A stretch of 63,971 nt of DNA, filler included, from Octopus bimaculoides (Eukaryota), in the NCBI RefSeq assembly GCF_001194135.2. It is 3 parts of 3 records of this genome, joined end to end, with 100 filler letters (N's around TTAATTAATTAA, not from the genome) between each part and the next. Parts side by side here need not be neighbours in the genome. Positions count along the whole stretch, not along the records: positions 1 to 31,912 come from NC_068989.1; 2 more parts are not named here. One strand, written 5' to 3'. The notes beneath the pieces are model-generated. The model was not told the origin of the DNA and ran no database searches. It was given only the letters and a program-made list of their open reading frames with translations. Both the position numbers and the translations under genes were made by a program. Positions 1-63,971 of the stretch are shown here, piece after piece; the first letter of the stretch is position 1, and each line of letters opens with the position of its first letter.

Positions 1-11669: not shown

Positions 11670-12060
11670 CTTTTACTGGCTTCAGTCATTTGACTTCGGC
11701 CATGCTGGAGCACCGCCTTTAGTTGAGAAAATCGACCCCAGGACTTATTCTTTAGATGCCTAGTACTTATATCGGTCTCTTTTGCCGAACCGCTAAGTTA
11801 CGGGGACGTGAACACACCACCATCGGTTGTCAAGCTATGTTGGGAGGACAAGCACAGACACACAAACATACATATATATATATATATATACATATATGAC
11901 AGGCTTCTTTCAGTTTCCGTCTACCAAATCCACTCACAAGGCTTTGGTTGGCCCGAGGCTATAGTAGAAGACACTTGCCCAAGATGCCACACAGTGGGAC
12001 TGAACCCACAATCATGTGGTTGGTAAGCAAGCTACTTACCACACAGCCACTCCTGCACCT
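11670..12060 (-). mobile_element. CORE-type SINE family B, near full length
   Basis: Reverse complement: gtgtggtaagtagcttgcttaccaaccacatg...ggttcagtcccactgtgtggcatcttgggcaagtgtcttctactatagcctcgggcc, with a tail ending ccagcatggccg..gtcaaatgactgaa. Related copies lie at about 13450-13770(-), 15030-15255(-), 20605-20750(-) and 25935-26095(+). Confidence 0.85.
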
Positions 12061-13132
12061 ATATGATATTTTAAATTTGACATGAGTGGCATAATATTTT
12101 TACACCATACCATATCTCTAAGAAAGCCCATAGGAAAGAGATTAAAAAACGACTGACTGGTGGATCAGGAGGGACTTGCTTAATATACCACCTGCAGAAC
12201 ATGTGGGAACCAACATGTTAAGGGGTAGGTGTGGTACTTCTGTGGGTTGGTTAGAATGAAGAGAGAAATGGTAGAAGTGCCAAAAGTAAAATATAGACAT
12301 GAGGATGGAGGGGGATGGGAGGGAGGTCACTCCATCTGCTTGACATAGCAGCTACAGTCTATCGAAGCATAACCATTACTGTCTTAAAGAAGGACTGTTA
12401 CATTGTTTAATATAGTCCTAGATACATTATGCACACGCTCATACACTCACACATACACGTACAAATGCATACACATCGACCAAAATCTTCACACTCGCGC
12501 ACACATAGTCTCACAGAAAATATTACTCCAACACACACAAACACACACACACATACACTCTCATGTGTGCACACATACACACATGCTCATTCTCATGTAC
12601 ACACACAAATACAAGCACATCCATCATATACACACATATCCAAACTTTTTTTAAGCTTCAAAATGCCTTCTCTTGCCATTTCCTCAGATTTAAACTCTAG
12701 AGACAAGATGACCCCCCCCCCCATCTCACTTCTGCTACCCAGTAACCNNNNNNNNNNTCTAGAGACAAGATGACCCCCCCCCCCATCTCACTTCTGCTAC
12801 CCAGTAACCTTCCTCCTCCTCCTCTGCCAATATCTTCACGGATGCACGCATACAGTTTCTTGACTGAATCAGTGAGAGAACCTCTACATGGTCATTCAAT
12901 GTGCTAGAAATAGCTACCAAATCTCCCTCAAATCGCACATTTACCATCTTAAAACAAGAACACATTGAGCAATGTAATTAGTGATATACCATATAGATGG
13001 CTTCGTTATGCCTGGAACGTCAACTGATTGTAAGTTTGCTCAGGCATAACTAACCTGAAGCTAAGCAACAACAACATCAGCCTGGTAAAAAGATTTTATT
13101 CAATATACCATAACTAAAAAGGTGGTATGCTG

Positions 13133-13410
13133 GCAGTTGTGTACTGGGGGTCGATCTAATTGAATGGCTCCCCTCCCTAAAAATTTCGGGCGTTGTACCT
13201 AGAGTAGAAAAGAACATTGTCTCTGAAAGGTGGTCAGCTGGCAGAAACGTTAGCAGGCCAGGCGAAATGCTTAGCGGTATTTCGTCTGTCTTTACGTTCT
13301 GAGTTCAAATTCCACCAAGGTCAACTTTGCCTTTCATCCATTTGGGGGCTGATAAATTAAGTACCAGTTGCGTACTGGAGTCGATCTAATCGACTAGTCC
13401 TCTCCCCCAA
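13133..13410 (+). mobile_element. SINE family A (3' fragment followed by a full copy)
   Basis: Same head, core and tail motifs as 870-1078. Confidence 0.85.
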
Positions 13411-14221
13411 AATAACTAATGACCAAGATTTTTTAATTAACATCTCTTATCTTTTACTTGTTACAGTCATTTGACTGTGGCCATGCTGGAGCAGCACCTT
13501 GAAGGGGCTTTAGTAGAACAAATCAACCCCAGGGTTTATCTTTTTTTCAAAGTCTGGTACTTATTCTATTGGTCTCTTTTGCCAAACCGCATAGCTGCAG
13601 GGACATAAACAAACCCTCACTGGTTGACAAGCAACGGTCGGGAGACGAACACAAACACACGCATATATGATGGGCTTCCAAACAGTTCACAAGGTATTAG
13701 TAAAACTGGGGCTATTGCAGAAGGTACCACACTGGGGAAAAGGACCAGAAACCCCATGCTTACAAAGCGAACTTCCTAACTGCGCTTATTTTTCTAATTA
13801 CTGAATCTTAATTACTGTGTAATTACAGCGTGACGCACAACTGACATCNNNNNNNNNNNNNNNNNNNNNNNNNNNNNNNNNNNNNNNNNNNNNNNNNNNN
13901 NNNNNNNNNNNNNNNNNNNNNNNNNNNNNNNNNNNNNNNNNNNNNNNNNNNNNNNNNNNNNNNNNNNNNNNNNNNNNNNNNNNNNNNNNNNNNNNNNNNN
14001 NNNNNNNNNNNNNNNNNNNNNNNNNNNNNNNNNNNNNNNNNNNNNNNNNNNNNNNNNNNNNNNNNNNNNNNNNNNNNNNNNNNNNNNNNNNNNNNNNNNN
14101 NNNNNNNNNNNNTTTTCAGTTAAACACTGGGGCTGATTTGACTTAGGCCCTCTCCCCAAATTGCTAGCCTAGGGTCAAAATTTGAAGTCATTATTATTAA
14201 TATTATTATTATTATTATTCT

Positions 14222-14548
14222 AAGGTGGCGAGCTGGCAGAAACGTTAGCATGCCAGGCAAAATGCTTAGCGGTATTTCATCTGTCTTTACGTTCTGAGTT
14301 CAAATTCCACCAAGGTGAACTTTGCCTTTCATTCTTTCGGGGTCGATAAATTAAGTACCAGTTGTGTACTGGGGTCGATCTAATCGACTGGACCTCCCCA
14401 CAAAAATTTTGGGCCTTGTGCCTAGAGTAGAAAAGAATATGGTGCAAATTTGAAAGGTGACGAGGTACCAGTTACACACTGGGGGTCGATGTAATCAACT
14501 TAACCCCTCCCCACAAATTTCAGGCTTTGTGCCTTTATTAGAAAGGAT
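14222..14548 (+). mobile_element. SINE family A (full copy plus duplicated 3' part)
   Basis: Same motifs; the tail unit gtaccagtt..actgggggtcgat...ggctttgtgcct is repeated. Confidence 0.85.
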
Positions 14549-14913
14549 TATTATTATTATTTTTGTTGTTGTTGTCTTTGCACAGCTACTAATGCTGGAG
14601 ATGTACTACGATGTCAGCCATTCACTATCGGTGAACTAAGGTAACACCTCTTATTTTTCGAGCACCTTCCGGAGTTTTCGAGCGGTTCCAAGCAGTGCTG
14701 TTTTCTGCAGGTGCTCCACCCTTATTGCAGCCCCTATTTGTTCCACGTACTTCTTGAGATTTTTGCTCACTGTTCCCAGGGCTCCGACAATTATTGGTAC
14801 AACTACTACCTTTTACATCGACCACAACTGCTTAACTTCCCAAGCTAACCTGTCATATCTCTCAACTTTTCTTTCTTCTTTATTGCATACCTTGTTGTCA
14901 GCTGGGCATGCTA

Positions 14914-14944
<31 letters not shown>

Positions 14945-16392
14945 ATTAAGGCAGTCAGCTGGTAGAATCGTTAGCATGCTGGACAGAATGCTTGGCAGTA
15001 TTCCTTCCAGCTCTTTAGAGTTTATGTCCCCACTAAGTTATGGGGACATAAACACACCAACATCAGTTGTCAAGTGATGGTGGGGGGTAAAGAGACACAC
15101 ACACACACACACACATATATATATTATATACGACGGGCTTCTTTCAGTTTCCGTCAACCAAATCCACTCACAAGGCTTTGGTCAGCCTAAGGCTTTAGTA
15201 GAAGACACTTGCCCAAGGTGCCACACAGTGGGACTGAACCTGGAACCATGTGGTTTGTTTCAAATATTGTTGTTTTGTTAATTGCAGCTTTTGTTTGCTT
15301 TTTGTTATTTTTTGTTGTTATTTATGTTGTTATTTCTTTGTATATAAAATTTGATTATAATTTTACGTTTACTGTTTATAATTGAAGGCAGATTCTAATT
15401 AATTTCACCTGTATATAAAGAAGAAAGAAACAAAAGAGGAGGAGGAGGAGAAGAGAGGGAAAGAGAAAGCGGGAAGGAGGTTGTGGCAGGTGTTGTAGTT
15501 GTCACCGACTGAAGACATTGTTACCATCATAATTAACTAATGTGATAGAATGTCTTAATTACATGTAATGTGTATGCATGTGCGTGTATATATATATATA
15601 CACACACACATCAAAGTAACATTTTTTAAAAAATGGCTACTTCNNNNNNNNNNNNNNNNNNNNNNNNNNNNNNNNNNNNNNNNNNNNNNNNNNNNNNNNN
15701 NNNNNNNNNNNNNNNNNNNNNNNNNNNNNNNNNNNNNNNNNNNNNNNNNNNNNNNNNNNNNNNNNNNNNNNNNNNNNNNNNNNNNNNNNNNNNNNNNNNN
15801 NNNNNNNNNNNNNNNNNNNNNNNNNNNNNNNNNNNNNNNNNNNNNNNNNNNNNNNNNNNNNNNNNNNNNNNNNNNNNNNNNNNNNNNNNNNNNNNNNNNN
15901 NNNNNNNNNNNNNNNNNNNNNNNNNNNNNNNNNNNNNNNNNNNNNNNNNNNNNNNNNNNNNNNNNNNNNNNNNNNNNNNNNNNNNNNNNNNNNNNNNNNN
16001 NNNNNNNNNNNNNNNNNNNNNNNNNNNNNNNNNNNNNNNNNNNNNNNNNNNNNNNNNNNNNNNNNNNNNNNNNNNNNNNNNNNNNNNNNNNNNNNNNNNN
16101 NNNNNNNNNNNNNNNNNNNNNNNNNNNNNNNNNNNNNNNNNNNNNNNNNNNNNNNNNNNNNNNNNNNNNNNNNNNNNNNNNNNNNNNNNNNNNNNNNNNN
16201 NNNNNNNNNNNNNNNNNNNNNNNNNNNNNNNNNNNNNNNNNNNNNNNNNNNNNNNNNNNNNNNNNNNNNNNNNNNNNNNNNNNNNNNNNNNNNNNNNNNN
16301 NNNNNNNNNNNNNNNNNNNNNNNNNNNNNNNNNNNNNNNNNNNNNNNNNNNNNNNNNNNNNNNNNNNNNNNNNNNNNNNNNNNNNNNNNNNN

Positions 16393-16433
<41 letters not shown>

Positions 16434-17008
16434 TCAAAGTAACATTTTTTAAAAAATGGCTACTTCCTACGGCTAACTAAAACTATTGTAATGGAAAGCG
16501 TTTCAATGTATTTTTCTCTCTTTATGTGTTAAGTGATATCAGACATCGTGCCCTGCGTCCACCTAGTGGTCATTCTGCCCAGTTCACCAATATGACATTG
16601 ATCTGTTTATACAGCATAGTTGGCGACTAACCAACAGTAAATAATAATAATAATAATGATTATAAAAAAATTAACCTATCCAGCTAAAAGTTAACTTGTA
16701 ACCCAACAACTTGTAAATAGCTATAAATATGAAATATATATATATATATATATACAATAATAATTATAATAATGATAATAATATTAACATTAAAAAATCA
16801 ATTAAAAATATATATATATTAAAAAAATAAAAACAATTTCTCTCAAATTTTTGTCTTGTTCTTTTCTTTTTTGAATCATAATTCTGTTAATTTCTTTCTG
16901 TGTTATGGCTGGAGTATTAATACGTTTTTTTTTTTATTTGCTTTACTGGGAGACATTTTATTAACAACATATTTTTACAGGAAAAAAAGAAATAAAAAAC
17001 ATTAAAAA

Positions 17009-17800
17009 TACAAGGTGGGCCCAGAATTCATGACTGTCGTGTTAATTATATGTACAAAGTTATGCGCAAAGATTCTCACGGTCTGTAGGTTGTGGGCTGG
17101 TTGGGTCAATGAATGACAATATGTTTCTTGGGCTGCAAAAAAGTAATTGAACAACACCTGTAAATATTTAACTGAAGAATTTATTGTTGCACATAAAGGG
17201 ACAAACTGTGTCCTTCTTTTACAGAAATCAACAGCAATAATGAGACTGGGAGTGAGAGATGCTGCTTGGCAAGCTATTGATACTACATCAACCTGTGTGC
17301 TCAACATAAGAGAAAACAGTCGTGTTATATATTCATGGTGATAGAGAATCCTGCCATCTATCATGTGTCTTAGTTACCTTCCTGGGTCACCTGGCTGATG
17401 AAAAAAAGTATGCTGAACAGATTATGTAGGGGAATGGAAGCTAAATTTTAAAATGTTTGAGAAAACCTGTCCACATCATCGCTTCATGTTGATTGGTTGG
17501 TTAATAGACCAATCATGCGAAACTAGGGTGGTTTGCTCATGAGGTCTGACCACATATCCAGGGATTTGGTTTTGAATCACTGCCACATAACCACCACAGA
17601 GTAAAGAATGGCACAGGTTTTTTTGTGGCTGATGAAATGAAGCTGACTACTTTCAACAAAAGAACAAAAAAAGTGGGCCTTGGTACATAAACCATGGACA
17701 TTTAAAAACTTCGAATTGTATTTGTCATTGAAGCCTACCATACGTAATTCATAGGGGATGGTTCATTGATCTTCATTTAGTCTGCCAACAGGTTTGGGAG
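17009..17800 (+). mobile_element. Heavily degraded Tc1/mariner-superfamily transposon (possibly rosa/DD41D-like)
   Basis: TA + caaggtgggcc TIR-like start at about 17009. Remnant peptides NNETGS (cf. KFxETGSV) and FF.ADE / QQKNKK..W (cf. FSDEAxF..NG.VNKQN..W) are spread over several frames with many stops. Confidence 0.4.
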
Positions 17801-18019
17801 GAAAGCATTCTGGTAGATGCAGGTGTGGTTGTGTGGTAAGAATTTAGCTTCCCAACCACATGGTTCTGGGTTCAGCCCCACAAATCAAAGATCAATGAAA
17901 TGATAAAATGTTTGCCATTTCCCTGTGGATGGCCAGTTTTTATTCAAAATTGATGGTGAGGAAAGGACCAATTCAACTCCTTAGTATTCTACACAACAGT
18001 GTGTAAGTGCCCTGAGAGA

Positions 18020-18650
18020 AAAGTTGGGCATAAGGAGCATCACATGTGGTGTGCAAGAGAGACTGCGCTGGTATGGTTATGCATTACATATTGATAAGGA
18101 CCACTGTGTGAGGAAGTGCCACTCCCTAACTGTGGAAGGAACCTGTAGAAGAGGTAGACCCCGAAAGACACAAGATGAGGTGGTGAAGCATGACTTTCAA
18201 GCATTGGGCCGCACAGAGGCAATAACAGGAGACCGAGACCTTTGGAGATATGTTGTGATTGAGAAAACCCAGCAACTAAAGTGAGATCGCATCCACGCAT
18301 GTCCAGCCTAATTAAGAATACCCCTGATGCGTTGTGCAATAGGAAATGCTTGAGAAGATCTGTTGAGTCAAGTAAAACCAATATCATAGCTGTGGCCAGT
18401 GCCCCCTGACTGGCTCTCGTGCTGGTGGCATGTAAAAAGCACCAACTAAACATGATTGATGCCAGGCCCTCATGCTGGTGGGACATAAAAGCACCCACTA
18501 CACTTTCGGAGTGGTTGGCATTAGGAAGGGCATCCAGCTGTAGAAACATTGCCAGATCAGATTGGGGTCTGGTGCAGCTCCTAGGTCTCCAGACCTCAGT
18601 CAAACCGTCCAACCCATGCCAGCATGGAAAACAAACGTTAGACGATGATA
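18020..18650 (+). mobile_element. RTE-clade LINE 3' fragment (ORF C-terminus plus 3' UTR)
   Basis: ORF 18024-18284 contains RLRWYG...GRPRKTQDEVVKHD...DRDLWR, the RTE C-terminal signature, followed by the family C tail ending gacgatgat. Confidence 0.85.
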
Positions 18651-21504
18651 ATGGTTGGACCAAGGCTATAGTAGAAGACACTTGCCCAAGGTATCACACA
18701 GCCATGCCTGTTCATATTCTGTGGCAGAGAAAGATAACAGACAGTCTTTATATGCTTTATTGTTCTATTTCAGGGATGGTCACGTTTTTTTGCCAAATAA
18801 ACAATTTTATTACTGTTCTTTTTTTAATGTCCTTTGTCTTAGATCCTTCACCACGCTTCCTGTTCTGTTTAATATTTATTCTCATTCTTTCAAAACAAAC
18901 AGGCATTATCTTATAGTTTTCAGAGTTCAATGATGTGATTATTTATTGTGAAAATAGGCTTGGTGTGAGAGGTGGGGTCAAGCTAGTTTGAACAGAAAAC
19001 TGATAGAATATTTGGTCCAGATCATCATCATCACTTAACGTCTGTTGTCCATGCTGGCATGGGTTGGACAGTTTGACTGGGCTGGCACACTGGAAGGCTG
19101 CCAGACTCCAATCTGATTTCCCATGGCTTTCTATGGCTGGATGCCCTTCCTAACATCAACTACTCCGAGAGTGTAATGAGTGCTATTATGTGCCATTTGT
19201 GTGATACCAGGGTGTGTTTACATGTCACCGGCATGGGTGCCAATTTGCGTGACACCAGTGTCTGACACAACTGCAATTTTGCTCAGCTTGATGGGTCTTT
19301 TTCTCAAGCACGACATAAGGTTAAAGGTCTTGGTCATTACTTCTATGACATCCAATACTTGAAAGAAACACCATCCACCTCGCCTCCATGAGACCCAACA
19401 CTCGAAAGGAACTCAGCTACCTTGCCTTCATCAGGCCCAACATCCAGCTGTAGAAACATGGCCAAATCAGATTGCCTGGTGCAGCCTTTTGACTAAGAAC
19501 AGAATTAGCATTCATATCAAACCACCACCACCACCACCACCACCACCAGTAAGAGCTTTTATCATGAGGTTTAAGCACTCATTACGCTGCCCTACTTTTC
19601 CCCTCAGATAAATACAAAAACTGCTTCATTCTATCCACAGCTTTCTTCCTCAGCTCACTTCAGAATTTCTAAAACTTCCATTGTTTTATCGAGGCCATGT
19701 TTTAAAGCAAACGCTTCAACAAAGAGAAGACACAAGAAAGACATTGCAATCGGAGAAGACAAGTGGTGAGTTTTAGATAGAATGTATTAATTAGAGACGG
19801 ATGGATGGATAACTTAGCAGTTCAGCAAAACAGACTGATAGCATAAGTACCAGGCTTAAGAAGTAATTCCTGGGGTCAATTTGTTCAACTAAAGGTGGTA
19901 CTCCAGCATGGCTGCAGTCAAATGACCAAAACAAATATAAGTATATATATATATTATGAACTCTCCCATTGTCAGACGATGTACAAGCACTCAGCAATTT
20001 CTTGCCTAACCACCACACGATTTGTTTATAGTGATCAAATGTTTGTGCCCACATAAGCTCACTCTCTCCATCAAATTCACATTACCTGGACAGGTGCACC
20101 ATAGGTCAGATGATGAAATGATCGCAGAAAAACGTGAAAGGAAGTGCTTTGCTCAAGAACACAACGCAATGCTCAGTCTGGGAATTGAACCTACAGTCTC
20201 GCAATCGTGAGTGCAACCACTAAGCCATGCACCTCCACCACGTAGAAAGCACCCACTACACTCACAGAGTGGTTGGTGTTAGGAAGGGCATCCAGCTGTA
20301 GAAACTCTGCCAGATCAGATTGGAGCCTGGTGCAGCCTTCTGGCTCGCCAGTCCTCAGTCAAACCGTCCAACCCATGCTAGCATGGAAAGCAGACATTAA
20401 ATGACGATGGTGGAAGGAAAAGACTCTGAAAATGAGTCATTTGAAAGAGTCTTTATTAACTTAACTGGTTTCATTTATTTAGAAAGATTTTCAAAAGTGT
20501 GACATTTTGTGTGTCCTCTGTGATGTCAAAAATTAGTTTACAAAAATATATTCCAATCAGGTGACAGACTCTTTGACAATGATAAGAAAAGGTTTGAGGC
20601 TTTTCCTGTCTATCAGATTTACTCACAAGGCTTTGGTTAAGGCAGGGCAACAGAAGAAAACACTTGCTTAAGGTGTCTTATAGTGGGACTGAACTCAAGA
20701 CCCTATGGTTGGGAAGAAAGCTTCTTACATGTGGGTGTAACCACACAGCTACAAATATACATATGAAAACACAAATTACCAACACTGCTTCATTTTAGAA
20801 TTTCTTTATTTTTCAAAATTAACATAAATGGGTTTAACAAAATTTATTTAAAAAATAAAACAAAAAAAAAACTGAAATTGGTTTATCCAATTTGATGAAA
20901 AAAAAAAAAGAAAAACCATGTCATTCTTCAAAATATTTATAAAGAATTATACAAAAAGATTTGTTCAAAGATTTTATCATTGCAACACAATGAATTATGT
21001 TGTGTTGGGAGGGTCATTATGCCAATAATAAACACACACTGGTGCAATATCACTTCTTTACTGTTAATTGATTATCTAATCAACTAACTAATCAATTGGT
21101 TGTTTGTGTTGGTTAAACAATCAATCAGTTGTTTGTTCAAAGTTCTTTCGCCATTGTTCACAAGCTTTTCACTTCCCCTTCTCTCTCCAAGGTCTGAACG
21201 AAAATTGGTCTTATGCTTGTATGAGTGGAGATATAAAGGCAGCTGACTCTCCCAAGACAACAAAATTTGTTTCAACACTCAAATTCACATCAAGAATCTT
21301 ACAAACCAAATACAAGGAATGTTTACAAGTTAGTCCAGTATCTGTCCATGTTCTTGTATGTCTCACACCGACATTGAAGATTTATTAGGATTATCATAAA
21401 TCAACCTCAGATTAGGTGGATTAATGATGCAGTAACGTTAATAATTATATCTAATTTTGGCACAAAGCCAGCAATTTTTTGAGGAGAGAGGAAAGCCGAT
21501 TACA

Positions 21505-21715
21505 TTAAGATGGCAGCAGAGTCAATGCATCAAACTGTTTAATGACATTTTTTCTGGTTCCTTAGATTTGGAGTTCAAATCACACCAAGATCAACTCTGC
21601 CCTCCATCCTTTTGTGATTGATGAAATAAAGTACCAGTCAAGTATTGGAATCAATCTAATCGACTATCCTACTCCTGCTGGCCTTGTGCCAAAATTTGAA
21701 ACCATTATTGTTATT
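21505..21715 (+). mobile_element. SINE family A, decayed copy
   Basis: gagttcaaat..caccaagatcaactctgccctccatccttt...aagtaccagt...ggccttgtgccaaaatttgaaacc. Confidence 0.7.
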
Positions 21716-22514
21716 ATTATTATTATTATTATTGAGTGAGCAAGCAGCATATGCCATCAAAGTGACACTGGGGTATAAATATATGAAGCCCAGTATACCC
21801 ATCATGACTACCCGTCTGATAAGGGTACACCAGGCACATGCATCACAACCATATGTGCGCGACATGGTGATCTCATATCAAGATAAACAGCGCATGAACT
21901 TGCAGGTGGGACCCAGTTAGAATTTTCTTTAGGTCAAGTAGCCCATCCCGCTCAGAAGATCCCTGAATAAGGTTTGTTTAAGGATGTTGAACAAAACACC
22001 CATGTTTCCAGAAGTGAATTATCCAAACCCTAAAGAATTCCTCTTAACACATGGCTATGATGCTTTCCCCACTACTTCTGCTCATAATCAGAGATACACA
22101 TATCGTCAGCCACCAAGGGATATGCTCAACTGGTTAAGGTCAAACAACTGACAAGCAAATCTGTGGTATTGAGCAGAATATTTGCTGTAGCCCATCTTTT
22201 ATAACAAAACAATGAACATGATAACACTTCCAATTAGTTAAGATCAGAAGCCATGAGAGCCACTGCCTGGTACTATTTTTATTATTATCATTATTATTAT
22301 AATTAGTTTATATAAAGGACTGAAGTGACTCAGCAGAAGTGTAATAGATAGAGAGAAAAGTTCTTTACTTTTGTATACGATTGACACAATCCATCACCAA
22401 GGTAAACATAGCTGATGTAATCCATCACCAAGGCCAACTTAATGACAAAAAGCGCAACCCGAAAGTAACTTATTTATTTAAAGAACTTTTCTCTCTATCT
22501 ATTATTATTATTAA

Positions 22515-22935
22515 GGTGGTGAGCTGGTACAATCGTTAGCATATGCTGGACAAAATACCTCATGGCATTTTGTCTGTCTCTCTCCATCTTCTGAGTTCAA
22601 ATCACGCCAAGGTTGACTATGCCTTTCATCCTTTCGGGACCAATGAAATAAATACCAGTTGCAAACTGGGGGTTGATGGAGTCAACTTACTACCCACCCA
22701 AAACTGCTGGCCCTGGGCCAAAATTTGAAATTATTATTATTATTATTGTTGTGGTGAACTGGCACCACCATCGGTATGCCAGGCAATATGTTTAGTCTCT
22801 ACATTCTGAGTTCAAATTCGACTGAGGTTAGTTATGCCTTTCATCTTTTCAGGGGTGGGGGTCAATAAAATGAGCACCAGTCACAAACTATCCCTCTGCC
22901 CCAGAATTTCTGACCTTGTGCCCAGAGTAGAAAGA
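22515..22935 (+). mobile_element. Two tandem SINE family A copies
   Basis: Two heads and cores separated by an (ATT)n tail. Confidence 0.8.
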
Positions 22936-23599
22936 TGGTTATTGTAGTTCCTTTCGAGTGTTGGGTCTCACAGAGAGGCAATGGCCGAGACCTTTGGCAT
23001 TATGTCGTGCTTGAGAAGAAGATCCATCAAGCCGAGCAAAATTGCAGTCGTGGCAGATACTTGAGTCACACAAATGGCACCCATGCTGGTGGCACGTAAA
23101 AGCCATCATTACACTCTCGGAGTGGTTGGCATTAGGAAGGGCATCCAGCCATAGAAAACCATACCAAATCAGACTGGAGTCTGGTGAAGCCTTCCAGCTT
23201 ACCAGCCCTGGTCAAATCGTCCAACCCATGCCAGCATGGACAACTGATGTTAAATGATGATTGTTGTTGCTTGTCTACCGACACCTGCTCAGGGTGTATC
23301 AAGGATGACATCTAGTATATAGCAAGGGGTAGACAATATGGCACCATTTTGGTACTTGTTAAGTCAGAAGCCCTCCCTATGAGTGAGCTACATAAATGTT
23401 CATCAACTGGGGTCACCCTGGAAGGAAGGTCACTCGCTCAATTATCTCACATTGCTAGGGCTAGATGTGATGGCACCACAATCAACAACAATGATACAAC
23501 CAATGGAAAACAACTCCACCAAATCAAACAAGGTTTGCTGACATGGTCAGTGCTAAAAACGAAATGTTTCTGTTGGCCCCCAATGAGAAAATAAAGGAA

Positions 23600-24300
23600 C
23601 TCACCCAAGATATACAAATCAGTAAAATTGAATGGGGTAGGGCAGCAGAACTTAGGCCTCCTAAAATGATGGAAACAAAAAACAGTATATTTTAAAGGTG
23701 TCTCGCATAAGTGCAGGTAAGCGAAAATAGCCTCAATCTGTCAAGTGGAGGGGGCTCTGAAGGATATTTTAGAAGGCGTGGCCCACATGCAAAGAGGCAG
23801 ACAGTATGACAGTATCGAGGTCCTCTTCAAAAATGAGGACCTTGCACAAAAACTCTTAGTGGAGTGAGGAGTGGGTCCTGTACCCAGCCGACCTTTCAAA
23901 AACAACAGCCAGGATAAGAATATCGGGTGTTCTGCCCTGGCGTGAACATCTAGTGGATTGTCACCTCCTGGAGGTGAAACAGAACAGTAGGGAGAACTGG
24001 TCCAGGTTAATTATAGAAATCTTGCTTCTTGTGAAACCAGAAAACTCCAACACTATTGCAACCCCACATTGTCCCCCAAAAAGAAAACACACAACAGACA
24101 ACAACAGAAACTCCCAATTTCAGGTTGTTGAGGAGAGCCAACAAAAATTCAACTGCTGTCATAGCCAAAAGTAAGGAAATGGAGAGAGGTGGGGCAATAT
24201 ACAACACCAGCAGCCCTAGGGTTCCGGAATGTTTAATGTTGGTACAAATGCCAGTAAAGACTTACATAAACGTTAGGGAAGCTTTCCCCAATGACATGGG
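23600..24300 (+). mobile_element. Possible degraded non-LTR retrotransposon ORF1-like sequence
   Basis: Coding-like remnants TVYFKG...YDSIEVLFKNEDLAQKLL and LYPADLSKTTARIRISGV with stops and frameshifts; resemblance judged by eye only. Confidence 0.3.
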
Positions 24301-24815
24301 AAACAGTAATGTTAGGCCCAAATGGGAATTAAGTCCAGCTCCACCTGAAAAGGGGAGAATCTCAAGAATCAAATAAGTCTCCAAAACTGACATGCCATGA
24401 CAGCAAAGGAAGTCATAGACACTGGCTCAATAGCCATCATCAGCATGACAATTGTCTGATCATATCTCTAGTAAGCAAAAGACTTATATATATATATATA
24501 TATATATATAGATATAGGAATCTTGCAGGCGTGAAGTGGATTTGATCCACTATACCCAAATTTGAATTAACACTGTGTCAGATCTTTCCCCACGGTGGAA
24601 CAACGGTTTTGATCTGTCAGCAGTTAGATATGTCCCAGACGCCTTTAGATCGGCCGAAGCGGTGTCTCCACCACTTGACCCTTTCTGACCTCTTCTACTC
24701 CATCAAATCTAGAATAGAGATAAACAAGACCGCCAGCTAAATCCTTTGCACTCACTAACCTTCTAGATAGCTATACAAACAGGAGACCCCAAATGTTCAG
24801 TGGTCACTTGGTGCC

Positions 24816-25490
24816 AACGGAGCGAAGCAACTCGTGATAACTCAAGCAGTTAGGGAATGGACATCTACAGATATAATCACAAGCAGTCAGCCACCTAAAA
24901 GACAACACGACCAAAGGGAGAAAGAAGTTTACAACCAGCCAACTATGAGACACAGCTTCCCTCGACGCTATAACTATCACTAGCTCTCATCTCTTTACTC
25001 GGTAACCTTACCCTGGCTTTTTATCGGTTTACTACTACAAGAATGTGTACACACCTATACAGGCCAAAATTCTTTACCTTGCATGCTTTACGTACAAACT
25101 GTTATACGATTACACTGGCCTACCCGTTGTGGTATGGCAACATATAAAGTAACGGAGCGAAGCAACTCGTGATAACTCAAGCAGTTAGGGAATGGACATC
25201 TACAGATATAATCACAAGCAGTCAGCCACCTAAAAGACAACACGACCAAAGGGAGAAAGAAGTTTACAACCAGCCAACTATGAGACACAGCTTCCCTCGA
25301 CGCTATAACTATCACTAGCTCTCATCTCTTTACTCGGTAACCTTACCCTGGCTTTTTATCGGTTTACTACTACAAGAATGTGTACACACCTATACAGGCC
25401 AAAATTCTTTACCTTGCATGCTTTACGTACAAACTGTTATACGATTACACTGGCCTACCCGTCGTGGTATGGCAACATATAAAGTAACGG
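24816..25490 (+). repeat. Near-perfect 335-bp direct tandem duplication inside an LTR-like element
   Basis: aacggagcgaagcaactcgtg... starts at 24816 and again at 25151; I saw only one difference (cccgttg versus cccgtcg). The element ends ccgttaca at 25654. Confidence 0.92.
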
Positions 25491-26131
25491 TAAATAAATA
25501 TTTCTTAAAAACTTTATGAATTGTTCGTCTTGTGCATCCTGCAGCACATCGCTACAAACTAACAATTATCGTTACAATTGGTAATCTCTGACTTAAACAT
25601 ATCGATACCGTTACAATTGGTGACCCTTCCGACTCCAATAACCTTACCGTTACATATATATATATACAAAGACAGAACACATCTGTGGCTGAATAAATGA
25701 AATGCATAACAATGCTATGTATTTAAACATACAAATACAGGGATTGCTTCAATTTTCGTGTTCAGCAACAGTTGATGTGCTTAATAATTAATCAAATTTA
25801 ACAATTTCACATATGGCAATGCTCACAAAAAGGAAAAAATATTTTAAAATTACGTCACTGAATCCATGATAAACATTTAAACACATATATGCACACACTA
25901 AATTTTTGTAAGTAAACAGGCACAAAAACAGCTATCTGATTAAGCTCGCTACATAAAAATGTAGTTCTGGGTTCAGTCGTACTGTGGGAGCACCTTGGGC
26001 AAGTGCTTATGACTATAAACCCCAAGTCAGCCAATGTTTTGGAAGGCGTCTTGGCAGACAGAGAAACGGAAGAAGATTGTCGTGTGACTATACACACACA
26101 CACACACACAGATTTGACTATACATACACAC

Positions 26132-26625
26132 AGACAACATTATATGAAATATCATTGTCATAAAGGGGAGAGTGATAACATATTCAAGTCAGAAAATATT
26201 ATATGAAATATTGTTGTCATACAAGGGGGAATAGTTACATATTCAAGCCAGAAGACATTATATGAAATATCATAGTCATACAGGGGGGAGTGATAACATA
26301 TTCAAGTCAGAAAAGATTATATGAAATATTGTCGTCATAAAGGGGGGAATGATGACATATTCAAGTCAGAAAATATTATATGAAATGTTGTCATACAAGG
26401 GGGAATTGTTACATATTCAAGCCAGAAGACATTATACGAAATATCATAGTCATACAGGGGGGAGTGATAACATATTCAAGTCAGAAAATATTATATGAAA
26501 TATTGTCGTCATACAGGGAGGAATGGTGACATATTCAAGTCAGAAAATATTATATGAAATATTGTTGTCATACAGGGGGGAATATTAACATATTCAAGTC
26601 AGAAAACATTATATGAAATATTGTA
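26132..26625. repeat. Minisatellite of about 59-60 bp units, about 8 copies
   Basis: Unit ...acatattcaagtcagaaaatattatatgaaatattgtcgtcatacagggggga... repeats along lines 26101-26581. Confidence 0.95.
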
Positions 26626-26806
26626 GGCATAAATGTCGAGAATAGCAGGGCCGTTGTTAAGCCCCTGCAACCTCTGCGTTCGCAGTGAACGACGTGGTTT
26701 TGGGGCCCGTGTTAAGATCAAAGTATATAGATGAGCTATCTATTCACTTTGGTGAAGATGTTAACTGAAAATTTCAAGCTTGATTAGGTAACAGGTAACC
26801 GATTCT

Positions 26807-26915
<109 letters not shown>

Positions 26916-27699
26916 TTATATATACATGCATTAGTCCTCTGAACTTCTTAGACCCTCTTTTAAACTCTCTGATGAAGCCTAGAGGCACACCCAATACCCT
27001 AATTTTATCTACCAATCACTACAGGACACTGAAGAGATGGAAATAACGTAGGTTATTGTGACCTCTTGGCAGAAACAGCTGTAAGAAACTGTCCTTTTTC
27101 TATTCTATGAATTACTGCTACTATGTAATACAGTCTTTACATATGTATATATTCTCATAAATGTTTTAGAATAAATAAACATAATATAATGTCGAACAGT
27201 TGATGTATACTATTTCTGTACCCCCTCCATTTTCTTCTTGCTGTATCTATCTATCTATCTATCATCATCGTTTAACGTCCGCTTTCCATGCTAGCATGGG
27301 TTGGACGATTTGACTGAGGACTGGTGCAACCGGATGGCTACACCAGGTATATATATGGCATTATTATTTCATGTTGTTGAAAAACCGGTCACTTTGTACA
27401 CACAACAGTGGCCTTTGACCTCCTAAGGCAATAAAAACTGGAGACAAAATTCTTTCTGTACTAAAAAACAAGGCACACGAACACACACATGTTTGTTTGT
27501 GTGTATCTATGCACATATATAGAATACAGATATTGTTTGTTCACTGTCACCAAGCATCTCAATTCTTCAGTTCTAACTAGTTTGTGATCGAAGTATCTTA
27601 TTTTCTTTTAAAATTTGTGATTTCAGAAAAAGGTAAGAAATTCTTCATATTTTGCATCTTTGATATTTTGACTTTACATTTTGAATTGTAGAATTGTCT

Positions 27700-28320
27700 A
27701 ACCAATCATATTCTAGACGAATACAAAAAGCAAGTTGGATACAAACGAAAGGCCAATGATAAAGACGAGATGTATTGGGGTCTGAAAGTGTACTTAAGCA
27801 TAAGAACACTGACGACACCATTGTCTCGTCAAGAACATCTTCACCAAGATCTCCTTCAAGATATATTAAAACTCCAGAGAGAAGAATAATTTCAACATAT
27901 GATGATGAAATGCCGAACCAGTCACCAATAAAAACCAAGAAATGGTGCTACTTCAATAAATATAATATCAAAGAAAAAGAATTTGATAATTTTGATAAGG
28001 AAAATTTATAATTTCTTATAAATTCTTTTTTCAATATTATATATAGTTTCATTATATTACGCATGAGAAATATTATAATTTGTTTCTTCCAATAAATTGC
28101 AGTTAAAAATAAAAAATGTAAAGATTTATGAATCTGGGGAAGACTCAGACAACATTATATCAAATGTTGTGATCTTGCCACGACAAACAGAAACTGTCAT
28201 AATTGGTGTACACACCATTCTTGTAATTATTCCACTTAAAAAGGGATTTTTATGATCGACCCATTCAGTTTCAAAATTAAAGCTCTTCGCTCTCATTCAC
28301 TCATTTCCTACAGAAACATT
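27700..28320 (+). pseudogene. Possible degraded parvoviral NS1 N-terminal (HUH nuclease) region
   Basis: One frame stays coding-like for about 180 codons with four stops and includes NCHNWCTHHSCNYS, similar to the densoviral motif HxHxxH[SD]Cx[YF][ST]. It lies about 1.1 kb upstream of the NS1 helicase fragment on the same strand. Confidence 0.35.
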
Positions 28321-28977
28321 ATTGGAGTAGAAATGTTGTGTAAGTTATGCACTGGGGTTGAATTAATCGACTTAATCCCTTTGTCTGTCCTTGTTTGTCC
28401 CCTCTATGTTTAAAAGAAATAACAAATGTTGTGTAAGGGATGATAAAATTAAAAATCAATTTGTCATTTTACATTGAGGGAAACATCTCATTTCTCATTT
28501 TGAATGTTTGTCATTTATAGGAGAACAAATTGATTGGTAGGATGACAGAACTAAGTATGAATTCATTGCAAAAATGATACTTCAGATATTACTCCTTTCT
28601 CATTTAAAATGTTTGTCATTTGTAAGAATAGAAATGATTAGTAGGGTAAACGAATCTAATGTGAATTCATGCAATAATGAACCCTTAGATATTACTTCAG
28701 CACCATAGCATCATTTGCTAATACTAACAGAGTTTACATGGCAACAGAAATGGTCAATGCACACTTTCTATCAGTGATCTGTCAATACACTCTGTTGCTT
28801 ACCATTCCAGTCAGGTAAATGATTCTCCTTACTAATCCATTCACTTTGAAAATTAAAACAATTCAGTCAGGTTTTTTCAGGATTTCACATTTACAATAGT
28901 CAAAATTTGTAGGTATGAAACTGTTCAGTAGGTCAGGGCAGTGACCTCCCACCTGTCCCCAATATATACAAAAACTA

Positions 28978-29378
28978 TTGGGTTGTCCGGAAAGTTCCGT
29001 GCCGATTTATAGTAGCTTACCTTTCCACTTATTTTAGAACATGGTTGAGTCCATAAAATAGGATTTGACTACACCTCCATTTAGAGCACAGTTCAAGCTA
29101 TCTTTTCGTGGAAGAAGGTTTATGTTCCTATAACCTGTGTTAATTTTGTAACCCTTTAAAATGGAAGATAAGAAAGTTCATTTTCGGCACTTAATGCTTT
29201 TCTTTTTCCGGAAAGGGAAAAATGCCTCACAAGCAACCAAAGAAACATGCGCAGTTTACAGTGATGTTTCTTTATCCGAAAGAACTGTACGGAAATGGTT
29301 CGCAAGATTCCAAGCTGGAGATTGTAGCCTTATTGATAAAGAGCGAACAGGCAAACCAACCACTACAGATGATGACCA
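28978..29378 (+). mobile_element. mariner transposon 5' part (TIR plus N-terminal HTH of the transposase), 3'-truncated
   Basis: TA at 28976-28977 then TIR ttgggttgtccggaaag. ORF 29161 MEDKKVHFRHLMLFFFRKGKNASQA...SERTVRKWFARF..GD.SL.D.ERTGKP is a typical mariner N-terminus. Confidence 0.92.
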
Positions 29379-29381
29379 CGG

Positions 29382-30031
29382 TCGATAGCAGATTTGTTCC
29401 ATGTTTCGACAATTCAAGGAACAACATCGTTTCCTTTTCAGAATTTGGTTAATGTAGAAATAGGTTTAATCAAAGAACCTAACTTCACATTGGAGACTCT
29501 GCAAACATTCAAAAAACTAGCAGAAGGCATTGACACTGAGGTTGCTGTTAAATTTAAACACGACCAAACAGTACATCGTACACCATTGATTATAACATCA
29601 AATCTAAGATTTGGTCAGAATGCACCAGCTTCAGAAAAAGAAAACAGCATTTATAATGAGATACACAGAATTTCTTTTCAACACTGCAGGTCCTAAACTA
29701 AAAAACATTAAGAAAAAAATAAATCCTAACATTTGGAATTATCTTTTCTATGAACATTGGTTTTATAATATTGTAGAAGAGTCGGGATCATCGTCTCCCT
29801 GTCTTAGACGAATACGAATGTCTTGAAAGAGAGCGATTCACCCCTACAGGACGAAACAGATTTAGGTTTCCGTCTCCTTGTAGAAGCGGGGAGACTCTCG
29901 ACATCGAACCAAGCAAAGACGAAAGTAACAAAGAAAACGAAGAAGAGGAGATAGAAAAGAATGCAGGTGGAGAAAATACTCCAAATTCCTCAAGTCCGAC
30001 AAGTATGCTCAGTCACCAACAAAAATACTAG
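29382..30031 (+). pseudogene. NS1: Endogenous parvoviral element: densovirus-like NS1 SF3-helicase C-terminal half with two frameshifts
   Basis: SIADLF..SFPFQNLVN..IGLIKEP (Walker B, E>K), FKKLAEGIDTEVAVK (motif B-prime K-x4-G-x7-K), RTPLIITSN (motif C); then frameshifted TAFIMRYTEFLF...PKL...KKINPNIWNYLF; then an acidic tail ending TAG at 30029-30031. Confidence 0.88.
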
Positions 30032-30174
30032 AGATGCCTTCTCCTTCTGAGCAGTCGCAAGAATTTTAATATTTTTTTTTTTAATTTGCATGTCTTTAAT
30101 TATATAATTTGTAATTAATATTTCTTCTGAATAAATTGTAATTATCTGTCAATAAATAAATAATAATAAAAAAA

Positions 30175-31912
30175 GAGCAGTCAAAAAAAGAACAAAATAA
30201 CACCAAAGGAAGTCCGTTGAGGTTGGTGGTTTTGTTTTCTTTAGAGCTGGGTGGAATTTGTCAGAGAATAATTGTTTGTTTGCCGATAAATTTCGCCCAG
30301 CTTCGAGGCAATTCTGCCTGCTGTTTGTTGTGTAGTTATCGTTTCACTGCAAAAGAATTATTACTGGTTTTGAAAATTACCAATTTGAAGAAGGAATTGT
30401 TTGTTTAGCAAGCTGCAACGGAGCCAAGTTCAATTTAGGCCGGAGTACCATTGTGGCCTGGGATTTTTCTTCTGCCTGGAACTGTTCATTTTTGTTGTAC
30501 TCTTTGTGAACTGTTGTTTTTTCTTTTTTGTACAAATCATTTATTTTTATTTCTTCCGTTTTCATTGAACAGTTTTTCTAATTTTCCTGTGTTCAGAACC
30601 TTTTGGTTGGTGTTATTTTATTTTATGTGAACATTTTTCATGGCAGAGGAATAAGAAAGAAAAAAAGAAAAGGACACCACTTTGGAGTGGGAAGACCTTG
30701 AGGGGAGGACGGTGGTGTTAGGGACCTATTCGCTGTCACCTGATGCCATCGCCCTCTTCGATACAGATGTGATAGAAAAAGGGCTGGCAAGGTGTTTGCC
30801 AGCTAAAAAAATATTTTATAACAAGGGGTGTCAAGTACNNNNNNNNNNNNNNNNNNNNNNNNNNNNNNNNNNNNNNNNNNNNNNNNNNNNNNNNNNNNNN
30901 NNNNNNNNNNNNNNNNNNNNNNNNNNNNNNNNNNNNNNNNNNNNNNNNNNNNNNNNNNNNNNNNNNNNNNNNNNNNNNNNNNNNNNNNNNNNNNNNNNNN
31001 NNNNNNNNNNNNNNNNNNNNNNNNNNNNNNNNNNNNNNNNNNNNNNNNNNNNNNNNNNNNNNNNNNNNNNNNNCAGCTGGGAGGGTGCAAGGGCGACTTT
31101 GACCCTATGGACCCCAGTGGCCGCAGGGAAAATGACTTTCTCAGACTTTTTGAAAACGGCAGGCTTCAGGTATCCAGTGATACTGGAGGGTGGGCCACCC
31201 CCCACCCCAAGTGTCACTCGTGCCTGGAGTTGGACCACATCAAAAAGGATTGCCCAAGGAGCTGTGGTAAGGCCCCGGACCAGGGAAAGGTAAAGGAACA
31301 CTCCATTCTCCCTCTGCAGAGAAAGGCGGAGGAGGAGGTTGTTGAGGAGTCAACCTCAACAAAAAGAAAAAGGAAGGTGAGCAACTACCATTGCTCACCA
31401 GACGATGTGCAGGCTGCAGGAGAGGAGAAGGACCCCCCACCCCGGGTGTGCTGGTGGAGGCCCCAAATCCTGCAACCGGGAAAAGAAAAATGGAAGACGG
31501 TCGGCGGATGTTGATGTGCCGCCAATTGAATCCGAAGCTCTTCTGGTGGGAACTGTGCCACTGACAGAGCAGGTTGGGGTCCCTCCCTGTGAGATGAGGG
31601 TGGAATTGGTCATTTTCTACCTCAGGAAGGGACCTGTATAGAGGTTCTTGGACTGTCTTTTGGGCCGAGAGCCGTATAAATCAGTCTGTATAGACAGTTC
31701 ATGTTGGTCTCCTCAGGTGGCTGCAGAGGTCATCTCTCAAAAGGAATTAATGGAGGTCAGGAAGACCTGCAACAGTGAGGATTTCGTTTCCCTCCATCTG
31801 GGCCTGCCAACGCAGGATTTCCTGTAGGTGGCAGGAATCTTGCTTGGGAGCCTGGATGAGGAAGATCGAAGAAAAATTGAACTTTTGAATTTCTGTGAAA
31901 TTTTTAATTGTT
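30175..31912 (+). mobile_element. Non-LTR retrotransposon (L1/Tx1-like) 5' region and ORF1 with a CCHC zinc knuckle
   Basis: ATG near 30640 and EGRTVVLG...; after the gap, YPVILEGGPP plus a frameshift into KCHSCLELDHIKKDCP (C-x2-C-x4-H-x4-C), then a basic KRKRK stretch. No ORF2 is visible before the spacer. Confidence 0.75.
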
Positions 31913-32012
31913 NNNNNNNNNNNNNNNNNNNNNNNNNNNNNNNNNNNNNNNNNNNNTTAATTAATTAANNNNNNNNNNNNNNNNNNNNNNNNNNNNNNNN
32001 NNNNNNNNNNNN
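31913..32012. other. Artificial scaffold spacer N44-TTAATTAATTAA-N44
   Basis: Exactly 100 bp; the 12-mer puts stop codons in all six frames. An identical structure lies at 58946-59045. Confidence 0.9.
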
Positions 32013-32954
32013 ATGCGCAGGGAACTTCACCACCGGAAGCCCCTCGAGTGCGCATGCGTAGTAAAACTGGTACTTAAACAGTGAGTTTCATTTTCTCAGT
32101 GAGTTGAGGACAGACCTTCTACGTGACAACTCCTCGCTCCTCAACGAAGCACTCTTCACCTCGATGCCTTCAATGGTGATAGCTACTTGCATCTCTGGCA
32201 GGCATCAAGGAAGCCCTTAACCTTCCAATACCAAATTACAACTTAATCAGCGGCTGTTAAGCTGAATGACAGGAATTGTGAAACCAAGCATCATCAAAAA
32301 AAAAACAAACTTATTNNNNNNNNNNTTTATTATGCTGTTAAATTGTTCTAATGTCTCTTCATATATAATGCTGTTGAAAGGTGATAGAGAGAGACTACAG
32401 TCTCTATGACAACTATTCTCCATTTACATAGTAAATATGAATATGCAAATTACTATATTACTTCTTACATAAATTAATTCTATCTACAAATCCATTAATG
32501 AGGAAGATTATTCTCATTAGCTAAAGATTTTACAAAACAAGCGAGTTTAAATCAGAATTGTAATTACTTGAGAAATGAGATTTTGGCCTAAAATTTTAAA
32601 TGTTATCGGAGGATTTATTTTTATCTTGTACTTGTTTCAATCATTGGACTGCAGCCATGCTGGCGCAATATTTTCTACATTGTATCAACTGCATCAATTG
32701 TTCTCAATAATAAATGCTTTTGAATTATGATCTTCATTCTAGATATTTCTTTATCGTTTGGATAAGTATTCATCTTCAATGAGGCATGCTGAAGCAGGAA
32801 AAATCTTCATCCTAATTACAGTTATATCAAACAATGACTTGAAGTATTTAAGATTTCACGTTAGATTAGTAACCTATTGGGCTTTATTTCATCTTTATTT
32901 TATTTTTTGTACTAATTATTTTTGAATGACTGTGATAATATTAGTACAGCACTG

Positions 32955-33595
32955 GGATCTTGTTCAAAACGGGGGCACCAGAATTTTCTTAACGAAACAC
33001 TTTGAAACTTGGGACACTGGTAGAATGTGTCATATAAAACATCTTTTTCTCTTAGTCTTCTTGACAAAAAAACGTACATCGCAAGTTATTTCATGTTAAA
33101 GTTGTCGTATTTCTGTAATTTCAACCAATCACTGACGTCTATTCAGCTGAATAGAGTTACTGCTGACCGGTCATAAAAATGTTATTCCCTGTGACATATT
33201 TCAACCGGTTTAATCGTAATTTATACGCATATATTGTTTATATAATAAATTACGCTGTGCGTATCTATGTGTGTAACAATTTTAGAGTTCGGATTCTAGA
33301 GTTAGGGTTAGAGTTAGGGTTAACAGTCTAGTTAATCCGAAATGTCAGAACTAACGGGGATTAATACGATATACACCGTTACAGCGCTAACTGTTTTCAA
33401 CTGAATAGACGTCAGTGATTAGTAGAAATTATCGAAATAAGACAATTTTTTACATGAAATAAATTCGAATACAAAAATTTTTTTCTGTTCTATAACACAA
33501 AATAGATAAGTATACGAAGTTTGAAAGTCTTTCGGTACCAAAAACACTACATAAAACATAAATGAAAACTGGTGCCCCCGTTTTGAACAAGATCC
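32955..33595 (+). mobile_element. Merlin-like MITE with 8-bp TSD CAGCACTG
   Basis: TIRs GGATCTTGTTCAAAACGGGGGCACCAG / CTGGTGCCCCCGTTTTGAACAAGATCC; cagcactg at 32947-32954 and 33596-33603. A GG start with an 8-bp TSD fits the Merlin superfamily. Confidence 0.8.
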
Positions 33596-34621
33596 CAGCA
33601 CTGGACTTATCTGTTCTTCAGAAATCCTGTCCTGTATTGTGCAATATATTGAGTAAACAGAGATTGTTTTCAAAATTGCTTAATTTGCGTACGATGTGTT
33701 AAAAATAGTTTTGTTCCTTAATGGTTTGATACAGATTAAACGTACTCTACTTTAATTCGTATCTGTATCTGTTAAATAAAATCATGCTCATTACTTCATT
33801 TGAATTTCATCCTCTAAACGTTACGGTGTGTACATGACGCTGTATGATATATTTTAAGAATTTTAAGTGAATTAATAAATATCACAAGGAGATGTATTAA
33901 TTTGAATCTGTTAATTTAGTTCTTTACTTTTCATTGTTTATCTTATACCTTTAAGTATACGTTTAGGTTGTCTTCAGAAAACCAGGCCACTTTTGGTCCC
34001 AAGCTTACCGGTAGTGTACCACCGGTGTTATCCACAAGGCACTTAAGGATACATCACACAAAGTTTTTAACTGTTCTCCCGGTAGAATATATTTTCAAAT
34101 CCAGTGAAAATTAAATATTTTTGTCTGTAAAGTGATATGAAACATCGGTCAGTCAGTTAGTCGGTCAAAAATCATAACAACGTGGACTTTACCCGTGAAC
34201 TTAAACAGCTTTCTGCAAAATGTCATCTAACTGCCATTTTATAAGTATAATGAATATTTTTTTTTTTTTGCAAAAGTAAAACAAAGACCATGGAGTTATA
34301 CCCCTAGACAGAAGTGAGGAGCAGGAGAGGTCAGCCCTAGGTGACACTTTTATTAGGGTAGCATTTGTAGGTCTGCTTTATAAGCATGTGTATAGGCTTG
34401 GGGCCGGGAAGGAAAGCAGCAAAGTCAAGGAGAGCTCCAGACGACATAAAAAATTTAGCTGCACCAAAGGACAAATAGGTAAATTGGAAGTTCATGCCCT
34501 ATCAAATAATTTTAGCACTCTAGGGTTGACCATTCATGTGTACAAGTCTATACAGTTCTAGGTAAGAATTTATTGATTTTTGTTTGTAGAAGACTAGTAG
34601 TTTCAAAGACATATAAGTCTT

Positions 34622-35018
34622 GGATCTTTTTTAAAACGGAGGCCACATTTTTCATTAATGTTTTACGTAGTGTTTTTGGTACCGAAAGACTTTCAAACTT
34701 CGTATACTTATCTATTTTGTGTTATAGAACAGAAAAATATTTTTGTATTCGAATTTATTTCATGTAAAAAATTGTCTTATTTCGATAATTTCAACCAATC
34801 ACTGACAAGTATTCAGTTGTTTATATTTACTCCTTTGGCTGATTAAGCCATAGCTTCATTTTATTTGCTTTTTTCATTTTAAATTTGGTTTTTTCATTTT
34901 CTTTTTTTTTAAAGAAGACTAAGAGAAAAAGATGTTTTATATGACACATTCTACCAGTGTTCCAAGTTTCAAAGTGTTTCGTTAATGAAAAATGTGGCCC
35001 CCGTTTTAAAAAAGATCC
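34622..35018 (-). mobile_element. Second Merlin-like MITE, internally deleted, inverted, 8-bp TSD TAAGTCTT
   Basis: GGATCTTTTTTAAAACGG...CCGTTTTAAAAAAGATCC termini with taagtctt on both flanks; subterminal blocks are nearly identical to 32955-33595 in reverse orientation. Confidence 0.8.
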
Positions 35019-35896
35019 TAAGTCTTCCTCTTTGATGTCACCCATGTTGTGCAAGAAAAAGGCCGCAGTATTAAAGCCGTTATTACTTGGTACCTGTGTT
35101 ATCGTACGTGTTAGCCGGAGCAAATACCGTGAGTCATTCTGTCAGATGTTCTTACACTTCCACCAACCCACCATCTTGGATTAATATTTTTTTTTATTGA
35201 CTCCTAAAAGATGAAAAGAAAAGTTGACTTCGGTGGGAGTTGAACGCAGAGAGTCGCAACAAATACCACGAGGCATTCTATCCAACATTCTAATGGTTCT
35301 GACAGTTTGCCGCTTTAATTTTTGCAGTAGAATTTAGGTAATTCTAACTGGAATTCTTTCACAGAGAACGTATTGCCACCCTTGAAAAGTGTATCAGGAT
35401 ATGACTTCTACTTTCATCAACCAGCCAACAAACAGAGAGACAGACAAACGAACAAGCAAACCAACCAATCAACCATCTAACCAACCAATCAGCTTGTTAA
35501 TAAAAGGATACAATCGTATCTGGGTTTCTTATAACCAGAATAATCGGGCGTTTGTCTTTGGCACCAATTCTTTGTGATACTTTATGAAATCTGATCCTTT
35601 TTGTTATGATCATTTTGTCTTTGGTCTTTGTTCAAAAATAGACGAGATTTTACGAACAAATACGTATAAAATAAACGAAAGCTTTACGAAGGTCAATAAT
35701 TATAAGAAAATTCTATACTTTTATGGCTTGTGTTCTTTTGCGAGAAATAAATTTATTTATTTGAATAAATAAAATGCTGGATATGTGTGTGTATGCACGC
35801 ACGCACACACACACACACACACACGATGTTCCCAAACATTTTCAGACTGTCGTCACCTTGGCACCCAGGCCATATTTCTAGTGCATCCTTGAATTT

Positions 35897-36080
35897 TTTT
35901 TTTCTACTCTAGGCACAAGGCCCGAAATTTTTTGGGGAGGGGACCAGTCGATTCGATCGGCCCTAGTATGCAACTAGTACTTAATTTATCGACCCCGAAA
36001 GGATGAAAGGCAGAATTTGTCGACCTCGGCGGAATTTGAACTCAGAACATAAAGACAGACGAAATACCGCTAAGCATTTT
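35897..36080 (-). mobile_element. SINE family A, CpG-intact copy
   Basis: Reverse complement gives atgcttagcggtatttcgtctgtcttt..ttctgagttcaaattccgccgaggtcgac...cctttcggggtcgataaattaagtac. Confidence 0.88.
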
Positions 36081-36502
36081 CCGTGTTTATTACTGAATTC
36101 TTTCATTAGTATTATAATGTATGTCACTCGTTAGTTATATCATTTCCTTCTTTTAGAAATACTGTAGTTATTGTTGCTCCTTTCAATTCCCCGGCACAAT
36201 CGATCTTTAGTCAGTCCGTAATCTTCTGCTGAAATAATGTAACTTTTAGAGACAATGAGTCAGTCAGTAAAGTAAATCTGATAAATCTGTTTATTCAGTG
36301 ACATAGCTAGAGTGTGTGCCGCCCGGGCATCCCTTGAGTTCCCCCTCCCCCACCCTGATCTACCAAGCTTATACAGGCTTATACAACTGACCCAAAGTGC
36401 TAGTTCCATACAAGCGTCACCCATAGAGGACCGTTTCACTCATCACACCTAGCTTACGCTACTGCGTGTATTGTTTCAACTTTTATTGCAAGCTATTACA
36501 GA

Positions 36503-36718
36503 GGCAGTGAGCTGGTTGAATCGTTAGCGAGTCAGACTAATTTCTTAGTGGCATTTCTGCCGGCAATTTACGTTCTGAGTTCAAATTCTGCTAAGGTCGA
36601 CTTTGCTTCTCATTTTTTCGGGGTCGATATAAATACCAAAACTAGCTAAACACTGGGGCGATGGAATCGATTCAATCCCTCCCTCAAAATTGCTGGCCTT
36701 CTGCCAAAATTTGAAACC
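36503..36718 (+). mobile_element. SINE family A copy
   Basis: Same head, core and tail. Confidence 0.82.
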
Positions 36719-36801
36719 ATTTTAAAGTATCATGTCTTCTGCCATGTCCGAGATTAATTAGTTCTTGTTTTCCATTATCAGACATTTTCCTAACAATTTT
36801 C

Positions 36802-37347
36802 GGATCTCTCCAGTTTCGCTCACAGATTTTTTAATTACTTTTTTTAATTAAACAGTTTGAAACTTCGTATACTGGTGTAATTTCTCATGTTGAACACGGT
36901 TTACTTTCAACATTTTTGAAAAAATTTCGTAATTTAGAAGTTATTTCGTGTTAAATTTGTCATATTTGGGTAATTTTAACCAATCAACGACGTGTAGAAC
37001 GCTATTGTCGTATGCGATAGTAATCGAAGAGCGACAACTTCCGGGTCATCTCTACTAAATGTCACCACTCTGTTCTATTTTTGTTTACTGCCTGTGTTGC
37101 ATATTATACGCATTTTAAAAAATTTTTCGATCGCCTCTTTGTACGAGTGATGAAAATGCAAATGTACAAAGAGGCGATCGAAAAGAAAAAAAAAAACAAC
37201 CAAAAGCGGGCAACATGCAACACAGGCAACAAACAAAAATAAAATAGAACAGAGTGGTGACATTTAGTAGATATGACCCGGAATTTGTTGCTCTTCGATG
37301 ACTGAATACACGTCGTTGATTGATTAAAATTACCCAAATACGACAAC
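36802..37347 (+). mobile_element. Diverged Merlin-like fold-back element, right end missing
   Basis: Starts GGATCT and shares tttgaaactt, aagttattt..tgttaaa and aatttt.aaccaatca with 32955-33595. A long inverted repeat pairs about 36960-37085 with 37240-37347. Confidence 0.6.
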
Positions 37348-37418
37348 TGTAAAGCAAGTAACAATATGCTTAACATAGGGGTTAAAGACATGAAAATGTT
37401 TTGTTAGAAATAAAGATA

Positions 37419-37459
<41 letters not shown>

Positions 37460-37501
37460 GTGCGCGCGCGCGTGTGTGCGTGTGTGTGTGTGTGTGTGTG
37501 T

Positions 37502-37777
37502 GAAGGACTAGAACACTTGAAGTTTAAAAAAGGGAAAGTAGAATATCGTGTTGATAAAAATGGTAATACTCATTTGATTTTAGGAAAATTATTTGAAGTT
37601 GATGATTTAAAAGCAAACGATCATATTATTCGTGAAGTCAATCCAACAGTCGTTAGAACACAGCCAGGTTTAACAAACTGTATTGTTCTTAATTCAGCTT
37701 ATGCAACTGTGCCAAAGAATAAAATTTCAAATATTTTATAAACAGCAGCGTTTCTTTTTATTAATCCTGAAAATTAA
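37502..37777 (+). pseudogene. Orphan coding-like fragment of unknown family
   Basis: EGLEHLKFKKGKVEYRVDKNGNTHLILGKLFEVDDLKANDHIIREVNPTVVRTQPGLTNCIVLNSAYATVPKNKISNIL*TAAFLFINPEN* has complex, protein-like composition. It begins abruptly at a (TG)n tract with no splice acceptor. Confidence 0.4.
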
Positions 37778-38235
37778 AATTATCAAGGCAAGTTTCTGTG
37801 AAAGGCGTTGTGTCACAGCTTCCTAGTTTTCTCACAACTCCTAAAAAGCTTTGCGTCTTGTGGCTAGGTGGTTATATTCACGTGATGTCGTGTGTAAATG
37901 ATATAAGAATACCAAGCAATATTTAACAGTAACTTTTATTTCACCGTACAAGTAATATTTAAGTTGGCTATGAAGTCAGAAATTTCATAATCAAGTCAAC
38001 ACAATTGAATGAATGATTCTTTTGCATTCATTAAGTTGGTTACAAAAGCTCTGTACTGAAGCTTGTTAAGACAGGAGAAAATATACACAGTAGATTCCTT
38101 TTGGCCAACTAAATTGTCATATCCAAGCTGAGCTGAAAGTTGTGAAGACGACTTTTACAAAGGTGAGAGAGTGTGTGTAGTAGGTACGCAGATTAATATG
38201 CACTCAGAAAACTGACGCTAAATCTAACTTTTATA

Positions 38236-38365
38236 TAGTGGTACCTTGACTTACGAGTGTCCCAACAAATGAGTTTTTCGAGATACGAGCCGTCTCTCGG
38301 CCGACTTTTTGCTTTGAGTTACGAGCTACTCTGATTGGTTGGTATTGGCGAAATTTGTGTCTTAC
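38236..38365 (+). mobile_element. pogo/Tigger-like terminal fragment
   Basis: ta(t)agtggtaccttgacttacgag resembles Tigger-type TIRs; ttacgag and atacgag subterminal repeats follow. Confidence 0.55.
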
Positions 38366-38367
38366 TC

Positions 38368-39296
38368 TGTCGCGCCAATATGCAGCGTATAATCAATCGG
38401 AGCCCCTAAATAAGATCACGTGAGACAGCCTGTTCTTAACTCAGTTTGAACCTACTGTTCATTATAAAAACCCAGCTACTCCTCGTCTCGAAGTCTTTGG
38501 TTCAAGACCTTTTAAGGTCTAGCCACTGGCCACACAAGACACAACCAGTTCCAGCCACAAAGCCAGACAGCAACACCCGTCCAACAGCATTACGGAAATC
38601 TCTTTCTTCGTCGCCAACATCATCTTAATGTCGTCAACAACATCTCTACGTACACAGCTCAACTAACAATTGGCACAGGTTCTAACATAGCATTGTTCGT
38701 GAATTATTTCACCATGGTCAATAACAAATATACAACCTGCGAGAACTCCAGTACAAGTAACCCAAGCAGTAACATTATAGCCACAACTTTGTACGACACG
38801 TATCGCAACTCCGGCTCTGCATCATCGCCACAACTTCTTGGTGCAGTATTTCAACCACCGTGTACAATTGACTACGAATTGGTATTTCTCATTCTTGTGT
38901 CTATGAACATTCGTCTAACTTCTCATTACAGTAACTTCTCTTTCATTGTTATTCTTATATGTAGCACACGCATACATCTATGCCTATACACGCATACACT
39001 TTGTTCTCATGACGGCCTGTCTATTATTCTGTATACATGACGCACACACAGATACACAAGGTAACCTATCAATGAAACTCTCTCAAACATTCTACCCGGT
39101 TGTGTCTTTCTCTTTTCTTCACTGGCACGTATATGTATTATTCCAGCCTTCTGAACGGAGTCGTTATTAGATGGTTTCACCACACTTCACTACGACCATC
39201 TACAAAAATTGTGACCCGACGTAGAACACGCACCACAATTTCATCTATAATGGTGACTCCGACGTCGAACAGGCATCACGGTCCACAATCTATACA
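38368..39296 (+). mobile_element. Solo-LTR-like element ending in tRNA-Trp PBS-like repeats
   Basis: TG start, TATA-like attataaaa, and loose collinear similarity to 39780-40330 (ccagttccagc, gtgaatt.ttcacca, gacggcctgtct, cgcacacacagatac). Ends tataCA. Confidence 0.55.
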
Positions 39297-39469
39297 TCCT
39301 TTGGGGCTTTGATAAAATAAATACCAGTTGAGTACTGGGTCGATTTTATTGACCCTCTCTTCCCCACAATTTCAGACCTTTTGCCTCTCGTATAAATGAT
39401 CATTAGAATATATATTAGAGAAGAACAAGTTAATTACGTCTGTTTTCTTTCAACATTGTTTACAACTTA

Positions 39470-39605
39470 AGGCGGCGAGCTGGCAGAATCGGTAGCACAC
39501 CGAGTGAAATGCTTAACATTGTTTCGTCTGTCTTTACGTTCTCAGTTCAAATTCCGGCGAGGTCGACTTTGCCTTTCATCCTTTCGGATTCGATAAATTA
39601 AGTAC
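39470..39605 (+). mobile_element. 5' half of a SINE family A copy; its 3' half resumes at 40890-40972
   Basis: The consensus ...taaattaagtac|cagttgcgtactggggtcgat... is split at GTAC. Confidence 0.85.
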
Positions 39606-40889
39606 TGTAGTGAAACCACCTCTCTCACGGTTATATATTAACAAATACGAACGTAGCAGGAAACAACTCTTTCCCGCCTTGCTGTGTCATCACCTGACTG
39701 ACTTTTATTTTCGCGGCATTTGCCTCCAGTCCGTTCGCCCCAGGACGCAAACCGACCAACCGTAGCCACTAATAAGGTCACGTGAGAGAGTGTTTTTCTA
39801 ATGCTCTCTGGGGCCTCCTTGCACCTATAAATAGCCTAAATTATCCGCGCCAATTCGTCGCGGCCACAGATCTGGTCGTTGACCACACGCGTAACACAGT
39901 CAGCCAGTTCCAGCGACGACATCAACAGCATCGTTCAACTACGTACTACCAGCATCGTCGCCAACGTCAACATGATTTTTCCATGTACACAAGCAACCGC
40001 AGCTTCTCTTCTCAACCCTGTTTGTGTGAATTGTTCACCACGAAATTAACAACCAGAACTCAACCTGCAAAGAACATCTGTATCGAGAACCCGGCCCGGC
40101 ATCGAAGCCTCAACTACTTAGCTCTGCCTCAACCATAACCTCTTATGTACAGACTCTCTAACTACTGTGTACCTTAACAGAACTGGTATATTCTTATCTG
40201 TTGTTACTGACTCTTTTCTATCCTCTGTATCTCTTACATTCACATACATATATTTGTACACATACACTATTTTGTTTACACGGCGGCCTGTCTTATATTG
40301 TGTTTTATTATGTTGCATTCGCACACACACAGACATACAGTTTAATGCTCTAATAAATCTTACTGTTATTCATCTTTATCGGTTGCGTTCCTATCTTTTA
40401 TCTTACTGGCACTCCTTCGCATTTCACATGCAAATTCTTTATGTTATAGTATTTTAGTAGAAAGTGGGTTATACATCTTTAGATTGTATACCTGACTTTC
40501 TACTATAAAATTGAAGAAATTGACGGAACGCTGAACTCCAGACTAAACAACTCAAACAACATTTATTTAGGTGGTAAAACATACATATCTTTAGTTATAC
40601 ATCTTTAGAGTTGAGAATAACGAGCTGTCGAGTATAAGACCGAAAGATGTAGAGACAGCTTTAAACACACGTCCTTGCTCAATCGCTGGCCAGCGAGAAG
40701 AGAATGAATTGAGCGGGAAACGCTTGCTTTATTAATTCTACGCATGCGTAAGACTACACATGCGCAGGCGTTACTACAGTATTATAACATATCATAATAT
40801 ATTTTGTGTCGACCGTGCGATGCGTTAAAAAAGGAGCCTGTTTTCCATTAGTCACCATTTCTCCTTTGGTTCGCACGGTCGTTCTTACA
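39606..40889 (+). mobile_element. LTR-like composite insertion (TG...CA, 4-bp TSD GTAC)
   Basis: Begins TGTAGTG, ends CTTACA, with GTAC at 39602-39605 and 40890-40893. Contains TATA-like cctataaatagc and AATAAA, and probably a second oppositely oriented LTR at about 40454-40778. Confidence 0.7.
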
Positions 40890-41011
40890 GTACCATTTGC
40901 ATACTGGGGTCGATTTAATCGACTGGCCCCCTTCCCCAAAATTTCGGGCCTCGTGCCTAGAGTAGAAAAGAACATTGTTTACAACTTATCGCATTATTGT
41001 TCCGTGTAGTT

Positions 41012-41350
41012 TTATTACCTCCACCTTAGCGATGGCGGAAATATTGTTTTCAGTCGAGTTTGTTTGTTTGTTTGTCCGTGGACAAGATATCTCGTGAACC
41101 ACAGGATGGATTCGGATGAAACTTTCAGAGATGTTTGGCCTCGTAAGTGGCACGAACTGATTAGATTTTGGGATCGATCCAGTACCGGACAAGGATTCTG
41201 GATTATTTTTCCTATTTTTTTTCCTTAATTTTTGAAATCGATCCGGTTAATTTTTAGTATTCTCGTTTGGGAGAGAAGTCGAGTTTATTTCAGATATTCC
41301 CATTTAAAAATATCATCTCTGGCTAATCGTTGAGAGGACGTTGATTTTGC
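41012..41350 (+). mobile_element. Helentron-type HINE-like element, copy 2
   Basis: Collinear with 8565-8942, including gggatcgatcc.gtaccggacaaggattctggattattttt; the 3' end is replaced by a hAT-like MITE fragment (41351-41462). Confidence 0.65.
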
Positions 41351-42544
41351 TCCGGGCGGCACTTTTGGGTGTGTTGTAGGCAATATGTGTTTTTTTTGTG
41401 GGGTCCGGAGGCGGCAAACGGAAGGACCGCTCCGGGAGGCACACACTCTAGCTACGCTAGTGTATGTATGTATGTATGTATGTATGTATGTATGTAGTTA
41501 ACCACATTATAGAGAGAGAAGAAGAAGAAGAAGAAGAAGAAGAAATCGATTCCAGTATTTAACTTGTACCTTGCTTATAGACCACTGAAGACAGGAAAAT
41601 TAAAGCTGTCCTCGGTGGGATTTGAACTCAGAGCAGAAACAGCTACACTTTGGTTTAACTACCCAATCATAAGTTAAAGCGTTTGTGTTGACCTTTTGAA
41701 GTTAAGTCAAAAGCATTTTCAAAACTAGAAGATTTGTATCTAATACGAATCGTTACCCTGAGTAAAACAACAAGCCTATCACTAGCTGCATACTTAGTGT
41801 AACTCCAGCTGACAGACAGAAATATTTCCTTCTGTCTTGTGTTCCGAGAACATATTTAACATTCAGATTGTAATGACATAAATAAAACTCCTTATAAACA
41901 AATGAAAATTTTCACCAGGAATGGTTTCTAGTTGTTGACATACAGTAAACTATCAATCAGAACCATATAAATACACTCCCCTACCAACACAACAAAAGAG
42001 ACGTCATTTTGTGCTTTCTTTCTCGCTTTTTTTTTTGTCGTTCAAGAGTCTCTGCGCAATTTCATCTTTCTGTGTCAACATAAAATTTTTCAATTTCATA
42101 AATTTTGCCGTTGCTTTAAATTTTTTTGTTTTTATTTTGGGTGTGTTTTATTCTCTTAAGTGCTCTTACTTACTGTATAATAATCCTAAATAGTTTTGCT
42201 GCTCCAATCATGAGTTCTTTTCTAGTTCAGGTTAGTGATATGATGTTAGTTTACAAAGCAGATTTACATTGTGACATGTTCAGAACGATTTTATTTTCTT
42301 CCAGTTACACATACAAACTTTTCCTTTATTCCACATTTTCTCGTAGCAACATTGTCGTTCAAAAAGTTTGCAAATAAATGAACTACCAACTTGAAACAGC
42401 ATTAAATTTCATTGTTTTTATGGAAAGCGGATAAAATATTTGCATCTGTTTAAAAACTGATTAATGTGAGGGTTAAACCGTCGCGATTAGACAATAGACG
42501 ATCTTCACTAGCTTCATCAACCAGGTTATTGATAGTGTTATCTA

Positions 42545-42905
42545 ACTCCGGCATAGAGACGCAATGGCCCAGTGGTTAGGGCAGCGGACTCGCGGTCATA
42601 GGATCGCGGTTTCGATTCCCAGACCGGGCGTTGGGAGTGTTTATTGAGCGAAAACACCTAATGCTCCACGAGGCTCCGGCAGGGGATGGTGGCGAACCCT
42701 GCTGTACTCTTTCACCACAACTTTCTCTCACTCTTACTTCCTGTTTGTGTTGTGCCTGTAATTCAAAGGGTCAGCCTTGTCACACTGTGTCACGCTGAAT
42801 ATCCCCGAGAACTATATTAAGGGTACACGTGTCTGTGGAGTGCTCAGCCACTTGCACGTTAATTTCACAAGCAGGCTGTTCCGTTGATTGGATCAACTGG
42901 AACTG
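42545..42905 (+). mobile_element. tRNA-derived SINE, family D
   Basis: A-box tggcccagtgg and B-box ggtttcgattccc followed by a long non-tRNA body; not a complete cloverleaf with CCA. Confidence 0.8.
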
Positions 42906-43329
42906 CATGATCTTTTTCAAGTTATGCCAAAAGGAGCTTGTCATCAAATTCAATTGGACGTCCTGTTCGGGCCTCATCTACAAGGCTGAAATAACTTCTG
43001 AATTTTACAAAGCATCTGCAAGTTCTTTCATTCAGGTACTCTTTTCCATGAGCCGAGTGAATATTCCAAGTCACCTCAGCTGCAGAATTCCTTTTTTTAA
43101 ACTCATAAAGCATTATGTGCCTCAAATGCTTCTTAGACACTTTCATGTTTGAAGAGATATAATTAGTGAAATTTCAATTAGATTATCCTGCAAAATAAAA
43201 TTTAATTAGTTTAAATATGTCCAAATACATATAAGTATTACTTAATGCCATTAGACATTCTAAAATACCATTAAAGCGTTTATAAATTGAAAATATAGAA
43301 ATCCGGTCATTACTTGTGAGACGACCTGA
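42906..43329 (-). mobile_element. mariner 5' fragment (TIR plus HTH region)
   Basis: Minus-strand TA+tcaggtcgtctcacaagtaa TIR; ORF MKVSKKHLRHIMLYEFKKRNSAAE...NERTCR.F.KFR...SL.DEARTGRPIEFDD. Confidence 0.88.
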
Positions 43330-44004
43330 TAAATAAAAAGAATAATTCTGTGAATGACATTTCAGTCTAAATAACTATTGAGATGGAATGGTATTCCAGC
43401 GTAGGTTGTAAGTTCTCTTAAGATGGTATTTCACAGCCGACAAATAATTATCGCAGGATGAGTGAATAGGTTCAAAGTAGACAATAACAATGGCAAATTT
43501 AATGGAGTAAAGTATCTATTTTTTTAATTTTGTAGCGGAGTGATTTCAACTATATCCAAATGAAATTCTAAGAGGTAGAGTTGCTATGTCGTATGATAAA
43601 TACTTTAAGATATTTAAGAACAGAAAAACGAATAACGATGACTTCCTGCAGATTCGACGTGAATGTACTAATCGCTAGGAACACAGGAACACAGCTTCTT
43701 TATGATGAATATGTGTGCATAAAACACTTGATTCATTAGCACAAGCGAGTCCCTTTCGCTGATGAATCGAGTGTATTGTGAACACACATTCGTATATTAT
43801 GAAGACTCGGATGGGGAAAAATGCAAACAAAACTACATATACAGACACTCACATACATACTAAATAAACTTTATCAAAACTGTGAGCAATGAAGAAAAAT
43901 AATTATGTAAAATTACGCATACACACAAACACGAAACAGACACATATGTATATGTATATATATAAATGTACGTACATATGTATGTATGTATGTATGTATG
44001 TATA

Positions 44005-44420
44005 GATGCTATATGGAGAACTTGTGAATGTAAGGAGACTCCGGCAGAAACCAAGGCTGCGATTTAAGGATTGTGTCAAGTCCTCATTAAAGGCCTGTGA
44101 TATGCAGGACACTGACTGGGAGAACAATGCCTGTCATCGCCACGGATGGAGGAGGCAGGTTAAAGAGGGGATCGACACTTTTGAGAGAGCACGTATCCAG
44201 CATGAAGAACTTAAGCGAGCTGCGCGAAAGCGCACGGTTCGTATAGTGAATGGGGGAAGCTTGGTCTGCAATGTTTGCAGTCGTGTATGCTTGTCAAGAG
44301 CAGGGCTCATCAGCCACAAACGGAGCTGCAAATGCAAAATATAAGTTAGTCCTAGAGCGCACAATGTTCCTGAAGGTCGGCAATGGTCTTCCTCGGTCAC
44401 GAGTGGACGGCCATCATCAT
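44005..44420 (+). mobile_element. RTE-clade LINE 3' fragment with C-terminal zinc finger
   Basis: LYGEL...R.RQKPRLRFKDCVK..LK....D...WE..A..R.GWR..V...CNVCSRVCLSRAGLISHKRSC; 3' end gtggacggccatcatcat. Confidence 0.9.
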
Positions 44421-46218
44421 GTAAGTATGTATGTATGTATGTCTCCCTGCAAGATTAAGCCCATAAGCACATTTTCAGTTCGGGATGAGAACAGAACGAG
44501 ATTTTGCCTGCATTTATCGTATTTAATTGTATATAAGCTGTACTACTTTATACTTGGTTTTAACTGGGGAGTGATTTATACACGGGGCAAAGTTTATGAA
44601 AGGAAAGAGACATTGTACCAAGATTTAGCACAAAATCGGAGGGGTGAATTACACACAAGTAAATACTCGTGTAACATATATGAGTAACTATGGTATACTT
44701 GAAACTGTTCGCTGACGAAGTCTCTAAAAACACAAGAAAGAATAAATATGTCTTAATCCCCAATACCAAACTGTAAAATAAAAATATAGTGCATATTTAT
44801 AAATTCATAAAATTAAGGATTCGTTAGTTTTCTCAGCACAGAGCCTTTTGCACAGAATCTTGTACACTTACAATTAGCCCCTGGTACTAAAAAAGGGTAA
44901 CCCACCTCTGTTCCACCGTCGTTCGATTTGTTTGAAATAACAGCCCTCACATCACACCCTATTATTCTAGATATACAAGGGATATATTGGGCTATGTCAT
45001 TCTAGATGTAGAAAATGACAGGATGGTCGCGACTGGAATGCCTCTTATTGTAGGTCTTCTTGATATGAGCTAATTTGGACAACTCAATAGCAACAACTTG
45101 ATCACCAAACAGTCAAGATATGAAAATAAAGTGTACTACAAAATAGCTTCGCTTTGACCAGGATTTTTCTTTAAAATAATTTAATCGCAGTCTGTTATGT
45201 AACAATCATANNNNNNNNNNNNNNNNNNNNNNNNNNNNNNNNNNNNNNNNNNNNNNNNNNNNNNNNNNNNNNNNNNNNNNNNNNNNNNNNNNNNNNNNNN
45301 NNNNNNNNNNNNNNNNNNNNNNNNNNNNNNNNNNNNNNNNNNNNNNNNNNNNNNNNNNNNNNNNNNNNNNNNNNNNNNNNNNNNNNNNNNNNNNNNNNNN
45401 NNNNNNNNNNNNNNNNNNNNNNNNNNNNNNNNNNNNNNNNNNNNNNNNNNNNNNNNNNNNNNNNNNNNNNNNNNNNNNNNNNNNNNNNNNNNNNNNNNNN
45501 NNNNNNNNNNNNNNNNNNNNNNNNNNNNNNNNNNNNNNNNNNNNNNNNNNNNNNNNNNNNNNNNNNNNNNNNNNNNNNNNNNNNNNNNNNNNNNNNNNNN
45601 NNNNNNNNNNNNNNNNNNNNNNNNNNNNNNNNNNNNNNNNNNNNNNNNNNNNNNNNNNNNNNNNNNNNNNNNNNNNNNNNNNNNNNNNNNNNNNNNNNNN
45701 NNNNNNNNNNNNNNNNNNNNNNNNNNNNNNNNNNNNNNNNNNNNNNNNNNNNNNNNNNNNNNNNNNNNNNNNNNNNNNNNNNNNNNNNNNNNNNNNNNNN
45801 NNNAGTAACGATAAAATGCCTAACGGCAATAGTTTAAAATGATATCTGGACGCGGAGAGTTATTTAAATCGGTCATTAACATTGAGAGATTCAACTATAG
45901 GTTTGTAGTGGATCTTACAGGCATGAAGTGGATTCGATCTACCATTGCCAAATTTCAAATAATAGTTCAACAGAACTTTTCTCACGGTGGAACAATGGGT
46001 TTTTTCTGTGACAGCAGTTTTACATTTGCCAGATTGCCTTAGCTAGGCCGAAATAATGTCTTCACCACTTGACCCTTCTAACCTCTTCTATTCCACCAAA
46101 AGAAATGCCGTTAAACGCTTTGTGCGGTGCAGTAACGATAAAATGCCTAACGGCAATAGTTTAATGTAATGTCGCGCAGAATCTATTTGAATCGGTCATT
46201 AACAATGATGGATTCAAC

Positions 46219-46377
46219 CACTAGCGTAGCGGCGATAGGGGTGGTCAGCACCAGGCGGAACTTTTAAAGGGGCACCACTTTTGGGTCTGCTGTAGGCAAT
46301 ATATGTTTTTAGTGGGGTCCGCGGGGAGGCAAACGGAAGGGCTGCCCCGGGCGGCACACACTCTAGCTACGCTAGTG
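46219..46377. mobile_element. hAT(Tip100)-like MITE, 159 bp, TIR CACTAGCGTAGC, 8-bp TSD GATTCAAC/GATTTAAC
   Basis: 12-bp perfect terminal inverted repeat and an 8-bp flanking duplication with one mismatch; partial copies at 41351-41462 and about 36297-36330. Confidence 0.8.
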
Positions 46378-48380
46378 GATTTAACTATAGGTTCCTTCAC
46401 TGCTGAGAAACCTCGCTGATACAGTAATAATTACGTGCGTTGGCATAACCGATTTACAGAGATAACAATTAATATTATTCATGAGTAACATTTAAGAATA
46501 TATAAGAAGGATTAACAAGAAGTGAATGAAATGAAAGTTAGAGTCCATAAAACGTTATCTGCAACCAGAAATTTGAGGGGAGTAGACAATAGCATGGACC
46601 TATAGGTCTCGACTAGCACGATGCCTGTTGAGCCAACAGACGAAATAAAGGAGACCTAGATGTGGTCGCAGCCAAAGCTTTGAAAAGTATTTTTTCCCAA
46701 ATTTCGATCTTTTAAAAATCACGCCATTGAGTTCATTTTCTGTTACTTTAGTCGTTTTCTCCTTCATTTCGAGTTTGCCATAGCCATTTTATGTAATTTA
46801 CTTTTTGTCAATTCGTAAAATTATATTTTTTACTATAGTTTAAACATTTTGAAAAATATCTCAATTTCTTACCTTTTATACTTTTTCAGTATTATCTCAA
46901 TAACAATTATTATTTGGCTATAAAACGTGTTAGCGGCAAAGAAAAAAAGTAAAGACAAAAGTGTGAAATGAGGACGCATGAGTTACAATACAGTTGATTA
47001 ACTGAACCTGGAAAACTACTGAACAAGCAGAAGTGAAAGCTAAAAAATATTGCAGCTAAACTTGAAATCGAAAACAAAAATATTTTAAAGTTTTATCCAA
47101 ATGTAAAAGTATAACTTCGTTAATTTCAATTTCAAACACCTATGAAAAACTTTATATGGAACTTCTTACATTTATCCCCTATAAAATATGGTGAATGTTA
47201 GGTTGTAGCACTCGTATATGATGGAGATATGACCTGGTTTTTAAAATCTAAGGATGCTCAACTACCTTCATCTCATGTTTTTCCAGTTATAAATGAGATG
47301 ACTTTTAGGAACGCAGAAATACGAACTCATCTGGATGTGGGAAAGGGTGACTAGAAACTTGCCTGGTAACAGTTGAATAGTCAGTCAGCTCAAAAGTATG
47401 GAGAGATAAATGATGTGAGGTATTTAATGGAAATTTATCCTCGTTAGAAACAGATTAAAAATCTGTGCCCATGAAACTCTGAAAATCCAAAAACCTTCGG
47501 CTCTTGATATCCGGAAACTCCCATTCCCAACAATCGCATCTTCTACAAAGCTAGGCAACCAAACCTCCCTTTTTTAAACTGCACAAAATTTTATTTATCT
47601 CCTTCAGACTTAACATAAACCATTATATACGATCTCGCACATGGGAGGGTCTACGGGAAGAAGAAAAATAACCTTTTCAGATTTAACGAAATTGCCAATA
47701 TGTCGCCCAAAGGACATTTACTCTTACTTTTAGTCTTTTCCCTTCATTTTCCACCTGAACTCACCCAAAAACCATTTTATAAAATATAAGTTTCAACATT
47801 AGCTGCAATATTTTAAAGTTCTTACTTCTTTTTGTCCTGTACTTTTCCAGGTTCAATTAATTATATTACCATTTTTGTGCTCGCATTTTCCCTGATAGCA
47901 TAATAATTGACAAATATAGTTCTGAACCAGATTTTATATTTATATAAACGTTTTTCTATTGAATACAGAATCAAGACAAAGATTTACTACGGTGGGGATA
48001 AAGGATGATCCTGTGATAGATTAGTCGAAATTATCTGGTATAAATTAACAATCTTTTAACTAAAATGTTTATCATATCCATCTCATGTCAAAGGCCGCCA
48101 GAGGTTGCAGACTTTACTACGTGACGGGTAGTAGTATTGAATGTCAAATTTTGTTGCGCAAGAATGCTGACATTTTCAGGCGTAGTTTCAATTTTCACAT
48201 GAGAAATTATTTGTCACAAAATCTTTGCTTACGCAGTAGGGTGGGCTGGGGTGGGAACATACCCCATACCCGTAGAGGAATCCCTGTTTCAAATATNNNN
48301 NNNNNNNNNNNNNNNNNNNNNNNNNNNNNNNNNNNNNNNNNNNNNNNNNNNNNNNNNNNNNNNNNNNNNNNNNNNNNNNN

Positions 48381-48411
<31 letters not shown>

Positions 48412-51225
48412 GCACAAGACACCACCACACATTTTATCTACAGAATCTATCATAAGCCACTAAGGGAGTCCTTGCGTCTTTACTCGACATGCTAGAAACT
48501 ATGGTTAAGTCCCTTCAAAGTGCACCCCTGCCGCCAAAAAAAAAAAAAAGAAAGAAAGACGGGATGGTAATTGCGCTGGAATGACCCTCATTCATTTAAC
48601 CCTAACTTTCATTGTTTAGTCAGTGCTCACCAGGTTTCAGCGCTGGATTAACCACGAAGCAAATAAGCATGTTAGGGAAGGAGGTACCACAGAAATGATA
48701 AATTGTTCACAGAACGAAAGAAATTACTTCAAACTTGCCAAAATGATATTCAGGAAGTCTTATCTGTATCAAGTATAGAAGCAGATGTGTTATGTAAGAT
48801 TAATTTTGAGGATTTGAGCAAAGACTTTGCAATAAAAAGAAGTCGGAGAAAACTTTTCAAATATGAATAAAGTGGAAATATACAAAAAGAAACATTATTT
48901 TTCATCTTACAGTCAGTTTTGTTTCATTTTGAAACGAAAAAATATTTTATGGTTTATTATTGTTTATATTTTGAATTACATATATAATATATGGGTGCAC
49001 CAAAATCATTTAAGTGCTTTAAGGCCTCTATGGGTCTTAATCATGCACGTCATTATGGGAGTGTACTGGACGACACTAGCCCTTCCCCCACCAATTATTC
49101 AATGGTGCGACCTCAGATTTACAGTGATACACTTATTTTGATACTCCACTTTAGCGTTATAACAAATTAGTGCCCACCCAGAATATTCTGAAGCACCCCT
49201 AGGCATCGAAATCTGGCGACAGGCCTAGTCTTAATCCAGCCCTGCCGAAGCTAAAGTATGATATATACCTATCGAACCTTTTAGGAGCCTTTATGAAGTG
49301 ACTTGACTTGCCAGAAATAACTGCTAAATTTACCTGAAATCACATTCAACCGTCTTAAAAAAGGAAAGACCTAACATAATGTTATTTAGGGCTACTAATG
49401 TAATCCTACATAACACCATATTTGGTTAAAAGTGGGGTTGGTCACTTTGATAGCATGTTGTACTACATTAGACCTGACCTGAGGTTAATCAAATTATCAT
49501 CATTATCATCGTCATCATCCTCGTCATCGTCAACATTATCGTAATTGACATAGATGTAAATACATACATATAGACATCCCTTTCGCCTTGGACTATGACC
49601 TTGTTAAGGCATTGTCTTCGTCAGTAGAGTTGATTAAACACAGCTAAGTACGTATTTTTTTGGACATCGGAAGGATGAAAGGTAAAGTAAGGCCCTGAAC
49701 AGGATTTTATCTCAGAACGTATATGGACATGTAACGACAAAGTTTTATGTCAAAATGCATAGTATAAATGATCGAAGAAGAGCAATATTAATTGATTATT
49801 AAGATGGTCATTTATTAATATAATTATAATGTTGGTCTTTACAATATAGAAAATTCAACTTCGTCGAGTTATTTGTAGATCTTCAGTCCATTCTCTATAA
49901 CAGTTAGTTTCATCTCTGTGTGACTACTAAGGAGAAACAGGGTAATGAAATCTAAGTAAGTAGAGCATATAAGCAGTAAGTTGTCCCACGTATAACGGTT
50001 TTGCTTCTTCATCGGTGCCGGAAGAAGGAAGAAAGATAGATGTGTTCTTGGTTGGCACCGAGTGATCGAAGAGAATGAGTTAATTTGCTGTTGCGTTTCT
50101 ATATTCTTCTAACTAACCTAGGTCAACCTAAAAGAAAAGAATTCTCTGTATCAGGTTTGACCTGTGAATACCTCGAAAAAGTCCAGGAGGTCAGCTTATT
50201 CTCATTAGTTTTTTTAGTGTAACAGGTGAAAACAATAGGCCGATGATTTGTTGAAAAAATGTAGATTAATTTCGAATCCTAGTTTAGAAAGTTGATAGCT
50301 GTTTGCTACATACGTAAACATATTTTGTCCGACGCTTTAACGATTACCAATTCTGCAAGCAATATCCCCCCCCACACACACACACAGAGTCGAACACACA
50401 CATGTACCAATATGAATATAGCTGATTTCTAAATTTGGCACGAGGTTACATATTTTGGGTAAAGGGTATCGTCGACTCAATTGACCGTGGTACTTTGCTT
50501 TATCGATCCCTAGACCGATGAAAGTCAACCACGAAGAGATTTGAATTTAGAATGTATAGGCCTGTAAAAAATGTAGAACAAAATGCCGCATGGCATTTTG
50601 TTCTACGTTCTATAGATTCCACCAATCACCGTTCTACATATTAATGCGACTGTTTCAAGTTTTGGCACAAGGCCAGCAATCTAGGGGCGGGAGTTAGTCG
50701 ATTACATCGATTCTAGTGCTCAACATCGATGAACTAGAAATATCGATGACTAGAAACATCGATGAACTTAGAAACATATTTGTTCCAAACAAAAATATAA
50801 AGGACATGTAAAGAAGTATGAGAGTTCCTTGATTAACAAAACAGAGGCTAACAAAATCGCAGAGATGGCAGAATCGTTTGCGTATCGGACAAACATGTGT
50901 ATAATATTTCTTCTGGTTCTTTACGTGTTGAGCTCAATCCTGCTGAGGTCGATTTTGCTTTTCATCTGTTCGATGATTCTAGTCTATCGCTGTTGACGTT
51001 TACAGAATATCCTGTTAATTAGTCTCCAAGGCTAAATACGTTTAACAACTACAACATCTTGATCACTGATCTTTGTAGCACCAAACTTCTTCATTTAATC
51101 TTTCAATCAGTCTGTCATTCACATTTTACTACACTGCCACAATGCTTCACTCAGTGACACTGTCTTACTACCTTGTTTAGTATTAGTCATATATTTAATT
51201 AGTTTCTGTTATTACATGCAGATTG

Positions 51226-51428
51226 AAGGCAGTGAGCTGGCTGAATCGTCAGTCCGCCGGGTAAAATCCTTAGCGCCATTTCATCCGTCTTTACGTTCCG
51301 AGTTTAAATTCATTAGAGGTCGATTTTTTGCCTTTCGAGGTCGATAAAATAGGTACCAGTCACACATCGGAGTCGATGAAATTGACTTACCCCTTCCTCC
51401 AAAACTGCTGGCTTTGTGCCAAAATTTG
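51226..51428 (+). mobile_element. SINE family A copy
   Basis: Same motifs; further fragments at about 50440-50560(-), 50655-50720, 50870-50975 and 51530-51610(-). Confidence 0.78.
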
Positions 51429-51834
51429 CGTTGAAGCCATTATTATAAGCAGACTGGGTCGAATATTTTCGTAATGTAAAGTTTTCTCTTCCGAAATATT
51501 GATTAATTCAACGTAGGCACAAATGTTCACATTTGGGCAGATGGGTAAAGTCGATTATATCAACTTCAGTACTTTAGTTTTATCGACTCCGACAGAATGA
51601 GAAGCGAAGTCAGCCTGTTATTAACATTTGCTATTGTAGGCTGACATTTCTGTGTCGTTTATAGGATTCCTTTATTTCTCTAAATTAGTTTACACTCTTA
51701 GATCAGTGGCCCTTACCTTTTAATACGAAAAGGCCAATATGAAGAGCAAAATTTGGTGGGAGTTTGCATTTTGGAATTATCAGAATTTAAATCTGACGCG
51801 GCTAAAAGAAATCATACATTTCATTTCGCGCGTG

Positions 51835-51922
<88 letters not shown>

Positions 51923-52544
51923 AGAAATTTTAATGAGATGCCTGAGGTTGAATCTTCTCAACAAGTTTGGTAATGTCAACTTGTTTGTTAGTTTCGCAAG
52001 GCATTAAAAGTTAATGTAGACAGATGCTCGTCAGCTGAGAAAGGATGAACTTTTCAGAATCATATATTTTGTTTGCTCGTACACTCCCTTGCAATGAAAA
52101 CTGATCTTTATATCTTGTTTCACGATGTCTTTTAAGGTTTCGATTCCTTGACGGTCCTGATAAAATAGTGTTTTATATGATCTAAGCTATTTGCCCTATT
52201 TTTCGAACTAACCGAAGTCATTTTCATAGGTTGGGCGGAAAAGATGGAAAATATAGCTTTATTAATAACAACTTTATAGCAAAATTTTTCGACGATACTA
52301 TTCTTATAAAACGTATATAATTTAAGACGATGTTACCCCCTCCCCACTTTTTCTGTGTTCTCTACAAAATACATTGGGGAAATTCTTCAGTATAATGAGC
52401 ATTCATGCAGTCGCTCGACCTGCAAGAAATAGCAGCCAAATCCTTCTCAAATTACACCCGACTATTATATAAGAGCGCATTTTGATAATATAGATCTCAA
52501 TATTCAATATCTGAAAAAGAATAGAAAAATAGTGGTAGTGGTCA

Positions 52545-52823
52545 TTACTGAAAAGTCTTCAAACAGAGAATTGATGTTAGGCTAGACATTGGATTATGTA
52601 GTCCTATGTACAATTTGACTGAAGAAAAAACACTAACAACAAAAGCAATAACATAAAACATCATTGCTACAGATGGTACATTTTGGTCATATGCCTGCTT
52701 GATCAGAGCTGACACCTGAGGCTTCAAAAAGTAAACTAAGAAATCAACAAAGCGGAGGTCATTTATTTTTCTGCGATGTTCGAGGTAATACGCCTTAACC
52801 CAGCGTTGTTGTAACAACCTGTT
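52545..52823 (-). other. Candidate terminal coding exon of an unidentified membrane protein
   Basis: Minus-strand acceptor-like cttccttgtcAG, then NRLLQQRWVKAYYLEHRRKINDLRFVDFLVYFLKPQ...VAMMFYVIAFVVSVFSSVKLYIGL...FQ*. No family recognised. Confidence 0.2.
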
Positions 52824-53444
52824 CTGACAAGGAAGGATTGTCTGATTTTATGCATTCTTTCTTCCTTTCTTTTTTTCTTTAATCTGTTGACACCGTCACT
52901 GTTCTTTATTTGCTTATCATGTGTTAAATGAAGCTACAAATAATAGCGTGTAAATTTTGGGCTAAAAACCCTTTGGACAGAAAGCATATTTTATGCAATT
53001 GACGGCTGTGATTACCCCCCCCCCACACACACAGAGTTGGCTAAAACTTCGCGTGACAGGCTAAACAGACACTCATACATCGGTTAATAGAAGGGATATA
53101 TTATTATAAATAAAATGTTACATTCCCATATCAGCCTCTTTAACAATTAGTTTCATACCAGGAGATAAACTCGGCAATCGTCGGAGAAGGCTGAACAGAG
53201 TAGTATGGCGAGCGTTCTATGTCCCTATAGAGATGAAAGTGTCACATCTGACTTTCAGAACTCCAGTGGCAAAGACTGCATCCCGTACTATTCTGTTCGG
53301 CCCTTTCTAATGATTATCGGGGTTATCTCAATTCCTGTATGGAAAAAAAACCAAAAAAAAACTGATAAAATGACTGATATGAGAATATATTTTCTGTTTT
53401 ATAGTATATAGATAAGATATATATATATACACACACACACACAC

Positions 53445-53475
<31 letters not shown>

Positions 53476-54456
53476 NNNNNNNNNNNNNNNNNNNNNNNNN
53501 NNNNNNNNNNNNNNNNNNNNNNNNNNNNNNNNNNNNNNNNNNNNNNNNNNNNNNNNNNNNNNNNNNNNNNNNNNNNNNNNNNNNNNNNNNNNNNNNNNNN
53601 NNNNNNNNNNNNNNNNNNNNNNNNNNNNNNNNNNNNNNNNNNNNNNNNNNNNNNNNNNNNNNNNNNNNNNNNNNNNNNNNNNNNNNNNNNNNNNNNNNNN
53701 NNNNNNNNNNNNNNNNNNNNNNNNNNNNNNNNNNNNNNNNNNNNNNNNNNNNNNNNNNNNNNNNNNNNNNNNNNNNNNNNNNNNNNNNNNNNNNNNNNNN
53801 NNNNNNNNNNNNNNNNNNNNNNNNNNNNNNNNNNNNNNNNNNNNNNNNNNNNNNNNNNNNNNNNNNNNNNNNNNNNNNNNNNNNNNNNNNNNNNNNNNNN
53901 NNNNNNNNNNNNNNNNNNNNNNNNNNNNNNNNNNNNNNNNNNNNNNNNNNNNNNNNNNNNNNNNNNNNNNNNNNNNNNNNNNNNNNNNNNNNNNNNNNNN
54001 NNNNNNNNNNNNNNNNNNNNNNNNNNNNNNNNNNNNNNNNNNNNNNNNNNNNNNNNNNNNNNNNNNNNNNNNNNNNNNNNNNNNNNNNNNNNNNNNNNNN
54101 NNNNNNNNNNNNNNNNNNNNNNNNNNNNNNNNNNNNNNNNNNNNNNNNNNNNNNNNNNNNNNNNNNNNNNNNNNNNNNNNNNNNNNNNNNNNNNNNNNNN
54201 NNNNNNNNNNNNNNNNNNNNNNNNNNNNNNNNNNNNNNNNNNNNNNNNNNNNNNNNNNNNNNNNNNNNNNNNNNNNNNNNNNNNNNNNNNNNNNNNNNNN
54301 NNNNNNNNNNNNNNNNNNNNNNNNNNNNNNNTCCCTTGGCAAACAGGACACAGTCGTGTGTCGATAAGCCAGCTGGAGGAGATGTCCTCCTGGGGCTAAA
54401 AGCAACAGTAACATCCACCCCTAGGGGTCAGCCACACTTAAGTGGCAATATACTAC

Positions 54457-54493
<37 letters not shown>

Positions 54494-54849
54494 GATCGCT
54501 GCTATATGGAGAGCTATCGTTTGTTTTGCCCAAGATGCATCACCTATGCATCTGTTCTTGAAACAGCCGTAAGAAACTTTCTGCACACCTTATTACTTCC
54601 TTCCCTCTTATGATCTCTACTCATATAACAACTGAACCAAGGTGTTTAAAGATATAAATGTCATAATCTAACCTGAGACCAGTAATTTTGCCTTTGTGTA
54701 TTTTTATCGTTTTATGTATGTATCTGCTCAACTAATAAACTGCCAAACCTGGGCACCAAACCGTTAATCCGAAGTAAACATTTTCGTTAACGATTTAACT
54801 TTTAAGTTAGCTTTAGAAATCATTATCGGATTAATTGACTTCCGTTACA

Positions 54850-55385
54850 TCGACAAACGGTTTAGGACCCTCCTTGGAGGATGAGAAATATCAGCTGGCT
54901 GCTTTTCCACTCCAGATTTCGCCCTATCTGGTCAGATAAGTATCACAATACCAAGGTCGCTAAAGTGAGGAAAAGCTTGGAGGGTAAAACCGAGGAGGCC
55001 ATGAGGCAGCAGTCTGACGAAGTGAGCAGTAACAGCGGAGACAGCAACAACGAAGATAAGGAGGATGACTTCTTTAGTAGTGTCACTCAGCCAAAAGAGA
55101 GCAGCAGGAGTCACAAGTCACTCAAGGACAGGGCCCAGAATTTGGTCAAGACCTGGTTGGAGACCATCTCCAAGGACTTGCTGACAAATACTGCCTTCTT
55201 GGGTAAGCACGTTTTGGTCGAGTTGTTCATCAAGTTCAACACAGTTATCCCCTCCCAATGCTGCAGTGAAGCATTTGTTCTCTATGGGCAAGTACATCTG
55301 ATGAAAACTTTGATACGCTAATTTTCATGAAGGGCAGCATGCATCTAATGAACAAAATGGAGAACGAGAAGAAGAGGAAAAATTA
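54850..55385 (+). mobile_element. hAT transposase C-terminal (dimerisation domain) fragment, frameshifted
   Basis: FHSRFRPIW...EDDFF...LFIKFNTVIPS / AAVKHLFSMG ... DENFDTLIFMKGS resembles the hATC motif NTxLPSSAAVERLFSxG...LSDENFE.L.F.K. Confidence 0.85.
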
Positions 55386-58219
55386 AATTATGTATATATC
55401 GTGTTCTTCATTTTTTAAATTTTTATTTTTACGGCCACATTATCAATAAACTTTTTTAGTTTAATATTAATATTGTGTTTCGTTTGAGATTTTTTTACCC
55501 TTTTCTGGCTCTAAAAGCCTNNNNNNNNNNNNNNNNNNNNNNNNNNNNNNNNNNNNNNNNNNNNNNNNNNNNNNNNNNNNNNNNNNNNNNNNNNNNNNNN
55601 NNNNNNNNNNNNNNNNNNNNNNNNNNNNNNNNNNNNNNNNNNNNNNNNNNNNNNNNNNNNNNNNNNNNNNNNNNNNNNNNNNNNNNNNNNNNNNNNNNNN
55701 NNNNNNNNNNNNNNNNNNNNNNNNNNNNNNNNNNNNNNNNNNNNNNNNNNNNNNNNNNNNNNNNNNNNNNNNNNNNNNNNNNNNNNNNNNNNNNNNNNNN
55801 NNNNNNNNNNNNNNNNNNNNNNNNNNNNNNNNNNNNNNNNNNNNNNNNNNNNNNNNNNNNNNNNNNNNNNNNNNNNNNNNNNNNNNNNNNNNNNNNNNNN
55901 NNNNNNNNNNNNNNNNNNNNNNNNNNNNNNNNNNNNNNNNNNNNNNNNNNNNNNNNNNNNNNNNNNNNNNNNNNNNNNNNNNNNNNNNNNNNNNNNNNNN
56001 NNNNNNNNNNNNNNNNNNNNNNNNNNNNNNNNNNNNNNNNNNNNNNNNNNNNNNNNNNNTATATATATATATATATATATAAAATAAGGATTCATATAGA
56101 ATCATGTACTTGAAAAGATATGCACCAGATAGGGTTGAAAACAGGATATTCCGGTTGTGTACAGAGAGAAAACTAACCCTGTGAGTATTTAGCGCCTAGA
56201 GGCTGGTCCAAAGCACGCGTTACGTTGAATTGTATGTTGTTGGTATACTCTTTGGTGCAGGACAAGTCGTAAATCCCCTTGGCGTATTATAATCAAATGA
56301 ATAATAACAAGTGCTAGTATACTGCTCCCACTTAAAATGTGACTGATACTCATGTCTCCTTTCCTACAAATTCTACATTTATTGTCTGACTGAGTTTCGT
56401 TGATCTTTGGCTGCCAATTATGGTTAATCTGGGGCTACTGAAAATATTCTTTCTTTACCCTGTACAACATAATTTTCAGATTCAGTATCGCAGTACCAAC
56501 AGTGTCTTCTACATTTAGTCATTTAGTCCTTATTTTTATCATCATCATCATCGTCATCGTCGTCGTCGTTATCATCATCATCATCATCATCACTATTATC
56601 ATTGTTTGAGGAACTCTGACGCCATTATGATGGTGTTTATATCAGTTACTGTGGTGTTAAGCAAAAAGAAAGGAATTCCTTTCTCCAGAAAATTGAATTC
56701 ATCCCTGGAAACCAATAAATTTACTCACCAAGATTTGAACCTGTAACATCAGGCTTTTCTCTCAACTTTTCCATCTAATTTCATGTCATTACTTTTGCAT
56801 GTAATTACATTCTTTCTCACTATGCAAAATATTTTTTAACACATATATTATATGCGTATAGAGTCATAGACATATGTATTCATTCATACATGCAAAGCTA
56901 AACACATAAATACATGCCAAAATATGCATATANNNNNNNNNNNNNNNNNNNNNNNNNNNNNNNNNNNNNNNNNNNNNNNNNNNNNNNNNNNNNNNNNNNN
57001 NNNNNNNNNNNNNNNNNNNNNNNNNNNNNNNNNNNNNNNNNNNNNNNNNNNNNNNNNNNNNNNNNNNNNNNNNNNNNNNNNNNNNNNNNNNNNNNNNNNN
57101 NNNNNNNNNNNNNNNNNNNNNNNNNNNNNNNNNNNNNNNNNNNNNNNNNNNNNNNNNNNNNNNNNNNNNNNNNNNNNNNNNNNNNNNNNNNNNNNNNNNN
57201 NNNNNNNNNNNNNNNNNNNNNNNNNNNNNNNNNNNNNNNNNNNNNNNNNNNNNNNNNNNNNNNNNNNNNNNNNNNNNNNNNNNNNNNNNNNNNNNNNNNN
57301 NNNNNNNNGTGTTCACATAATCCAGTAGTTCATATAATTTTAATTGTTACCTAATGCTTTTTCTTTTGTTTTTTTCTCTTTATTTGGCATGTGGTGAGGA
57401 AGAGAAGTGGTTTATGAAATTATTTTTAAGGATTACTTACTGTCTTAAGGCAAAGATTATAATTAAAATACAAATATATGAAACTTTTCCCAAACAATTG
57501 CAATATGTAACATTTTTTTAAAGTTGTTATGCAAGAGATAAGCTTTTAACAAGTCTTTTTGCTTACTCTGTTTCAATTCACACATACATCTAGAACTGTT
57601 GGGAATACCATGAATATCACAGCATCACAAACTCAACATAGGTTTAAAACAGTACATGACAAGTATATATTATCAGTGTAGAGTTATTGTCAGATCTACA
57701 TCACTAGGTGATAATTTCTAGTTATCAACTTGATTTATATACAATCTGACAAGAGAACACGTGTGGTTGAGATTACACTAAAGCTGAATTAATTCCTTTT
57801 GGTGAAAAGCAGAAGGTTTCCGAAATTAAATTAGTTTTAAATATTTGTTATATTAGTTAGAATAAATATCACAAAAAATTTTGTCTAGTTCCCTAACGAT
57901 TTTGGCAATTCTCCACCCAGAGTGGTGATGCATAAAAATGGAGTAAATAATAAATGGTATATTATTGAAGAAATGTGTAAAATATGTAAGTAAAACAAAA
58001 GGCTATGTCACGGCTCACACTATATTACACAACCCATTGTCTATCCCAAGCACATACACAACAAATCACCATGCAATAAAGTAACACAGCTCACTTAGCC
58101 CGTAGTCTACACCACAATCAAAGCTTTAATAGGCGCAAGTATAGTTTTGAGATTAAGAAGCTTGTTTAACAATCTTTTTTTTTTTCTAGTTAATTTTAGT
58201 TAATTTTTGTTTATTTTCA

Positions 58220-58945
58220 GATCATTAAACTGGAATGTCAAGTTAAGAAAAACGAGCATTTTCGACACCTCCTTCTTTTTGCTTTTAATCAAGGCTCTAA
58301 GGCTGCGAAAGCTGCTCGCAACATTTGTGCTGTGTATGGAGAGGGTGCTATAGCTGAAAGAGTCGCTCGTGATTGGTATGCCAAGTTCAAAAATGGAAAT
58401 TTTGACCCCAAAGACGCACCTCGTTCTGGCCGTCCAGTTGAGTTCGATGAAGAGCGATTAAACCAACTTTCGCACGAAAATTCTCGTCAAATGACAAGGG
58501 AACTGGCAGAGAAAATGGAATGCTCCCACACTGCTATAGATGGGAAAGGTTCAGAAGCATGTTCATGGGTTCTGCATGCTTTAAGTGGCAACAACAAAAA
58601 TCAATGAGCCACAATCTCCGCTGGTTTGCTTGCTCGTCATCGCTCAACTCTTGGACACAAGCAACGATTTCTTTACCGAATCGTTATTGGCGACGAAAAA
58701 TGGTGCCTGTACATCAATATGAAACAGCGTAAGGAATGGCTTAGCCCCGGTAAACAAGCGACACTACACGTGAAACAAGATCTTCATCCACGTAAAACGA
58801 TGTTGTGCGTATGGTGGGACTGAGAAGGGATTATCCATTACGAATTGCTTGAACGGAACCAAACAGTCAACGCGGAATTCTATGTTCAACAGATGGAACG
58901 ACTCAACACAGCTATTCAAGAGAAAAGACCTAATTGACAGCATGG
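58220..58945 (+). mobile_element. mariner transposase pseudogene (N-terminus to past the first catalytic Asp), cut by the spacer
   Basis: ECQVKKNEHFRHLLLFAFNQG...AERVARDWYAKFKNGNF...PRSGRPVEFDE, WVLHAL (WVPHEL motif), RIVIGDEKWCLY and LHPRKTMLCVWWD, with stops and an internal deletion. Confidence 0.95.
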
Positions 58946-59045
58946 NNNNNNNNNNNNNNNNNNNNNNNNNNNNNNNNNNNNNNNNNNNNTTAATTAATTA
59001 ANNNNNNNNNNNNNNNNNNNNNNNNNNNNNNNNNNNNNNNNNNNN
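58946..59045. other. Artificial scaffold spacer N44-TTAATTAATTAA-N44
   Basis: Identical to 31913-32012. Confidence 0.9.
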
Positions 59046-59278
59046 TATATATGGGTAGGTAGAATTACAGATAATAGATCTCTCTTTCTCTCTCTCCCTA
59101 TATATATATGTATAAATATACACACAGCTATGTATGTGTGTGTGTCTATGTATGTATGTATGTATGTATGTATGTATGTATGTATGTATTCACCAATGCA
59201 GAGTATTATGTTAGTTTAGTCGCCACTGTTGTTTTCATTCCTCTACGTTATATTTATGTTGTATGTATGTGCCTGTGT

Positions 59279-59313
<35 letters not shown>

Positions 59314-59598
59314 CGTGTCTGTGTTTGTGTGTGAGCGCATGCGTGTAGAGGTGAGGGTGGAAGGTAGATGTCTCTTTAAATAACTTTGTCACTCTGTTGT
59401 GTGCTTTGAATGGGTGGTTTCGGGTTCCCAGTCATCTCTGACGATCACTGATTGGCTGACGGGACACTTTTTGGGAGTTTATCCTATTTATTGTTTTTAC
59501 ACAGAAGACAACGCACACGCACATGCACATGCACACGCACACACACACACACACAGAGGTAGGCAGGCAGACAGACAAAGAAGCAGATAGATAGATAC

Positions 59599-59639
<41 letters not shown>

Positions 59640-60022
59640 AACATATATACCATACATACGTACATAGATACGCGCACACACGTATAGGTATGTATATATA
59701 TGTANNNNNNNNNNNNNNNNNNNNNNNNNNNNNNNNNNNNNNNNNNNNNNNNNNNNNNNNNNNNNNNNNNNNNNNNNNNNNNNNNNNNNNNNNNNNNNNN
59801 NNNNNNNNNNNNNNNNNNNNNNNNNNNNNNNNNNNNNNNNNNNNNNNNNNNNNNNNNNNNNNNNNNNNNNNNNNCACATGAATACATTAGCATATCTGTG
59901 TATGGAAATAAACATATATACATACCTACCTACATACAGTTCCATATATAAACATATATACAATATATACACCCATAAATACACACACACTCCCATATAT
60001 ATTTATATCGGTATATATGTAT

Positions 60023-60060
<38 letters not shown>

Positions 60061-60092
60061 GAATGAATATATGTGCGTGCGTATATTATATG

Positions 60093-60124
<32 letters not shown>

Positions 60125-60379
60125 TATACACGTGTTATATATATGCATACATACATACTTACATACGCACATACATACATACATACATAGACACACCCAC
60201 AAACATGATACATGCATACATACGCACACAGACACACTCACAAGCATTCACATACACATACACACAAATATATACACACGCACATATATTCCCAGCCCAA
60301 TCTGGAACAAAATGAACTTTTATTCTTATAAGATAATTTCTCTACTCTTTATTTACAATTGAATTAGTAGCGTCACCTT

Positions 60380-61140
60380 GAAGTCTAGCTCCCACCTCAA
60401 CCAATTATTCTACCACATTGGGATCACGTGATTGCGTACTGGGACGCGTTTTCTGTGGTAGTGGTAAGTTCTCGTCGAAAATTTTCACCGATGTCTTCTA
60501 TCGTTGGAAACCGACAACTCTCCTTGGGGAGATTTCAAATTTGAGCTGAAGGAAAATTGTGAGCGGAGGCTAAATTTGGAGAAAAGAGGGTGCCGGAGAA
60601 CGTGAGCCGTCAGTGTGATTTGCCAAAAAAAAACAACAACAAAAAAACAAGTAGGGTAATGTGTGTCACGTGAGTAGGTAGGGTCTCAAGGTGTAACTCT
60701 CAGATATTTTTTGTCCGTTTTCCAAGTTTCTTACATCGCGCTGCTTCTAAATGTTCCCAGAAGAAAAGAATATCTTTAATCGATTGTCTGAACACGCGGA
60801 ACAATCTCGTGTTGAACGATGCTCTTTCAGCCTAGAAGTACCCGTAACATCACTTTCACATTTAAGTGGCACGTCGATGATTTTTTGGTCGGGTAATGAT
60901 GATCCAACCCAATGCAACGACGACTGCGTTTTTATTTTCAGTATCGTAGTCTACACTTACTATTTCGCCCCTTGTTATAATATCTTTTAGAAAGTTCTCA
61001 TCAACATTTGAACTATCAAACAGCTCCTGACAAACGGCCACTCAATAGTCTTTCTGTTTTTCTGCTAATCAGATGCGGCACAAAATTTAAGTCAAAGCGT
61101 AAAATCACGTGACACGAACTGTTATTCCCTTTCCAGATTC
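60380..61140. promoter_or_regulatory. CpG-enriched unique region with three TCACGTGA E-boxes; possible promoter
   Basis: TCACGTGA at 60424-60431, 60666-60673 and 61105-61112 in non-repetitive sequence with visibly more CpG than its flanks. Confidence 0.3.
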
Positions 61141-61402
61141 CTATTTCTTCAGAAACTTCCCAAACTGACAAGCGAAGATTTTCACGGGATACAGCATGTG
61201 TAGTGAAAAATTAAGACCATCTCATTCACATTATTGCCACCCTTTTGATACAAACCGAACGAAAGAAGTGTGCTGTTTGTTTATATATAACATGCAGTTA
61301 TATAATCAAATATTTTGTAACATACAAAATGAAAGTGAAGCTAAACAAGCCAATATATGTAGATATTTAATAGCAATCTAATCTTCACATTACTTATGTT
61401 CA

Positions 61403-61618
61403 AGGCGGCGAGCTGGCAGAATTGGTACCACACCAGGCAAAATGCTTAGCAGCATTTCGTCCGTCTTTAAGTTCTGGGTTCAAATACCACCGAGATCGAT
61501 TTTTCCTTTCATCATTTTTAGTCGATAAAATAAAGTACCAGTTGAACACTAGGGTCGATCTAATTGACAAAGCCTCTTCCCCGAAATTGCTGGCCTTGTG
61601 ACAAAATTTGAAATCAAT
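61403..61618 (+). mobile_element. SINE family A copy
   Basis: aaggcggcgagctggcagaa head through ggccttgtgacaaaatttgaaa tail. Confidence 0.85.
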
Positions 61619-61921
61619 ATTACTAACGTTCAAACGAAAAATATAAAAGTTTATTTATCATTGTTAAAGCAATGGTATATTAATTCTTAGTAAAACGCCA
61701 GCAAAGCATGCAACAATTGAAAATGTAAAATTTAAAGCAGACAGTTATTAGATGAAATATTGTAAAGCTGTTGTTAACATACCGCGCGCTTAATACTAAA
61801 ATACAATGATGAATACATGAGGAATATCAACTGGAATATACACAATGAAATATAAGATGTAATAAAGAGCACGAATTCTACAATCGAACAGGTTTCAACA
61901 CAAAACAATCTCAGTATATAT

Positions 61922-61973
<52 letters not shown>

Positions 61974-62802
61974 NNNNNNNNNNNNNNNNNNNNNNNNNNN
62001 NNNNNNNNNNNNNNNNNNNNNNNNNNNNNNNNNNNNNNNNNNNNNNNNNNNNNNNNNNNNNNNNNNNNNNNNNNNNNNNNNNNNNNNNNNNNNNNNNNNN
62101 NNNNNNNNNNNNNNNNNNNNNNNNNNNNNNNNNNNNNNNNNNNNNNNNNNNNNNNNNNNNNNNNNNNNNNNNNNNNNNNNNNNNNNNNNNNNNNNNNNNN
62201 NNNNNNNNNNNNNNNNNNNNNNNNNNNNNNNNNNNNNNNNNNNNNNNNNNNNNNNNNNNNNNNNNNNNNNNNNNNNNNNNNNNNNNNNNNNNNNNNNNNN
62301 NNNNNNNNNNNNNNNNNNNNNNNNNNNNNNNNNNNNNNNNNNNNNNNNNNNNNNNNNNNNNNNNNNNNNNNNNNNNNNNNNNNNNNNNNNNNNNNNNNNN
62401 NNNNNNNNNNNNNNNNNNNNNNNNNNNNNNNNNNNNNNNNNNNNNNNNNNNNNNNNNNNNNNNNNNNNNNNNNNNNNNNNNNNNNNNNNNNNNNNNNNNN
62501 NNNNNNNNNNNNNNNNNNNNNNNNNNNNNNNNNNNNNNNNNNNNNNNNNNNNNNNNNNNNNNNNNNNNNNNNNNNNNNNNNNNNNNNNNNNNNNNNNNNN
62601 NNNNNNNNNNNNNNNNNNNNNNNNNNNNNNNNNNNNNNNNNNNNNNNNNNNNNNNNNNNNNNNNNNNNNNNNNNNNNNNNNNNNNNNNNNNNNNNNNNNN
62701 NNNNNNNNNNNNNNNNNNNNNNNNNNNNNNNNNNNNNNNNNNNNNNNNNNNNNNNNNNNNNNNNNNNNNNNNNNNNNNNNNNNNNNNNNNNNNNNNNNNN
62801 NN

Positions 62803-62843
<41 letters not shown>

Positions 62844-63144
62844 CATATACACAAATATATATATATATATATGTATACATGTATGTATGTATATATATAT
62901 ATACATCCATACATATATACCTATATGCACTTTTACATATATTTGCTCAACTATGTTTGTACAAGTAATAGGAGAATGTGTGTATAATGGTTTCTTCGCA
63001 TTACATTTAAGTGTACAAACACAAAAATACGAAGTGTGCATGTTCTTACCTCAAAGCGTATATTTCAATATACATACGCATATGTGCATGTACGCAGTTA
63101 TGTGTATGCCTTTTGTTTCTCTACGTATCTGTGTGAGTGTGTGT

Positions 63145-63181
<37 letters not shown>

Positions 63182-63599
63182 CTCTCTTGTTCTTGGTATA
63201 AGTGACACCAGGTCGGTGAGATAATGGCAAGTATTCTAACGGTTATGAATGTTTGCTGGCAATTGTGCTTATCCTCTTCAAGTGAAAGCTGACCGATTAA
63301 ATAACAATACATACGCCTTGTGCGTGTGTATATTCATATATACATAGATGTATGCATACATAATGATATACGTGTATACGTGTATTAAATTACATATACA
63401 TTGAATCGCACAAACGCACGCATATGGACAATCGTACGTTCTTAAACACCCAAAACACTCATATTCATTATATGTACTTCTTTACGTGAGTGTGTATGAA
63501 TGTATGTGTGGGTGTGTGGGTGTGTGTGTGTGTGAATGAGTGTGTGTGTGTGTGTGTGTGAGTGGGTGTGCATGCATGAATATATGTATACGTACACAG

Positions 63600-63646
<47 letters not shown>

Positions 63647-63918
63647 TAGATATGTTACTACATATATAATATACATTTACAAATACACATATGCTTGTAT
63701 GTATGCATGGATATATATATATGTGTGTGTGTGTGTGTGTATATATGTGTGTGTGTGTAAATATATATGCATATGTATATATATATATATGTATATATGT
63801 GTGTGTGTGTGTGTGTAAATATATATATATAGACATATATATATATATGCATATATATATATATGTATATATAATACATATATATATAATACGATATATA
63901 TGTATATATATATATATA

Positions 63919-63971
<53 letters not shown>
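62803..63971. repeat. Compound (TA)/(TG)/(CA) microsatellite-rich terminal region
   Basis: Directly visible. Confidence 0.9.

What the first reader, a model, noticed from the sequence alone, without database searches (positions are those of the whole stretch)
29382..30031. Endogenous parvovirus (densovirus-like) NS1 helicase fossil in a probable cephalopod genome
Seen: in one frame SIADLFHVSTIQGTTSFPFQNLVNVEIGLIKEPNFTLETLQTFKKLAEGIDTEVAVKFKHDQTVHRTPLIITSN. After a shift in an A-run (about 29635-29645): TAFIMRYTEFLFNTAGPKLKNIKKKINPNIWNYLF. After a second shift (about 29795): an acidic, Ser/Pro-rich tail to TAG at 30031. Known: FPF-hhhhEEP (Walker B), K-x4-G-x7-K (B-prime), P-hhh-TSN (motif C) and a downstream arginine finger are the ordered signatures of parvoviral NS1/Rep SF3 helicases. 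Inferred: germline integration of an invertebrate parvovirus, possibly a lineage with no described exogenous member. The AAA codon replacing the first Walker B Glu and the frameshifts indicate it is no longer a functional protein; it could still be a piRNA source. I cannot say whether this locus has been reported before.
Basis: partly seen in the sequence, partly recalled or inferred. Interest (0 to 1): 0.9.

Follow-up and report, generated by a model that had tools for sequence, protein, structure and literature searches.

The report
Dead parvovirus NS1 fragment in octopus-like DNA
This is a real but broken leftover of a parvovirus replication gene (NS1 helicase) stuck in what is most likely an octopus chromosome; it belongs to a family of such leftovers first listed for Octopus bimaculoides in 2016, so it is a further example, not a new kind of thing.

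Summary
Window 29379-30069 (+) is the C-terminal ~40% of a parvoviral NS1/Rep gene. Its first open stretch passes Pfam Parvo_NS1 (23.7 bits, cut-off 20). It is 72-84% identical to NS1-like proteins of Octopus vulgaris and O. bimaculoides. The copy is dead: about 60% of the gene is missing at the 5' end (nuclease domain and Walker A), and it has three frameshifts, not two. One near-invariant motif residue is changed. There are no premature stops inside the homologous stretches. The gene ends at 30069, not at the TAG at 30031. A truncated mariner transposon abuts its 5' edge.

Downstream lie a 3' non-coding region shared with other copies (TATA-like motif, AATAAA signals, an A-rich block) and a decayed hairpin. 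I read the hairpin as a remnant of the viral right telomere, which would mean DNA-level integration rather than an mRNA retrocopy.

'Densovirus-like' is not supported. The octopus copies, tubeworm copies and one unnamed 4-kb virus-like metagenome scaffold form their own clade (98-99% bootstrap). That clade is 25-33% identical to both chapparvovirus-type and 'densovirus' NS1.

The family was already reported (François et al. 2016, O. bimaculoides KOF81493). This is a new member of a known kind.

The parts
29379..30069 (+). Remnant of a parvoviral NS1/Rep gene, given as one broken gene. It corresponds to residues ~328-547 of the intact 547-aa relative P0166: the SF3 helicase from just after Walker A (Walker B, B', motif C, arginine finger) plus the acidic Ser/Pro-rich C-terminal tail and the native stop. 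Breaks: 5' truncation (about 60% of the coding sequence missing, including the nuclease domain and Walker A); 3 frameshifts; 0 premature stops inside the homologous stretches; 1 substitution at a nearly invariant motif residue.
   Evidence: Pfam Parvo_NS1 E 2.7e-5, above gathering. AAV2 Rep40 alignment in register. Four colinear stop-free stretches match P0166 residues 328-424, 413-466, 466-523 and 523-540. Overall spans. 72-84% aa identity to octopus copies.
30070..30192 (+). 3' non-coding region of the element. It holds an invariant TATA-like motif ATTATATAATTTGTAAT (30099-30115), AATAAA signals (30130-30170) and an A-rich block (30165-30192) shared with another copy.
   Evidence: The motif is invariant in five copies (window, L003, L004, L001, L009). 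The block 30165-30192 aligns to L009 1365-1391; 0 of 500 shuffles reach the score. The same AATAAATAAATAA signal sits at the right end of the virus-like scaffold L006.
30187..30242 (+). Decayed hairpin directly after the A-rich block. Putative remnant of the viral right-end terminal hairpin (inferred).
   Evidence: DNA fold -9.5 kcal/mol, z -1.25, so weak on its own. A hairpin at the same position in L009 (-25.6 kcal/mol, z -8.5) and L001 (-14.1 kcal/mol, z -4.5) has different stem sequences. L006 has a T-shaped terminal hairpin (z -5.2).
28978..29378 (+). Neighbour, not part of the element: the 5' ~400 bp of a mariner (Mos1-type) transposon (putative terminal inverted repeat, 5' UTR, first ~72 codons of the transposase). 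It is cut off exactly where NS1 homology begins.
   Evidence: The ORF 29161-29388 hits HTH_48 (HTH domain in Mos1 transposase), E 4.1e-21. No second terminal repeat anywhere in the window. The terminal-repeat assignment rests on position and general knowledge, not on a test.

Best explanation
An endogenous parvoviral element: a germline-integrated, now dead, 3' fragment of the NS1/Rep gene of an unclassified invertebrate parvovirus lineage, sitting in a repeat-rich, most likely octopod, chromosome.

Shown:
- It encodes the SF3-helicase part of NS1 from just after Walker A to the native stop.
- It lacks the nuclease domain and Walker A, carries three frameshifts and one change at a near-invariant motif residue, and so cannot make a working protein.
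- It is one of several non-orthologous copies in octopus genomes.
- The copies differ mostly at synonymous sites. They therefore diverged while the gene was under selection, meaning as different virus strains or as still-functional copies. They did not arise by copying a dead pseudogene.

Inferred:
- The piece entered as viral DNA that included the right end of the genome. NS1 is followed by a shared 3' non-coding region, poly(A) signals and a hairpin at the place where related virus-like contigs have their terminus.
- The left junction was made by non-homologous joining inside NS1, next to or into a mariner copy.
- It has no present function. At most it could be a source of small RNAs, which was not tested.
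For: - Pfam Parvo_NS1 above gathering; AAV2 Rep40 alignment in motif register.
- Exhaustive profile search: 173 hits, the closest E 2e-44.
- The closest proteins are O. bimaculoides A0A0L8GWZ8 and an O. vulgaris protein named 'nonstructural' on a 119-Mb chromosome.
- The flanks of the O. vulgaris locus do not match the window.
- The intact relative P0166 folds like AAV2 Rep68 over both domains. All 50 best BFVD hits are parvoviral NS proteins.
- Piecewise colinear homology in four frames' worth of stretches.
- pN 0.14-0.17 against pS 0.77-0.91 versus three other copies.
- Shared 3' non-coding motifs and positional hairpins.
- NS1 is the terminus-proximal gene in the related scaffolds L006 and L012/L013.
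- No VP-like or further NS1-like sequence in the window.
- Host-type surroundings: microsatellites, satellites, a mariner fragment.
Against: - The host species was not identified directly. No ORF of the window is on record in the gene index.
- The two junctions rest on a draft assembly with N gaps and cannot be checked without reads.
- The window's own hairpin is not significant by itself (z -1.25), and the hairpins of the three copies are not alignable in sequence. The 'telomere remnant' reading is therefore an inference from position.
- One paralogue (O. vulgaris L003) ends in an A10 run and is flanked by a 67-nt direct repeat. That would fit a different insertion route.
Confidence: 0.9

Rival explanations
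1. Processed retrocopy. A polyadenylated NS1 transcript (viral, or from an expressed older copy) was reverse-transcribed and inserted by a host LINE, which would explain the 5' truncation and the A-rich 3' end.
For: The copy is 5'-truncated. AATAAA signals are followed by an A-rich run at 30165-30205. The O. vulgaris paralogue ends in A10 and is flanked by a 67-nt direct repeat, 62 of 67 identical.
Against: The window's A-rich run is shared, interruptions included, with copy L009 (0 of 500 shuffles), so it is element sequence and not a tail. A hairpin follows it 30-85 nt beyond the poly(A) signals. No target-site duplication is present: the local alignment score equals the shuffle mean.
Confidence: 0.15
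2. Assembly artefact or contamination. DNA of an exogenous parvovirus present in the sequenced tissue was wrongly joined to host contigs.
For: The assembly is a draft with many N gaps. The junction with the mariner fragment is abrupt. A virus-like relative exists in public metagenome data.
Against: The gene is truncated and frameshifted three times, which a replicating virus could not tolerate. There are no N gaps at either junction. Comparable copies lie inside a chromosome-level O. vulgaris assembly.
Confidence: 0.04
3. It is not parvoviral. The fragment would come from another SF3-helicase carrier (papillomavirus or polyomavirus-like, CRESS or Polinton-associated, or a cellular ATPase).
For: Weak secondary Pfam hit to the papillomavirus E1 helicase (E 0.056 for the fragment). 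E1 structures are nearly as close as Rep40 for the helicase domain alone.
Against: Parvo_NS1 is the only family above its cut-off. Full-length relatives score Parvo_NS1 1.4e-18 against E1 3e-13. They align to AAV2 Rep68 over about 450 columns, nuclease domain included. All 50 best BFVD matches are parvoviral NS proteins. A clade member sits beside a PLA2-bearing capsid gene and a terminal hairpin.
Confidence: 0.01
4. This copy is a domesticated host gene or exon that still makes a useful protein.
For: Some paralogues have long open frames: 246-287 aa gene models in O. bimaculoides and O. vulgaris, and a 547-aa intact ORF in SRR11869390/94. Non-synonymous divergence is low.
Against: In this copy three frameshifts split the region, Walker A is absent, and no start codon or upstream exon is evident. 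The low pN/pS is measured between copies and reflects pre-integration history.
Confidence: 0.02

Closest known systems
Parvovirus-related sequence of Octopus bimaculoides, KOF81493 / UniProt A0A0L8GWZ8 (François et al. 2016, Sci Rep 6:30880, PMC5013282)
   Same: Same NS1 family. 78% aa identity to the window's first stretch over 83% of it. It was reported as endogenised (WGS match) and aligned next to Lamellibrachia sequences, the same grouping I recover.
   Different: That copy keeps Walker A and an open 246-aa frame. The window copy starts after Walker A, is frameshifted, and is a different locus or a different species' copy. The paper does not describe this locus, the 3' non-coding region or the hairpin.
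Octopus vulgaris gene model named 'nonstructural' (P0190) at OX597822.1:9.51 Mb, assembly GCA_951406725.2
   Same: 80% aa and 72% nt identity. The same TATA-like motif and AATAAA lie after the stop.
   Different: It is not orthologous, since the flanks are unrelated. It holds almost the whole NS1 (P0166 residues 39-530). It ends in A10 and is flanked by a 67-nt direct repeat.
Chapparvovirus-derived endogenous parvoviral elements of arthropods and fish (Pénzes et al. 2019, PMC6631224)
   Same: Same kind of object: fragmentary, frameshifted rep-derived EPVs from independent germline integrations. The named viruses nearest to the window in the profile search are of this type.
   Different: That study found none in molluscs. 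The octopus clade is separate and only 25-33% identical in the helicase core. A clade member has a PLA2-bearing VP. According to PMC11357303, the shrimp genera Hepanhamaparvovirus and Penstylhamaparvovirus and the unassigned Metalloincertoparvovirus lack that domain.
AAV2 Rep40/Rep68 (PDB 1s9h, 9bc5, 9rm5)
   Same: Same SF3 helicase fold and motif order. This is the best solved-structure match of the intact relative, covering nuclease and helicase domains.
   Different: About 16-20% identity. A vertebrate dependoparvovirus with a different genome layout.
Unnamed 4017-bp metagenome scaffold L006 (ENA ERZ23499376, XUSH22-1 SAMN16869661, scaffold_6736)
   Same: Its NS1 (P0009) falls in the octopus and tubeworm clade with 98-99% bootstrap and is 49% identical in the helicase core. 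NS1 is followed by the same AATAAATAAATAA signal at the genome end.
   Different: Complete open NS1 (593 aa) and VP (525 aa, PLA2), and a terminal T-shaped hairpin. It looks like a free virus genome, not a fossil.

Membership tests
Parvoviridae NS1/Rep (Pfam PF01057, SF3 helicase) | Profile match above the curated threshold | tested here: met
   23.7 bits against a cut-off of 20, E 2.7e-5, for the first stretch as it stands. Relatives score 57-67 bits.
Parvoviridae NS1/Rep (Pfam PF01057, SF3 helicase) | Ordered Walker B, B', motif C and arginine finger | tested here: met
   In register with AAV2 Rep40. All 13 of the conserved family columns that the window covers are present, and 12 are kept.
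Parvoviridae NS1/Rep (Pfam PF01057, SF3 helicase) | Walker A (P-loop) | tested here: not met
   Absent from the window. Homology begins just after it, at the mariner junction. It is present in relatives. The absence comes from truncation, not from a different family.
Parvoviridae NS1/Rep (Pfam PF01057, SF3 helicase) | N-terminal HUH-type nuclease (origin-binding) domain | tested here: not met
   No homology upstream of 29379 or elsewhere in the window. The intact relative P0166 aligns to AAV2 Rep68 across both domains.
Endogenous viral element | Viral sequence contiguous with host sequence on one contig | tested here: met
   A mariner fragment directly upstream. Microsatellites and satellites throughout. 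No N at the junctions. This depends on the assembly being right.
Endogenous viral element | Loss of coding capacity | tested here: met
   5' truncation and 3 frameshifts.
Endogenous viral element | Read support for the junctions; the same locus in other individuals or species | not testable with these tools
   No reads and no searchable cephalopod genome collection. The one O. vulgaris locus fetched is not orthologous.
Densovirinae | NS1 groups with named members of the subfamily | tested here: inconclusive
   One 'uncultured densovirus' NS1 is 33% identical in the core and does not join the clade; deep nodes have 0-14% support. In BFVD, ambidensovirus and hamaparvovirus-type NS1 tie at about 1e-19, behind unclassified 'parvoviridae sp.'. 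No ICTV reference set was available.
Hamaparvovirinae / Hamavirinae (chapparvovirus-type) | NS1 groups with named members | tested here: not met
   The named members form other clades. Identity is 25-33%. The octopus, tubeworm and L006 clade has 98-99% NJ bootstrap. This is a rough neighbour-joining tree, not ML.
LINE-mediated processed retrocopy | Poly(A) tail at the 3' end and flanking target-site duplication | tested here: not met
   The A-rich run is shared element sequence. No duplication is present.

The most novel reading that the evidence does not exclude
The octopus fossils, the tubeworm fossils and the 4-kb scaffold L006 may represent an unnamed parvovirus lineage of lophotrochozoans at genus or subfamily level. 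In this reading NS1, not VP, is the gene next to the right telomere (VP-then-NS1 in L006; divergent genes in the sister scaffolds L012/L013), and the capsid protein carries a PLA2 domain. The window fossil, with NS1 stop, short non-coding region, poly(A) signals and hairpin, would then be an independent record of that unusual genome layout, and the lineage would still be circulating.
Probability: 0.3. Interest if true: 0.6.

Novelty: new member of a known kind. Interest (0 to 1): 0.35.

Why it matters
As a single locus it matters little. It is one more degraded parvoviral fossil, in a host where the family was listed in 2016 and where gene models already carry names such as 'nonstructural' and 'SF3 helicase domain-containing protein'.

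Its value is as a data point for three things.
- Octopods were repeatedly colonised by a parvovirus lineage that has no named member.
- Saturated synonymous differences between copies point to several separate integrations.
- The preserved 3' end (shared non-coding motifs plus a hairpin) hints at the genome layout of the source virus. It links the fossils to a virus-like metagenome scaffold that could be a living relative.

For annotation, it warns that short 'helicase' hits of this kind in cephalopod assemblies are viral fossils, not host genes.

Tried and rejected
- Structure prediction of the 104-aa fragment alone gave a useless model (pLDDT 42), so no fold search was made with it. The intact relative P0166 was modelled instead.
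- My first working idea was a poly(A)-tailed retrocopy. I dropped it for this locus after finding that the A-rich block is shared with L009 and is followed by a hairpin, and that there is no target-site duplication.
- A mariner insertion into a longer EVE is rejected. There is no NS1 homology upstream of the mariner end and no second terminal repeat.
- A search for VP remnants with the VP of L006 found nothing in the window or in other loci.
- A 28-aa match to the Walker A region at 6190-6273 (E 0.12) has no supporting neighbours and is treated as chance.
- A possible second hairpin-like repeat at 30603-30680 is about what chance gives in AT-rich sequence, so it was not used.
- PHROGs gave nothing and Rfam gave nothing.
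- Exact look-up of two window ORFs to identify the assembly failed.
- A single-sequence search with P0166 returned only family members and no named virus.
- The literature searches for octopus or cephalopod parvoviral EVEs returned nothing specific. The 2016 paper was then opened directly by DOI.
- Pfam scans of neighbouring ORFs were empty, apart from a weak zinc knuckle.

Full report
**1. What is there**

The window is draft eukaryotic DNA with 30-45% G+C. It has many TG/CA and AT microsatellites, satellites and N gaps.

The first stretch, taken as it stands (104 aa), hits Pfam Parvo_NS1 at E 2.7e-5. The score is 23.7 bits against a gathering score of 20, over profile positions 148-208 of 271. 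The papillomavirus E1 helicase is far below its cut-off. Against the PDB the only sensible matches are AAV2 Rep40/Rep68. They are weak (E 0.2) but in exact motif register.

**2. Relatives**

The word-indexed protein search found two close relatives from Logan assemblies, at 72% and 78% identity. An exhaustive HMMER search with a profile of these three found 173 proteins at E<=1e-3 and eight at E<=1e-30.

- P0003 is UniProt A0A0L8GWZ8, 'SF3 helicase domain-containing protein' of Octopus bimaculoides.
- P0190 is an NCBI protein named 'nonstructural' of Octopus vulgaris. It lies on the 119-Mb chromosome OX597822.1 and is 80% identical.
- P0166 is an intact 547-aa NS1 ORF on 2.1-kb contigs of SRR11869390/94.

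These relatives carry a Walker A motif immediately before the point where the window's homology starts.

The AlphaFold model of P0166 has mean pLDDT 74, and above 90 in the helicase. It matches AAV2 Rep68 over about 450 columns, covering nuclease and helicase domains, and also matches B19 NS1. Its 50 best BFVD matches are all parvoviral non-structural proteins.

**3. Extent and state of the copy**

I compared the stop-free stretches separately, as they stand, and joined nothing. They match successive parts of P0166: residues 328-424 (76% identity), 413-466 (54%), 466-523 (40%) and 523-540 (50%, E 3.6e-4). The last match covers a C-terminal motif that is also visible in copy L009.

The remnant therefore spans 29379-30069 and ends at the gene's own stop. 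Its damage is:

- the first ~60% of the gene is lost (nuclease domain, Walker A);
- three frameshifts;
- no premature stop within the homologous stretches;
- one change among the 13 invariant or near-invariant helicase columns that the window covers.

No other NS1-like or VP-like sequence is in the window. A 28-aa hit at 6190-6273 is at chance level.

**4. Surroundings**

Directly upstream, the ORF at 29161-29388 is the HTH_48 domain of a Mos1-type mariner transposase (E 4.1e-21). With a putative terminal repeat at 28978, about 400 bp of the transposon's 5' part are present. It stops within a few bases of where NS1 begins. There is no second terminal repeat in the window and no NS1 homology upstream of the mariner. 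So the transposon did not simply insert into a longer fossil. The two are joined by a non-homologous junction, or by an assembly error, which cannot be excluded without reads.

**5. The 3' end**

After the stop, five copies share an invariant TATA-like motif, at window 30099-30115. AATAAA signals follow.

I first read the A-rich run after them as a poly(A) tail. The O. vulgaris paralogue does end in A10 and is flanked by a 67-nt direct repeat, 62 of 67 identical. In the window, however, the evidence goes the other way:

- The A-rich block 30165-30192 is shared with copy L009, interruptions included (0 of 500 shuffles).
- There is no target-site duplication.
- A hairpin follows immediately. It is strong in L009 (-25.6 kcal/mol, z -8.5) and L001 (-14.1, z -4.5), and decayed in the window (30187-30242, -9.5, z -1.25). 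The stems differ in sequence between copies.

The related virus-like scaffold L006 has a T-shaped terminal hairpin at one end. At the other end its NS1 is followed by the same AATAAATAAATAA signal. In the sister scaffolds L012/L013 the 3' end of NS1 also faces the contig end.

My reading, which is an inference, is that the window keeps the right end of the viral genome, including part of its telomere. That implies integration of viral DNA rather than of an mRNA copy.

**6. One integration or several?**

The O. vulgaris locus has unrelated flanks. I compared the window's first stretch with three other copies. Non-synonymous differences are 0.14-0.17 per site, while synonymous differences are 0.77-0.91 per site, which is saturated. 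Copies of a dead pseudogene would show similar values at both kinds of site. The copies therefore diverged under selection on the protein. The most plausible setting is as different virus strains before separate integrations.

**7. Which parvovirus?**

All named viral hits of the profile search are of chapparvovirus, chaphamaparvovirus or ichthamaparvovirus type, at 30-45% identity over the core. The profile used in that search included such sequences, so this ranking is biased towards them.

In a neighbour-joining tree of the helicase core, 116 to 164 non-redundant sequences with 300 bootstraps, one clade stands out. It holds the octopus copies, copies from the tubeworm Lamellibrachia and related ENA contigs, and the NS1 of L006. 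Its support is 98-99%, and no named virus is inside it. Deeper nodes are unresolved.

Core identity to P0166 is 25-33% for the named chapparvovirus-type proteins and 33% for an 'uncultured densovirus'. In BFVD the three best matches are unclassified 'parvoviridae sp.' from bird faeces. Ambidensovirus, ichthamaparvovirus and IHHNV tie behind them.

The VP of L006 carries a PLA2 domain (E 2.4e-12). The subfamily is therefore open. 'Densovirus-like' is not supported, and neither is membership of the chapparvovirus group.

**8. Prior knowledge**

François et al. 2016 (PMC5013282) screened transcriptomes and genomes for parvovirus-related sequences. They list Octopus bimaculoides KOF81493 with a 100% WGS match and align it next to Lamellibrachia sequences. 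[quoted passage not shown] KOF81493 is the family of P0003.

Pénzes et al. 2019 found chapparvovirus-derived elements only in arthropods and fish. I found no paper in the held library describing this locus, the 3' non-coding region or the hairpin. A silent library is not proof of absence.

**9. Verdict**

It is wrong or unproven on several details: densovirus affinity, the number of frame changes, the end of the gene, and novelty. This is a new member of a known kind, of moderate to low interest. A side lead is the unnamed lophotrochozoan-associated lineage and its unusual gene order.

Noticed in passing
L003 9258-9325 and 10938-11005 (O. vulgaris OX597822.1, about 9.51 Mb): The near-full-length NS1 fossil of O. 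vulgaris starts about 36 codons into the gene and ends in AATAAA plus A10. It is flanked by a 67-nt direct repeat, 62 of 67 identical. This looks like a long target-site duplication and suggests a different insertion route from the window copy.
   Followed up: partly
L006 1-4017 (ENA ERZ23499376, scaffold_6736): Virus-like 4-kb scaffold. It has a T-shaped terminal hairpin (1-87), a tandem 14-mer (176-203), a 525-aa PLA2-bearing VP-like ORF (464-2041), then a 593-aa NS1 (2172-3953) on the same strand, with poly(A) signals at the very end. VP before NS1 is the reverse of the usual monosense parvovirus order, as far as I know.
   Followed up: partly
L012 and L013 (ENA ERZ4903303 and ERZ23487698, about 6.1-6.2 kb): Sister-group scaffolds with a 744-aa NS1 on the + strand. 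Two ORFs of 404 and 423 aa lie on the - strand upstream of it. The genes therefore diverge from the middle, and the 3' end of NS1 faces the contig end.
   Followed up: no
L004 397-2040 and L005 370-2013 (Logan SRR11869390 and SRR11869394): Fully open 547-aa NS1 ORF with nuclease and all helicase motifs, 79% identical to the window fragment. It comes from the same run series as degraded copies (L001, L002, L009-L011). It could be an intact endogenous copy or a circulating virus. The organism of these runs could not be looked up.
   Followed up: partly
window 28978-29378: 5' part of a Mos1-type mariner (HTH_48, E 4e-21), cut off exactly at the NS1 junction. The rest of the transposon is not in the window.
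   Followed up: yes
window 24816-25490: Two tandem copies of a 335-bp unit, 99% identical. This is either a very recent duplication or an assembly duplication.
   Followed up: no
window 26131-26633: Satellite with a 59-bp unit (8.6 copies, 82%) and a higher-order 174-bp period (91%).
   Followed up: no
window 30682-31511, with an N gap at about 30839-31079: A G+C-richer stretch with open frames on the + strand. After the gap there is a 144-aa stretch with a weak CCHC zinc knuckle (E 0.008, below cut-off). It is probably the gag-like ORF of a retroelement.
   Followed up: partly
P0012, P0013, P0015, P0233-P0235 (Lamellibrachia satsuma KAI0231278.1; ENA contigs of 51 kb to 1 Mb): Tubeworm genomes carry several NS1-like genes of the same clade (43-49% core identity), some 500-775 aa long. 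The lineage is therefore shared by molluscs and annelids.
   Followed up: partly
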